Assembly (NCBI GenBank): GCA_963713605.1
Contig: CAVQMO010000001.1
Location: 448,001-512,000 of the forward strand
Direction: 5' to 3'
Length of the DNA stretch: 64,000 nt
Source: an uncultured Nitrososphaerales archaeon
GTDB taxonomy: Archaea > Thermoproteota > Nitrososphaeria > Nitrososphaerales > Nitrososphaeraceae
Shown: positions 1-64,000 of the stretch, in pieces
Layout: the number at the start of each line of letters is the position of its first letter
Position numbering within the stretch: the first letter of the stretch is position 1
Made by a program: the position numbers and the translations under genes
The notes under the pieces: model-generated
The model's input: only the letters and a program-made list of their open reading frames with translations
Database searches by the model: none
Told to the model about the DNA's origin: nothing

Positions 1-1
1 G

Positions 2-1723
2 GATAAGGTTAGAGGAACGGCAGTTCAAGCCAGAGAAGCGGGGGGGATTACTCAACATATCGGGGCAAGTTTTTTCCCCATTGATACAATTAAAAAAGTA
101 ACAGGGGACTTATTTAACAAGATTTCAACTACTGATTCACAGATTCCGGGAATATTGGTGATAGATACTCCTGGTCACGAAGTCTTTGCTACTCTGAGAG
201 TACGAGGAGGTTCAGCTGCTGACATTGCAATAATTGTGGTAGACGCAAATAAGGGATTCGAGGCCCAGACAGAGGAAAGCATCGACATTTTAAAAAGAAG
301 AAAGGTTCCATTTGTTATTGCGCTGAATAAGGTGGATACCGTTAGTGGATGGCGCAAAGATCTGGGGGGAGATTCGATAAGTAAGGCGGTGAATATGCAG
401 GATAAATCAGTTCAAACTGCGCTGGATGAAATGATTTACAACGTCGTCGGCTCTCTTTCTGTATCCGGATACAATTCAGAAGCGTTCTGGCGAGTCAAGA
501 ACTTTACAAAAGAAGTAGCAATAGTGCCTGTCAGTGCAAGAACTGGAGTTGGTATACCCGAATTACTTGCTGTCCTTATAGGATTAACCCAACAATACTT
601 GAGCAGAAAATTGGAACGACATGAAGAGGAGGGAAGAGGGATCGTTTTGGAAATAAACGAAGAGGTAGGCTTGGGACCGGCGGCCAACGTAATATTGTTT
701 GATGGAACCCTTCGCCAGGGTTGTAATGTTATAGTTGCTAAAAGAAATAACGCAGTAGTAGCCCGTGTGAAGGCCATTCTTCTTCCCAAGCCACTTGACG
801 AAATGAGAGACCCCAGGGACAAGTTTAGACACGTTTCGGAGGTAGTTTCGGCCGCCGGAGTAAAAATCACTTCGCCAGACCTCACCGGTGTTATGGCCGG
901 AAGTCCCCTCTTCGTTCTAAATCAGAAGGAAGACGAAGCGCGATTTCGGGCAATTGTCGAGGCTGAGATTAAGAACACGTTTGTGAATAAGGATATCAAT
1001 GGGGTCACTATGAAATGTGACACTATAGGTTCCATAGAGGCCATCAGTGACCTCCTTGTAAAGCAAAAGGTTCCCATAAGAATTGCGGACATAGGACATG
1101 TCACCAAGAGGGACGTGATCGAGGCGTCAGCTGTAAAGGAGAAGGACAGATATTTGGGCGTGATTTTGGCGTTTAATGTCAAAGTCCTTGATGATGCCAG
1201 AAGGGAGGCCCTGGAACGTCAAGTCATGATTTTTGATGAAAATATTATCTATAATCTTGTGAGAAGCTATTTTGATTGGACAGCTTACCAAAAAGATCAT
1301 CGAGACGTAATCATATTCAATGAAATTCCACCAGTTTGCAAACTTCAATTCTTAAAAAACTTTGTATTTAGACGTAACGACCCTGCAGTATTCGGAACAG
1401 AGATACTCGTGGGAAAATTACGACAAAAAATTCCTGTGATCAATGAAGAAGGCAAAAAAATAGGTGTTATTCACCAAATACAGCAAAGCGGTAAGACTAT
1501 CGAGGAAGCTACCAAGGGGATGCAGGTAGCGCTCTCCATCCGAGGCCCAACCATTGGGCGGCAGATTAATGAAGGAGACATCTTCTACACTGATTTGAAT
1601 AGCAAACAGGCAAAGTTACTGAATGAACGATTCATGCCGAGGCTTACTGAAGAAGAGAGGGAGGTTCTGAATCAGATAATAAGTTTGAAAAGGAAAGGTG
1701 ACGAGCTTTTTGGTTACATTTGA
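2..1723 (+). CDS. infB: Translation initiation factor IF-2 (aIF5B), 5'-truncated by window edge
   Basis: Frame open from position 2 (REAGGITQHIGA); G-protein motifs DTPGHE and NKVD; C-terminal FRRNDPAVFG. Confidence 0.97.
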   Translation, partial: DKVRGTAVQAREAGGITQHIGASFFPIDTIKKVTGDLFNKISTTDSQIPGILVIDTPGHEVFATLRVRGGSAADIAIIVVDANKGFEAQTEESIDILKRRKVPFVIALNKVDTVSGWRKDLGGDSISKAVNMQDKSVQTALDEMIYNVVGSLSVSGYNSEAFWRVKNFTKEVAIVPVSARTGVGIPELLAVLIGLTQQYLSRKLERHEEEGRGIVLEINEEVGLGPAANVILFDGTLRQGCNVIVAKRNNAVVARVKAILLPKPLDEMRDPRDKFRHVSEVVSAAGVKITSPDLTGVMAGSPLFVLNQKEDEARFRAIVEAEIKNTFVNKDINGVTMKCDTIGSIEAISDLLVKQKVPIRIADIGHVTKRDVIEASAVKEKDRYLGVILAFNVKVLDDARREALERQVMIFDENIIYNLVRSYFDWTAYQKDHRDVIIFNEIPPVCKLQFLKNFVFRRNDPAVFGTEILVGKLRQKIPVINEEGKKIGVIHQIQQSGKTIEEATKGMQVALSIRGPTIGRQINEGDIFYTDLNSKQAKLLNERFMPRLTEEEREVLNQIISLKRKGDELFGYI

Positions 1724-1797
1724 CGCCTTCTTGGGAAAGACTTTACCAATTTATTGCTCTTAGTTAGGATAAGAAATTTATGCGTAATCTAAAAATA

Positions 1798-2160
1798 TCA
1801 CTGATACTTTTGTAGCAAACCTTCTAGGCCCTTTTCTCCTACCGCACCAACAGCTCTATCGATAGCTTTGCCGTTCATAAATATAATGAAGGTTGGTATA
1901 GCGTACACGTCATACCTCATGGCTACTCCCTGATTATCGTCCACGTTCAGCCTACCGAATGTGACTTTCTGACCATATTTTTTAGATAGTCTGTCGAATA
2001 TAGGCAGCATAAACTGACAGGGCCCGCACCAGGTTGCCCAAAAATCGACCAATACAGGTTTATTGCCAGATATAGTCTCCTCGAAGTTCTTATCGTTAAG
2101 TTCCACCAATGCTGGCTTATTTACTTCACTCATAATAATACATTCAATAAAAGTTGTCAT
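1798..2160 (-). CDS. trxA: Thioredoxin
   Basis: VDFWATWCGPC active site; AIPT cis-Pro motif. Confidence 0.95.
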   Translation of the reverse strand: MTTFIECIIMSEVNKPALVELNDKNFEETISGNKPVLVDFWATWCGPCQFMLPIFDRLSKKYGQKVTFGRLNVDDNQGVAMRYDVYAIPTFIIFMNGKAIDRAVGAVGEKGLEGLLQKYQ

Positions 2161-2250
2161 GCATATTTAAGACTTATCCGATTGATTCACTACTGTGTTC
2201 TGAAAATCCAAGGTTAATGAAATCATCAAGTATGACGAAGCAAAGTATTT

Positions 2251-2701
2251 TTACAAGTCAACCAAAAATGTTGCAATATATCTAGTGCCTATACGTTTTA
2301 TTTTCAACTCGTGATAGGTGATTGCTTTGATCTCTAACTTGTAGTTATGCATATCATAGCTGACTTTTTCTCCTCCTGAACGTGCATTAAGAAAGTAACT
2401 TTTTTATTCCTGCGTCTTTTGTGCCTTTTTCACAAATTTTAATGGAAAATCTCGACAGCACGATCTGTTGGATAAGGATCTTTAACAAGACCTTTTCCAA
2501 CCAGTCGTAGAGGAGGTGTTCAAGATCTTCGCCATCAGCTGTGATCGTCACAAATTGACAACTTTCCACCTTGTCAATATCAAACATGATGTTGACCAAT
2601 CCCTTCGCACAATTCTCGAACAATTCTTCCAAACTGCTTCCTTGGGCTTGAACAAAAGCGTCTGTGCTGTGCTCCAAATATTTATACCCTTCAGAGTCCA
2701 A
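2251..2701 (-). CDS. Archease (frameshift near 2390)
   Basis: YKYLEHSTDA N-terminus; C-terminal EIKAITYHEL...FLVDL* in a shifted frame ending at 2251. Confidence 0.9.
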
Positions 2702-2779
2702 TTTGGTTAGTTGTCAAAGATAATTGAATAATAATAATAATGTGTCGAACAAAGAGTAAAATCTAAATGGTCACGAAGG

Positions 2780-4075
2780 TTGGTCTGTGTTGTGAGATTA
2801 AACCTTCCGCGTGGGATGAGAGATGTAGACGCTGGCGAATTGTCCAATATCGACTATGTCAGAAATCAATTTATGCGAACTGCTGGTCTGTTTGATTTCA
2901 AAATACTTCAGCCTTCCCCTTTGGAAATGCTTTCTACTCTTGAAGCTAAAGGGGGTCCTACAATTTCTAAAGAAATCTATAATTTTAAAGACAAAGGTGG
3001 CAGAGAAGTTGCTCTGAGGTTCGATCTCACTGTCGGACTAACCCGGTATGTATCTCAGAGAAGAGAAATGAAACTACCCATTAAAGCAGCCGCATTTGGG
3101 GGAGTATGGAGGTATGATGAACCTCAGGCAGGAAGATACAGATATTTTCATCAGTGGGATGTAGAGATATATGACACATACAACATAGAGCATGAGGCTG
3201 AAATAATCCAATTTGCAGCTTCCTTTTTTGAAGATTTGGGACTAAAGGTTACAATTGATATTAGTAATAGGGAACTGCTCGAACAGTACATGAAGCAAGA
3301 ACTTGGTATATTGGATCCAGAGTTAGCATTTGAGGTCTTTAGGGCAATGGACAAGGTTCAGAAAAAGGGAGTAGGAGCCGTTTATAATGAATATGCGAAT
3401 AAAATCAGCCCCGCATTGCTCAAGCCCTTGTTAGAACTGTCTTCTCAAATTGGGACAATAAATGAAATTGAAGATCAAGCTACGAAATTAAGTAAATTAC
3501 CCAAATGGCAATCCCTCCGTGAATTGGAAAGCTCACTGTCGGCGAGAGGAGTGAGTAACGTAAGAATTAACCTAGGCATAGTCCGAGGGCTTGACTATTA
3601 TTCCGGGACTGTTTTCGAGATATTTGATCCCACGTCCACAGTGGGCGCATTGGCCGGTGGTGGTCGGTTTGATATATTGACATCTGCGTTTGATCGAAGT
3701 GATATAGGTGCCATTGGGATAGCTGGAGGGGTCGAACGTCTTTTGAATGTGTTATGCCATCATGGCTTGTTGAAGGCCAAATCCAAGCCATTAGTCTTCG
3801 TAGCATCAGAGGACGGCGATAAGAAATTCGTGTTGAAATTGGTTTCAGAATTGAGGGGCGCAGGGATACCTGCGGACTACGACAGTCGAGCCCGATCTTT
3901 CAGAAAGCAAATGGATTATGGATCCTCTATAGGTGCTACCATTCTGGTGAGAGCAACGCAGAAGGAAAGCGAAAACAATATAACGGTAAAAAATATGGTC
4001 AGCGGTCAAGAAGTAAACGGAAAAGTAGTTCAACTTCTTGAACTTGTTTCGGAGATCATTCGATCAAGTAACTGA
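2780..4075 (+). CDS. hisS: Histidine--tRNA ligase
   Basis: LPRGMRD, ALRFDLTVGL, WRYDEPQAGRYRYFHQ, VRGLDYYSG. Confidence 0.97.
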   Translation: MVCVVRLNLPRGMRDVDAGELSNIDYVRNQFMRTAGLFDFKILQPSPLEMLSTLEAKGGPTISKEIYNFKDKGGREVALRFDLTVGLTRYVSQRREMKLPIKAAAFGGVWRYDEPQAGRYRYFHQWDVEIYDTYNIEHEAEIIQFAASFFEDLGLKVTIDISNRELLEQYMKQELGILDPELAFEVFRAMDKVQKKGVGAVYNEYANKISPALLKPLLELSSQIGTINEIEDQATKLSKLPKWQSLRELESSLSARGVSNVRINLGIVRGLDYYSGTVFEIFDPTSTVGALAGGGRFDILTSAFDRSDIGAIGIAGGVERLLNVLCHHGLLKAKSKPLVFVASEDGDKKFVLKLVSELRGAGIPADYDSRARSFRKQMDYGSSIGATILVRATQKESENNITVKNMVSGQEVNGKVVQLLELVSEIIRSSN

Positions 4076-4079
4076 TTTG

Positions 4080-4340
4080 CTATTGTACCTCTATCATGCC
4101 GGTATTTCTCATTTTTATCATTCCTGAACTTTTCTTTTCGTAGACGTTCCGGATAACTAAATGGGGAGGCTCGTAACTTATATACAAATCATTGACTTCG
4201 AGCTCCTGGACATTATAATTGACCTGTATGTGCTCTTCCTTGATTCCACTTTCCATTAATAGTTTCTTGGCCCGATTAATGATCTGTTCATCTGAAGTGT
4301 TTGGGGCAAAGAAGACCTTTCCTGAATAAAAAATGCGCAT
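4080..4340 (-). CDS. Hypothetical protein
   Basis: 86-aa ORF filling the gap, convergent with hisS. Confidence 0.6.
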   Translation of the reverse strand: MRIFYSGKVFFAPNTSDEQIINRAKKLLMESGIKEEHIQVNYNVQELEVNDLYISYEPPHLVIRNVYEKKSSGMIKMRNTGMIEVQ

Positions 4341-4497
4341 CAGGATGATCTAAAAATTCAACAAGTAAATAAACTTCTGTTCAGGCAAGTGGATTGGCAA
4401 TCTCAAAACCAAATTAATAAAGATTTTCAATGACATTGACAAAGGTATTTATGAGAATTGCAGTTCACGATATCTTTACTAGAGGGTGTTTTCATGA

Positions 4498-6214
4498 TTG
4501 ACTGAGGTTCTCTCCTATGATGTTTTAGTAATGGGCTCTGGCCTAGCGGGACTTCGAGCCGCTATTTCTGCTGCGTTAGTGGACAAGAATTTGAGTATTG
4601 CCGTTATTTCTAAAGTTCAGGTAATGCGCTCTCACTCCGTTTCTGCAGAAGGGGGGACTGCAGCAGTCCTATTTGAAGAAGAAGGGGACAATAGAGAATC
4701 CCATATTTATGATACAATTAGAGGTAGTGATTTTCTCGCTGACCAAGATGTCGCAGAACGGCTAGTCCATTCTGTACCATATGAAATATATCAGCTAGAT
4801 CATTGGGGAATGCCATGGTCTAGAAGATCGGATGGACGGATCGATCAGCGGAAATTCGGGGGGTACTCATTCCCTCGTGCAACATATGCTCAAGATAAAG
4901 TAGGATTTTACGAGATGCAAACCTTGTATGATACGTGCTTGAAACATGAGAACATCCATTTTCTAAATGAATGGTTCTGCACATCGATCCTATCCGATGG
5001 ATCTCAGCTTTCGGGGATTCACAGCTATCGAGTTGAAGACTGGCCAATTTATAATCATAAAGTCTTTAGCTGGAATCATTTGTACGGGAGGTGCGGGTCG
5101 AATCTATGGCTTTTCTACTTATGCTCATTCTTCAACACCAGATGGCTTGGATATGGCATACAGAAAAGGATTAGCACTCAAAGATATGGAATTTGTGCAA
5201 TTTCATCCAAGTGGGATTCTGCCATCTGGAATCTTGATTACCGAGGGTGCTAGAGGAGAAGGCGGATACCTTGTAAATAATCAAGGAGAGCGATTTATGA
5301 AACGATACGCCCCAGAGAAACTTGAACTTGCGCCCCGAGATGTTGTGTCTCGGGCTATGATTCGTGAGATACAAGAAGGAAGGGGCTTCAAACACGAGAC
5401 TGGAATAGATTGTCTTAAGCTCAATCTATCACATCTCGGAGCTGAACGCATTAAAGAAAAATTAGCAGGAATTAGGGAAATTGGGATAAAGTTTTCTGGG
5501 ATTGATGTTATCGATGAACCAATCGAGGTTAGACCTGTTTGCCATTATATGATGGGAGGAATACATACAAATATTGAAGGTGAAACAGAAATGAGTGGCC
5601 TTTGGTGTGCTGGGGAAGCCGCTTGCAATAGTACCCATGGCGCAAATAGGCTGGGAGCAAACTCTACATCCGAATGTCTCGTATGGGGAAATATTACAGG
5701 GAAGCATGCTGCTGAGTATGCGCAAAGGGCCAAGGATAGAAAAGTGACAGTGCTGGAACAACAAGTAATAGAAGAGGAAAAGAGGATCTATGATGGCATA
5801 TTCCACGGAAGAGGCGATATGAATCCTTATGAAATCAAGAAAAGAACTGCAGATTTAATGGATTCTAAGGCATATGTATTTCGGGATGGAAATACGTTAG
5901 CCGAAGCATTAAAAGAAGTAAAGGAATTGAAACGGGCATCTTGGAGGCATGTGGACGACAAAGCCAACGAATACAACACTAATTACATCAATGTCATGGA
6001 AATCGATTCAATAGCACGAATCTCTGAAATTGTCTTGGTAGGAGCACTAACTCGCCAAGAATCAAGAGGAGCTCACGCAAGAATTGATTATCCAAGTCGA
6101 GACGACGTAAATTATCTGAAACATACGCTTGCATACTGCGCTCATGAAGGACCAGAATTACGTTGGCATCCGGTGAAAATTACTAGGTATGCACCAGTTG
6201 AGAGGAAGTATTAA
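4498..6214 (+). CDS. sdhA: Succinate dehydrogenase flavoprotein subunit (frameshift near 5000)
   Basis: GSGLAG FAD motif, RSHSVSAEGG, QFHPSG, HYMMGG, HGANRLGANS; two overlapping ORFs. Confidence 0.96.
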
Positions 6215-6684
6215 TGAAATCATCCAATGAAGATAGGACCTATACGGACAGTAATAGACGTAATAACCGTGAAGGTCTCAAGGCCTGGCTCAATCCTTCA
6301 AGATATGGTTGGGAGAGAATTTCATATTGGCTTCAGCGTCTAACAGGGGTATTCCTTCTAGTATATTTTGTCGGACATGTAATTGAAACCAGCTCTCTAG
6401 TCGATGGCAAAGATGCGTGGAACGCCATGTTGGAGTTAACCCAGACTACATGGGGGCACCTCTTCCTGATTTTGGTAATTGGAACAAGTACTTTCCACTC
6501 CGCTAATGGAATCCGATTGTTATTTACCGAAACAGGTAGAGGACTTGGTAAACCGGGTAGGCCTGACTATCCTTACTCCCCGGTTTCGCTGAATTATCGC
6601 CAGAAATCAGGAATCTGGATAGCCTTGATTTTGGCTGCTACTGCGATGTTATACGGGGCAAGTATCCTATTTGCTGGAGACTAA
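6214..6684 (+). CDS. sdhC: Succinate dehydrogenase cytochrome b556 subunit
   Basis: QRLTG, FHSANGIR heme His; three TM helices; operon position. Confidence 0.9.
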   Translation: MKSSNEDRTYTDSNRRNNREGLKAWLNPSRYGWERISYWLQRLTGVFLLVYFVGHVIETSSLVDGKDAWNAMLELTQTTWGHLFLILVIGTSTFHSANGIRLLFTETGRGLGKPGRPDYPYSPVSLNYRQKSGIWIALILAATAMLYGASILFAGD

Positions 6685-6722
6685 TTCATATATTGGAGAC
6701 TAGGAGGTTATTGTAAAGCACA

Positions 6723-7070
6723 TTGATCTTGAAAGAAAGTCAGATAATGAAGATACATTACATCTCGGGAATTGGTGCCCTCTTTGTTGTGGCTGTGCAC
6801 ATCATTATGAGACTAATTATGCCTTTTTCTATGAGTCTGGAGTACGAGAATGTCATTGCGAATTATCAGAATATTGCATACGCAGTGCTTTTAGAATCCA
6901 TTCTTGTTCTAATTGCCATTCATGGATTCAACGGGTTGAGAATCATTTTGCTAGAATTTAGACAGAATATCGCTTGGGAAAACGGAGTGACTGTTTTCAC
7001 GCTAGTTGCAATGATTGCACTTATTGCATACGGTACGAGAACAATAATAACCGCTAATGGGCTGGGTTAA
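6723..7070 (+). CDS. sdhD: Succinate dehydrogenase membrane anchor
   Basis: HGFNGLRIILLE; three TM helices. Confidence 0.88.
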   Translation: MILKESQIMKIHYISGIGALFVVAVHIIMRLIMPFSMSLEYENVIANYQNIAYAVLLESILVLIAIHGFNGLRIILLEFRQNIAWENGVTVFTLVAMIALIAYGTRTIITANGLG

Positions 7071-7078
7071 TCGACATA

Positions 7079-7927
7079 ATGACAGCACTTGTTAACATTA
7101 AAAAGAGCCGAACGAAGCCAGAACGAGATCACAAAAAGGAAAGTAGAGTTGAGAGCAACCGGGAGGTAGTCCAGTTAAGAGTTTACAGGAAAAACCCCAA
7201 GCAAGGTAAATCATCCCAATTTGACAAGTTTGAAGTACCAGTTCAGCGTTGGACAACTGTTCTGGATGCCTTGTTGTATGCTAAAGCTTATCTGGACAAA
7301 AGCATAGCGATACGGTATTCTTGCAGGATGGCATCTTGCGGATCCTGTGGCATGAAGATAAATGGAATTCCAAGACTTGCATGTTATACCAAGGTTTCTG
7401 AAATTGATGAGAATATTATTACTTGTGAGCCTCTTCCTAATTTTCCAATAATTAGGGATCTAGTCGGCGACTTTTCAGATTTTTTTGAGCACCATCGTGC
7501 AATGGAGCCTTTTATTCACAATCAAAATGCCGATATTGTTGACAAGAATAACCTCACGGAATTTATACAATCGCCTGAGGATGTCGAGAATTATTTGCAA
7601 TTTTCATATTGTATAAAGTGTGGTTTGTGTTACTCTGCATGCCCTTCCGTTGCGTCAGATACAAAGTTTCCAGGCCCTCAGGCCTTGGCCCAAGCCTATC
7701 GCTATGGTGCCGACAACCGAGATGATGCCACCCAACCCAGATTGAACATTGTAGATAACAAACACGGAATTTGGAGGTGTCATTTTGCGGGTTCTTGTAG
7801 TGTAGTGTGCCCCAAAGGGGTTGATCCCGCCCTTGGAATTCAGTTGCTCCGAGGACATCTTGTAAGCTTCAAGAAAAATGACAAGAAATTGGCTGATTTA
7901 CGAACTAGAAACTTGGGCAAAGTATGA
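7079..7927 (+). CDS. sdhB: Succinate dehydrogenase Fe-S subunit
   Basis: SCRMASCGSC, CIKCGLCYSACP, CHFAGSCSVVCP. Confidence 0.96.
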   Translation: MTALVNIKKSRTKPERDHKKESRVESNREVVQLRVYRKNPKQGKSSQFDKFEVPVQRWTTVLDALLYAKAYLDKSIAIRYSCRMASCGSCGMKINGIPRLACYTKVSEIDENIITCEPLPNFPIIRDLVGDFSDFFEHHRAMEPFIHNQNADIVDKNNLTEFIQSPEDVENYLQFSYCIKCGLCYSACPSVASDTKFPGPQALAQAYRYGADNRDDATQPRLNIVDNKHGIWRCHFAGSCSVVCPKGVDPALGIQLLRGHLVSFKKNDKKLADLRTRNLGKV

Positions 7928-8041
7928 ATACTGAGCATATCGCATCCAAGTTATGGTGGTATATGCTTGGTAAAAGCGGTCTTTTCTTAGACACATCAAT
8001 TTAGAATATAGTGACGTGAGGGCATATCCTTCCATGCTCTT

Positions 8042-8362
8042 TTATGTTTTTGCAGGCGGGTTGCTCTCATTTACCTGTTTGTTGATCGCCTCTGCCATAA
8101 AGTGATTGCTTACGTTCACCTTAACACCTTCAATACCATTCAGCTTGTAAACGTTGTCCCTGACGTCCTGTGCTATCTTGAAACCGAAAACGGCTGGGCA
8201 AAAGGGACTCGTAAGATGTAAATCTATATCCACATTACCTTCCTTGATATCGACCTTGTCTATCAACTCCAACTCCATAATTGAAACCCCTATCTCTGGA
8301 TCTACAATCTTGGTGAGTTCGTCGAATATTTGTCTTTTTACTTGCTGAATGTCCTGATTCAT
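8042..8362 (-). CDS. DUF59/SufT-like Fe-S cluster assembly protein
   Basis: DPEIGVSIMELELI and LTSPFCP motifs; GGAG SD upstream of ATG 8362. Confidence 0.9.
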   Translation of the reverse strand: MNQDIQQVKRQIFDELTKIVDPEIGVSIMELELIDKVDIKEGNVDIDLHLTSPFCPAVFGFKIAQDVRDNVYKLNGIEGVKVNVSNHFMAEAINKQVNESNPPAKT

Positions 8363-8735
8363 CTCTCCTTTAATTTGTAACAATCGATATATAACTATTA
8401 ACGAGCCGAGTGCCTAGCACGTGAGCAAATTGTCTTTTTCACATCCTGAAAAGATTCGATCTGATCGAGCGAAATCTGTATTTGAGTAGCCTTTACAAGG
8501 ATCATTCTATTACCGATATCTCTCCATTTCTTGTAGCTGGTCTATCTAGAAGAATTCCTGTGAATGAGGTTACCATGTAAAAGATCTGCACTGTTCGAAA
8601 GCTCTACGTCTGATATTGTAGGGGCCATAATGGACAACTTATATCAGGTTTTATTTTATTCCTAATCTCCATTTAAGAGATCCGATCTATAACATATCAG
8701 CAAAATATTAAATCAGGCTACTGTTCGTTTAACCT

Positions 8736-10226
8736 ATGTATAGATCTAGGCCGGAAGGTACAATTGATCGAGAGATTTTGAATTACGTTTCTTCACTAAA
8801 GGACGACTCCGCAATTTTCTTCTATGATATAATTGGAAGTGAGGCTCATGTGATAATGCTACACGAGATTGGATATTTGTCGAGAGGAGAATTAGTTGAG
8901 CTCTTGCAAGCTTTGGAGGAGGCGAAACTTCATCCTAAACCAATCATGAAAAAAAGTGAACATGAAGATGTCCATGAATCTATAGAGTCTTTTATTGTTG
9001 AGAAAATAGGGATGGGTAAGGGCGGGATGTTACAGTCGGCTAGGTCCAGGAATGATCAGGTTATGACTGATCTTAAGATGAAAGTCCGAAATGATATCAA
9101 TGAAGTCAGTGTTCTATTAGGAGATTTGGTAGAATCCCTGCTCAAATGTGCTGATTCCAACAAAGAGACGATAATGCTGCTTTACACTCATCTACAACAT
9201 GCGCAGATTGGAACATTTTCCCATTACCTCCTTTCCTACACGGAGTCGCTCTTTCGTGACATGGAAAGATTGGAGGAATTATACAGCAGGATTAATCAGT
9301 CGCCCCTTGGATCGTTGGCCATTGGGGGATCTACTTTTTCCATAGATCGAAACCGAACAGCATCGCTATTGGGATTCGATGGATTGAGTATCAACAGCAT
9401 AGATGCAACAAGTTCTAGGGATGTAATCCTGGAATATCTCTGTTGCCTGAGCATTATTATGATTACTTTGAGCAGGATCTCTGAGGATCTTATTCTTTGG
9501 ACTACTGATGAATTCAACTACATTGAACTCGCTGATTCTGCCAGTTCAACTTCTAGTGCCATGCCACAAAAGAAAAATCCTGATCCTTTGGAGTTATTGA
9601 GGTCAAAATCAGGAGGAATAATAGGAAATCTTACTGCCTCGATGGCAATCTTGAAAGGCTTACCATCGGGATATAGTAGGGATTTACAGGAGCTGAAAAG
9701 TCTCGTCTTTTCTTCGAGTGCAACGACTGCGAGTTCGTTAAGTATGCTAAGGGTTGTCATTGAATCCTCTATAGTTCACAAAACCAGAATGTTGGAGATT
9801 GCCAAGAATAGTTTCGCTAATGCGATTGACGTAGCGGAACTTTTGACTTATAAAGAGTATCTAGACTTTAGGTCTGCGCACAAACTCGTAGGTTCTCTCG
9901 TAAAGTTGGCTATATCCAACGGCAAACGTACATTGGGAGATCTTGACGGCGGAGAAATTGAACATCTGTTGCAAGCATCAGGATATGAAATACCGATAGA
10001 AACATTAAAAGGAATAATTGTTGCATGTGGCGCAGAGAACTTGTTAGCCTTGAGAAAATCAAAAGGTTCACCAAGTCATTCAGAGCAAGTTGAAATGATT
10101 CTTCACAATAAGATGAGGCTAATCAACTTCAGAGATAAAACGGTAAAAAGAAAGAAGGGAATCGACAAAGCACTTGACGATTTATCTAGTATCGTTAGAT
10201 CATATACATTTGCCTCAGAGTCATAG
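8736..10226 (+). CDS. argH: Argininosuccinate lyase
   Basis: RSRNDQV, YTHLQHAQ, SSAMPQKKNPD, GYSRDLQE. Confidence 0.96.
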   Translation: MYRSRPEGTIDREILNYVSSLKDDSAIFFYDIIGSEAHVIMLHEIGYLSRGELVELLQALEEAKLHPKPIMKKSEHEDVHESIESFIVEKIGMGKGGMLQSARSRNDQVMTDLKMKVRNDINEVSVLLGDLVESLLKCADSNKETIMLLYTHLQHAQIGTFSHYLLSYTESLFRDMERLEELYSRINQSPLGSLAIGGSTFSIDRNRTASLLGFDGLSINSIDATSSRDVILEYLCCLSIIMITLSRISEDLILWTTDEFNYIELADSASSTSSAMPQKKNPDPLELLRSKSGGIIGNLTASMAILKGLPSGYSRDLQELKSLVFSSSATTASSLSMLRVVIESSIVHKTRMLEIAKNSFANAIDVAELLTYKEYLDFRSAHKLVGSLVKLAISNGKRTLGDLDGGEIEHLLQASGYEIPIETLKGIIVACGAENLLALRKSKGSPSHSEQVEMILHNKMRLINFRDKTVKRKKGIDKALDDLSSIVRSYTFASES

Positions 10227-10298
10227 TAAATCTTTCGGCGGTTCCTAAAGGCTAGATTCATTTAAAGATAAAATTTCATCTAAAGGATCAAAAAAGCA

Positions 10299-10393
10299 TA
10301 GCCCGGCCCAGATTCGAACTGGGGTCAAAGGCTCCAAAGGCCTCTATGCTTGGCCACTACATTCGGCGTGAACAGGATACACTCTACCGGGCT
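10299..10393 (-). tRNA. tRNA-Gln(TTG) with a 22-nt intron at position 10/11 (10362-10383)
   Basis: Acceptor stem AGCCCGG/CCGGGCT, anticodon arm GAGGC-CT-TTG-GA-GCCTT, T arm CCCAG-TTCGAAT-CTGGG; removing 22 nt gives a 73-nt cloverleaf. Confidence 0.92.
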
Positions 10394-10433
10394 TCCGGGC
10401 TCCTTCTATTGAAGGATTGTAACTTTAATAATG

Positions 10434-11502
10434 TTACTGGTGAGCTAAAATATATCGCATGACGGTCTGGATTGGGTCTTCCATCTTCTCCAAGATGAGC
10501 TTTGCATTCTGTTTTTGCCTGGAGGATCCACCAGGATCTTTGAGAGCCCTTGTAGTAAGTTTTACTAAATCAGTTGGCTTTAATGCTTTTAAAAGCAGAC
10601 CACTTTTTAATAAATACCTCTCTACGTAGAATGAAATAGGAGCTATAGAGATAGCAGGCTTTCCCATGAGACAAGCCTCGGCAGTCATGGTTCCTCCAGC
10701 TCCTATGAATAGGTCACAAGAATTTATTGCAGATGTCCCATCGATAATGTTTCCTACAACGGAAACTTTATCTTGATACCTTTCACTAACCTTTGTCACC
10801 TGATCAGAGTATCGGCAGATAACAACAATGTTCGCCAAATCGTGGATTGATCTGACTAGACTATCAAGAAAAAGGTAACCATTTTTCTTAACCAAATTCT
10901 CAGTCAAGTAAGCGGCCTTTGATTCTTCCAATCTAACTAAAATATTCTTCTTATTTCCGTTCCTATAAACCATATCTGTGGGATGTGAGCTGGGTTGGCC
11001 AACTCTCCGTTTAAGCCACGCCACAGGATCTAATGCCCTATATCTAACGATGTTCGTCTTTGGTAAACCAAACTTATTCCATGCAGAGTAAGGGATTATC
11101 CATGGACAAAATAGTAAATCTGCCAGTGGAGCCGTCAGTCTTTGATACAGCTGTAGCATGCGGAGAATCATTGAAACAATAATGTCTGATTCCTAGTCCA
11201 AAAGACACCCGAGCTCCTTCGGGTGAAGAAAATGTAACTGCCAAATCTGGCTCAAAGGCTTGTACCAATTTGGCTAATTCAAATACACGGGACGCACTTG
11301 CTCTTAACTTGTCGTATTTGCCTTCTCCTCCATGCTTACCAACTATCTTTATCTCAAGATTCTTTATTCTCGCAAGCTCAATTGCTTCCCGGTAATCTCT
11401 AGAGGTACAAAGGACATCGTGGCCACCAATTATGAGAGAGTCAACTAGTGGTTTGAAAAACATAACCTGTTTGGGCGTCAAAATATCAAGCCATACTTTC
11501 AT
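10434..11502 (-). CDS. DUF354 family protein (GT-B/lipid-A-disaccharide synthase-like), frameshifted
   Basis: MKVWLDILTPKQ, NDSPHA, GAGGTMTAEA; two overlapping ORFs. Confidence 0.85.
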
Positions 11503-11574
11503 GGAATATAGGGTAGAGTACTAATCATGAATAGAAAAGACTTTTCTTTAACTCTTACATAGCAGCGTTATCCT

Positions 11575-12780
11575 ATGTTTGAGGGGAGGCGAATCCAGTT
11601 TGAGTTTAGAAACGTCATCTGAGCCAGTGGTTGTATACGGACTCAGTACCTGAAGGTTACAAAATTGCCTCCGCAATTGCGGTTAGAGGACATAAGGTGT
11701 CCCTGATCGACGAATCCGCACGAATGGCAATAATGCTCAAACCTGAGATAATTAAAACATATCCTACTGTAAGCTCCCTTCTAGAAGACGAACCATTGCT
11801 TGAGCTCCAGCCCGTGGATGTTGCCATCAAAATGGCATCGTATGTATTCTTTTGCCCAAAGGTTCGGAAGACCGGTCAGGATGTAAGGGCTGACATATCA
11901 TCAAAACTAAGAGAAGTCGTAAGGTCCATAGGTCAAGGGACTTCAATTGTGTTTACTCTCCCAACTGGGGTGGGGGGCAACACCGAGAACATTGCATTAA
12001 TTGAGCACTTGACAGGGTTTGTGGTAGGAACAGACATTTATTACTATTACATGCCGATTACATCTCTTTCTGAACTAAGCCAACCAGACCTTCTGGTCGG
12101 ATCATCATCAACTAACAGGAAGGATCCCAATTTGTTGGAACTTATCCAGGATCTGCCCGAGAAAGAGGATTCAAATATTGTTGATATCTATTCAGACTGA
12201 ACTTGCCCACGTTATTAGAATTTTGGAACGTTATACCGGCTTAGCTAGCACCTTAGAGGTATGCAAGCAAACACGTTCGTCAGGATTTCCCTCTCAAGTA
12301 CTTCAGAACAAATATGGCGATTTGTATATCGATGAAATTTCCAATGGATTATATGATCTTCGCATCGTCGCCTCATCCCTTTCAGGAGCAGGTCCTTTGG
12401 CTTATTTGGTGAATGGTACCATAAAAGGAATTGAGGGATACGTTAAGCATTTGATAGACAGACTTCGATTAGTTTTAAAGATGGCTGAACTAAAGGCAAG
12501 TAGGACAAGGGTAATAATTGCTTGGGCCCTTGACCAGAATGAAATGAAAGGAGACAAGATTGAATTATTCTCCACAATGGAGTCGAGATTAAAGGACTAT
12601 ATTGGCGACGTGGAACGAAGACCCGGTACTTCACTAGATATCTATCCAACAGATAAGAACACGGTGGTCATAGCTTGTTCAAAAGATGACTTTGGTGCCG
12701 TTTCGAAAACGAATCGGCATAATCTAGATATGATAATCATGAAGGCAAATCCAGTGTGCGAAGCTATTGTCAATGAGTAG
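11575..12780 (+). CDS. Conserved protein resembling a divergent nucleotide-sugar dehydrogenase (frameshifted; start approximate)
   Basis: Reconstructed VVVYGLSTEGYKIA Rossmann-like start; ORFs 11631-12200 and 12178-12780 join. Confidence 0.55.
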
Positions 12781-13021
12781 AAACACTCTGGTTGGGGTGG
12801 CCAGGCGCATGACCACAGCCATAATTTGTACACGGTTAAATAAGTCTAGTGCAGCAGACAGAATTTGAAAGTTTGGAAGATAAACGACATCAAACCCGTG
12901 TTTGGGATGTAAACTTGTCAATTGGGAGCAAAGAAAAGAAGGACCAGTATCTTGGACACGACCAACCCCAGTATTGGCCATCCAACACATTGGCTGTTCA
13001 TCTTAGCTCTTATCACTTATC

Positions 13022-13396
13022 TCAAGTATTTTTTCGATTTATATGCCAGGGGGCACCATGATCAAGTATCTTGCTAGGTATCTTGGTTTCCCATTCCAGT
13101 AAGAATTGAAGATCTTTTTCCCTTTCTCGAAGTTCATCAGGTAGCATGATAGGGATCTCATCTATTATGGGGAAGAACCTCGAACAACGACTGCAAAAAA
13201 GTACACCCTCCTTGACTATGACGTTATCATACGTGGTATCATTGTCAGTTTGTTCTTCCAGCATTTCTCTATTTTCGCTTTGTTTATCTGAAGAAGATTC
13301 ATTGGCCAGATGTACATTGATTTCAAAAAGCTCAAGAGGGCTATGCTTGTCAATAGGGCAAGCCAAAATTTCAAGTAGTGATTTTCTCATAACCAC
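13022..13396 (-). CDS. Trm112 family protein
   Basis: LLEILACPIDK...GVLFCSRCSRFFPIIDEIPIMLPDE. Confidence 0.9.
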   Translation of the reverse strand: MVMRKSLLEILACPIDKHSPLELFEINVHLANESSSDKQSENREMLEEQTDNDTTYDNVIVKEGVLFCSRCSRFFPIIDEIPIMLPDELREREKDLQFLLEWETKIPSKILDHGAPWHINRKNT

Positions 13397-14374
13397 CTAC
13401 CTCTCTTTAAAGTCCAAATATATCGGCGAACCAGTATTACTGGATAGTATTGCAGATTCGGCCACTTTGGTTACACGTGTTGCCTCAATCGATGATACAA
13501 GTGTATCAGTGACATTATGAGTTCCGGCTACACCATCAAGGAAAGAGGTTATCTCTACAGACAAAGGTTCTTTGAATTCCCTTCTTGGTATCGTAGTCGC
13601 GTCCATATCATCTATCCTGATTTCTTGACTAATAAAATCCCCAGTTATAATTCCATCAGTGCAGACGGCACTAAACCTTCGCACTCTTTTAGGTGTGATC
13701 CAGTTCGATGCAATAATAGCCACTCTTTGATCTTCGAAACCCAGCATGATAGTGGCAAAGTCTTCGAAGGCATGAAATTTTTTTCCCGTCCGAGCAAAAA
13801 CTACGATCGGTTTACTATTAAAAAGATACATTGCAGTATCTATGTCATGAACTGACGTATCGTAAATTATTCCAACGTCAGTGATGTGCACTGGCATCCT
13901 ATTTTCTCTGTGGAACTCCATCATTAAAGGTTCACCATACTTCTTGCTCTGGATTATCCTTTTGACATCTTGAACGACAGGATTATATCTTTCTATGTAT
14001 CCTGCAGTCAAGATTATTTCCTTATTTCGTGCCAAATCAACAAGATCATTACATTCCTTCGAAGAGAACGATAATGGTTTCTCAACAAAGAGATGTATCC
14101 CCCTATCGATTATTCTACTTGCGAGCTGATAATGACTCCTAGTTGGGGTGCATATGAAGCATGCATCTAGATTTGACTCCTTTTGTAACATTTGATCAAG
14201 TGATGTGTAGCAATTCGCATTGTACTTTTCTGATATCTCGGTGCCACGATTGACATCCATGTCGCAAACAGCTCTTAAAGCTCCGAGATTGTTCAAGACT
14301 CGTGCATGATTTTTTCCCCAGCCTCCCACGCCTATAACAGCTACTTGGAGACCCGCATACTCTGAGGCTACCAT
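13397..14374 (-). CDS. Gfo/Idh/MocA family oxidoreductase
   Basis: IGVGGWGKNH, VEKP, DTSVHDID. Confidence 0.92.
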   Translation of the reverse strand: MVASEYAGLQVAVIGVGGWGKNHARVLNNLGALRAVCDMDVNRGTEISEKYNANCYTSLDQMLQKESNLDACFICTPTRSHYQLASRIIDRGIHLFVEKPLSFSSKECNDLVDLARNKEIILTAGYIERYNPVVQDVKRIIQSKKYGEPLMMEFHRENRMPVHITDVGIIYDTSVHDIDTAMYLFNSKPIVVFARTGKKFHAFEDFATIMLGFEDQRVAIIASNWITPKRVRRFSAVCTDGIITGDFISQEIRIDDMDATTIPRREFKEPLSVEITSFLDGVAGTHNVTDTLVSSIEATRVTKVAESAILSSNTGSPIYLDFKER

Positions 14375-15297
14375 ACACTAGTTAGCCAACTCGAAAATCT
14401 AGGTTCTTCTGCCATAACTATCCTGGAGTATGTTTGTCGAATTCGCCTGGTAATTTGTCCTTCCCTGCCTCCACCAACAGGATGTCCATCAACACTTAGG
14501 ATTCCAACTATTTCAGCCGCAGTTCCAGTCAAAAATAGTTCATCGGCCATATAGAGTTCAGTCCTTGAGATGGGCCTTTCAACTATACTATACCCTAAAT
14601 TGGCTGCAATTTCAAAGGCAGTATTTCGTGTAATTCCTTCAAGGGCAGAATTTCCTATGTAAGGTGTATAGATTGAGTGATTTCTCACAAGAAAGATATT
14701 TTCTCCAGGGGCCTCGCTAATGTTACCCTCATGGTCAAGCATAATAGATTCGTCAAATCCATGTCTTTTACTCTCTTGAGTAGCGAGAACAGAATTAAGA
14801 TAGTTGCCAGACGCTTTTGCCATTGGAGGAATAGAGGTATCATTTATCCTTCGCCACGACGATACGCCCGCTTTAATCCCTTCCTCATTAAAGTATCTCG
14901 CAAATGGAAATACAATTATTGCGCAATAGGTTGGAGAATCCAACGTCACATTCAAATCGATGCCGTGTAGGCCGACGAAATTTAGAGGTCTAATGTAACA
15001 TGATTCAAAAATATTGTTCTTTCTCAGTAACTCCACAGTAGCGTCACAAAGTTCCTTGGCTGAGTAATTTACATTGATGCGATATACTTGGGCGGATCGG
15101 TGAAGTCTTTCCATATGCTCAGCAAGTCTGAATACATACAGCCTGTTGTCCTTCGACGAATAAGCACGAATTCCCTCAAAAATTGCAGTTCCATAGTGCA
15201 GTGCGTGTGTAAAGATAGGTACTTTGGCATCTTCCCACTTTACAAATTTTCCGTCCAGCCAAATGAATTCTGCGCCTTTCGTTTTCATCCAACGCAA
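14368..15297 (-). CDS. ilvE: Branched-chain amino acid aminotransferase
   Basis: HALHYGTAIFEGIRAY, AKASGNY, LEGITR, FLTGTAAE. Confidence 0.96.
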   Translation of the reverse strand: MRWMKTKGAEFIWLDGKFVKWEDAKVPIFTHALHYGTAIFEGIRAYSSKDNRLYVFRLAEHMERLHRSAQVYRINVNYSAKELCDATVELLRKNNIFESCYIRPLNFVGLHGIDLNVTLDSPTYCAIIVFPFARYFNEEGIKAGVSSWRRINDTSIPPMAKASGNYLNSVLATQESKRHGFDESIMLDHEGNISEAPGENIFLVRNHSIYTPYIGNSALEGITRNTAFEIAANLGYSIVERPISRTELYMADELFLTGTAAEIVGILSVDGHPVGGGREGQITRRIRQTYSRIVMAEEPRFSSWLTSVW

Positions 15298-15324
15298 CGT
15301 CTCCCTGTCTAATATAAATATGTT

Positions 15325-15957
15325 CTATGGAGATAGAAGTCCTTCCTGGGGGAATTTCATCCCGAATAGTCTTACTGTCATATCACCAGCGTCAGCAAAC
15401 TGTTCGACTGTAGCCCAATTTTTATGGATGATCTCTACTACTTGAGGAGGTACATAGTTATGCCAAGGCTCTCTGCCGTTACTTTCCCTTCCTGGCTGGC
15501 TGCCTGCATCCCGATATAAAAGTTCTCGTACAAACGTACCAGAAATTTCTAACCTCTTACCTAACATAGGTCTTAAACCGTATATTTTCAGCATCCAGGA
15601 TTCCGCTCTATCGCCAGTGTAAGAGAAAAATTCATTTTCAACAATGCTTTCCAAAATCTCCTTTCTCATGGTCCAAGAGGACGGAGAGAGAAGTGGAGGT
15701 AAATATCTCAAAAATGGAGCACGAAACGTATACGCTGAAACTATCTTCACTGAATCCCCAAATAACTCCTCTACCATGGACTTTCTAGTTTCAAAACTGA
15801 AAGGAAAGCTCCTGGTGTTTAATTCTCGCCTTTTGTTCACAAACCTGACTGGAAATAAATATACTTGATAATCCTTACTTAAGCGGGATATTATGTCAGA
15901 ATGTGATTTTGTTACAGGGTTTAGGTGAGCAAGATAAATCGCAGCATTCTTTGCCAA
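15325..15957 (-). CDS. Nucleotidyltransferase (HxGH-like) superfamily protein
   Basis: IYLAHLNPVTKSH, ISGTFVRE, WHNYVPPQV resemble the NMNAT/CoaD fold. Confidence 0.6.
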   Translation of the reverse strand: MAKNAAIYLAHLNPVTKSHSDIISRLSKDYQVYLFPVRFVNKRRELNTRSFPFSFETRKSMVEELFGDSVKIVSAYTFRAPFLRYLPPLLSPSSWTMRKEILESIVENEFFSYTGDRAESWMLKIYGLRPMLGKRLEISGTFVRELLYRDAGSQPGRESNGREPWHNYVPPQVVEIIHKNWATVEQFADAGDMTVRLFGMKFPQEGLLSP

Positions 15958-16002
15958 AGTATTCGAGCATGCTGAAAATAAGCAACAAAAATAGCGGAGA
16001 GA

Positions 16003-16323
16003 TTAAGAGGCTCTGTTTACTTCAATCTCTATTGTTGACACGTTTCTAGTTCTCCCGTCCTCCGAGTGTACGGTCTCAGATCCAATTCTTACTTCGCCTA
16101 TTGTATATCCCGCGTTTTCCATTCTCTTTAGAATGATTTGCGATACATCAACTGCTCTTCCTATGCTTAATCCCCTAGCCTTGATGGTTACTTTTGGCTG
16201 GTTAGCCAATTGTATGAGAGTTGAGGTTACATATGCCATTAACGGCTTCTTCCCGATATATATCGCGTCCCTAGGTCCTTCCTTATACACTTGTTGATTC
16301 TGTTGTGGTTGTGTGTCAGACAT
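16003..16323 (-). CDS. albA: DNA/RNA-binding protein Alba
   Basis: IYIGKKPLMAYV, IKARGLSIGRAVDV, NVSTIEI. Confidence 0.95.
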   Translation of the reverse strand: MSDTQPQQNQQVYKEGPRDAIYIGKKPLMAYVTSTLIQLANQPKVTIKARGLSIGRAVDVSQIILKRMENAGYTIGEVRIGSETVHSEDGRTRNVSTIEIEVNRAS

Positions 16324-16472
16324 CAAATGTGATACACATAAGAGGATATTTAAATCTAGAACTTGCCAAGCAAGTTGGTCACGGTTAAGTCTAGTTTTGT
16401 AGTCAGCGTCGCAGTTCAAGTACTGGTAGGATTGTTATCATTTTTCGTTTCTAGACTTAGTCCTCCAAAATA

Positions 16473-16546
16473 TGGGGTCGGCCGGATTCGAACCGGCGAA
16501 CTCCAGCGCCCGAGGCTGGCATCATACCATGCTAGACAACGACCCC
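16473..16546 (-). tRNA. tRNA-Pro(CGG)
   Basis: GGGGTCG/CGACCCC acceptor stem; CCAGC-CT-CGG-GC-GCTGG; GTTCGAATC. Confidence 0.95.
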
Positions 16547-16834
16547 AAAAACCCGGTTAATATGAACTAATTAGGTTTTGATATTTATCTATTGGTCGGG
16601 ATCGTATCTCGCATCATAGTTTTAGGAGTCTGGTCTAGTCTAGACTAAGCTGAGATAGGGAGTCAGCCAGTGATAAATTAAAATCTTCTCCTGAATTCAT
16701 AGAATATCAGTCGATCATTGATCTGTTGGAGAGAATTAATTGATCCTCGACGTGTATCAGTTGGAAGGGATATTAACCTACATAATTCACAAAAACTGAG
16801 CTTCACCAACGAAAAGGGATTTTCTAGGGCGCAA

Positions 16835-16909
16835 CGGATCCGGAGGGCTTCGATCCCTCGATCTGCGGTTCCGAAGACCGCTGCGATATCCTGACTACGC
16901 TACGGACCC
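16835..16909 (-). tRNA. tRNA-Arg(TCG)
   Basis: GGGTCCG/CGGATCC acceptor stem; GCGGT-CT-TCG-GA-ACCGC; T arm GAGGG-ATCGAAG-CCCTC. Confidence 0.93.
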
Positions 16910-17059
16910 TTGTAATGGTTAGTGATCAGAAGGTTAAATAAAAAGTATGAATACTTTCATATTCCGAGCTCGTCGATAGGACGATCATCCGCCATCGAAG
17001 ATAACTCTTTATTGACAAATAACATTTTATTTTGGTCAATTTACAGTTACAATGGTAGC

Positions 17060-18245
17060 TTGAAGGTTTCATTGCGGACCAGCGGTGTGGAATATGCGAT
17101 CAGAGACATTATGCTGCGGGCTAGGGAATATGAAAAGAAAGGCAATGAATTGATCTACCTCAACATAGGAGATCCAGTGAAATTTGGGTTTAAGACACCA
17201 GTCCATATCAAGAAAGCCTTAATCGAAGCCGTGATGAACGACAATAACTACTATGCCGAATCTGAAGGTGTTCTCGAGTTAAGACAGGCGATCGTCGAGA
17301 AGGAACGTTCGAAAGGCTTTTACACAAAAGAAGAGGATGTTTTAGTAACAAATGGTGTTTCAGAGGGCCTTGATATGGTACTTGCATCAATCGTTGACTC
17401 CAACTCCGAAGTCCTGATGCCTGGACCGTATTATCCTCCATATTCTTCGTATACTAGATTCTATGGCGGAATTCCAGTTGAATTTAGAATATTTCCAGAT
17501 GGAACTCCCGATATTGATGATCTTGTTTCGAGGATCACTCCTAGAAGCATAGCCATTTGCATCATAAGTCCAAATAATCCCACTGGAGAGGTGTTTGATG
17601 CGAAGAGCCTTAAGAAGCTGAATTGATGTAGCAGCAGAACATAATCTTTATTTTATTTGTGATGAAATATATGACAAGATTGTCTTCGAAGAGTCATTTA
17701 CTGGTATAGGGAAAGTTGCATCAGACGTTCCGGTAGTGCTACTTAATGGCTTTTCAAAAGCATACTTGATGACTGGTTGGAGATGTGGGTATGTTTGTAT
17801 GAACAGCAATACTGAGAAGCTCAATGAGTTACGAGAAAATCTTCCGAAGCTGGCAAGAGTAAGAATATCTTCCAACCTGCCGGTCCAGATGGCAGCAGTG
17901 GAGGCTTTGCGCGGACCTCAAGATCACATTCGCGTAATGGTTGAACAATTGCGTAGAAGACGTGATTTCATTGTGAAGCGATTGAATGCTATCGAAGGTA
18001 TTTCATGTCCTTCTCCGAGGGGGGCGTTCTATGTATTTCCCAAGCTTGATCTGGCCCCCAGGTGGATGGATGATAAGAGTTTCGTTTTGGATTTCCTAAG
18101 TAAAACCGGTGTTATCAGTGTCTATGGGTCAGGATTTGGCAATGCTTACGGGTCGAATCATTTTAGGCTGGTATATCTTCCGCCCGAAGAGGTGCTTGAC
18201 AAGGCCATGGATAGACTTGAGGGATTTGTGTCCTCTTCTAACTAA
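17060..18245 (+). CDS. Class I/II PLP aminotransferase (alanine aminotransferase-like), frameshift near 17620
   Basis: LNIGDP, SPNNPTG, DEIY, GFSKAYLMTGWRCG. Confidence 0.9.
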
Positions 18246-18414
18246 ATTGTATGTGCAGTCAAGCCAATTAGCCTGATCGCGTAAAAAAGTTCTTGATGTT
18301 TTTTGTCATTGGATTTCACGCTCACACGATGCTTGTTTACAATCGAACATGCAACTCGAGGGAAATGAAATTTTTTATCTCCCTAGCATTACATTGAAGA
18401 TGAACTTAAAGTTT

Positions 18415-19684
18415 TCAGACCTTTATTACCTCTCCTGCCTCGGGCGCGTGGGCTTTGAAACCGTATTTCTCTTGAATCTCACGAGCGAATTCAGTACATG
18501 ACTTTCCATCACCATGTACAGTAAGGACCTCTGGAGATCCTTTAACTGAATTCAAAATTTCAAACAATTCGGGTCTGCTATTGTGACCAGAAAATTCAAA
18601 TTGCCTAACGGCTGCTTGGCATTTAGTCATTTTACCCTGATAACTTGAAACCCCCTTTTCCAACAACATTCGTCCAGGAGTCCCTTCTCCTTGATATGAT
18701 ACAAGAGCAATTCCATTTTTATCGCTCTTGCACAGCTCCTGCATATAATGCACAGCTCGATCCACCCACCAACATTCCTGCTGGTGAAATGATAACGCAC
18801 GGTTCATTCACAACTCTCTTCCTCCGATTCCAACCTTTTATCCATTCAGCTCGGGTTATAGCCTCCTTGAAGGTATTTGGATCCCTCAAAAATGTTGGAT
18901 GTTTCAGCATTATCTCGTTGGCCTTCAGAGCCATCCCGTCCATGACCACCTTGTGAGGAAAATTGTGTGCTTGTAGAACACACGCAATTTCTTGAGCTCG
19001 TTCTACTGAGAAGGCTGGGATAAAAACTGTCCCCCCATCATGTATGATTCCATTTGCGAAGTCCAAGAGCTCGCGCTCTGATTCTTCTCTTGGGGTCTGG
19101 TCAGACTGAGAGTAAGTACTTTCGATAATCATGAGATCAATTTCACCTATGTTAAGGTCTGCAGGCCTCAACAATTTCGAGCCTCTCGTGTTTATATCAC
19201 CAGTATAAAAAATTCTCTTGTTTTCATGTGATATCGTTATAGTTGCTCCGCCTAAAACATGTCCTGATTCGAATAGACTGATCTGCACACCATCCATAAT
19301 GTATGGTTCACGATAGCGTAATTCTCTAGAATGGTTTTTCATATTCAATACATCCAAATATTCAAAGGGGAGGTAGAATCCTGAAATCTTTATCATATCT
19401 TCTATTAAGAGGTAAGACAGGTCAAAGGTTGGGGCAGTGCCAAGTGCCTGGAGTCCTACAACATCAGATAGAAATAAGGAAGGCACAAAACCAGAATGGT
19501 CCAAGTGCGCATGAGTCAGTATTACTGCATCAATATCTTTTGGCTTCACATGGAGGGGGAAAGCTGGTTCTCGATCTCTTTTAAGGAGAACCCCATAATC
19601 CATTAGGATTTTCTTGTGTCCTACATCAACCAGAAAACCTGATCTTCCTACCTCTTTTGCTGCACCCAGAACTGTTACTTTCAA
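18415..19684 (-). CDS. MBL-fold beta-CASP ribonuclease (frameshift near 18740)
   Basis: EVGRSG, THAHLDHSG, GHVLG, ESTYS, FSGH, VHGD. Confidence 0.92.
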
Positions 19685-19764
19685 CTGGCTTAGTTTCGGC
19701 AGATAGAATTTTTAAGTCTTTCATTTTGAAAGATACGTTTTGCCAAAAAAAACTTCATGCAAAA

Positions 19765-20626
19765 CTAACTATATCTAATTTCCCAAAGTTTTTCACGCGA
19801 GCCATCACCCAATGTGGATAACTCTTGATGAAATCCAAAACCGCACTCATCTAGGACATCTTCGTAATCATATGTTTCATTCAAGTCAGATCGTTCTTTC
19901 TTGACAGCTATGGCTAAATTACGTCTAATTTTTTCTGAAATGCCCTTATCGCTGCTGTAGATATACCACAGATTGTGAGCACCTCTTAAGCTGGTCAGTC
20001 TTTCTAATCCTTTATTTGAAATTCGTGTGTAGTGCCTATTCATTATCTCTATGTTTACATCTTCCCAAGAAGGAGATCTCCACCATGCTACCAGTTCGAA
20101 GCCGTGGGCCTGGTACTCGGCACTTAAACTCAAGCCTTGGTCCAACGTGGTAACTATTACCTGTGTATGTTTTGAAATTTCGTCGCGGAAGTCTGTGCCT
20201 GGTTCCATCCAGCCTATGAAGACAATATCAAAATCGTGATCCAATCCCCATTTTGGATCCCAGATCTTGATGTACGATGGAACATGCCTCCCCATACAAT
20301 AGAAGATCCTTGGATCTAATTCCATACCTAGCGCGTCTGGGATATAGTTCCTTATCTTCATCAGGAATTCACCGTAGCCACATCCGACGTCCAAATATGA
20401 GGGAGCCTGCGGAAGCTGTCTTTGCAATTGTAACAAGCCGTTTTACATCAATCTTGCGATAGACGAAAAAAGTCCCGCTAAAAAATGGAAAGCTAAATCT
20501 CTCATGGTACGGGGAAACAGCCCGTGATCTGAAATACGATAATGATTGCATCGCATTAAGAATCTGTTCTTCGCTGTAGGGCACGATGAGCACCTCCCGC
20601 AGATTAAAATTATCCAGAGATATCAA
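19765..20626 (-). CDS. Putative class I SAM-dependent methyltransferase (frameshifted)
   Basis: YLDVGCGYG motif I; upstream ORF 20369-20626 probably the N-terminus. Confidence 0.65.
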
Positions 20627-20743
20627 TATTAAGGTTAACTTATTGATCCCAGAACTATACCTTATAGATCGGGAAGACCTAGATAATTTTTAATGTGCAA
20701 CGCAAGATGTTAATAAGGCATTTGAGATTTGCCACCTATCTAC

Positions 20744-21797
20744 ATGGATCTAGAAGAACGTCTCAGTCTAGTTACCCGAGAGCCTACAGAGGAGATCGTA
20801 ACGAAGGATGAACTATCTAAACTATTTCTTAATGTCTCTGTCCCCAAGCATTACATTGGCTTAGAAATTTCAGGATTATTACATCTTGGGAGCCTCATAC
20901 TGACGGGATTCAAGATAAATGACTTTATGAGAGCAGGCGTCGACTGTACCCTCTTTCTGGCCGATTGGCATACATATATCAATAACAAGCTTGGAGGGGA
21001 CTGGGGTAAGATAAACCATCTCTCCGAGTACTGATTCTGAGGCGTTCAAGCTCGTTTGTCCGGGCTTGAATATAGTATTGGGGAGCAAAATGTATCGAGA
21101 AAGAGGTTACGAATATTGGAATGACCTAATCTTATTTGGTAAGCACCTGACGCTTGCGAGGACTATGAGGTCACTCACGATCATGGGAAGGACCAAAAAA
21201 GACAGCCTAGACTTTTCCCAATTGCTTTACCCATCTATGCAGTCGATTGACATACGGTCACTAGGATCAGACATTGTTCACGCAGGAATGGATCAAAGAA
21301 AGATACACATGTTAGCTAGGGAAATCTTTCCGAAATTGGGATGGAAAATTCCTGTTGCGGTTCACCATCATTTACTTCCAGGATTGTCTGAACCTAGCCA
21401 GCCAGAAATACCTGGTTCACCGATTGGGAACAGGAAGCTCGGAAGCAAGATGAGCAAGAGCAACCCAGGTGGTAGCATACTTGTCCATGACGACGTTGAA
21501 ACCATCAACCGCAAGATTGGCTTGGCATACTGTCCTGCCGGGGTTTCTACGAATAATCCAGTACTAGAGTTAGTTCGGTACATTATTTTTCATGATTTTT
21601 CTGAATTCGAAGTAGAAAGGACATCCAAATATGGGGGCACGATATCTTACAACAGTTACTCGCAACTAGAACATGATTTCGAGAACAGTCATCTTCACCC
21701 GGCTGATCTTAAGCGTGCTGTTTCCATCTACTTAAATAAAATAGTAGATCCGGTGAGACAGCACTTCAAGGGACGAGCGCCGAAATTGGACAATTAG
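20744..21797 (+). CDS. tyrS: Tyrosine--tRNA ligase (frameshift near 21032)
   Basis: YIGLEISGLLHLG, LYPSMQSID, GMDQRKIH, KMSKS. Confidence 0.95.
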
Positions 21798-21850
21798 TCA
21801 TTTCGTCAGTACTGTCAAAAAGTCAACCATCACTACGGTTGGATGTGCAA

Positions 21851-22657
21851 TTATGAATTCAGTGGAGTATCATGGACCAACTCATATTTTGATTTGTACC
21901 CTCTTGGGTTTATCATAAGATCGCGATATGTGAAGGTTGAAGTATTCCCTACGATGACTGTAGTTATCATGCCCATAATTTGCTGATGTTCTGGTTCAAG
22001 CAATCTTTGCAAATCAGTAATTACAACGGTTTGGCTCTCTCGATAGGCACCTCTTATTATGGCTACTGGAGTCTCCTGACTTCTGTATTTTAAGAATATT
22101 TCTCGGGTGTCTCTTAACTGGTGAACCCTCCTTTTACTAGTCGGATTATAAATGACCGTCACAAAGTCTCCTCTCGCTGCGGCTTCTACTCTTTTTACTA
22201 TAATTTCCCAAGGGACAAGTAGGTCACTCATACTAACTACCGCAAAGTCAGTCATTAAGGGAGAGCCAACTAACGCCGCACAGGAATTCAGAGAGGAAAC
22301 TCCGGGTACGCATTCTACATAGATTCCACTATCACGCTCCCAGTTTCGCTCGGCGAGAATTTCATAGACGAGGCCTATCATGCCATAAATTCCAGGATCA
22401 CCTGAAGATACAAGGGACACTTTCTTACCTCCTTCAGCTGTCCTAATTGCCTGATTAGCACGATCAACCTCTTGGGTCATTGGATATCTGTGAATCTCCT
22501 TCCCGACAACTAGATCCTCTATCAAGGTGATATAAGTGTCATAACCGATTATAACATCGCTTGCTGTGATGACTTCTTTCGCACGATAGGTCATTTGGTT
22601 ATGATCTCCAGGACCTATCCCTACGACGAACAGTTGGCCTCTTACCATGTTCAACAT
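21851..22657 (-). CDS. cobJ: Precorrin-3B C17-methyltransferase
   Basis: VVGIGPG, VSSGDPGIYG, SMSDLLVPW, PRGY. Confidence 0.93.
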   Translation of the reverse strand: MLNMVRGQLFVVGIGPGDHNQMTYRAKEVITASDVIIGYDTYITLIEDLVVGKEIHRYPMTQEVDRANQAIRTAEGGKKVSLVSSGDPGIYGMIGLVYEILAERNWERDSGIYVECVPGVSSLNSCAALVGSPLMTDFAVVSMSDLLVPWEIIVKRVEAAARGDFVTVIYNPTSKRRVHQLRDTREIFLKYRSQETPVAIIRGAYRESQTVVITDLQRLLEPEHQQIMGMITTVIVGNTSTFTYRDLMINPRGYKSKYELVHDTPLNS

Positions 22658-22723
22658 CTAATCATCATATTAATTTATCCTTTGCTCGAAGAGCACCAAA
22701 AAAAGGAAGCAAATGTAGTGGTA

Positions 22724-24137
22724 TCAGGAATTGTTGAGCTCGAATTCTCCATGAATTGTTCTTACCACTTCCACACAATCGCTGTCATTCACTACGAAAG
22801 CAAGATTCAATTCGGAAGATCCTTGTGTTATCATAATTACGTTGATATTCTTATTGCCAACAGCGCCAAATACCCTTGCTGCCACCCCCTTAATACCTCG
22901 CATTCCTGAACCTACGACTGCAATGACTGCAACGTCTTCTTTCACATCAATTTTCTTAATCACTCTACCAAGCAATGACAATTCCAAAGTGCTTGTTGCC
23001 TTATGAAGCACTTCTTTCTTAACAACCATTGAAATACTCGATTCAGACGGGCTCTGGGAAATCATCATGATGTTTACTTTATTTTTAGCCAGGGTATCGA
23101 AGATTCTTCCAGCAGTCCCTGGCGCACCAACCATTCCAACCCCACTTACATCTATCAAGGCGGTGTGTCGAATAGAACTTATTGCTTTGACTATTTTGTG
23201 GGAATCCTTACTCGGATTATTAACTACTAATGTGCCGTCGTCATCTATCTTCATGAAATTTCTAATCCTCATTGGGATGTTGGACTCGATAGCAGGCTCT
23301 AACGCTCTTGGATGCATGTATTTGGCGCCAAACAGTGCCATTTCTAATGCTTCCGCAAATGACGCTTCGCGAATAACTCTTGCATCGCTGACAATTTTCG
23401 GATCAGCTGTCATTAATCCATCTACGTCACTCCACAACCATACCTCGTCTGCTTTGGAACCTGCGCCTATTATCGTTGCCGAGTAATCGGAGCCTCCTCT
23501 ACCGATGGTAGTTATGTTACCAAACTGGTCGGCCCCAATGAAACCAGTGATAACAGGGATTATTTTTTTAGCTAGCAATGGTTTCAGCTTGTGAGAGACC
23601 TTCAGCTTGGTAGTATCCATCAAGGGGAGTGCTTCCCCAAAATTGGAATCAGTCACTATGCCTGCATCATTGCCCACAAGAAATTCTGAACTTCCTCCAA
23701 TATCCCTAATCGCGACGGACACAATAAATGTTGAAAGCCTCTCCCCGAATGACAGCAAATAATCGAGCATCTTTGGAGTGACTTCTCTCATCGGCAACAT
23801 TCCATGAAGAACATTTTTAACAAGTTCAACAAGCTCACTTACAATATTATTTGCCTCTTTCTTATTCAGCTTCATCAAAAATACTCAAGTCTATAAGGGA
23901 TAGGTGTACTCGTTCCAGACGGTCGATAAACTGGTCCACACTTGTTTTATCTCCTCTTCTTACACTTTCTGCCACTGCTAGTATTTCATCAGTCATACCT
24001 TTAACAGCAGAGGTAACCAAAATAACATCAAATCCCATCTTCTGTTGATAATTCAGCGCCAAATTTGATACTTGTCTTATTCGTTCACCTGACTCGACCG
24101 CTGTTCCTCCAAATTTCATCACAACTAGCATGTCCAA
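22724..24137 (-). CDS. lysC: Aspartate kinase with two ACT domains (frameshift near 23870)
   Basis: MKFGGT, GRGGSDYSA, DVDGLMTADP, ACT repeats. Confidence 0.94.
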
Positions 24138-24208
24138 GAAATCCTTGAATCCATAATCAAAAGATTATCTCAATGTGTTTGCACTCTGGCAACTTAATTA
24201 TCACTACT

Positions 24209-24961
24209 TCAATCTTGAACTCGAGGTGCAAGATAAAAATGTATTCTTCCGATGTTTGCAACCCTGAACTCAAGTCGTAATGGCATCTTGGTAGAATACT
24301 CGGCTATCACAGATCCACCGGTGTTTCCTATAGCTTTTATCATTCTTGATAGATAATCAAGACTATAAGTAGCACTACTACTTTCTTTGACAGTAAGATC
24401 TTCTAGCCCTTCACTAGATTGATCCAAGGTGATGCTCGCTTCGCCTGAATCTCCTTTTCCGGTAAAGACAATTTTTGTTTGCTCTGATCCCAAAGTAATA
24501 TATTCAGATACCACTTGAATGTCTGAAAATACTCTATCCAGAGTAGTAGAGCTTAGAACAACCCTGGAGTTAAAATTCAATTTTGGAAGTGGAGTTGAAC
24601 CAGAAGAACTTTCTATGAGTCGCATTTTATATTCTCTGCTGTAGCCGTTTTTAATCCTAATTACTAATGTGGAGTTCTCCCCAATAGAAACCTCAACTGT
24701 ATCCTTTTTGTCTCCTCGTCTTATCAATTTAGAAAATTCATCAATCCTTACACCAAATTTAATCGAATCATTGCATTGAAATTTTTGGAAGGCTGAATTG
24801 GGCCAGTGTATATCAATAAGCGCTACATGAGAAGGATCCATCCCTCTGAATAGAAGTCCCTCAACATTGGCTTCAAAGGTAGCCTCATCTACAAGGGTAG
24901 AGATTGCAGACGTTACCACTTTCCATTCGTCGGGAGAGTTTGTACTAACACTGAATGTCAA
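24209..24961 (-). CDS. pcn: PCNA sliding clamp
   Basis: MDPSHVALI; C-terminal FYLAPR. Confidence 0.96.
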   Translation of the reverse strand: MTFSVSTNSPDEWKVVTSAISTLVDEATFEANVEGLLFRGMDPSHVALIDIHWPNSAFQKFQCNDSIKFGVRIDEFSKLIRRGDKKDTVEVSIGENSTLVIRIKNGYSREYKMRLIESSSGSTPLPKLNFNSRVVLSSTTLDRVFSDIQVVSEYITLGSEQTKIVFTGKGDSGEASITLDQSSEGLEDLTVKESSSATYSLDYLSRMIKAIGNTGGSVIAEYSTKMPLRLEFRVANIGRIHFYLAPRVQD

Positions 24962-25065
24962 TATTTATGATTACCGCTATCATCTATCAACTTTAAACAT
25001 TGCTGCCTTGACCATTAGGCCGACAATTCGATCTAGAAATACGTAACCGAACCGAACGGCCTTCA

Positions 25066-25419
25066 TCATGAATAATTCCTCCAAGTGTAGCTACATTCAG
25101 TACACCTATAGAACTGTGTAGTTGCCTCATCGGCAGACCTGGTCTGCAACATCCACCAAAAAGCAGTCATATTTCCACATTTTGCACATTGAATGGTAGT
25201 TGTCGGCATGGCATTTGGTGCATCAGAATCCATGACTTTGAGCGAACTTTTTGGAATATTCTCTGATCTTGCTTGCTTGGATTGAAGCATTTCTTGATCC
25301 TGAGATAAAAATTTACCCTGTTCCGCATATCCACATTTTGGACATTTTACTGTACCCTCTTCAGTCATTGTCTTCATACGTGACTCGCAGCTAGGACAAA
25401 ACTTCAGCTTGGCTATCAC
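25066..25419 (-). CDS. tfs: Transcription factor S (TFS/RpoM-like)
   Basis: Two Zn ribbons; QTRSADE acidic tip. Confidence 0.93.
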   Translation of the reverse strand: MIAKLKFCPSCESRMKTMTEEGTVKCPKCGYAEQGKFLSQDQEMLQSKQARSENIPKSSLKVMDSDAPNAMPTTTIQCAKCGNMTAFWWMLQTRSADEATTQFYRCTECSYTWRNYS

Positions 25420-25421
25420 CT

Positions 25422-25700
25422 TCAGGATTTTAGTTGAGTCTTAATAGTCGAACCTAATTCTTCCAAGAAATTACTTGCGTTGGCTGATGCTTCCTTTAGT
25501 GCTATTGCAGGATCTTCTTTTTTTGTGACAATCCTCATAATGTAGTCTCTTATAAGTGGGTGTTTCAGTATAACTCCCGCAAAGTCAATATCCTTTTTAC
25601 TAAGAAGTTCATGCTGGATAATCAGCATCACAGAAATATCTTCGTCCCTTAGTTTTAGCTCCAAGGTATTAGCATTACTCTCAATTACTTCTGCAAGCAT
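25422..25700 (-). CDS. rpoL: RNA polymerase subunit L (Rpo11)
   Basis: DEDIS...FAGVILKHPL; position in the rpoL-tfs-pcn cluster. Confidence 0.85.
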   Translation of the reverse strand: MLAEVIESNANTLELKLRDEDISVMLIIQHELLSKKDIDFAGVILKHPLIRDYIMRIVTKKEDPAIALKEASANASNFLEELGSTIKTQLKS

Positions 25701-25779
25701 ACGATAGAGACAACTACTTATTGAAGATATAAATGATCTCCTGATATTGCCGATGTTGAACAGTCGGGGAAATTTCATT

Positions 25780-26271
25780 TCGGAAACAAAGTTAGAAACT
25801 GTCCAAGAAAAGGAAGATTCTACTAATGTAGGACAGGCTAAGACTTAGTCTTTAGTATAACCGGGAGCATCAGAAGCGCATTTAATCAATCGAGTTGGGA
25901 GAGGGCGTACAACAAGCATGATAATTCATTTCGTCTTAAAATACGCATTGCCATTAAGATCAATAACCAAACAATCCTTACTAAAGAATATGTAAGGAAA
26001 GCTGTTCTGTTTTGGACCAGGAACCCCAAGATCCCATTTAGGATCTGGATATTCATAGTCACAAGAAGACATGCCATTATATCCTCTTTCAGTTGAAGAA
26101 GCTCAATCACTTATGTTTGACGTCAAGAAAACCATAGAGGTCGATGGAGATCGACGAGGCGGGTCAAAAAATGGTGAGACCCATGCGGAGATCCGAGTTT
26201 CATGGGGAAGGCACGATTTTACCGAGCCAGTAGAGTTGTCGGCCAAATCCAATTCAACAAGACTAGATTGA
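25780..26271 (+). CDS. Hypothetical protein, fragmented by indels (start uncertain)
   Basis: Open frame VFSITGSIRSAF...FWTRNPKIPFRIW joins ORF 26071-26271. Confidence 0.45.
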
Positions 26272-26373
26272 ATTCATGTCGTTTATTTAGCCGCTTGGAC
26301 CCCAATTGTACGAAATACCTAGATCCTGTCTATTAATTAGAATGCTAGGTAGGTATACTGTGGATCGCTTTTT

Positions 26374-26520
26374 CTATTCTGGCACCGATTCGCAGACTAT
26401 GCGCCCATTTTCTAGCCTGACAAATAGATATCGGTTGTCCTTAAAAATTAGCGTTAATTCGGAGTCGGACTGTTCAACATCAAGTAATTCCTGACCCTTT
26501 ATCCCATCAAATTTTGCCAT
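26374..26520 (-). CDS. Small hypothetical protein (48 aa)
   Basis: MAKFDGIKGQELLDVEQSDSELTLIFKDNRYLFVRLENGRIVCESVPE; TTTAATATA TATA-like box upstream. Confidence 0.65.
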   Translation of the reverse strand: MAKFDGIKGQELLDVEQSDSELTLIFKDNRYLFVRLENGRIVCESVPE

Positions 26521-26710
26521 AAGTATTTAGTGTTCTCGACCAGATATATTAAATTAGATCCTGACTGTACATTGGTTGAAATGCCCCTAACAGATACTTG
26601 GGTCATTGAAGACGGTAACTTTTCGGAATTTTTCCTTTGTGACTCATCATATGTCCTGCATCCTACAGGAGGATGGCTGAGAAATTGGCAGGAAGGTTCG
26701 AGTTAGATAT

Positions 26711-28012
26711 TTGAGAATAAGCGATTTATTATCTTCAGATTACATTGGGAAAGAGGTGACCCTGCGAGGTTGGGTGTATAGGTTAAGAAAGCAAAAGGGA
26801 AACGCTTTCGTGCTTCTCAGAGATGATCGTGGATCTATCATACAATGTGTTTTCCCTTCATCTAAGTTAGACAACGTAACAAGGGAGTCATCTGTGCAAA
26901 TTTCTGGTATAGTAAAACACGATGCTCGCGCTCCAGAAGGGGGGATCGAGATAACTGGGACCGATCTCAAGATCTTTCAAGTTTCGGAAAAGGATTATCC
27001 TCTTGGTGAGTATCAAAGCGCAGAGTTACTCCTAGATAACAGACACCTCGCCTTGCGCACGAGGAAAATGGTAGAAATTGCTAAGATTAGAGCGTCGATG
27101 TTTAAGTTTCTCAGACTATGGTTTTCGGACAATGAATGGATGGAAATAACCCCGCCGCTAATTGTAAAGGGTTCCGTAGAGGGTGGATCAACTCTCTTCA
27201 AACTAAATTACTTTGATGACGTGGCATTCCTGTCACAGAGTGCACAGCTTTATCTAGAGGCAATGATTTTCTCTCTGGGTCCTGTATGGAGTCTTACTTC
27301 TTCCTTTAGAGCGGAACGATCTAGAACTGTTAGGCATTTGGCGGAATTTTCACATCTGGAGTGCGAGTCTCCATGGGTGTCCCTTAGAGATCTTCTACAA
27401 ATCCAAGAGGACCTTGTCAGGTATACGATTGAAAAGACTATCAATGAACGAAAAGATTCATTGAAATTTCTCAAAATAGACATTAGCCGGTTTAGAAATC
27501 TTACAGAACCATTTCACAAAATTACCTACGATCAAGCCATTGAAAAGCTGGAATCATTTGATTTCCAGATTACTGAACTCGAAGGAAAATCTAGAGCTAT
27601 TCAATGGGGAGATGATTTGAACATTGACTCCGAAAGGGAATTAACTAGGAAAATGATGACCCCCTTGTTCATCACTGGATACCCTACCAAGGTAAAACCT
27701 TTCTATGTCAAAGAGAACCCAGATCGGTCCGGAACAAGTCTCACTTACGATCTCTTGGGACCGCAAGGGTATGGAGAGATGAGTAGTGGAGGCATGAGAG
27801 AAGACAACCTCACTACATTGTCCAACAGGATTGAGCAAGCAGGACTTAACACTATTGATTACAAATGGTATCTTGATTTGAGGAAATATGGATCGGTAGA
27901 ACATGGAGGATTTGGGATGGGTATCGAAAGGGTGCTGAGATGGTTTATGGGCATCGAGGATATCAAGGATTCAGTCCTGTTCCCTCGGACCATGTCCAGA
28001 GTCAGTCCTTAG
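26711..28012 (+). CDS. asnS: Asparagine--tRNA ligase
   Basis: OB fold RGWVYRLR; SQSAQLYLE (AsnRS-type rather than AspRS QSPQLYKQ); YLDLRKYG, GFGMGIER. Confidence 0.85.
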   Translation: MRISDLLSSDYIGKEVTLRGWVYRLRKQKGNAFVLLRDDRGSIIQCVFPSSKLDNVTRESSVQISGIVKHDARAPEGGIEITGTDLKIFQVSEKDYPLGEYQSAELLLDNRHLALRTRKMVEIAKIRASMFKFLRLWFSDNEWMEITPPLIVKGSVEGGSTLFKLNYFDDVAFLSQSAQLYLEAMIFSLGPVWSLTSSFRAERSRTVRHLAEFSHLECESPWVSLRDLLQIQEDLVRYTIEKTINERKDSLKFLKIDISRFRNLTEPFHKITYDQAIEKLESFDFQITELEGKSRAIQWGDDLNIDSERELTRKMMTPLFITGYPTKVKPFYVKENPDRSGTSLTYDLLGPQGYGEMSSGGMREDNLTTLSNRIEQAGLNTIDYKWYLDLRKYGSVEHGGFGMGIERVLRWFMGIEDIKDSVLFPRTMSRVSP

Positions 28013-28112
28013 CAGGGCAATTTTCATCAAGGGCTCAGTGATCATGAACAAAATTCTAATTGTTTGCTTTGAACTTGTCAAGTTTAAATTTTAGGCACAC
28101 GGTCAGTGATCG

Positions 28113-28925
28113 ATGCATGGGGAGCGCGAGGAGGAAGTTAACTCCTTGTTTTTCGAACTGGCTGGAGATCTTCCGGTTTTCTACTTTAATGAAACTTAGA
28201 AGCAGATCTTACCGTCTATCTCAACTTGCTGAAGAGCTCAATGCAACGATGCAGGAAACGCATAGAAACATCTCAAGACTTATATCCTCAAATCTCGTTA
28301 CAAAGGGACTTGAAGGAGACCTCTTACTGACGCCATATGGAGAATTAATTGTTTCTCTAATTCCAAGCTACGCCTTCATGTTTCAGAATAGAGAGTATTT
28401 CAATGATCATACATTTAGGTGATCTCCCATTGCAATTTGTTCTTAGGATAGGTTCCCTCGCAGAATGTGAGGTTGTTAATGGTGTTATGGCTATACTCCA
28501 AAGGTGGAAGTATATATTTTTGAATTCAAAGGAGTACATCAAAGAAATAATCTCAGAAGTACCGGTCGACCTTATTGAGACACTTAGTTCACGCATTCAA
28601 AGTGGCGTAAAATTTTCCTACATATTCCCTCGAGATCCAGTGGTTCCGAAGGGAAGGAGTGAAATCTTGGAAAGAATAGGCTGGCGAAGCTTAATTTCTA
28701 AAGGGATGGTTGAAAGAAGAATGCTTGATACCGTCAAGTTAGTCTTGATATTTAACGAACGACAATCCTGTGTTGCATTCCCTAGATCTGAAAGGAAGGC
28801 CCGACTTAAATATGGTATACTATAGTGATAGGAATGAATTTCATGAATGGTGCGAGGATTACTTCACATACCAGTGGAACCGAGCTGGAGTGTTCGACGA
28901 GAGTAAATTGCCACACGAGATCTGA
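28113..28925 (+). CDS. Winged-HTH transcriptional regulator (archaeal DUF1724-like), several frameshifts
   Basis: LFFELAG...RLSQLAEELNATMQETHRNISRL wHTH; C-terminal FHEWCEDYF. Confidence 0.75.
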
Positions 28926-29175
28926 AGACCTAGAATTAGGTACTAGATTGTAATTTACCTATGGAACGAAATGAAACTTACTCTAGTATTCTATGCTTCG
29001 TGAGTCTGAAGGTCCGATATTATGTTGTTACTCCCTTTCTACAGTAGTGGCTCGGGAAAGCAGGATGTAAGGGGCGACCGGTTATTTTAGAATGCGTTTA
29101 ACTATTCCATGATAAAATACCATAAATTGAACTCATCTACATGTTTTTATACACCAGCAAAGACTATCTAGGTGT

Positions 29176-29408
29176 ATGCCACAGGCCTTTGTACTGATGA
29201 ATGCAGAACTGGGAAGTGAAGACTCTATTGTTACCGAGCTCAATAAACTTGAAGGTGTAAGAGAGGTTTACCAGGTTTATGGCGTCTATGATATCGTGGC
29301 ACAAGTTGAAGCTGACACAATGGAGAAGGTTAAAGAAACTATCACGTGGAAGCTGAAGAAAGCTCAATGGGGTCAAATCCACGTTAACAATGATAGTGAT
29401 GGACTAAG
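29176..29408 (+). CDS. Lrp/AsnC ligand-binding-domain protein (frameshift near the 3' end)
   Basis: AFVLMNAELG, VYGVYDIVA; shifted end KLNGVKSTLTMIVMD*. Confidence 0.88.
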
Positions 29409-29540
29409 GCAGACGACTAATTTGTAGGAATGTATTTCTAGCACTGACAAGCTTCGGAAGAATTGTCCAAACTTTTTTGGGAAAATAGACTACACAAGGT
29501 TAAAGAAGTTGTATTGCATTGTTAAATATCGATCGATCAT

Positions 29541-29705
29541 ATGATTTTGTTCAGAAGGAAGAATGAAGAAGGATTGAATGAATTCAAATGCAAGTACTGT
29601 GACATGAAATTCGATGATAGAGAGCGGTTAAAGAGGCATTCTCGAAAAGCACACTCTGAGAACGAGGACTTTACTCCTAACGCAAATCCGTTTGGCGGAT
29701 TTTAG
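29541..29705 (+). CDS. Small C2H2 zinc-finger protein (54 aa)
   Basis: FKCKYCDMKFDDRERLKRHSRKAH = F-x-C-x2-C-x3-F-x5-L-x2-H-x4-H; below the ORF-track cutoff. Confidence 0.8.
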   Translation: MILFRRKNEEGLNEFKCKYCDMKFDDRERLKRHSRKAHSENEDFTPNANPFGGF

Positions 29706-29761
29706 TTAAATACGAATTTATCCCATTCCCAAGATGTAACAAGATCGTAATATGCTCACAT

Positions 29762-30733
29762 ATGTTCCCAATTCACGATGATACCCAAAGACTCCATGGA
29801 AGACCCTATGTCAATTATGGCCTGATCTTTGTTAACGTGGTGGTATTTATTTGGGAATTGTCGTTTACTAGTAACTTTACAGATCCAATCGCTACACAGG
29901 AATTATTTTATACGTATGGTGCTATTCCTCGTTTCGTACTCTCTGGGGATATCGTGTCCATCATTACGTCAATGTTTATGCATGGTGGAATCGCTCACAT
30001 CGCAGGCAATATGGTTTTTCTGTTCGTTTTTGGAGATAATATAGAAGACAGATTTGGACATCTGAAATACCTTCTAATATACCTATTATGGGGGATACTA
30101 TCAGCCTACTCCCACAGCTTGGTTGCGACTGACAGTACTAATGCATTGGTCCCTGCTGTTGGAGCATCGGGTGCTATTTCAGGTGTATTGGGAGCCTATT
30201 TAGTGATGTTTCCTAGAGCAAAAATATTCACAGTAGTAATTGCCTTCTTTGTCACGACTATTAGGATTCCAGCAATTGCATTCTTACCAATATGGTTTGT
30301 CATGCAATTAGCCTTCGGTTTTATATTCCCACAATCTGGAGGTATAGCATATTTTGCTCATATAGGAGGATTCGCAGCAGGATTGGTTACCGCTTATGTT
30401 TGGAGGCTATTAGCAAGTAACAGGGTCCGAGATATTCGTTCTCCTCCAATTAAGAAGATAGCATATGACAAACCTGAAAGTCAGTTGGTTAGAGGAGAAC
30501 CAGAGATTATCAAAGGGCCAGACTTTTACGAAATATTAGCGGAGGTTAAAGGTATTTCAGGTCTCGCCGACGTTACTGTGGATTTCGAACCTCAAAACAG
30601 TATAGTAAGGTTAACCGATAACAAGTCCAAAATTTCACGGATACTTGCCAATTTACCAGAAGATGCGTTGAAATATCAATTGCAAGAAATTGATTATCTC
30701 AATGGCATCATTCGCGTGAGGTTAAGTTTATAG
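29762..30733 (+). CDS. Rhomboid intramembrane serine protease with a C-terminal soluble domain
   Basis: HGGIAHIAGNM, GASGAISG catalytic Ser, AHIGG catalytic His. Confidence 0.93.
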   Translation: MFPIHDDTQRLHGRPYVNYGLIFVNVVVFIWELSFTSNFTDPIATQELFYTYGAIPRFVLSGDIVSIITSMFMHGGIAHIAGNMVFLFVFGDNIEDRFGHLKYLLIYLLWGILSAYSHSLVATDSTNALVPAVGASGAISGVLGAYLVMFPRAKIFTVVIAFFVTTIRIPAIAFLPIWFVMQLAFGFIFPQSGGIAYFAHIGGFAAGLVTAYVWRLLASNRVRDIRSPPIKKIAYDKPESQLVRGEPEIIKGPDFYEILAEVKGISGLADVTVDFEPQNSIVRLTDNKSKISRILANLPEDALKYQLQEIDYLNGIIRVRLSL

Positions 30734-30839
30734 TACGACAAAATCATGCGAATCTTCCTCAATACACTTGATTTCAAGATGAAAAATTCTGCAATCTAGT
30801 CAGGCCAAAAGTTTATAGATGCGGTTCTTGAGTCCTGTA

Positions 30840-31457
30840 ATGATGTCGCAGCAGACCCCTCCAAAATTGGGAGGTAAGGTTTCTAGGCGTGATTTCTTGA
30901 AATTAATGGCTGCTGCTGGTACCGTTTTAACATTTATACCGTTCGTTGATTGGGGTAAGTTTTTACCCAACCCCACCTCGCAAGTATCGGTAAGGGCTAA
31001 GGTGGAACTACCTGATGGGTCACAAGCTAGCATCGGCTCATTCCCAGTGAATCATTCTGAGGCCGTGATCTATCCCAAAACCGATGATCCTACTTTGAAT
31101 AAAGAAGCATTTAGAACCTGGCAGTTCATTAGGCTACCGGAGGAGTTAGGAGGAAGCAATAACGATGTTTCAGCTTTCAGAATGTATAGTATGGTATGTT
31201 TGCATTTGTGGTGTTTGTGGAAATATTGGCCTGAACCAGGAAGGAAAAGGGGAGAATGCCCTTGTCATGGCAGCCTATACGATCCGTTGACAGGTATGGC
31301 ATTTGCCGGACCGGCGTCCCTTCAATCGCCTCCTTCAAACGTATTACCAATGCTTGATTTAGAAGCAGATCAAAATGGAGCAATCTGGATTAAACCTCCA
31401 AACTGGAGTCCAAATGGTAATGGAGTAGTGGGATTTGGGCGCTACCTTAAAGAGTAA
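30840..31457 (+). CDS. petC: Rieske Fe-S protein of complex III
   Basis: Tat motif SRRDFLK; CLHLWC and CPCHGS. Confidence 0.95.
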   Translation: MMSQQTPPKLGGKVSRRDFLKLMAAAGTVLTFIPFVDWGKFLPNPTSQVSVRAKVELPDGSQASIGSFPVNHSEAVIYPKTDDPTLNKEAFRTWQFIRLPEELGGSNNDVSAFRMYSMVCLHLWCLWKYWPEPGRKRGECPCHGSLYDPLTGMAFAGPASLQSPPSNVLPMLDLEADQNGAIWIKPPNWSPNGNGVVGFGRYLKE

Positions 31458-33084
31458 AAATAGCCTGGTCCAGTTCTGTAACTGGGTCTACGAAGGAGTA
31501 GACCGAACTATATTTATGGGGATGAAATTCACTATTCCCTCGAGATTCGTCAGTCCTCTTGGCTTTCTAGGGATGTTAACATTTGTCATATTCATCATCC
31601 TAGGTATAACTGGCGCGCTTTTGATGTTGTGGTACGAACCTATCCTGGATAGGGCTTGGGACAGTGTTGAAAGAATTAATGAGACCATCCCATTTGGATT
31701 TCATTTACGTAATATTCATTATCACGCTTCCAACGCAATGGTGATGGTAGCATTGCTTCATATGTATTACCAATATTTCAGTGGCCGCTACAAGATTCGG
31801 AATGAAATCCTTTGGGTAACCGGAATCATATTAGGGGTTCTTACCATACTCGAAGCTTTTACAGGGTATGACATCATATTTAGCGAACGTGCTGAGCTCG
31901 CGATCTCTATTGCAGCTTCATTAACTAATTCTATCCCTGTTTTGGGACCTGATATGAGGGAAGCGTTTTTTGGAGGAGGCTTTTCCGACTTTATCTTGAG
32001 GTTTTACTCATTCCACGTCTTCTGGCTGCCAATTGCAATGCTAGGTCTCATGGTCGTGCACTTTCCGAGGTTCTTGGTTTTTGATGTTCCTATGGTGATG
32101 GCTTTTGCTGGGGCTATAATGATAACGGGAGGAGTTTTCCCTGTGGATATGGGATTAAAATTTGATCCTAATGTTCCACCCGGGATCACAGTTCCAGAAT
32201 GGTATCTTACAGGTCTGTACGCTTTCTTGAGAACGATGTATGATAAGTTCGTGACGGGTGTGCTTTGGCCTGGACTCTTCATCTTTACATTGCTAATAAT
32301 ACCTTTCGTGGATCGATACAAGAAGTTCTCGTGGAAGGACCGGCCAATCATTACTGCAGTTGGTATCACAAGTCTAGCCCAGATTATTGTTACAACCTAT
32401 TGGGGGTTTTATATAGATCCAGATATTCAGAAATCTCTCCTCGCACGACTTGTGATTGACCCTATTTTCTTTTATATTGTAATGGTCTTATTGGTTCCGC
32501 TTTCATTCGGTTTCACATATATGATGATAAAGCTAGCGAAGAATGCAGAGTCAAAGGCAAAGGCGCAACCAAAGAAAGCCACGGGAAAAGGTCCGATCAA
32601 CCTTCCCGCAAAATGGGTGTATATAGTCTTTATTGGCTTACTCATATTTCAAATATACCTCAATATTTCAGCATACTACGCGGTAGTAAGTGGAATGAAC
32701 AACTTTTCGTTGTTCATTGTAGGCTTGATGATGCTGGTATTTGCAGGGATGTTCCATATCTACAGACATGGTCGCGCTATGGAAAAAGCTCCACCACCTT
32801 TGCCACCTAAACCTGCAATTCAGCCAAAAGCTCCTTCGCCACTCCCTCAAACGTCTTATGCTACCTACGCTGTGGAACCTAATGTTGAAAAGCCTTTAGC
32901 TCCTCAGCAAGCGCAAAAGACTCAACCTTCAATTGGTTCATATCAAAACACTAAGTCTTCCTCATTAAGTGCCGATGGCAATGCTGACAATAGCGTTTCA
33001 AAGCAAGTGGGACTTACTCAAGACACCACTTCTTCAACTAAAATAGATAATAACGATAAAGCCCGAAATGAACACGACGGTTAA
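31435..33084 (+). CDS. petB: Cytochrome b of complex III with C-terminal extension
   Basis: Heme His residues (IHYH, LLHM, SFHVF, VVHF); PEWY motif. Confidence 0.95.
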   Translation: MGATLKSKNSLVQFCNWVYEGVDRTIFMGMKFTIPSRFVSPLGFLGMLTFVIFIILGITGALLMLWYEPILDRAWDSVERINETIPFGFHLRNIHYHASNAMVMVALLHMYYQYFSGRYKIRNEILWVTGIILGVLTILEAFTGYDIIFSERAELAISIAASLTNSIPVLGPDMREAFFGGGFSDFILRFYSFHVFWLPIAMLGLMVVHFPRFLVFDVPMVMAFAGAIMITGGVFPVDMGLKFDPNVPPGITVPEWYLTGLYAFLRTMYDKFVTGVLWPGLFIFTLLIIPFVDRYKKFSWKDRPIITAVGITSLAQIIVTTYWGFYIDPDIQKSLLARLVIDPIFFYIVMVLLVPLSFGFTYMMIKLAKNAESKAKAQPKKATGKGPINLPAKWVYIVFIGLLIFQIYLNISAYYAVVSGMNNFSLFIVGLMMLVFAGMFHIYRHGRAMEKAPPPLPPKPAIQPKAPSPLPQTSYATYAVEPNVEKPLAPQQAQKTQPSIGSYQNTKSSSLSADGNADNSVSKQVGLTQDTTSSTKIDNNDKARNEHDG

Positions 33085-33148
33085 TCAACTTCAATACCAA
33101 AGAAGCTTTATATGTGAAATGTCTCCACCACATAGAAAGCATAGGTAG

Positions 33149-33610
33149 ATGACTAATAATGTTGCAGGGATCAGCATCATGGCCTTTGTTGTTTCTGTTG
33201 CCATAAGCGTAGGCTACTATCAATTTGTCTATATCCCACAAGCAACGGCAACTCCGGTGGTACCTGAAGAGGTTCTTAACCCCACAGAATCTGTAGAAAT
33301 ATCCATATCAGTAGGTTCTGCACAGCCATCACAGACCGAAAACTTTGTTCCGAAGGAAGTAGAAGGGGCATTGGGTTTATCAAACAAGTTCGTTTGGACA
33401 AACGACGATTCAGTTCCTCACACAGTGACCTCTGATACAGGATATGAAGATCCTGTCAACGGGGCATTCAACAGCATGGATACTATTGGTCTTATTCCTG
33501 CCAATGAAAAGTATGAGTTTACATTTACTGAAGTAGGTGAGTTTCCATATCATTGTGAGCCACACCCATGGATGACAGGAAAGGTTACCGTGGCCGAGGG
33601 AAGATTCTGA
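33149..33610 (+). CDS. Membrane-anchored plastocyanin-like cupredoxin
   Basis: N-terminal TM helix; PHTVT and YHCEPHPWMTG type-1 Cu ligands. Confidence 0.93.
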   Translation: MTNNVAGISIMAFVVSVAISVGYYQFVYIPQATATPVVPEEVLNPTESVEISISVGSAQPSQTENFVPKEVEGALGLSNKFVWTNDDSVPHTVTSDTGYEDPVNGAFNSMDTIGLIPANEKYEFTFTEVGEFPYHCEPHPWMTGKVTVAEGRF

Positions 33611-33673
33611 TAATCATAGCATTCAAGATGTGTTTAATTGAAGCAGAACACGAACAATCTATAACTTCCAGTA

Positions 33674-34123
33674 TTACTTGCTAAGGATAAGGTAGGAGAT
33701 ATCGCTAGCTATTTCTTTATGTTCTTGGATTATGGATACCCTAAACTTGACCTTAGTGGAGGCATCGAGGGGAATATGATTGGTCCTCGCTATAAAGGTT
33801 ATTTTTTTCTGCCCAGAAATGTCTTTTTCAAATATTGAAAGCCTTGGGTAAGGATAATCTATCTTTCTTCCATTGAGCTCTACAAATCCAAAGGTACCGC
33901 TAGAATCTTCTATTTGTGAATTTATAACAACAGTATCATATCTGGAATTGTATGCAAGATTGATAGTTCCATGGATATCCTGGTCTGAAGTCACTTGCTC
34001 CTCTGTCAATTCAATTGAGATTGGACTGCTACTGACGTTCATTTTTAGGTTATAGAAATTATTCGAAATATTTGTTTTACTAGATGATAGGCCTTGACTT
34101 AAAGCATTTGGCTCAAAGTACAA
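33674..34123 (-). CDS. Hypothetical protein (start probably near 34043)
   Basis: Beta-rich ORF filling the gap. Confidence 0.6.
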   Translation of the reverse strand: MYFEPNALSQGLSSSKTNISNNFYNLKMNVSSSPISIELTEEQVTSDQDIHGTINLAYNSRYDTVVINSQIEDSSGTFGFVELNGRKIDYPYPRLSIFEKDISGQKKITFIARTNHIPLDASTKVKFRVSIIQEHKEIASDISYLILSK

Positions 34124-34141
34124 GATATTAAATTAGGGCTA

Positions 34142-34975
34142 GTGAATGAAGAGCATGTAATATCGGTTGTGAGGCAGGATATTTCAATGAATCTGGTCCA
34201 TATGGATGAATACACTATACGATATTTATCGGGTAATAATTTTAATCCAAAGAGTAAGAGGATACTGGTTCTATTGCATGGAATAGGTGCCTCTGCAGAG
34301 AGGTGGGTACCCGTATTTCCTGGTTTATCAAAGAAGTTTGAGGTAATAATTCCTGATATAGTTGGTTTTGGATATAGCGATAAGCCGACCGTTGAGTATA
34401 CGATGGAGTTCTTTGTCGAATTCCTCGAAAGATTCATGAAGGCCCTTTACATCCAACAGGCCACTTTTATTGGATCATCGTTCGGAGGTTTTCTAGCAAC
34501 AGAATTCACGATGAAATTTCCCAGTCAAGTAAATAAACTAGTTCTCGTTTCTCCCGCAGGGACTATGAAGACGTCGACTCAAACCCTTGATGAATATATA
34601 ATGGCCGCTCTCTATCCCACTTATGAAAACGTTGCAAAAGCCTTTTCACATATGACTTACAATTCGGAAGTCGTACCTGAGTCAACGATACGCGATTTCA
34701 TTAACCGAATGAGACTCCCTAACGCAAAGTATGCATTCATGTCGACCTTGTTAGGGATTAGAGATTCTCCTGACCTTGCTGGCCGATTGTCAAAAATAAA
34801 CGTTCCAACACTATGTATCTGGGGAGAACACGATCAGATGATTCCATTCCAGTATTCGGCCGCCTACGGCGATATCCCAGGATGTACTACTAAAGTTATG
34901 AAGGGCTGCGGACACACTCCACCCATAGAAAATCCTGAGGAGTTTACAAAGATAGTCCTAGATTTTTTACAGTAA
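34142..34975 (+). CDS. Alpha/beta hydrolase
   Basis: LLHGIG oxyanion loop, GSSFGG nucleophile, WGEHD, GCGH. Confidence 0.93.
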   Translation: MNEEHVISVVRQDISMNLVHMDEYTIRYLSGNNFNPKSKRILVLLHGIGASAERWVPVFPGLSKKFEVIIPDIVGFGYSDKPTVEYTMEFFVEFLERFMKALYIQQATFIGSSFGGFLATEFTMKFPSQVNKLVLVSPAGTMKTSTQTLDEYIMAALYPTYENVAKAFSHMTYNSEVVPESTIRDFINRMRLPNAKYAFMSTLLGIRDSPDLAGRLSKINVPTLCIWGEHDQMIPFQYSAAYGDIPGCTTKVMKGCGHTPPIENPEEFTKIVLDFLQ

Positions 34976-35034
34976 GCTCATTGTGAAGCGCTCGGTGATA
35001 ATATTAAATAAATGTACCGAACTGATCTCTATCA

Positions 35035-35331
35035 ATGACTGAAAATGATAGTAACTCTTTCGACTCCTTAAGAAAAGCAGTTGAACAGGGAAATGAAGCC
35101 CAACGGGAATTTATGAAAAAGTTGACTTCGGTCCAGCAGGATGCAATGCTTAATTATATCTCAACTATGCAAAATGCTTTGCATTTTAATGCAATGTTCA
35201 AAACTACCGTTCAGAGCGGAGGAAGGATATCAATCCCCGAGGCTGAAAGGATCGCTCTAAACATTGAGGAAGGCGATCTGGTCCAGGTGATCGTAACACC
35301 CATACTAAGAAGAAAGAAAGGCACGGAGTAA
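35035..35331 (+). CDS. AbrB-domain regulator resembling haloarchaeal PhaR
   Basis: Gln-rich helical N-terminus followed by AMFKTTVQSGGRISIPEAERIALNIEEGDLVQV. Confidence 0.85.
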   Translation: MTENDSNSFDSLRKAVEQGNEAQREFMKKLTSVQQDAMLNYISTMQNALHFNAMFKTTVQSGGRISIPEAERIALNIEEGDLVQVIVTPILRRKKGTE

Positions 35332-35482
35332 GATTGTCAACTGCTATGCCCATAAACTCACATTCGTCTCACCCAGAACGCTTGTATCCCTATCGGCGAT
35401 TTCTTCGACTACAAGTCTCATGTCTTCCACCCCACTTTTGCATTATGCCATCATAGACATTGGGTTCATCGCAAGACACAGA

Positions 35483-36070
35483 CTAACTCTCCATCTTACT
35501 AATAGTTGTATCCAGCTTCTCACTCAAATCCATCACCGATTTACGCAAGTCATGCAGATCTTTTGATATCATGTCCAATTCCTTTCTTGTAGGAAGATTT
35601 AGTATGCCAAGCGCTCTTTGAGACGAGGCCTGGATTTGCTTTAACAAGTCCATCTGTTTGTCCAACAGATCTCGATAAGTTAGCGCAAATTCCTTGGAAT
35701 TAAATAACCTAGTAAACTCTTCTTCAAAGGAATCTATCATTAATTTTCTGTAACCATCTAGATCTTTTTTGGTTTTAATATCTAGTAATGAAGAGGAAGT
35801 CTTCTCATTTATTCTCAAAACCGCATTAATGTAGGCCTGGTTAACCTGCTTCCAATACTGACCAAGAGTAATCTGAGATTTCATTATTGTCTCAGCTAAG
35901 TTGGCAACCTGAGCGTTCTCGTCCTTGACATTACCAAAGAAGGAGAATAGAGGACCTATTGTTGGTAGTTTAAAAATTTCTTCCCAAATTCCCAGCATAC
36001 TTTTGCCGAACTCATCTTTGCCTTCAAGACCGCGCCGTATTTCCTCCCCCACTTGTTCGTCTGACGCCAT
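35483..36070 (-). CDS. phaE: Class III PHA synthase subunit PhaE
   Basis: Helical protein with the C-terminal PhaE motif LNLPTRKELDMISKDLHDLRK. Confidence 0.8.
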   Translation of the reverse strand: MASDEQVGEEIRRGLEGKDEFGKSMLGIWEEIFKLPTIGPLFSFFGNVKDENAQVANLAETIMKSQITLGQYWKQVNQAYINAVLRINEKTSSSLLDIKTKKDLDGYRKLMIDSFEEEFTRLFNSKEFALTYRDLLDKQMDLLKQIQASSQRALGILNLPTRKELDMISKDLHDLRKSVMDLSEKLDTTISKMES

Positions 36071-36233
36071 ACTTATTCTTATTATGGTTTACCCGAATTT
36101 GTAGCTATTGAAATTTAGGGACCGTTCAGGCTTTTTTCATAAACAAAAACTAAGAATTTAATAAGGAATAATCCTTGGAAATTACAAAGCGGAAGAATGC
36201 CACCTTGTACATACTCGAGAGTTCGTTTACGTT

Positions 36234-36323
36234 GGGCTCGTAGACTCAGCTTGGATAGAGCGCCTGCCTTCTAAAGCTAGTGAAGAAAGCCGGAAGTCGA
36301 GGGATCGAAGCCCTCCGGGCCCG
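36234..36323 (+). tRNA. tRNA-Arg(TCT) with a 14-nt canonical intron (36274-36287)
   Basis: GGGCTCG/CGGGCCC; CT-TCT-A|AAGCTAGTGAAGAA|A; BHB helix CTTC/GAAG; an extra A in the D stem is probably an error. Confidence 0.9.
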
Positions 36324-36400
36324 CTATAACTTGAGATACTCTAGAACCTTAGAATGTCTCTTCAATGCATTATAAACAATTTTAAGTAGGCTTCCTACAA

Positions 36401-37081
36401 ATGTTGCTGACCAACTTGGTAACTGAAAGGCATCTGCAAGAATTGATTAAACAAGCTAGGGATGGCTTGGATAAGCGACAATTCACGCAGTCAGCTGAAT
36501 TGACTCTTATTTTGAAGGATATTGATGTTAAAAGGGGTTTTAGTCTAAACGAAGTGGTGAACTTACCCCACAAATCAAATGATGAGTCTGCGATTTGCCT
36601 AATCGGCTCCGGAGACTTAGCAATGAGAGCCAGGAAAATGGGTATTCCAACAATACTAGAACCTCAAGAGCTCGACCGATTGGGAACTAATAAAAGAGAG
36701 GCGAGAAAATTAGTTAGAAAGCATGATTTTTTCTTGTCTGATACTTCCTTAATGGCATCAGTAGGAAGGTCTATCGGACAGTTTCTTGGTCCGAAAGGCA
36801 AGATGCCCACTCCGCTGCCATACGGCGCTCCTCTTGAATCAATTGTCAATCGTTTTCAAGGCTCTATAAGACTGAGAATCAAGAATCAATTGAATGTTTC
36901 TGCTAGAGTTGGAGATGAGAATATGGATGATTCCTCGTTGGCTAACAATGCAATTGCAGTAGTTTCGGCACTTGAAAAGAAACTCCCTCAAGGAGAGAAG
37001 AATATACGTGCCGCCGTCTTTAAATTTACAATGGGTAGGCCGGCAAAGACGGGCGCTTCTAAAGGGGAATCTGCGGGATAG
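36401..37081 (+). CDS. rpl1: 50S ribosomal protein L1
   Basis: FTQSAEL, LGPKGKMPTP, KFTMG. Confidence 0.95.
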   Translation: MLLTNLVTERHLQELIKQARDGLDKRQFTQSAELTLILKDIDVKRGFSLNEVVNLPHKSNDESAICLIGSGDLAMRARKMGIPTILEPQELDRLGTNKREARKLVRKHDFFLSDTSLMASVGRSIGQFLGPKGKMPTPLPYGAPLESIVNRFQGSIRLRIKNQLNVSARVGDENMDDSSLANNAIAVVSALEKKLPQGEKNIRAAVFKFTMGRPAKTGASKGESAG

Positions 37082-37085
37082 TAAC

Positions 37086-37979
37086 ATGGTCGAATCTAGT
37101 ATTATGAAAAGCGGCAGAAGGAGTTACCCTAAGAAGAAGAGGCTTATGTATCAGGAGATGATGAAATTCCCCAAGGAATACAAGGTATTGGCCATCTCAA
37201 ATCTGAATAAAGTTAGGGCAAGTCAATTAATGCAGCTTAGAAAAAAATTTCGTGCCGATATGAAGTTGAGGGTTGTTAAGAACAAAGTAGTACAGAGAGC
37301 ATTTGAAAAGATCGACGATATTCCTCGACTACCCGAATTCAGCAATAGACTGGAAGGCCAATGTTTGCTTCTGTTTACTAATACCAATCCTTTCCGACTT
37401 AATCTCATTTTTGATAAAAGTAAAATATTTCTACCTGCAAAGGGCGGAGATATTGCCCCTACTGAAATCATTGTTCATGCCGGAAACACCGGGATTACTC
37501 CAGGACCAGTCCTTTCAGAGTTCAAAGAAGCCAATGTTCCAACCAAAATTGACCAAGGGAGTATTTGGGTGGTAAAAGATACTCGTGTTGCTAGGCCAGG
37601 TGACCAAATATCTCAGAAATTAGCTTCCCTTTTAAGCAAATTGGATATAAAGCCCATTGAAGCAGGCATCTCAGTAAGTTCTGCTCTTGCAGATGGTCTA
37701 CTCTTTACGGAAGAGGATCTAAAAATTGATCTAGATGCCTTTGTTAAGGAAATGGCAAAAGGAGCCTTCGAGGGCTTAAATTTGGCTATTGTATGCGGTT
37801 ACCTTACCCCAGAAACAGTAAGGCCATTGATACTTCAAGCGGGAGATGAGGCTTTGAATTTATCAGTTTCGGCTGGATACCTAACCAAGGACACTATAAA
37901 ACCAATTCTATTGAATGCTCACGCTCAGTCTCTAAGTGTTTCGAAAATCGTTAAAGAAAAGGGCTACAGCGTAGCCTAG
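37086..37979 (+). CDS. rpl10: 50S ribosomal protein L10 (P0)
   Basis: VVKNKV, AKGGDIAP, GNTGITPGP. Confidence 0.95.
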   Translation: MVESSIMKSGRRSYPKKKRLMYQEMMKFPKEYKVLAISNLNKVRASQLMQLRKKFRADMKLRVVKNKVVQRAFEKIDDIPRLPEFSNRLEGQCLLLFTNTNPFRLNLIFDKSKIFLPAKGGDIAPTEIIVHAGNTGITPGPVLSEFKEANVPTKIDQGSIWVVKDTRVARPGDQISQKLASLLSKLDIKPIEAGISVSSALADGLLFTEEDLKIDLDAFVKEMAKGAFEGLNLAIVCGYLTPETVRPLILQAGDEALNLSVSAGYLTKDTIKPILLNAHAQSLSVSKIVKEKGYSVA

Positions 37980-38058
37980 ATTAATATTATATAGTAATCT
38001 AGGTGAACTCTCTAAAAATTAAAAATTAAAAATTTAAGATTAGGTTAATTCAGTTAGC

Positions 38059-38364
38059 CTATCCAAATAGTGCAGACAGTCCTTCCAATGCTTCTTCCTC
38101 CTTCTTTTCCTCCTTCTTTTCCTCTTCCTTTGATTCCGTAGGTTGAGGCGAGGTCGCAGCCGGTGATGTTACAGGACCAGGCACAGAAACAGGACTGCTC
38201 TTTAGGGCTTCGTCGATATTTACCTCACTCAAGGCGGTAACGAGAGACTTTATTCGCACGTCATCTGGAGTTACTCCGGTAGCCTTTATGACATTCCTTA
38301 CATTATCCTCGTTTATATCCTGTTTCAGTTTGTGTAACAATAAAGCCGCATACATATATTCCAT
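38059..38364 (-). CDS. rpl12: 50S ribosomal protein L12 (P1)
   Basis: MEYMYAALLLH...EEEALEGLSALFG. Confidence 0.97.
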   Translation of the reverse strand: MEYMYAALLLHKLKQDINEDNVRNVIKATGVTPDDVRIKSLVTALSEVNIDEALKSSPVSVPGPVTSPAATSPQPTESKEEEKKEEKKEEEALEGLSALFG

Positions 38365-38412
38365 AGTAGAATTTGGTCTATGCTTGACCATAATATAAAA
38401 CTTTCAATAGCC

Positions 38413-38916
38413 CTATAGAATCCGTGTACTTCTTGCGACCGCATAAACATGTTCCTTCAAGTCTCTTTCGTAAAGAGAGTTCATTTTTTCTAACAGGACA
38501 GTCCTCGCATATTGCCTTTCTTCCTCCGTAGTCGCTCTGAATATACGTGAGAATAAATCTGGAATATTCTCGCGTATCCAGCCATCTAGTACGAAGTATC
38601 TTTTTTCGTTTATCCAAGTAGTCTTAGTATTATCCAAATCAATTTCATCGCTGAAGGCCCCACTTTCCACCCGATCAATGAGCATAAATATACAGTTATT
38701 TGGGTCTGGATCATGAAGTACTTGTGTAGGCCTACCTTCCGCTATTCCCGATTTAACTCTCTCCATCAAACCAATTGGACGGATAAATGAGCCAAGGACT
38801 GATAGCTTTTTCCCGTTAACTTCATGGACTCTACCTATGACTATAATACGGTAGTCATTTTCGTTCTGTGCTGCAAATATATAATCTCCACGCTTTATCC
38901 GCCCACGCCCGAACAA
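38413..38916 (-). CDS. Hypothetical protein
   Basis: 167-aa ORF upstream of rpl12 on the same strand. Confidence 0.7.
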   Translation of the reverse strand: MFGRGRIKRGDYIFAAQNENDYRIIVIGRVHEVNGKKLSVLGSFIRPIGLMERVKSGIAEGRPTQVLHDPDPNNCIFMLIDRVESGAFSDEIDLDNTKTTWINEKRYFVLDGWIRENIPDLFSRIFRATTEEERQYARTVLLEKMNSLYERDLKEHVYAVARSTRIL

Positions 38917-39095
38917 TATCTATACAAAAACATCAGGTGAAATTATAGTTTTTGATCATGACTATTTTGCTGGGGATTAGACAATTAAGAAATTTAACAA
39001 CTTGACCAGGTTTCATTTATCTCCCGTTCTTTAGTATGAAATATTCGAAAAAACTACATTTATTAATCAGATCACCTGCAGTATGATTGTAAAAC

Positions 39096-39566
39096 GTGCA
39101 AAGATTCGACGACTTAGATATGAAGATCTTGACCGAGCTTACACGCGACGCTAGCATTTCGATTCCTCGCCTTAGTAAGAAATTGGACGTAAATGCATCC
39201 GTTTTGTATAGTAGGATTAAGCGTTTGTCCAAACGCGATCTTATTCAGAAATTTACAGTTATAATAAACGAAGGTATGCTAGGTATTAGCGTACGAGCCA
39301 TTGTTGGGATAAACAGAGATCCTAAGCAAAAAGAGAGGATTCATGCAGAGCTTCTAAAAATTCCGGAGATAAGATCAATTTCTGAAGTTACAGGTAGATT
39401 TGATATGGTTGTCACTGTGAACGCCAGAACCTTGGAGGAACTACACAATGTTGTAATAGAGCTGATAGGGAAAATTGAGGGAATTCAGAATACTGAAACC
39501 TTTGTAGAGATGCAGAGAACTGATAAAGACCCCGCCTACGGACTGCAACAACAGATAGTAAGGTAA
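39096..39566 (+). CDS. Lrp/AsnC family transcriptional regulator
   Basis: DDLDMKILTEL HTH; VTGRFD RAM domain. Confidence 0.93.
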   Translation: MQRFDDLDMKILTELTRDASISIPRLSKKLDVNASVLYSRIKRLSKRDLIQKFTVIINEGMLGISVRAIVGINRDPKQKERIHAELLKIPEIRSISEVTGRFDMVVTVNARTLEELHNVVIELIGKIEGIQNTETFVEMQRTDKDPAYGLQQQIVR

Positions 39567-39644
39567 CAATTAGAAATTAGAGGTTCTCGGTTTCTTTTGC
39601 GTTATCTTCAAATATCCGAATCCTATGTCTAATATTGAAAGTAG

Positions 39645-39827
39645 TTGGCCGTAGTACAGCGAAAATTTACTGAGATAATACAGACGCTCAAGTTAGCGAA
39701 GAAGACAAGCAAAGATGACTATGTAACTCATATGCGATTAGTCTTACTTGGTCTAGGGATAGTGGGAGGTATTGCTTTTGTCATCAAGTTAATTGCAGAA
39801 TTTATTACGTTTGGCGGCAGACAATAA
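39645..39827 (+). CDS. secE: Preprotein translocase subunit SecE (Sec61 gamma)
   Basis: LKLAKK...LGLGIVGGIAFVI single TM helix. Confidence 0.85.
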   Translation: MAVVQRKFTEIIQTLKLAKKTSKDDYVTHMRLVLLGLGIVGGIAFVIKLIAEFITFGGRQ

Positions 39828-39991
39828 CCAAATCTGTTTCCTGTAGTGTTAAAAGATGAGTTACGACTGAGGATTGTTCTGCATCATTTCATGACAAGGA
39901 AGAAAGAGCCACTAGTTTAGAGTTTTTTCTGGATTGGAACTACTCCCTCTCGAAGTGTTTTAATCACCCTCTGCCTTTAAGTTGGGTATTA

Positions 39992-41032
39992 TTGCTGAGT
40001 CAGGATATAAGCATTGCAACTATCGGTTCCCACTGTGCATTGCAGTTAATGAAAGGAGCAAAAGATGAAGGCTTCAAAACAGTTCTAGTGTGCAAAAAGG
40101 ACAGAATATCTCTGTACAAGCGATTCAAGTTTATAGATGAAATCTTCGAAATTGAACAGAATTCAGAATCAATATCCCCAGAATGCCAGGAATACCTTAA
40201 GGAAAATAATTGTATTTTGATACCTCACGGATCACTTATAGCATACTCAGATATTGATTATATTGAACAGCTCTCTGTACCTATTTTCGGTAACAAATGG
40301 ATATTGAGATGGGAAGCAGATAGAAATCTAAAACAAGAATTGATGATAAATGCTGGACTAACTACTCCTCAGGCAGTGAAATCGAAGTTTGACATAGATC
40401 GGCTATGTATAGTGAAGTTGCACGGAGCTGCTGGAGGGAGAGGATATTTCTTAGCTTGGAATAGGGAAACCTTTGAAAAAGGGGCTCTTAATCTAATAAA
40501 CCAGAATGTAATCAAAAGTGAGGATGATCTGTATATTCAGGAATATGTAATGGGAGTTCCGGTCTATCTTCATTATTTTTATTCCGCAATTAAAAATGAA
40601 ATAGAATTCCTTGGTGTTGACAGAAGATACGAAACTGATATAGATGGACTGGGAAGAATACCGGCCAGCCATCAATTGGGGATAGGAATTCAGACCTCGT
40701 CGTATAATGTGATTGGAAATTTCCCTCTTGTCCTAAGAGAGTCTCTGCTGGGAAAAGTGTTTTCAATGGGTGAGGACTTTGTGCAAGCCGCCAAGCAGCG
40801 AGTACCTCCAGGAATGATAGGTCCGTTTTGCCTTGAAGGCGTCTGCGATGCGTTAGGGAATTTCGTTACTTTTGAATTCTCTGCGAGGATTGTTGCGGGC
40901 ACCAACCTATATCTGATGGGATCGCCTTATTCTAGCCTCATCTATGATGATCCAATGAGTATGGGCAGAAGGATCGCCTTGGAAATAAAAAATGCTCAGA
41001 AGAATACTGATTTGAAAGTTGTTCTTACATAG
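39992..41032 (+). CDS. purP: PurP family formate--AICAR ligase
   Basis: IGSHCALQ, AAGGRGYF, FEFSARIVAGTN, MSMGRRIA. Confidence 0.93.
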   Translation: MLSQDISIATIGSHCALQLMKGAKDEGFKTVLVCKKDRISLYKRFKFIDEIFEIEQNSESISPECQEYLKENNCILIPHGSLIAYSDIDYIEQLSVPIFGNKWILRWEADRNLKQELMINAGLTTPQAVKSKFDIDRLCIVKLHGAAGGRGYFLAWNRETFEKGALNLINQNVIKSEDDLYIQEYVMGVPVYLHYFYSAIKNEIEFLGVDRRYETDIDGLGRIPASHQLGIGIQTSSYNVIGNFPLVLRESLLGKVFSMGEDFVQAAKQRVPPGMIGPFCLEGVCDALGNFVTFEFSARIVAGTNLYLMGSPYSSLIYDDPMSMGRRIALEIKNAQKNTDLKVVLT

Positions 41033-41086
41033 AATTCATCGTTGGATGATAAATCGGGCCGAAGAAAAAATCAAGAAGTTCCCCAA

Positions 41087-41590
41087 TTATCCACCTGTCA
41101 ACCTAGCGAATTTTCCTTTCCTTTTAGTACTTGAGATAAAGTCTAGATTAGCCAGAGCTATCTTTGCTGATTCACGAACTTCCTGGCTTTCATCAGATAA
41201 TGCCTGCTGAAGCGGATCTCTCCCTTGCTCTGAACCGATCACCCCTACTGCGATAGCAGCTTCGTGCCTAACAAACAAGCTAGGATCTGAATTGATTGAA
41301 TGGGACAATGTAATCAATGCGTCAGTGAAACCCAGTTGTCCCAACGCAAAAGCTGCCTCATGTCTAACCAACGAGTCTTTATCATTTTTTAACGAGTCAC
41401 TTATAGCATTCACGACTCTTCTGCCACCTATTTCAGCAAGTATGCAAACTGCCCTTGTTCTGATTACATTGTCTTCATGATCAAGTAATCGTTTGAAGTA
41501 TTCAATATCTCTATTATCAAAATGCTTCTCCATCTTGCAAAGTAACCCAATACGGGATTTGTCAAATTTAGTATTTTGATTGTTATTCAA
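41087..41590 (-). CDS. HEAT-repeat (PBS lyase/DOHH-like) protein
   Basis: Repeated VRHEAA motifs. Confidence 0.85.
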   Translation of the reverse strand: MNNNQNTKFDKSRIGLLCKMEKHFDNRDIEYFKRLLDHEDNVIRTRAVCILAEIGGRRVVNAISDSLKNDKDSLVRHEAAFALGQLGFTDALITLSHSINSDPSLFVRHEAAIAVGVIGSEQGRDPLQQALSDESQEVRESAKIALANLDFISSTKRKGKFARLTGG

Positions 41591-42062
41591 CTATCTTAAA
41601 GGATTATTTCTCAGTTTCCATATATATTATGGCATAGGGACTAGGTTCAAAGCTAATTCACCTGGAATATAGAAGACTATGTGTTTTAGTTCTTTCCAAT
41701 CTTGTCAACATACAACTAGTCTAAGATCGAAAGTTGAATTATTAGGTCCATTGATTATTAACACTAAATTCTAGAACTATACACGAAGAGTCAGGAAACG
41801 ACCTATTGTAAGAAAAACCTTAACATATTCTCAGTCTGCCCTTTTTTTCCTTCATTGCATTTTTATGATCGAAGTGATGGGCTGCGGTTTAATATGTGTC
41901 AATCTTGAGAGATCTGGGTTTCTTACATTTAATGACACAAATCTCTATATCAGTTATTCAAAAAGAAGAATAAAAGTTAGGTACCTATTTGGTATTTGAC
42001 CTTATGAAGCGACTTTGTAGAAGGCATCACCTTATTATACCGAATAAATAGCAAATTTTAGC

Positions 42063-42525
42063 ATGCGGATTAGGTATTGGAGACTCACAGTAGAAGACAT
42101 GTCTCTGGCGACGTACCCTTTAGAAAGGGCTAACCATTGGGAGATTAAATGCTTGCAAGGAGAGTACAGAACATTTCGGAGTTTTTTGGTTTAGATATGG
42201 CACACCGTATGACAAGGAACCAGTTCATGGACTAGCTATTTACTATAATGATGTTCCGCAGCACAAAGTAGACGAATTGATTGAAATGTTGCACAATAGC
42301 TTCGGTGGAGAAATCTTGCGCCGTCAAAACCGAGTATTCCTCAACGGTTCTAAGGAATTCACAGATCCGCAAGAAATAGCGAAATTGGCTAACGATATTA
42401 GTGAACGATTTAAAGGCCCAGTTGAGATCACTATAGAATTTGAAGAGATATCTGATGACGATAGGCAAGAGAATTTCATTAACCTCCCTACTTCTAAGTT
42501 ATTGGAGATCCCGGGGCTTAGATAA
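42063..42525 (+). CDS. Hypothetical protein (frameshift near 42165)
   Basis: MRIRYWRLT...WEIKC joins FGVFWFRYGTPYDKEP into ORF 42277-42525. Confidence 0.6.
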
Positions 42526-42646
42526 CGAAATGCAGGAATCGTTGTGTCTTAGGCTTCGGACCTTGATTAAGTTCGATCCCTCAAGCTACGATAGTGGTGA
42601 TAAATTTGTTATAGGAAGCATTCATTGGTGATCTTAAGTTTTACAC

Positions 42647-43138
42647 ATGTCCTCTAACATTCAATCTCTTGTTACGGCCTTTCTGGAGAATCAGAGAGTT
42701 AATGAATTCAATGAATGGCGATTGGAAAATTTGATCCTTAAACTCAGCTTAGACGGAACCGATTTATCCAATCTAGATCTTTCAGGCGCTCTTCTGAATG
42801 GGGTATCTTGCATTGGTTGTAATTTTTCTAAGTCGAATTTATGTCGAACCAACCTTGTGCAATCAGCTTTATCCACAGCCAACTTCGAGAAATCTAATCT
42901 GGAATCAGCCTTAATTATGTATTCTGACTTAAGTAGGTGTAACATGTCTCATGCGGATTTAACAGGAACAAACTTGATGTGGTCAAACTTGAGTCGTTCG
43001 GATCTCTCTTATTGTGTTCTAACAAGGACGATACTTGTGGAATCAAATCTCTCACAAGCCAATTTTACGGGTGTGGACATGTCCACCGCATTTCTAAAAT
43101 ATGCCAAAACGGACAATTTGAAGAAAGTGGCAGTTTAG
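42647..43138 (+). CDS. Pentapeptide repeat protein
   Basis: Tandem (S/A/T)(D/N)Lxx repeats. Confidence 0.9.
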   Translation: MSSNIQSLVTAFLENQRVNEFNEWRLENLILKLSLDGTDLSNLDLSGALLNGVSCIGCNFSKSNLCRTNLVQSALSTANFEKSNLESALIMYSDLSRCNMSHADLTGTNLMWSNLSRSDLSYCVLTRTILVESNLSQANFTGVDMSTAFLKYAKTDNLKKVAV

Positions 43139-43648
43139 AATTTGGAGTGATGTCGTTATCCTATCCAGTCCTAAACATGATGTATCAAATGTATAAATAT
43201 ACTATAAGCTTTCTGGTAACGTGGATAGAACGCTTTATCACATGAATTTCAGTAATTAATTTGCAATTCGCAATTAGGTTGTATATCCTCTATATTCCAT
43301 GTTTATACAGGACTGGCATACCATTAGTTATTACTACTATTATGAATGGTCTATGTTTTTCCGTATTGCCATGACCGAGGTAAGAATAAACTCATGTATT
43401 GCACAGTAATTGAATAGCGACAGTAGTTGAACTAATGATTACGATTTTTGAACCTTGGCCAAAATTGAATTGGTTTATGGGAAGAACTTGATATCTTTTT
43501 TTGTCTAAGGATAAAAATGCAGTCTAAGGTGCTACAAAATTGTCACCATAAAGTAGCCTAAAATGTTGTGTTTCGAAAATAGGTCGCCAAAGTGAGAACT
43601 TAAGGCCATGACCTGTTATAACAAACTTAGATTTCGCAACGCCATTTA

Positions 43649-44518
43649 TTAGTGAAAATTTCGCTTGGCGATTCCAAACAACTTGCCTGCTTTAAGGGCA
43701 AGTGCGGTTTCTCTGACGTGGTGAGTCCGCAATATCCTTGCACCGCTGAGCGAGCATTTCAGTTCTGAGATGAGGGCAGGAACTAGCCTATCACCAAGCT
43801 TCAATTTGAAAAGTTCTCCTATAAAGGATTTATTGGAAACTCCAACCGAGATCGGTTTAGAAAGACATTGTAGTTTATTCAGATTCCTTATTATCTGCTG
43901 GTCACGAGCGTACCAAGGCAAACTTGTCACCCTAGTACTAAAGTTATTTGTAACTCCCTTTCTAAAGAAACCAATAGATGGATCCACTATGATCTTGTTC
44001 TCGGCAATTCCAGCATTTTTGGCTAACTCCAGACTTCCACGCAATGCCTTAAGAGTGGAAGATAGGTTTCCAGAAATGCAATCTTTGCTATATGCTCCAA
44101 CTATAATTGGAATTCCATAGCCGGAGATCACATTAGCCATATTCTTGTCAAACTTTAACCCTGTTACATCGTTAACGAGTGAAGCACCTCTCTTTATTGC
44201 TTCCTTGGCGACTTCTGCTCTTGGTGTGTCAACCGATATCGGCAAAGTACAACACCTCTTTACTAGACTAACTGCCCTTGCTACTCGCTTTGTTTCCTCA
44301 TTAATTGAAATGTACGTCTTTAAATAAGGAGCTGTGGATATCCCACCTATGTCAATAATGGTTGCCCCGCTAGCTTCCATACTAATCGCTGTATTTTCAA
44401 TATCATATCTTGACGTTTTTACAGATCCTTTGTAAAATGATTCAGGGCTTACATTAAGTACACCCATTATTCTAGTTGGGGATCTAATATCAATACGTAA
44501 GTTATTAATGACAACCAA
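43649..44518 (-). CDS. folP: Dihydropteroate synthase
   Basis: IMGVLNVSPESF, DIGGIST, ISVDT, SNKSF, LRTH. Confidence 0.92.
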   Translation of the reverse strand: MVVINNLRIDIRSPTRIMGVLNVSPESFYKGSVKTSRYDIENTAISMEASGATIIDIGGISTAPYLKTYISINEETKRVARAVSLVKRCCTLPISVDTPRAEVAKEAIKRGASLVNDVTGLKFDKNMANVISGYGIPIIVGAYSKDCISGNLSSTLKALRGSLELAKNAGIAENKIIVDPSIGFFRKGVTNNFSTRVTSLPWYARDQQIIRNLNKLQCLSKPISVGVSNKSFIGELFKLKLGDRLVPALISELKCSLSGARILRTHHVRETALALKAGKLFGIAKRNFH

Positions 44519-44734
44519 ATTATCATTCCCGAAGAATCATCCGTTTATCCCAAATTTTTCTCTTTACCAGCAGAAAAGTAGAGATACCACCATTTCCCAA
44601 CCTTAATTCCGGAAACTGAGCCTGGATATTTAATCCTATCAAACTTTAGAGGTACTATTTGTAATCGCTATTGTCTTTGAATACTTTTATATGCTTTATC
44701 ACTTCGAACTAGTTCTAGTCGGGGATGATCAAGT

Positions 44735-47408
44735 ATGGCTAGAACACTAGATAAAACACATACTTTACTCTCTTATATTGAAGGAAGTTTAAGGAATGTG
44801 ACCATAGTCACGGGAGAAGACAAGTATAATGGATTCATATTTTCCTTGCTAAATCCTCCGGTTCCTTTGGGAGGAAATGTTGTATCGTTAGACATTTATG
44901 TCGATGAGATACCCTACCCAAAGAAGTCAATCTTCGTAGCAACTACAGAAGACATGATAAATGCAGCGTCAATTTCAGAAAACCGCCCACTTCCATTTAG
45001 ACCTTTCCAGAGTGCAAGGTTTCTTATCATTAGTAAAGATGGATTACCACAAGGGAAAAAACATAAGATCGTCATTCTAAGCAAGTTAGAGGGTTTCGAA
45101 CAAATACTTATCCCCTTTACACTTATCGACCATGTAGGTGAACAAAGAGAGAAAATAGTTATTCCATCAAATATATTGGAAGATCTCATATACGATACCA
45201 ATAGTGAAGATACCATCTTTAAGAATTTCACATCTCCTCTTATACTCTCTGGAAGGAAGGCATATATTGTTTGTTCTTCCAATGGTTCCCTTTCTGCAAA
45301 TTGGACATGGATGGGGGCCAGGTATGACAACGGAGGGTTGTATGTACCTCCCGTGCGGGCGTTTGGCAGAATTATTGTAGAGCTTTCAATTGAAGATCAA
45401 GTGAGAAAGAAGCTTCCCAATTTCGTTGCCTCCTCAAGACATGAAAAAGGTGTACTTTCAACTAGACATGAATTGGCCGGGCTTCAAGTGAAAAGAAAGT
45501 TGTTTGTCCCAACTGAACGAAAAGGATTCGTAACAATTCTTGAATTGATTGACAGAAGTATAGATCTCCCACGGCTGAGTCCCAAAAAGAGATCTGTAAA
45601 AACAAGGCGTAAGGTACGCATTCATTTTATTATAGATGGTAATATTACCAGCTACGGGCTAGCAGCTATTTCCCAGAGCAATTCTTCTAGATTCATTGAG
45701 AACGAAAATTGTCTTCAAGTGCAGACTGCGGCAAGAAAAGGAATCGCTCACTACTTTGGAACTATTGGCATTGCTCCGAAGGAATTGAAACCATCTCGAA
45801 TCCTGGTCGATACCTTCGATAATGATTTAGAACTATCATATGATATCGAGATCCCTGCCGGAGGAACAAGCGAAATCGCATTGGTTGCATCAGGAAGTTT
45901 CAATAGTTCTGGAGAATGTCTTAATGAATTCCAAACCATTAGAGACAATTATAAGCTACTTTTACGAGAAACACAAGAACATTTCAATCTTGTTATTTCA
46001 TCAAATACGCTAGATATCCAGCCAAATTCTAAGCAAAACCCGACGATTGTAAAAATTGCCAAAGCCTTCGAGAAAGCAAAAACAGGAATGGAGTATCTCA
46101 AAGCAGAATACGACGAGCTTGGCCCCGGCATCTGCGCGGGCTTGCCTCGATTTCCAAATTATTGGGCTAGAGACACAGGTTGGTCATTAAAGGGTTACCT
46201 CTCGCTTGGCGATTATGAATTTGTTTTGTCCGTCTTGGAGAACTTTTTAAGACATCAAGCTGAGGAGGACAACAAGAACTACAATTAAAGGTGAGCTTCC
46301 CATGATTATTAGCGGAAAGGCCTTTCTCCATAGTACTACTTACGGATCGGCTGACTCCACTTTTCTCTTCCCCTGGAGTATCAGAGAATATGTGTATTCA
46401 ACTGGAGACATTAGTTATCTTAAAAAAAGGTGGAACAATATAGTTGATTTGATCAACTGTGGGTTTAGTAAAGATACTGACGGTGATGGATTAATTGAAC
46501 ATGGTTTCACCGGTGTTGCAGAAATACTACCTATTCAGGATTCTACTTGGATGGACCATATAGATAGAAGAAAGAGTGCCAACGATGTGCAGGCTCTTTT
46601 CTATGAAAGCCTGCATATAGGTATCGATCTGGCAAAAATCATGGATGACAAATTACATCTCAAGAGGTGGGAAAAGGGTGCGACTAATTTAAAGCAAAAA
46701 ATTGAGTCCGAATATTGGGACAACAAGGAGGGGTTCTATTTTGATACTATAAGAAGAAACGGTACTAAAGATGCTAGTATAAGACCAAACGCTCTTGTCA
46801 TGTTATTGACTGGAGTCACTGATGTAAAGTCTCATGCCGAATCAGTACTTAGAAGGATTGAAAAAAGTGACATTACTACACCATGGGGTGTAAGGACCCT
46901 TAGCTCTCTTGATTCAAAATACCACCCAAGTCTTTATCATGATGGAGCAATCTGGCCTCTTGTTACCGGTTGGGCGGCTGCAGTTGAGACCAAGTACGGA
47001 CGTAAAGAACAAGCGCTGTACTACATCGAGTCTATGGCGGAGAGAATACTGTCTGAAAACGGGATGTTCGCAGAGACTTACAGAGGGGATAGGCCAGAAC
47101 CATTCAATTCCTGTATTTTACAAGCATGGTCGTTGGCAATGTATGTCTACTCCGTCCGCGAACTTTTTCTAGGGATGCACATCAATTTAGTTGACAACCA
47201 AATAAACTTTGATCCCCGTGTCCCAGACTCTATAAGAAGCAACTCCGTACCTATACGCTTTCACCACAAGTTCTATATTGCGGGGTCGCCACAAGACTCA
47301 GAGATTATTCTTGATCCGTATCAAGAGACAGTTAAAGTAGAATTCAGGAATTTACCAAATCAACAGGTCTTCCGTCCCGAAATCACGAGGCAGCACTTAC
47401 TCAGTTGA
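44735..47408 (+). CDS. Amylo-alpha-1,6-glucosidase-like (alpha/alpha)6 glycosidase with extra N-terminal domain (frameshift near 46270)
   Basis: AGLPRFPNYWARDT, TWMD, IRPN, YHDGAIWP, QAWS. Confidence 0.88.
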
Positions 47409-47436
47409 TATAGGTAACTAGAGGCGTGCTTTAGTT

Positions 47437-47848
47437 CTAGACCCTTCGTCCTCTTCTGCCACCCGGCTTTCTAGTGGTATCATGGGGAATGGGTGTCACG
47501 TCATCAATTCTACCGATTCGAAAGCCTGCCCTCGCTAAAGCTCTAATTGCTGCCTGGGCACCTGGACCTGGAATCCTCGGCCCCACGCCCCCCACAGCCC
47601 TTACCCTAATATGAAGAGCGTTTATCCCTTTTGTTTTGGCCATATCGGCTGCGGCCACCGCAGACTTCATCGCGGCATATGGTGAAGATTCGTATCGATC
47701 AGCTGTAACATGTCTCCCACCCGAACTAAACGAAATTGTTTCAGCCCCGCTAAGATCCGTAATATGTACCAGAGTATTATTATAGCTGACTGAAAATGTG
47801 TGCAACGCCCCACTTATATTGGACTATTTCGTTAGTTTGATCACTCAT
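47437..47848 (-). CDS. rps11: 30S ribosomal protein S11 (indel near 47790)
   Basis: [37 protein letters not shown]. Confidence 0.96.
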
Positions 47849-48087
47849 AGTTCGGAAGATATCGTTTTGCAAGTCTATATGAATGTAGTGCGTCGAGCAC
47901 ATATTTGGATTGGTTTTGACCGCGATTAGTTCAGTTTTTCCTATCCTTTAGCGTCAAAAGAGAGTGGACTTCTTCAAGTGCGAATTAATCTCCAAATTAG
48001 ACACTACTATGCTCAGCCAATGGGGTCGATTTAGCCTGCAGGTGGATATATGACAATATTCTGCATCGTCTTGTAATTGAATCGAAA

Positions 48088-49071
48088 TCACAAATCTGAA
48101 TAGCCCCTGTTTTCCAATTCCTCAGGAATATCATCTTTCCTCGTCAAAAAGACCTTCCCAGTACCCTTCGATACCTTACCAATTTCAATTAATTTCAACC
48201 CTTTAGATGTTGCCACCTGTCGCGCTCTACTCAACCTCCCTAATGGAATGGTTCCCACAATCTCGAATTCCTCACCACCGTACATTACCAAGTCCTTGCT
48301 ACTTATCCCATTCTCCGAGGCAAACTCATCGATTCCAGAAGCTATGGGAGCCCTTTCAACATGAAAATCTACATTGCTCTTAATCGCTAGTCGATACAGT
48401 GAACTGGCAAGACCGTCACTAGAATCAATAGAGGAAGAAAGAAATTTTCGAAGAGAAATTCCAAATTTGGGTCTTGGTTTAGGAAGCATCACGGACGACG
48501 TATATTTGGCCTTGATCTGTTTGTTTACCCTTGCATTATTTAAGAGTATTTTAAGACCTGCTGCAGTCCTTCCAAAGACTCCTGATGTGACAATTACGTC
48601 TCCAGGCTTTGCTCCGCTCTGAGCTGGGATTGTAGAAATTGGAATGTTAGAATGACCAAACATCGAACAGTCTATTGTAAATTCGTTGCTATGATTAGTA
48701 TCACCCCCTATGATATTAATTCCAAACTCCTTGGAAGCCCTCTTGAATCCACGAGTCAACTCTTTGATAGTGTGTAAAGAGATTGATCGGGGAAGGCCCA
48801 AGGAAAGGATGCATGCTGACGGTGTAAGCCCTTTTGCGGCGAAATCACTTACACACGATACTATACTTTTTCTGGCGACTTGCCATGACTTCATAAAGGG
48901 TGGAATGTCAGTACTCCCAACTAACATGTCGCACTTGAAAGCCAGCAGTCGGGGTCGTTTCGTCCTACCCAAATCAATAAGCGCTACATCATCTAGAGGG
49001 AATGGCAGCATGTGAAGTCGAAGCTCGGAGGACAGAATGTTAATTATCTGCTGTTCCCTCGATTCTCTCAT
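48088..49071 (-). CDS. thiL: Thiamine-monophosphate kinase
   Basis: DDVA, SDFAAKG, GGDT, DSSDGL, GGEEFE. Confidence 0.93.
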   Translation of the reverse strand: MRESREQQIINILSSELRLHMLPFPLDDVALIDLGRTKRPRLLAFKCDMLVGSTDIPPFMKSWQVARKSIVSCVSDFAAKGLTPSACILSLGLPRSISLHTIKELTRGFKRASKEFGINIIGGDTNHSNEFTIDCSMFGHSNIPISTIPAQSGAKPGDVIVTSGVFGRTAAGLKILLNNARVNKQIKAKYTSSVMLPKPRPKFGISLRKFLSSSIDSSDGLASSLYRLAIKSNVDFHVERAPIASGIDEFASENGISSKDLVMYGGEEFEIVGTIPLGRLSRARQVATSKGLKLIEIGKVSKGTGKVFLTRKDDIPEELENRGYSDL

Positions 49072-50368
49072 TGATGGCGAGTACCTTTGCCTTTATGAAC
49101 TCAAACAAATCATGAGTTTTATTCACCGTCGACTCCACTGAAATCCTCAAGATATCCTCTGTATTTGATGGCCTAACTAGAATCCATGAATTCTCATCTA
49201 ACAGTGCCTTTATCCCATCGTCAAGAATGGTTTCAGTAGCGATTTTTCGTAATGGCTCAACCAATTCGTTGATAATTTTGAATTTCGCTGAATTAGGGAC
49301 ATAGACCTTAGATCTTTGTTGTTTGTAGTTTCGAATGAATTGAAGGTATTCATCTTGTTTTTCTTCTTCTAAGCTTGAGATCAACGCACTTGCCAACAAA
49401 CCGTCTCTACACATGTTAAACTTAGGAGATATATAGCCAGCGCTGCTTCCTTCACCTCCTGCATCTGCCCCTGTCTCTAACATTTTGCTAACGACATTCG
49501 CTTCCCCTACTTTAGAGTAAACGATCTTTCCCCCTGAATATTTGATAAATTTCTCTAGAGCAAGACTAGTGTCCAAGCTCACAACAAACTTCCGGGCACC
49601 TTGGTCAATTGCTGCACCAATACACAGTAACAGGGTTGCATCTGGCTCCATTTTTCTACCGTATCTGTCTACTACAACTACCCTGTCCCCATCTAGGTCA
49701 AAAGCAAATCCGAGCGACAATTTATTATTCGTTACCAATGACCCTAATTCGTTCAAGTTTTCAACCGTTGGATCGGTCCCTCTTGAGGATACGCCGTACG
49801 CATCATTAATACCTAAATAGCCATGGCCTAATTCATGAAATAGCATGTTTACGTATCCACAATTGGCCCCACCACCGGGATCTAAACCTATCTTTTTTTT
49901 ATGGGAATGATTTCTGTCCTGCATAAAGTTCAATACGTCAGTCACATATGAGGAAGTAATTTGAAATACTGACCCTGGTTTACTTGGACTATACTCCTTA
50001 TTCGTAAGTATACTTTCTAGATCTTGCTCAGATAAACCTCTCCCATTCAAAATGAATTTTAGGCCGTTCCAATCCAAGGGATTATGTGAGGCAGTTATCA
50101 TTATTCCACCTTTATGTCTTCTTGCTTCTCTAAATGTAATAGGTGTAGGAGCAATATCTAGGTAAAATACTTGGACTCCTTGTTCCAATAGCGAGGCTAA
50201 AGTTGCGTATGCCAAGATTTGACCCGATGGCCGTGTATCCCTTGAGACGATGCATGAATTATTGCTCTTTATCAATGTCGCTGCAAAGGATCTGGTGAAC
50301 TTACTCACATCGGTTGCTCGCAAATCATTTCCATACACGCCTCTGATCCCTGAAATGGATACTTTCAT
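49040..50368 (-). CDS. Phosphohexomutase (PMM/PGM/GlmM family)
   Basis: SISGIRG, ITASHNP, FDLDGDR, RPSNTE. Confidence 0.93.
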   Translation of the reverse strand: MKVSISGIRGVYGNDLRATDVSKFTRSFAATLIKSNNSCIVSRDTRPSGQILAYATLASLLEQGVQVFYLDIAPTPITFREARRHKGGIMITASHNPLDWNGLKFILNGRGLSEQDLESILTNKEYSPSKPGSVFQITSSYVTDVLNFMQDRNHSHKKKIGLDPGGGANCGYVNMLFHELGHGYLGINDAYGVSSRGTDPTVENLNELGSLVTNNKLSLGFAFDLDGDRVVVVDRYGRKMEPDATLLLCIGAAIDQGARKFVVSLDTSLALEKFIKYSGGKIVYSKVGEANVVSKMLETGADAGGEGSSAGYISPKFNMCRDGLLASALISSLEEEKQDEYLQFIRNYKQQRSKVYVPNSAKFKIINELVEPLRKIATETILDDGIKALLDENSWILVRPSNTEDILRISVESTVNKTHDLFEFIKAKVLAINERIEGTADN

Positions 50369-50567
50369 GGTAATAGCATTATCTACCAAATATTTATTCG
50401 TGTGCAAGCTTTCGGTAAGTTATGGTTTATAGAGGTGAAGAATTGAATAAAATGTCCTTAACAGAAATCTAGTTCGGTGTATACGTACCTTAAATAATGG
50501 ATTGGCCGTGACGAAACAGGAGGCTATCCTAGACAAAAATGCTCTCATATGTAAACGCACTCCATAG

Positions 50568-51192
50568 CAAAACTATACGATATCGCTAACTGACTTCCTC
50601 AGGTTTGCAAAAATTGGAGCTGACCAAATCCTAAAGCTGGAGCCTAAGAAGGTTCAAGCTATCCTGATCAGCTACATTGTAGACATGAATGATAATAGAC
50701 GGCTAGCACCTAATAGCATGAAAGGAAGGATTGCAGCAGTAAAGACATTCTTTCTGTTAAATGATTTTGAGGGTATAAATTTAGGGTTTAAGGTAAAAAA
50801 GTATATTGGTGAATTCTATCGGGTGGCAGAGAATAGACCCCATACAAGGAAGGAAATCAAAAGACTAGTTAACGCAGCTCATACCAATAGAGATAAAGTT
50901 ATCATATTACTTTTAGCTAGTTCCGGAATGCGGAGAGAAGCCATAGTAAGATTGGCAGCTAAAGCATTTGAAAAAGATAGAGGAATATAATATATTTCTA
51001 ATCGACGTATACAAACAAGCAAGGGCGCATTATTACATCTTTTGTACTCCAGAGGCTAGGAAAGCCATAGAAGAATATCTAGATTGGAGGGCTAAGGTAG
51101 TAGAGCCTAATTTGTATGCTAAAAAACAGTTCAACTCTAAATCATCGATACCAATCAGGGTACCGGAGGCTCAATTTCATACTAAATCCTAA
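50568..51192 (+). pseudogene. Truncated tyrosine recombinase/integrase
   Basis: Core-binding region plus RDKVIILLLASSGMRREA (catalytic Arg box) and YYIFCTPEARKAIEEYL; no HxxR or Tyr C-terminus; in-frame TAG at 50565. Confidence 0.85.
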
Positions 51193-51202
51193 TGTGAAGT
51201 AC

Positions 51203-51385
51203 ATGACCGCAAAACCTTCAAATTCCAGGGTATATAGAAAAAAGTTGCATATTTCTGTTGTAAAGCTTTTTGCACTAAGCGGCAATAAATGTGCTTTCCC
51301 TCATTGAGGTGTCCAACTCGTATATACTGGTGTGAATCAAATTAAAGCTTACATGATAAACGTTTTCATATCATACAACGATTAG
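51203..51385 (+). pseudogene. HNH-nuclease-like fragment
   Basis: KLFALSGNKCAFPH* with TGA (51305) where the second Cys is expected. Confidence 0.5.
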
Positions 51386-51467
51386 AGGACGGAGAGGAAT
51401 TTATAATCTCAATTTATATATTCAAGCTCGTTTAGGTACCTATACACCTATTTTACAGAAATCTAGA

Positions 51468-51540
51468 GCCCTAGTAGCTCAGCTGGCGGAGCGAGGGTTT
51501 CGTAAACCCTAGGCCATGGGTTCAAATCCCATCTAGGGCT
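51468..51540 (+). tRNA. tRNA-Thr(CGT)
   Basis: GCCCTAG/CTAGGGC; AGGGT-TT-CGT-AA-ACCCT; GGTTCAAATCC. Confidence 0.95.
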
Positions 51541-52181
51541 CTCATCTCGGAATTGACTTCATTGCACTTCCAGCACCTGTGATAGTCATAGTATTCTAAA
51601 TATTCTAGATATCAACCTCTTAGAAATGATCAAAAGAGCGGTGAAGCCTTGCAAGATCCCTTACCTAAATCTACAGCTTTCCACAATTCCTGCGGCTAAT
51701 GCTAAATGCGTTCCAGCTGGAAGAGATTCTATAGATTTTGGGTTACTCCTTAGTATTTTGGAAACAAGGAAGTTAGATATCAATTAGGTAGATCAGCCGA
51801 TCTATCCTCTTCCGTTACCTTTGTAGATATATCACCTCAAATCAAGTGTCATTAGTTTGAATTTATCAATGAGATCCTTGCTTCCTTTTTTCTTAATTCG
51901 AACTATCGATCAAATATATATTTGGTCCGGGGATCATCAAGTTTTAACTCCACCAAACCTTGATACCTTGAATGTTTCAGAACCTAGACCATGTCTCCTC
52001 CGCCCTACACAAAATCTTCGGGTGTTAGATTATAATGGCGATCCAACCGCTCGTATCGAATCTCCATTTTTAACCGAAGCAGATGTGATAGACTTGTCTT
52101 AGGATAAATCGCTTTTCGGTAAAAGGTTAAATCTAGTTCGTTGATTACAAAAAATGTTTGAAATCTAAGAGTATTACTGAA

Positions 52182-54071
52182 ATGGCCTCGTCTAGAATCT
52201 GTACCGTCGGGATCTTCATCAGGTGTTCAAACAAAAAGCAAAGCAAAGATCAACTTTAGTAGAAAAGCTGAATCTGAGTTCTTTGTAGATAATTCTGCTT
52301 TAGCAGGGTTTACTGGAGAGCGAATTTTGTATATGGCTATACGCGAGCTCATTGAGAATTCCCTCGATTCATGCGAGGCAGAGCGGATCTTGCCAAAAAT
52401 AGCAGTATCGCTCAAACTGATAGATCCTCTAAATGATTTGTGGTCGATATCATGTGAGGACAATGGGATTGGGATCCGTTCGGATAAGGTCTCTGTAGCT
52501 GTCTGTTCGTTTCTTACCTCCGGTAAGTATGTCGAACAACAGCAACGAGGTTTATTCGGCGTTGGTCTAAAAATGATAGCGAGCATTTTCTACAAAAGAT
52601 ACGGATCATCCTCTTCGAGTATGGTCAAAATCAGCTGAAGAGGCCAGCGAATATTACTTTGAGTTACGCACGGACATTGGTACCAATAAGCCAATAGTAT
52701 TGACAAGGCGTGATACTAAGCCTAAAGAATCTATTCTCAGAGGAAAGTCTGGTTTTCGGATAGAGGCAGTCTTACGAGGACGGCTTTCCCCTATAACCAA
52801 GAATAAGATACATGATTATATAAGTCAGACCAGCATTGTGAATCCCTACGCTGTGATATCATTTTCAACGGATGATGGAAAGATTACATTTGATAAGCGA
52901 ACCACTATCATGCCTGAACCCGCCAAGAAGGTTCTTCCACACCCCGCAGACATGGATTTAAAGACGCTAAAGAAGGCAATTGGGAATCATGCTCTTCAGA
53001 AGACATCAATACAAGGTATATTATGCAATTCCTTTCAAAAGCTGTCATTTGATAAGGCCAAAGAAATTATTAAAAATGCAGGTATTGAAGCAAAACAGGC
53101 TGATAAATATAATGAACATGAGCTTATCAAAATTGTAAATATTTGCAGGCAAACTAAATTTCAATCCCCTAATGTAGACCATTTGAGCCCAATTGGAGAA
53201 CGAATCTTTACAGTCGGAATGACTACTGAGAGAGCTATCCTTACTAAGAAAGAAAACGCGATTTCAGACGACCATCCTACAGCCAAGAATATCAACAAAA
53301 GAGATGAAACCGACACTAACAGGATATTCGTCCCGGGCATGTATAATTAATAACAGACCAACAATAGTAGAATGCGGACTTGCTTACGGAGGTAATCTTT
53401 CTTATTTTAAGCTCTATCGGTTTGCGAACAAGATACCTTTGCTTTATGATGAAGGATCTGATGTAGCTAGGGAAGTAATTTCGGAAGTAGAATTAAACAA
53501 GATGGGTGTATCTAAGAAGCAAGTTAAAGAGCAATTCAGTGGTCTGGATTCTCGATCGGATCGTGCGATAGATCTCCTTCCAATCCACATATTTTTCCAT
53601 ATATGCTCTACAAAAATTCCATACAAGACTGCGGGAAAAGAAAGTATAGCATCTGAAGGTGATTTGAAAAAATATATGAAAGCCTGCCTTAGTGACCTTT
53701 ACAGAAAAGTAAGTAAGCAGATACGACATGAAATGCATTTGAGGGACGCAGAGAACAGGCTTAAACTATACAAGTATTATATACCTTTGATAGTAAATGC
53801 AATTTCTGAATCTATTGACGTTAGCGCTGAGGATCTGACTAACAGCTTTTTGACCTTGGTTGAGAGACATGTGAAGAAGGAAGCCTCTCACCCGCGATCA
53901 CTTAAGGCCAAAGCTGAGAATCACACAGTATTAAAACAGGGGCGTAATATTCGAGGACTGTATAAGAGTTCGAGGTCGACCAAGTCAAGTAAATCTTCGA
54001 AAATGAAGCGTGCGGACAGTACGCAGGAGAAAATCGAGAATTTCATGGCATCTCCGGAGGATTTGGGTTAG
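52182..54071 (+). CDS. top6B: DNA topoisomerase VI subunit B (several frameshifts)
   Basis: RELIENSLD, EDNGIGI, QQRGLFGVG, RFANKIPLLYD, YKTAGKE. Confidence 0.93.
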
Positions 54072-54073
54072 TC

Positions 54074-55180
54074 ATGGCAGCTATAGACAAACGCCATAAA
54101 GAGACAATAAAAAAGATAAAGTTACTTATGAAGGAAGTTTGCACTGATGTTCTTTCCGAAAATAAAATGCCTTCTCTCGACATAACAAAGATCGGTTATG
54201 ATAACACAGTTTGGTCAGAAGAGAAAAGGATGCTCACTGTAGGAACGAAGACAGTCCACATAAGTCCTGATACGACCAAAAAAATCCCAACCTTTTCACA
54301 GTATATTGTAATGTCCAATGCTGTTAGGAAATTGTTGGATGAGCAAATGGAGAGTACTATTAGAGGAATGTACTACGCGACCCTTAGCACGGTAGGTGAT
54401 GAAGGGAATAAGCAAAAATTCTGGACAAGCCAAGATGCATCAGATGATGCTATCAAAGCCGTAGAATTATTGACTGGAGTTCCACGGGAAGAGTTTTCTG
54501 TTACATCGAAGCCGAAGGGAATGATTTCAGGTCCCATCTTACTACGTGTCGGAGGTGACATAATAGACTGTAACCTCGGAAGTCGCGCAACATCACAATT
54601 GATTCCTACAAATATCATGGATGTAGAAATAGTCGACGTCAAAGCTAGCTTTGTGATGGTTGTTGAGAAAGACACTGTTTTGAATAATATTAGAAAATCT
54701 GGATTTATCCAAAAATACAATGCCATTTTGATGACTGGGTCAGGGGAGCCTGATAGGGCAACAAGAATGATGGTTAAGACCTTAAATGAGGTGTGGAAAA
54801 AACCAGTGGTGATATTTGCAGACGCAGACCCTTGGGGATTAGGGATCGCATTGAGGTACAAAATAGGTAGCGAATCCCTGAGCTACGATAGTGATAGGCT
54901 AGTTACTCCAGATGCAAAGGTACTGGGCATGATGTTTTCTGATATATATGATTATAACATCCCTGAAGTTGCTCGACTAACGGCATCTGAAGAGGATATA
55001 AACAGGGCCAATGACATGAAAAAGAAACAATGGTTAAAGGACAAGAAATGGCAAAAAGAATTGAATCTCTTTCTCAAGAATAAGGAAAAATGTGAACTTG
55101 ATGCTTTCTTTAAACATGGTTTCAGATATTTGGCTGAAACATACCTTCCTCAAAAATTGCGTGAGTCAGGCATCTTGTAA
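54074..55180 (+). CDS. top6A: DNA topoisomerase VI subunit A
   Basis: TIRGMYY catalytic Tyr, VVEKD, DADPWG TOPRIM. Confidence 0.96.
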   Translation: MAAIDKRHKETIKKIKLLMKEVCTDVLSENKMPSLDITKIGYDNTVWSEEKRMLTVGTKTVHISPDTTKKIPTFSQYIVMSNAVRKLLDEQMESTIRGMYYATLSTVGDEGNKQKFWTSQDASDDAIKAVELLTGVPREEFSVTSKPKGMISGPILLRVGGDIIDCNLGSRATSQLIPTNIMDVEIVDVKASFVMVVEKDTVLNNIRKSGFIQKYNAILMTGSGEPDRATRMMVKTLNEVWKKPVVIFADADPWGLGIALRYKIGSESLSYDSDRLVTPDAKVLGMMFSDIYDYNIPEVARLTASEEDINRANDMKKKQWLKDKKWQKELNLFLKNKEKCELDAFFKHGFRYLAETYLPQKLRESGIL

Positions 55181-55398
55181 AGATCGTGTACAAATAGTTA
55201 GGTTACATCCAGATCAAATCATTTGTTATTCAAACGAATTGAAATCATTCGAAATAGGCAAGAGTTCACCGAATTTAAACGTGCTTCCTAATTCTATATT
55301 TAGTAGAATTCCAAGAGCTAAGTGTTCGAGGTGTCTAAAAATCGCTTATGTGCCAATAACAGCAAATCTCCTTCCTGCTTTGCTTCATATTTGCTGTT

Positions 55399-57060
55399 CT
55401 AGCCTGCCTCGGGTTCATGATATGGCCTTGCGAAAAAGTTATCGAGTTGTTCATAGGTCCATTTGATCCCCATGTCTACTATGTAATTTCCTAACCGTGG
55501 CCCTTTTTCCGCATTAATCAATATCCTATAGAGTATTCTGAAAAATACTTTTGGCTGTAGCCCTATCTTTTGCGCGATCGAGAATATCTCCGATTGAATA
55601 GTAGCAGCAAGTTCGCTCTTATCATCTATAGTTTCCATATTTTTTAGATATTGTATCAGTTCATGCAGAGCCTCTTGTTCTGTATTGGACGCATTTACGT
55701 TTGTACTCATCAGTGTTGTTGATAGATAGTCATTTGACCAGTTCGATGCCAGTTGAATCTTCATAATTAGTGAATCGCTCTTATTCTTTACCAACTTATA
55801 CTTTACCAATCGATCATACACTTTGTTCACCTGTTTTTCATCGTCTCTGAACAAAAGAGCCTGTTGTGCTAGTATTCTGTAAGGAACGTGCAGGGAAGGA
55901 CCGGAGGGAGGTTTGAGTTGGTGAATGTATTCAAAAATCCCTCTTAATTTTGTGCGCTTGGAGGTATTTTCTTCATTAACCGCACCAAAGAAAACATCCT
56001 CTAGGAAATCGTATTCATCCATCAGGTTTGGAACATCATCTATTCCTACATGTCTAGTGCCAGATATGCGTTTGTACAATAATAAGAGAAGAGATTCTGG
56101 AGTTCCGTATCTTAACCAGGTCTGGGGTGTCAAAACGTTTCCCGACGACTTACTAATTTTCTTTCCTCCTTTATCTAGGAACATTTCATACTTAATATGT
56201 GTGGGGTGCGCAAATTGCAAAATCTCGTCTGATATCCAATCATTTATTCTTACCGAATCCAAAATATCCTTCCCATATGCCTCGAATCTGATGTCAAAGG
56301 CCTGCCATCGAGCGGCAAATTCAACTTTCCAAGGTAACTTTCCGTTTCCTTCTTCTAGGTATGTTTCGCCATGGTAACCACAGCCCTCTATGTGAACCTC
56401 TCCTATTCTAGTCCCCTTGCACTCGTATTCTATCAAGCGTTTATCAGAGAAATACTCTCTAGGAGATGCGACGTATACTCTTCCACATTTGTCACAGATT
56501 GGAAAGTACGGAAGGGACCGCACATACTTTTCCTGTCCAACAATTTTGGCTATACTCTTTCCGATCCTATCATGATTCTTGAGAATCATGTCGATCTGGT
56601 TTACGAGAAGCCCGCGTTTGTAAGTCGATTCGCCGCTAACATGAATATACTTTATTCCAAGCCGATCCAAGGAGTCAAGTAATAGCCCTGTCATATGCGC
56701 ACCATATGATGAGTGACAAGATCCGAATGGATCAGGGATGCTCGAAACTGGCTTTGCAATGTATGAGTCTAAATCCTTCGATAACCCAGAAGGCACCTTA
56801 CGAAGCCCATCCATATCATCCGAATAAGCCAAAAGCTGCGCGTCATAACCCATATTTTTCAATGCAACCGCGATCCCGTACACTCTTACAGCATCCCCTA
56901 AACTCCCCAAATGGGGAATTCCCGATGCACCGAGGCCACTCTCAACTCTGATTGTGGAAAGGCTTCTGTTTAACTTTCTTTCTCTCTCAATCAACTCATA
57001 CGCAACTTTGTCAAGCCAAGTTCCTTTTCCTATGACTGCGTCAGAATTCAATAAATTCAC
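55399..57060 (-). CDS. lysS: Class I lysine--tRNA ligase
   Basis: [35 protein letters not shown]. Confidence 0.96.
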
Positions 57061-58712
57061 TTTAGTAATTTGGTAACATAATTTCCGTTCCGTTCATAAC
57101 CCAGTTTTTCGTAGTATTTTCTTGTTCCTACAGCACTAATCACTGATAAGGCGTCTACACCGAACTCGCATTTACTATTTGCTCAGCCTCGGCCATTAGC
57201 AATCTCCCTAGACCTCTATGCTGCCAAGACAGATTATTTGCTTTTCTTCCAACCCTAAGCGTCTGGCCATAAACGTGGAGTTCTCTTACAATAGCTACAA
57301 CTTGAGTGCGGTTATCGTGGCGTACATATGAATGAAGCTCAGATTCAACGGATCCAGTAACCTTTCTCAACCTCAGGAAACCCAATAATGCTGATCCATC
57401 GTCTGTTTCATAAGACAAGAAAACTTCTTGCCCTCCTGCCGCCTTGTAATCCAATCTAAATAACCGAAAGGATCGATGATCAATACTGCCTTTCGACCTT
57501 AATCCTATCTCTCTGCATCTGATGCACTTACATGTATACCCTTCTGAGTACAATCTTTCTAAGGCTATTTGTCTGAGGTTACCCTCTTTAGGACCAGCTA
57601 TTATATCCTTTGTTTCTATCTCCCTTTGGATCCTCATAATCCGGACCCAAGGAGGAATTTTCTTTTTCAATTCAACAAGTATTTTTACTATCTCCTCATC
57701 AGAACATGGGATAAACCGCCCACTACAATACATCTTATGCAATCCTGTATTTTTTACGTACTAGCGTAGGGTATATTTTTAGCATGTCAGGTCTGTAAAG
57801 AGGATCGTACATAAGCCGCTGTAAGTCTTCTAGGTCTTTTTTAGGAGATGAGCCGGGTAGACCTGGCATCATATGTGCAACTATTTTTAATCCTGCATTT
57901 CTAGCAATACTGAATGCTTCTATTACATCATCCATGTTATGCCCTCGGTTAGTCAGCCTGAAAACTTCATTTCGTAGCGACTGAACACCGATTTCTACTC
58001 TTGTTGCCCCTAGACTTAGCATCATCTCGATATGGCTCCGCTTGCAGTAATCAGGTTTAGTCTCGATTGTTAGCCCGACACATTTGTGATTTGATATTTC
58101 GTTGACGCTCATAGCCTCTTGAAGGTTGGATGAGGGTTCTGTCTTCAAATCACAATTGAGCGCATCATAACAAGCCTTTGCAAAATCCTGCTGATACTTT
58201 TTCATCATAAAAGGAAAAGTCCCACCTATTATGATTAATTCTATTTTGCCTGTATCATGACCATTTATCTCAAGGGTATTCAATTTAGTGGTTATCTGTT
58301 CAAAGGGATCGTATCCATGAGCTTGAGCAATTTTCGTGGCAGGTTCCGACCCTACATAACTCAAAGGAGTGTTGAACTCAACCCCACCTGGACAATAAAT
58401 ACATCTCCCTTGAGGACATGGGTGGGGTGTTGCCATTACAGTTACGATAGTAACACCTGATGCTGTTTTTACAGGTCTTATCTTCAAAGTGTTCCTCCAG
58501 GAACAGTTCTCTGGCAAATATTTCATAAAATCGTGGCGACGAGGGAGGTGTTTCAGATGAAACTCTGACGAAACTTCACTTAAAATAGTTGATACAATGG
58601 GTAATCTGGATTCATCCAGTTCGCATATTCTTCTTGCGATTTCCTTGCAGGCCAGATTATACTGAAATGAAATTTCTGCACCTGAGATTCCGACTAATTT
58701 CGACGCGGTCAT
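57057..58712 (-). CDS. elp3: Elp3 tRNA uridine(34) acetyltransferase (two frameshifts)
   Basis: [12 protein letters not shown] radical [33 protein letters not shown]. Confidence 0.94.
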
Positions 58713-58818
58713 GAGTGGTGTAACAAATTATTCCACTATAGGAATATTAATTGTTGTTTCAGTTGAAACCTTGTTCAACTTTGGCCCTTCGGAACCGGAG
58801 GCCGAAGGTTTCTCAATT

Positions 58819-59885
58819 TCATCGAAGTCTTTTGTCTTTGTTATGAACTTCACATGAAACTTCTCCAGTACCCGGGCTTCTCTATGATACCGACTTTGGA
58901 GGTTCTCATCCCATACTTGTCGAAGGTTGAAACTATAGTTTCAGCGGAAGCACGTGGTGCGATTATGCACAAGCCGATTCCCATATTAAACGTCTTATAC
59001 ATTTCAGCAAATCCTATCTTCCCTTTAACCTGTATCAATCTGAAAATTTCTGGCGGACTAGGCATACTATTTAATCGAAAGTTGACCTTATCGTTGATTC
59101 TACGTAGTTTGGTAAAAGAACCACCTGTAATATGTGCTATGCCGTGGACCTCGACTCCAGCACTGAACAAATCGATCATCGGCCTAACGTAAATTCGCGT
59201 AGGTGTGAGCAGCTCATCGCCCAAAGATCTTTCTAAATTTCCTATGTTTTTATGAAGATCGTACTTTGACAAAACTCTCCTCGCCAAAGTGAAACCATTA
59301 GAATGTAGGCCACTACTTCCTACTCCCAATATGATATCTCCTTTCACAATCCTATTTCCTAAAACAAGTTCCGATTTTTTTTCGACAAATCCTATTGCTG
59401 TTCCGGAGAGTTCGATAGAATTCTTATTATGACCATTTGATAGCAATCCCGGTACTACCGCCGTTTCACCACCTATGATTGCAACCCCTGCTTCTGTTGC
59501 CCCCTTTACGAGGCCGGCAGGCAATTGTACCAAGCGTATGGGGATCTGGTTTCGCCGTGGCAATATAGTCGACGAAGGCAAAAGGGGCACTCCCCACACA
59601 GATAATGTCATTTACGTTCATAGCTACACAATCTATACCAACTGTGCTGAAATCGTTCATCGCTTGGGCAATTAATAATTTCGTACCTACGCCGTCGCAA
59701 TGAAGAGCCAATACGCATGATCCAATATCAACCAAACCGGCATAATGACCAAAACCGGACAATACTCGTCCTTTGTTTGTATTCTTGTGAGTCCGTTGTA
59801 TACTCCGGCCTATCAGTCGGTGTACAAGATCTATCTGCTTGATATTTACTCCAGACTCTGAGTATGTCAGTCCTTTACGACGCAT
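58819..59885 (-). CDS. purM: Phosphoribosylaminoimidazole (AIR) synthetase (frameshifts)
   Basis: DGVGTK, AMNVND, GGETA, SSGLHSNG, TFNMGIG. Confidence 0.95.
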
Positions 59886-59947
59886 TCAAAAGTCTATAAT
59901 TAGGAACTCTTATTAAGTTTGAGATACCCCTATATTCTTGCAACTTT

Positions 59948-60664
59948 TTAGCCAGTTTGATTAGCTCTTCCTTCTCCCTCTGGGATAGTTAAATTTTGGA
60001 GAGGATACAATTTAGTCACTCCTATGACAAAAGTGCTTGTGTTAGGTAGAACAACTCTTTCACCACTAGTATTAAATAGTACTATGTCTGTAATCACTGA
60101 CGTATTTTTATTACTTGTAGAGTTTTGCTGAATCTCAAAGTTATAAAGACACATGTATCCAGGCCTGGAAAGATCTTTCTCCATACTCAAGTTGGCAGGC
60201 TGTAATTTTGGTATTTGACCTATCATTACTCTTAGCTGGGTACTATTATCATAATCACAAGGAAGTTTGGCGGATAAGGATCCCTCTGCTATAGCGAAAG
60301 GATAGGTGTCGTAAAGGTGAATAAAATCCTTTGCCGGTATTATTTGATGTGATAGTATTATATTCTCTCCTTGCGAGTATGAGCCTGCCTCACTACGTTC
60401 GACATTCGTGTCGGAGGTGTTGGTGTTTCTTACCTCATCAAGAACTGAATCCATCAAATTGCTTGGGGATCCGAAGGACTCTAGCAATTCCACTGGATCA
60501 CTTGCCATGTCTGGAGACCTGAGATTAGTTCCATCACTTGATTGCACTAGAGCATTGAAAGTTAGGTCGGTTTTAGTATCTAATAAGGGAACAAGCGAGA
60601 GAATTAATATACTAAATACAAGGAGCGCAATAATATGTCGAACGCAAGATTTTAAATTATGCAT
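59948..60664 (-). CDS. Secreted or membrane-anchored hypothetical protein
   Basis: N-terminal hydrophobic segment; DFIHLYDTYP, AKLPC, GYMCLY. Confidence 0.75.
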   Translation of the reverse strand: MHNLKSCVRHIIALLVFSILILSLVPLLDTKTDLTFNALVQSSDGTNLRSPDMASDPVELLESFGSPSNLMDSVLDEVRNTNTSDTNVERSEAGSYSQGENIILSHQIIPAKDFIHLYDTYPFAIAEGSLSAKLPCDYDNSTQLRVMIGQIPKLQPANLSMEKDLSRPGYMCLYNFEIQQNSTSNKNTSVITDIVLFNTSGERVVLPNTSTFVIGVTKLYPLQNLTIPEGEGRANQTG

Positions 60665-61215
60665 GTGTCAAAACGTGAAACTTTCTACAAAAGACGCGAT
60701 GTCATTTTTTGTTGATTATTGCATGATCCCATTTAACTCGTGTGCAGCTATCAGTTCTGACCTATCAAGGAGAAACTCCTCTTCGAAATTGTTTCGGTAT
60801 ATTTTGATGCAAAACGATATCTAGGCGTGCGAAAGAAGTTTCGAAGCTGCACACTTCACCGTCTTTCATAGCTAGTCATGAGGATGTTATATCAATTTTG
60901 ACTTCACGTCCAGTAGACGAAAATCAAGAATTCATGTTCGTGTTTGGGAATTGGGACGCATCTAAAGGTCGTTTGAACATGTCAATATTGCTTAAATCCG
61001 GTTCAGAGACGGTGTGCGTTGTTCTCTACAGGGGAGTCTGACGGAAGTTATATAGGTATTAGTATATAATCTCGTCAATTTGAATGATTATCGAGGATGC
61101 AGGATATGTGGATGTAGCGAGCATAGATGGATAGGGTGTATAATACATTGGATGAACCACACTAAGAGGAGAGACGGAGTTTGTGCTCAAAAGGACTCAT
61201 AGGAATTGAGAATGA

Positions 61216-61833
61216 TTACTTGATTTCGTATAATGCTATTGACAGTTTTACGGCAAACCTTTCGTCAGTAGCTTGAGCGATCGGAATCACATATTTTTCG
61301 GTTTCTTCCTTATACCTAGATGCCCTTTCACGCTGACTGACAGTTCTCAAAAACCTGGCGTTGTCTAGTCTGTCTGCTAACATTATATATCGAGTAATCT
61401 TGGAACTAGACGCAATTTTCTCAAAATAGTGTTGTAAATATTCAGCTTTTCTATCCTCCGGGCTATTGCGTGATAGTGTAAAAATGATATCGCCTATGTT
61501 CTCACCAAAGTCTGCCAACAACCTTGTCGAGTCGTATGATGGAATTCTTGTCTTTTCGAAGACATCATGCAGAAGAGCCGCACATAATGCATTGATATCT
61601 CTACAACGGATCTCTTCACTTAGGATAAGTGACACTCTTAGGCAATGATTAATGTATGGATCATTTTTATTGGTATTTCTCGAAAGTCCAGCGTGTATAT
61701 TGAATGCTACACTGAACGCTCTTGTTAACTTATACAAGTCATCAGGAGAATTTTCAAAGGGCTTCATTAATGTAGACAAGCCTGTCTTCGTAAATTCATT
61801 CAAGCAATTATCTATAATCATGTAACTACTCAA
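61216..61833 (-). CDS. HD-domain hydrolase, RelA/SpoT (Mesh1)-like
   Basis: AFNIHAGLSR, PYINHCLRV, AALLHDVFEK, ADRLDNAR. Confidence 0.82.
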   Translation of the reverse strand: MSSYMIIDNCLNEFTKTGLSTLMKPFENSPDDLYKLTRAFSVAFNIHAGLSRNTNKNDPYINHCLRVSLILSEEIRCRDINALCAALLHDVFEKTRIPSYDSTRLLADFGENIGDIIFTLSRNSPEDRKAEYLQHYFEKIASSSKITRYIMLADRLDNARFLRTVSQRERASRYKEETEKYVIPIAQATDERFAVKLSIALYEIK

Positions 61834-61913
61834 ATATCAACCCCTTATGATATTATCGTTGTTGTTGAAAACCACTAACAGCTATGCTTGTAACAATACC
61901 TTGTGTCGTCGTT

Positions 61914-61946
61914 CAAAATTGGTGCATCGTGCAAAATTGGTGCATC
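61914..61946. repeat. Two direct copies of CAAAATTGGTGCATC (period 18)
   Basis: Exact 15-mers at 61914-61928 and 61932-61946. Confidence 0.85.
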
Positions 61947-61979
61947 AGAAGGTATATTCTTGGACATGAAAGCAATAAG

Positions 61980-62727
61980 CTATTCTGATTTTGCTTTAGC
62001 GAGTTCTTCAAATGCCTCATCTAGCACCGTCAGGACGCTACTTCGAAATTGGGAAAATCTATTATCTTCTGTCAACAAACTCAACATTTTATCTTCTTCA
62101 TGATTCAATTGGCCTGTATGATGATCTCTCTCCTTGGAAATGCCCTTGTAGCGGGAATAAAGTCGCGTTAACCTGATCCCTAAACAAAACGCGAATACTT
62201 TGAGGTCTAAGTCAAGTATTTTCAAATACCTGTCTCTATCTTCTGAAATCTTTGATGATTTTATGGTCTCGATGGTACGTTTTGACGTAACGCAGCATTT
62301 ATGCAAATAATCTGAGATTATGATTCCGGCTTGTGGACTCCAATTTTTGACGGTATTCTCTTCAAAGTATTGGAACAACAACAGCCGCAAAATAACATTT
62401 TCGCGGTATTTCGAGAGTAACATACCAGAAAAAACCTGATTGTCGCTCAGAATGTAAAATAATCCACAAGTGGTCAATAAGTAGTTTCGGTCGCCTCTTC
62501 TAAGCCTCTTTCCATGAAACACCGCGATGAGATTACGGTCGACGAGAGCAGTAAGTAGCCTTTCATCCTCAGCGCTAAACGGTAGCTGCTTCTTGAACCA
62601 CAACGAATGTATCCCTTCATTCTTATAAGAAAGCTCCATGAGTCTTAGTAAAGAAGTTTTTTCCTGACCCTTTAACTCAGCCAGAGTACAAGTGATTAGT
62701 TCGGATATGTACTCAGCATAGACTCAT
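61980..62727 (-). CDS. Hypothetical protein (start upstream of 62639, with an indel)
   Basis: 219-aa ORF that extends in frame upstream (AEYISELITC). Confidence 0.65.
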
Positions 62728-62793
62728 GTTATCCGAACTTATACAACTGGAGTTGTTATATATAGCGATCTTGTAACCCTTATTTGCAAAAAT

Positions 62794-62931
62794 CTAATAT
62801 GCATGAAGTTGAGATTTGTGCGATTTGAGCTTTCTAAAGGTAGAAAATGTACCATCACATTTGTCGCATCTCCACTGATTCGCTCTTGCATCTTTATATC
62901 GAATATGGTTCTCTGATTCCGTATTATACAT
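62794..62931 (-). CDS. Small C2H2 zinc-finger protein (45 aa)
   Basis: WRCDKCDGTFSTFRKLKSHKSQLHAY. Confidence 0.75.
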   Translation of the reverse strand: MYNTESENHIRYKDARANQWRCDKCDGTFSTFRKLKSHKSQLHAY

Positions 62932-63753
62932 GCCTATCTGTACATCGTAATTTATTGGATTGTAATTTATCCTATACTTTAGCTTTGCAAGATTGACCCT
63001 CAACGACGAATGCGTAAAGATGCAAGATTTAAGGATGGTTGTTAAATTAGTGTTTACATTTGCAAAATGATATTTAGCATGACAGAAGATCATTCAAAAC
63101 CAATATAGGTATAAATAACATCTGGATCAGGCAGAATCCTCATTTTTAACAAAAAGCTTCCAAATTATGGTAGCTACTCCCGACTGTAGTCGCCCTGTTT
63201 ATCAATTGGTGAGCGACGCTAATATTTGGCTGCGTTTCTCGCCAGCGTTGCTATGTGATAATCCTCAATGTTAGACCACCCATAGCTTCTCGAAATCCAG
63301 ATATAACTGTGACTTTGAAATATCTGTCATATGGAAGATGGAACTTCTTCGACGCAGAATACTGTCCCCTTCCCGACATTGACAATATTATACTTGCCAA
63401 TGGAGGCTGAGACCATTGTGGCGGAGATTGGTCAGAAATACAATAACATGACCGCTGAAGATTGTTACTGGATTTTTTGCAGGGGGATCAGAGAGGAGAT
63501 TCAAGAAAGTGACCATTTGGAGTCAAGGAATTGATAGCCTTTGGTTTAATGCAATCGTAGCTAGAGTCAAGGAGTTATCTGATCTGACCAAGATACCTAT
63601 CGTTTCAGGTGGTATAATGTATTGCATCTAGCTCCCTGATTAGAATCTTCTTCTAATCTGGCAAAAATGCATAGACGCAAATAAATCAGACCATATCAAA
63701 TGAGGATAGCAAATATATGGTTTGACATGTAGCATTTTTTACGAATAGTTGAT

Positions 63754-64000
63754 TTGGTTGAAGTTGTTGTAGCGAAATTCGGGGGAAGTACCCTTGGCGT
63801 GAATGGATCGTTACTTCCCTCAGTTATAGAGCGGATAAGGCAACTTAAGGAAGACGCTAAAATAGTTGCTATTTTTTCTGCACCCATGATTAAATACGAC
63901 GAGAAGAATGTTTCAATGACTGATATAGCAATAAGTAAAGGCAAGAGTTTTGCTTCTTCCCATCCAGTTGATTTACAATTACTTAGAAGTGTCTACGAGG
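63754..64000 (+). CDS. Second aspartate kinase-family protein, 3'-truncated by window edge
   Basis: TTG start; VVVAKFGGST...IVAIFSAP...SMTD. Confidence 0.8.
   Translation, partial: MVEVVVAKFGGSTLGVNGSLLPSVIERIRQLKEDAKIVAIFSAPMIKYDEKNVSMTDIAISKGKSFASSHPVDLQLLRSVYE

What the first reader, a model, noticed from the sequence alone, without database searches (positions are those of the whole stretch)
50461..51466. Mini tyrosine-recombinase element with both a 12-bp direct repeat and terminal inverted repeats, inserted just upstream of tRNA-Thr
Seen: an exact direct repeat ACAGAAATCTAG at 50461-50472 and 51455-51466. Just inside it, 3 and 6 bp in, are 15-bp inverted repeats matching at 14/15 (GGTGTATAcGTACCT / GGTGTATAgGTACCT). 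Between them lie a truncated integrase and a cargo fragment. The right repeat ends 1 bp before mature tRNA-Thr(CGT), so the duplicated site is in the tRNA 5' leader, not in the tRNA gene. Known: archaeal tyrosine integrases usually duplicate part of the tRNA gene itself, whereas inverted repeats plus a long target duplication are typical of casposons and transposons. Inference: this is an internally deleted remnant of a family of IR-bounded tyrosine-recombinase elements that target tRNA leaders, with intact ends that might be mobilised in trans.
Basis: partly seen in the sequence, partly recalled or inferred. Interest (0 to 1): 0.8.

Follow-up and report, generated by a model that had tools for sequence, protein, structure and literature searches.

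The report
Decayed archaeal integrase element, both ends
This is the dead 1-kb remnant of a mobile DNA element in a soil ammonia-oxidising archaeon; the remnant is ordinary, but its ends show that this enzyme family probably inserts DNA without needing matching sequence at the cut site, a mode known from some bacterial elements and that I did not find described for archaea.

Summary
The repeats are real and mark a true 994-bp insertion: 12 of 13 same-genus genomes show the empty site. Inside lie a dead tyrosine-integrase gene and an HNH-nuclease fragment. The repeats are not transposon-type terminal repeats with a target duplication. The left 'inverted repeat' is the 8-bp spacer plus inner 12-bp arm of a recombinase core site found upstream of related Nitrososphaeraceae integrases. 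In relatives, host homology stops 0-5 bp left of that spacer, and the spacer does not match the empty site (16/56 positions). The direct repeat corresponds to the shared outer arm. An inverted spacer-plus-arm copy recurs inside the far end of other elements (4 of 8 comparisons; 20 of 25 tRNA-Met-type ends). Most likely this is a CTnDOT/Tn916-like, homology-independent integration by an Xer-like integrase that lacks an arm-binding domain. The family uses many kinds of target; the tRNA-Thr leader is not a hotspot. The insertion displaced the tRNA's TATA box. Strains decay independently, and no excised or empty form was seen in contigs of 4 runs. The remnant is ordinary; the family's att anatomy and inferred mechanism appear undescribed, apart from one passing published case.

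The parts
49040..50407 (-). host phosphomannomutase gene (left flank, not part of the element)
   Evidence: Pfam PGM_PMM I-IV; next to tRNA-Thr in relatives
50443..50450 (+). original TATA box of tRNA-Thr, displaced by 994 bp; G at 50445 where the relatives and run X4 have A (probable decay)
   Evidence: promoter role inferred from position and conservation
50461..50472 (+). left copy of the 12-bp direct repeat (region shared by host target and element end; the crossover lies in or just right of it)
50465..50476 (+). outer (left) arm of the predicted 12-8-12 core site; its last 3-4 bases are not host sequence of this site; the same 12-mer occurs once more in the genome, at 52129-52140
50477..50484 (+).
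   Evidence: family motif, 8-bp symmetry, 2/8 match to the empty site
50485..50496 (+). inner arm of the core site; ends in a TATA-like heptamer (50490-50496) placed as the integrase promoter
   Evidence: arm profile score 9.5 bits, reached by about 2 in 10,000 genome positions or fewer; promoter role inferred
50508..51192 (+). tyrosine-integrase pseudogene: 11-bp deletion with stop near 50545-50567, a 1-bp frameshift near 50954 (absent in runs X1, X2, X4), homology ends near 51105; the catalytic HxxR, H and Y region is deleted
51197..51364 (+). N-terminal fragment of an HNH-nuclease-like cargo gene with an internal stop
   Evidence: 48-53% identity to ORFs in G008; Pfam HNH_2 on that ORF
51413..51420 (+). 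candidate replacement TATA box for the tRNA (would give a leader of about 25 nt)
   Evidence: pattern only; not tested
51428..51447 (-). inverted copy of spacer plus inner arm (16/20 identical); includes the right inverted repeat 51434-51448; predicted accessory integrase-binding site
   Evidence: p=0.0003; same placement in other elements
51455..51466 (+). right copy of the 12-bp direct repeat
51468..51541 (+). intact host tRNA-Thr(CGT)
   Evidence: ARAGORN
52129..52140 (+). conserved host 12-mer in the promoter of the topoisomerase VI B gene, identical to 50465-50476; possible cognate target arm of the element, or coincidence

Best explanation
A dead, internally deleted integrated element of a large Nitrososphaeraceae family of Xer-like tyrosine integrases. 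Shown: a true insertion; a dead integrase; a 12-8-12 symmetric site directly upstream of related integrases; a spacer that comes from the element and does not match the target; a direct repeat that coincides with the outer arm; an inverted spacer-plus-arm copy about 20-31 bp inside the far end of several elements. Inferred mechanism: the circular element carries arm P, spacer and arm P' next to the integrase gene, plus one extra inverted binding site. Integrase binds P and P' on the circle and a P-like arm B on the chromosome, and exchanges strands at the left edge of the spacer without needing spacer homology, as IntDOT and Tn916 integrases do. The junction is finished at that edge or a few bases to the left, within the P/B similarity (branch migration or repair). 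The result is a short direct repeat made of the shared arm, with the element's spacer at the integrase end. Here the crossover fell within or just right of the 12-bp repeat, leaving the tRNA intact but separated from its TATA box. Later deletions removed the catalytic half of the integrase and almost all cargo. The extra inverted site probably shapes the synapse or sets directionality in place of an arm-binding domain (inferred, untested).
For: Empty site in 12 of 13 same-genus genomes. Motif upstream of 44 of 71 related integrase loci, 28 strong. The left flank mirrors the inner arm at an 8-bp spacing: 6.5/12 against 2.9-5.2 at the 16 other spacings (profile version). Seven occupied/empty pairs match at 47/56 positions in arm -12..-5, 12/28 at -4..-1, 16/56 in the spacer and 27/84 in the inner arm. 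At one site both junctions were recovered: the 13/14 repeat is the outer arm and the spacers match 2/8. Inverted copy at the far end in 4 of 8 other comparisons (p=0.0007, 0.0013, 0.017, 0.048), three of them at 24 bp against 23 bp here. The same in 20 of 25 tRNA-Met-type element ends against a 6.6% null. Full-length relatives keep R, K, HxxR, H and Y, begin with the core-binding domain (Pfam SAM 14-82) and are nearest to XerA. Published parallel: one Nitrososphaera element with a 13-bp att replaced 8 nt of its target by non-homologous element sequence (PMC6563490, section 6).
Against: No biochemistry; cleavage positions are inferred from symmetry. The motif search was seeded with a pattern I had noticed, and related loci are not independent. 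The window's own outer arm mirrors its inner arm at only 5/12 and scores poorly on the arm profile. The exact repeat ends 4 bp short of the spacer, so the crossover here is not at the predicted edge and needs a second step. Four of 8 other two-ended comparisons lack a significant inverted copy. In the 27 other strong-motif loci no distant inverted copy reached 16/18, but only 0.8-20 kb of downstream DNA was available. Spacing of the inverted arm varies (about 28 to 39 bp from the crossover). Empty-site partners are 72-96% identical relatives, one of them a paralogous locus, so single-base boundaries are soft.
Confidence: 0.68

Rival explanations
1. Ordinary homology-dependent integrase: the 12-bp direct repeat contains the overlap region where strands are exchanged, and both inverted repeats are accessory sites on either side of it in attP.
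For: The exact repeat here is perfect and flanked symmetrically by the inverted repeats. Host homology often ends 4-5 bp left of the spacer (4 of 7 pairs have 0-1 of 4 matches at -4..-1). Short att repeats are the norm in thaumarchaeal elements (median 17 bp, PMC6563490). A copy at G000 C3:162878 carries the same 16 bases left of the spacer as L097 although it lies at another locus, so part of the outer arm travels with the element.
Against: It does not explain the dyad symmetry centred on the 8-bp spacer, which also holds in a tRNA-Met element whose inner arm departs from the family motif yet mirrors the tRNA end (7/12). In tRNA-Met elements host identity runs right up to the spacer. The integrases have no arm-binding domain.
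Confidence: 0.2
2. Same family mechanism, but the element's proper target is the promoter of the topoisomerase VI B gene 660 bp downstream of the tRNA start, whose 12-mer equals the element's outer arm; it landed here off-target through 12 bp of microhomology. This is a variant of the best explanation for this copy, not an alternative to the family model.
For: 50465-50476 equals 52129-52140, the only two copies in the genome, and the 12-mer is exact in 7 of 12 relatives. That site is more symmetric than the tRNA site (5/12 against 3/12). It accounts for the 4 non-host bases.
Against: No integrase was found beside 48 loci that I checked from the 12-mer and inverted-repeat pattern searches. A 4-5-bp offset occurs in three other elements. 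In run X4 base 50473 differs (depth under 5). The match was noticed after the fact.
Confidence: 0.3
3. Casposon- or DDE-transposon-type insertion: terminal inverted repeats with a 12-bp target-site duplication, the integrase being cargo.
For: A 12-bp duplication of a variable host sequence with inverted repeats near both ends; thaumarchaeal casposons have such flanks and one carries a XerC-like gene (PMC6563490).
Against: The repeats are not terminal (3 and 6 unrelated bases outside them). No Cas1 was found in G000 (87% complete), and the six-frame translation of the interval is accounted for by the integrase and HNH remains. The left repeat is the integrase family's own upstream site. The same layout occurs in elements with intact tyrosine integrases.
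Confidence: 0.03
4. The two inverted sites form an invertible switch or a foldable single-strand attachment site (CTX-phage or integron style).
For: The central 6 bp of the two spacers are identical in inverted orientation here, and the inverted spacer is also 8/8 in two other elements and 5/8 in a third.
Against: No strand-changing joint in contigs of 4 runs. The inverted spacer is not kept at the G005/G010 site. In the circle the two sites would abut, leaving little room to fold a full core.
Confidence: 0.08

Closest known systems
Thaumarchaeal cryptic integrated elements (Krupovic et al. 2019, PMC6563490)
   Same: Tyrosine integrase at one end; short att repeats (8 bp upward, median 17); tRNA, intergenic and intragenic targets; one element with a 13-bp att and 8 nt of non-homologous replacement.
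   Different: In the sections and Table S2 that I read, inverted repeats are listed only for casposons, and no core-site anatomy, arm/spacer assignment or mechanism is given. This copy is a 1-kb dead remnant, smaller than their smallest element (2.6 kb).
CTnDOT integrase IntDOT and Tn916-type integrases (PMC2817482)
   Same: Identity between donor and target lies mainly in one core-binding arm (D and B share 8 of 10 bp) and most of the overlap is non-homologous; many targets.
   Different: [quoted passage not shown] Here there is no arm-binding domain, the spacer is 8-9 bp and constant per element type, and it was always found at the integrase end.
Archaeal XerA/dif and 'simple' tyrosine recombinases (PMC8371274, PMC8138268)
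   Same: Core-binding plus catalytic domain only; nearest profiles and structures are XerA; symmetric two-arm site.
   Different: Scores are far below the XerA cut-off (74 against 220 bits); dif is 11-6-11 and both partners are identical, whereas here 12-8-12 with unlike spacers; mobile and multi-copy, with a long C-terminal helix.
Casposons (PMC4046053)
   Same: Inverted repeats inside a direct repeat; occur in Thaumarchaeota.
   Different: No Cas1 or PolB; repeats not terminal; the direct repeat is explained as a shared binding arm.
Non-autonomous att-flanked remnants (cis-mobilisable elements; recalled, no call)
   Same: Both ends kept, mobility gene lost by internal deletion.
   Different: No active partner shown; one strain has already lost the left end.

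Membership tests
Thaumarchaeal tyrosine-integrase integrated element (cryptic integrated element) | Tyrosine-integrase gene at one end | tested here: met
   Pseudogene 74% identical to P0001, which carries PF00589 and all catalytic residues
Thaumarchaeal tyrosine-integrase integrated element (cryptic integrated element) | Flanking direct repeats and an empty site in relatives | tested here: met
Thaumarchaeal tyrosine-integrase integrated element (cryptic integrated element) | Ability to excise or replicate | tested here: not met
   Catalytic half deleted; no empty or circular joint in contigs of 4 runs (contigs drop rare forms)
Casposon | Cas1 casposase (and PolB) gene | tested here: not met
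   None in the element; PF01867 not found in G000
Casposon | Terminal inverted repeats flush with the target duplication | tested here: not met
   3 and 6 unrelated bases lie between
CTnDOT/Tn916-type homology-independent integrases | Non-identical overlap regions in donor and target | tested here: met
   Spacer 16/56 against 47/56 in the arm, 7 pairs; both junctions at one site. By comparison of genomes, not by assay
CTnDOT/Tn916-type homology-independent integrases | N-terminal arm-binding domain | tested here: not met
   Core-binding domain starts at about residue 14; the model shows only helices there
CTnDOT/Tn916-type homology-independent integrases | Coupling sequences that vary with the previous target | tested here: not met
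   Spacer conserved in the family motif and constant per element type in 32 tRNA-Met-type junctions
CTnDOT/Tn916-type homology-independent integrases | Mapped cleavage sites and strand order | not testable with these tools
   needs in vitro assay
XerA/dif | Above the XerA family cut-off; single conserved housekeeping copy | tested here: not met
   74 against 220 bits; 26 loci of this family in G000, mostly broken
   0 of 24 other genomes examined at this site; nearest relatives use other targets. Other tRNA leaders were not surveyed

The most novel reading that the evidence does not exclude
Ammonia-oxidising archaea carry an abundant, undescribed class of Xer-like integrases that act as homology-independent, broad-target integrases without an arm-binding domain. 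They pair one 12-bp arm with a look-alike in the chromosome, always bring their own 8-bp spacer (possibly by a single strand exchange finished by host branch migration), use a second inverted copy of their own site as a built-in accessory element, and retarget (promoters, gene ends, tRNA 3' ends) by co-changing both arms. Most short 'att sites' published for these archaea would then be binding arms, not crossover regions.
Probability: 0.45. Interest if true: 0.72.

Novelty: new variant of a known kind. Interest (0 to 1): 0.45.

Why it matters
The remnant itself is a dead islet. Its value is that it exposes the att anatomy of an integrase family with matches in 58 of 238 family genomes at E<=1e-60 and 26 loci in this genome. 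The review on archaeal tyrosine recombinases notes that shared att sequence is not sufficient for recombination and that non-tRNA targets were never assayed (PMC8371274). The 12-8-12 model gives exact, testable cleavage positions and explains why thaumarchaeal att repeats are so short. It also gives a rule for finding element ends in these genomes, and a possible small integrase with 12-bp arms for engineering ammonia oxidisers.

Tried and rejected
Pattern search for the exact inverted repeat in 201 family genomes: 73 genomes match at <=1 mismatch, about as many as the reversed control; the two other exact hits have no integrase nearby. Collection scans with the close-relative alignment gave 3 loci (metagenomes), 3 loci (genomes) and none (viral contigs). 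An unseeded motif search locked onto glutamine-rich codons and was discarded. Searches for right-hand junctions failed or were uninformative for L132, L033, L145, L149, L142, L031, L097 and for the G000 elements at C3:163 kb, C10:57 kb and C3:94 kb: contigs end, flanks are deleted or too diverged. I first read the 9-bp spacer in the tRNA-Met array as a transferred host coupling sequence; one search showed it belongs to a second element type, so I dropped that. One of 8 occupied/empty pairs (L031) anchored at a wrong place and was left out of the sums. Empty sites for the G042 element confirm host synteny after the right junction (5 of 7) but are too diverged to place the crossover. No element at the 52129 site in other genomes. 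The structure prediction from a 5-row alignment had low confidence (mean pLDDT 49; only residues 1-100 and the C-terminal helix usable), so no fold search was run. The bacterial promoter scan does not apply. The tree is the quick version only.

Full report
1. Observation. The window shows the 12-bp direct repeat (50461-50472, 51455-51466), the 15-bp inverted repeats (50476-50490, 51434-51448; 14/15) and tRNA-Thr(CGT) at 51468-51541 as described. The 12-mer occurs exactly twice in the 4.09-Mb genome, and each inverted repeat has no other copy within one mismatch except one unrelated-looking site. Among 44,185 exact 12-bp repeat pairs 0.1-3 kb apart on the five largest contigs, only this pair has such inverted repeats inside.

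2. It is an insertion. Of 13 same-genus genomes, 11 show phosphomannomutase, TATA box, about 24 bp and tRNA in direct succession. A twelfth (G009) shows TATA box, a single exact copy of the 12-mer and the tRNA. The thirteenth (57% complete) has no match. One of the 12 (G013) is unpublished; the count is 11 without it. In 12 more distant genomes the two genes are 54-145 bp apart (10), 322 bp apart (1) or unlinked (1), and none of the 21 loci tested has an integrase hit. The repeat lies between the tRNA's TATA box and the tRNA, so the insertion displaced the promoter. The displaced box has G at 50445 where relatives and run X4 have A. A TATA-like octamer at 51413-51420 could replace it (untested). 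A tRNA-Thr(TGT) is also present, so the CGU tRNA may be dispensable (established wobble rules).

3. Contents. The integrase remnant is 74% identical to a 361-aa protein (P0001) and groups with five such proteins (support 100, quick tree). These keep all catalytic residues; the remnant stops before HxxR, H and Y. They score 66-74 bits against archaeal XerA (cut-off 220); XerA is also the nearest solved structure. They begin directly with the core-binding domain. The cargo is the first 55 codons of an HNH-type protein. Contigs of 4 runs from 3 studies all carry the element; X2 and X8 are nearly identical to this genome and may not be independent. They show separate lesions: X1 lacks 50436-50497 (native TATA, left repeat and left site); X4 keeps 11 bp that this genome lacks near 50545 but lacks 11 bp at 50733; the extra base at 50954 is absent in X1, X2 and X4 and may be an assembly error. 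No joint skips the element, closes a circle or inverts it (contigs drop rare forms). This is neutral decay of a fixed insertion.

4. What the left inverted repeat is. Related integrases are common: 58 of 238 family genomes at E<=1e-60, 26 loci in this genome. A seeded profile finds a motif shortly upstream of 44 of 71 distinct loci, 28 of them strong, ending in a TATA-like heptamer (one strong locus, L134, is from unpublished G013). The window's left repeat is this motif. The DNA to its left mirrors the last 12 bp at an 8-bp spacing: 6.5/12 identity against 2.9-5.2 at the other 16 spacings; profile score -2.6 against -5.6 to -14. This is the layout of a tyrosine-recombinase core: arm, 8-bp spacer, arm. 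In a tRNA-Met element of this genome the inner arm departs from the family motif and mirrors the tRNA 3' end instead (7/12), as expected if one protein binds both arms.

5. Where the crossover lies. In 7 occupied/empty pairs (an eighth was mis-anchored and dropped) identity is 47/56 at arm positions -12..-5, 12/28 at -4..-1, 16/56 in the spacer and 27/84 in the inner arm (sites first found). Host sequence thus ends at or up to 5 bp left of the spacer, and the spacer is not shared with the target. Three pairs match 3 of 4 at -4..-1; four, including the window, match 0-1 of 4. For one site both junctions were recovered in G005: a 13/14 repeat equal to the outer arm, with spacers matching 2/8. 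In 32 tRNA-Met-type junctions from 8 genomes (30 of 47 pattern hits were fetched, G013 left out, plus this genome) the spacer stays constant with the element's left end. Targets include promoters, a gene end, the inside of a coding gene and tRNA 3' ends.

6. What the right inverted repeat is. For elements with both ends fixed by a repeat or an empty site, I looked for an inverted copy of spacer plus inner arm 14-45 bp inside the far end. The window scores 16/20 at 23 bp (p=0.0003). Four of 8 other comparisons pass: the tRNA-Met element (15/20, 24 bp, p=0.0007; first found by a detector that scored this feature, but its repeat is the nearest downstream copy), G042a (14/20, 24 bp, p=0.0013; repeat found independently), G059a (13/20, 20 bp, p=0.017) and the G010 end compared with the G005 left end (12/20, 24 bp, p=0.048). 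G005's own end, G014b, G125c and a tRNA-Lys element do not pass. Twenty of 25 tRNA-Met-type right ends carry an inverted arm 32-33 or 38-39 bp from the crossover (null 6.6%; kin are not independent). 'Inverted repeats inside a direct repeat' is therefore a recurrent, not universal, family layout: the integrase's own site at one end and an extra inverted copy at the other.

7. Mechanism. The best reading is homology-independent integration at a 12-8-12 core. The direct repeat arises because the element's outer arm resembles the target arm. The junction is completed at the spacer edge or a few bases left of it, which also leaves this tRNA intact. The closest worked-out system is IntDOT, where D and B arms share 8 of 10 bp and 5 of 7 overlap bases differ (PMC2817482, passages). 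This family lacks an arm-binding domain and keeps a constant spacer, which hints at one strand exchange finished by host functions (inference). For this copy the origin of the 4 non-host bases is open. They may be element sequence left by a leftward-shifted junction, or decay of a longer repeat reaching 3 nt into the tRNA (13/16 here, 14/16 in X4 at depth under 5). They may also be a trace of a cognate target at 52129-52140, whose 12-mer equals the outer arm (no element found there in other genomes). Mobilisation in trans is doubtful: long paralogues are 25-35% identical and the 58% paralogue is a fragment.

8. Literature. PMC6563490: outline, passages, sections 6 and 13, and supplementary Table S2 read in full. 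It reports att sites from 8 bp (median 17), 29 of 68 outside tRNA genes, and one element that replaced 8 nt of its target with non-homologous sequence beside a 13-bp att; it lists inverted repeats only for casposons. Its figures and supplementary files 1, 2 and 4 were not seen and may bear on family assignment. Complete genomes among the handles may overlap that study's genomes, so they are not counted as independent of it. PMC8371274: passages and section 17. PMC8138268 and PMC4046053: passages. bioRxiv 2023.11.06.565760: abstract only. Seven searches found no description of this arm/spacer anatomy or of homology-independent integration in archaea; the library lacks most subscription papers. 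Two earlier notes of this scan describe similar direct-plus-inverted ends at archaeal tRNA-Arg remnants and judged them ordinary (unchecked).

9. Verdict. Observation confirmed; interpretation partly supported. The feature is a dead remnant of a known kind of element. The family-level att anatomy and the inferred mechanism are a new variant, supported by genome comparison only. Interest 0.45.

Noticed in passing
G000 C10:850,600-1,044,500 (outside the window): tRNA-Met hotspot with at least 8 attachment-like junctions over about 194 kb and an intact 406-aa integrase at the first; several element types with their own spacers; similar arrays in other genomes of the genus.
   Followed up: partly
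window 52327-54071: The topoisomerase VI B gene is split into three ORFs; a 1-bp difference at 52200 and the one at 50954 are absent from reads, so the assembly probably has small indel errors. Genes at 44735-47408 and 57155-58712 are also split.
   Followed up: no
G000 C3:162,866-163,200 and L097:2138-2190: The closest paralogue (92-aa fragment) shares 16 bases left of the spacer with an element beside a universal-stress-protein gene, although it lies at a different locus and this genome's own copy of that site is empty.
   Followed up: partly
L270 (G010:C91:5700-6800): Another remnant of about 1.1 kb that keeps only the right end of a family element, at a site occupied by an intact integrase element in G005.
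   Followed up: partly
L164 (G125): Intact integrase gene flanked by a 21-bp direct repeat only 1.6 kb apart, possibly an integrase-only element; no inverted copy.
   Followed up: no
G016:C69:36591-36633: Second copy of the tRNA-Thr 3' part 14 kb downstream of the gene, suggesting an element at the 3' end of the same tRNA in another genus.
   Followed up: no
L036 (G010:C198:66430-68940): About 2 kb of extra DNA between tRNA-Thr and the topoisomerase VI B promoter in G010; no long ORF.
   Followed up: partly
G000 C10:59,878-59,892: One-mismatch copy of the right inverted repeat 2.2 kb upstream of an intact distant integrase; lacks the TATA-like arm end, probably chance.
   Followed up: partly
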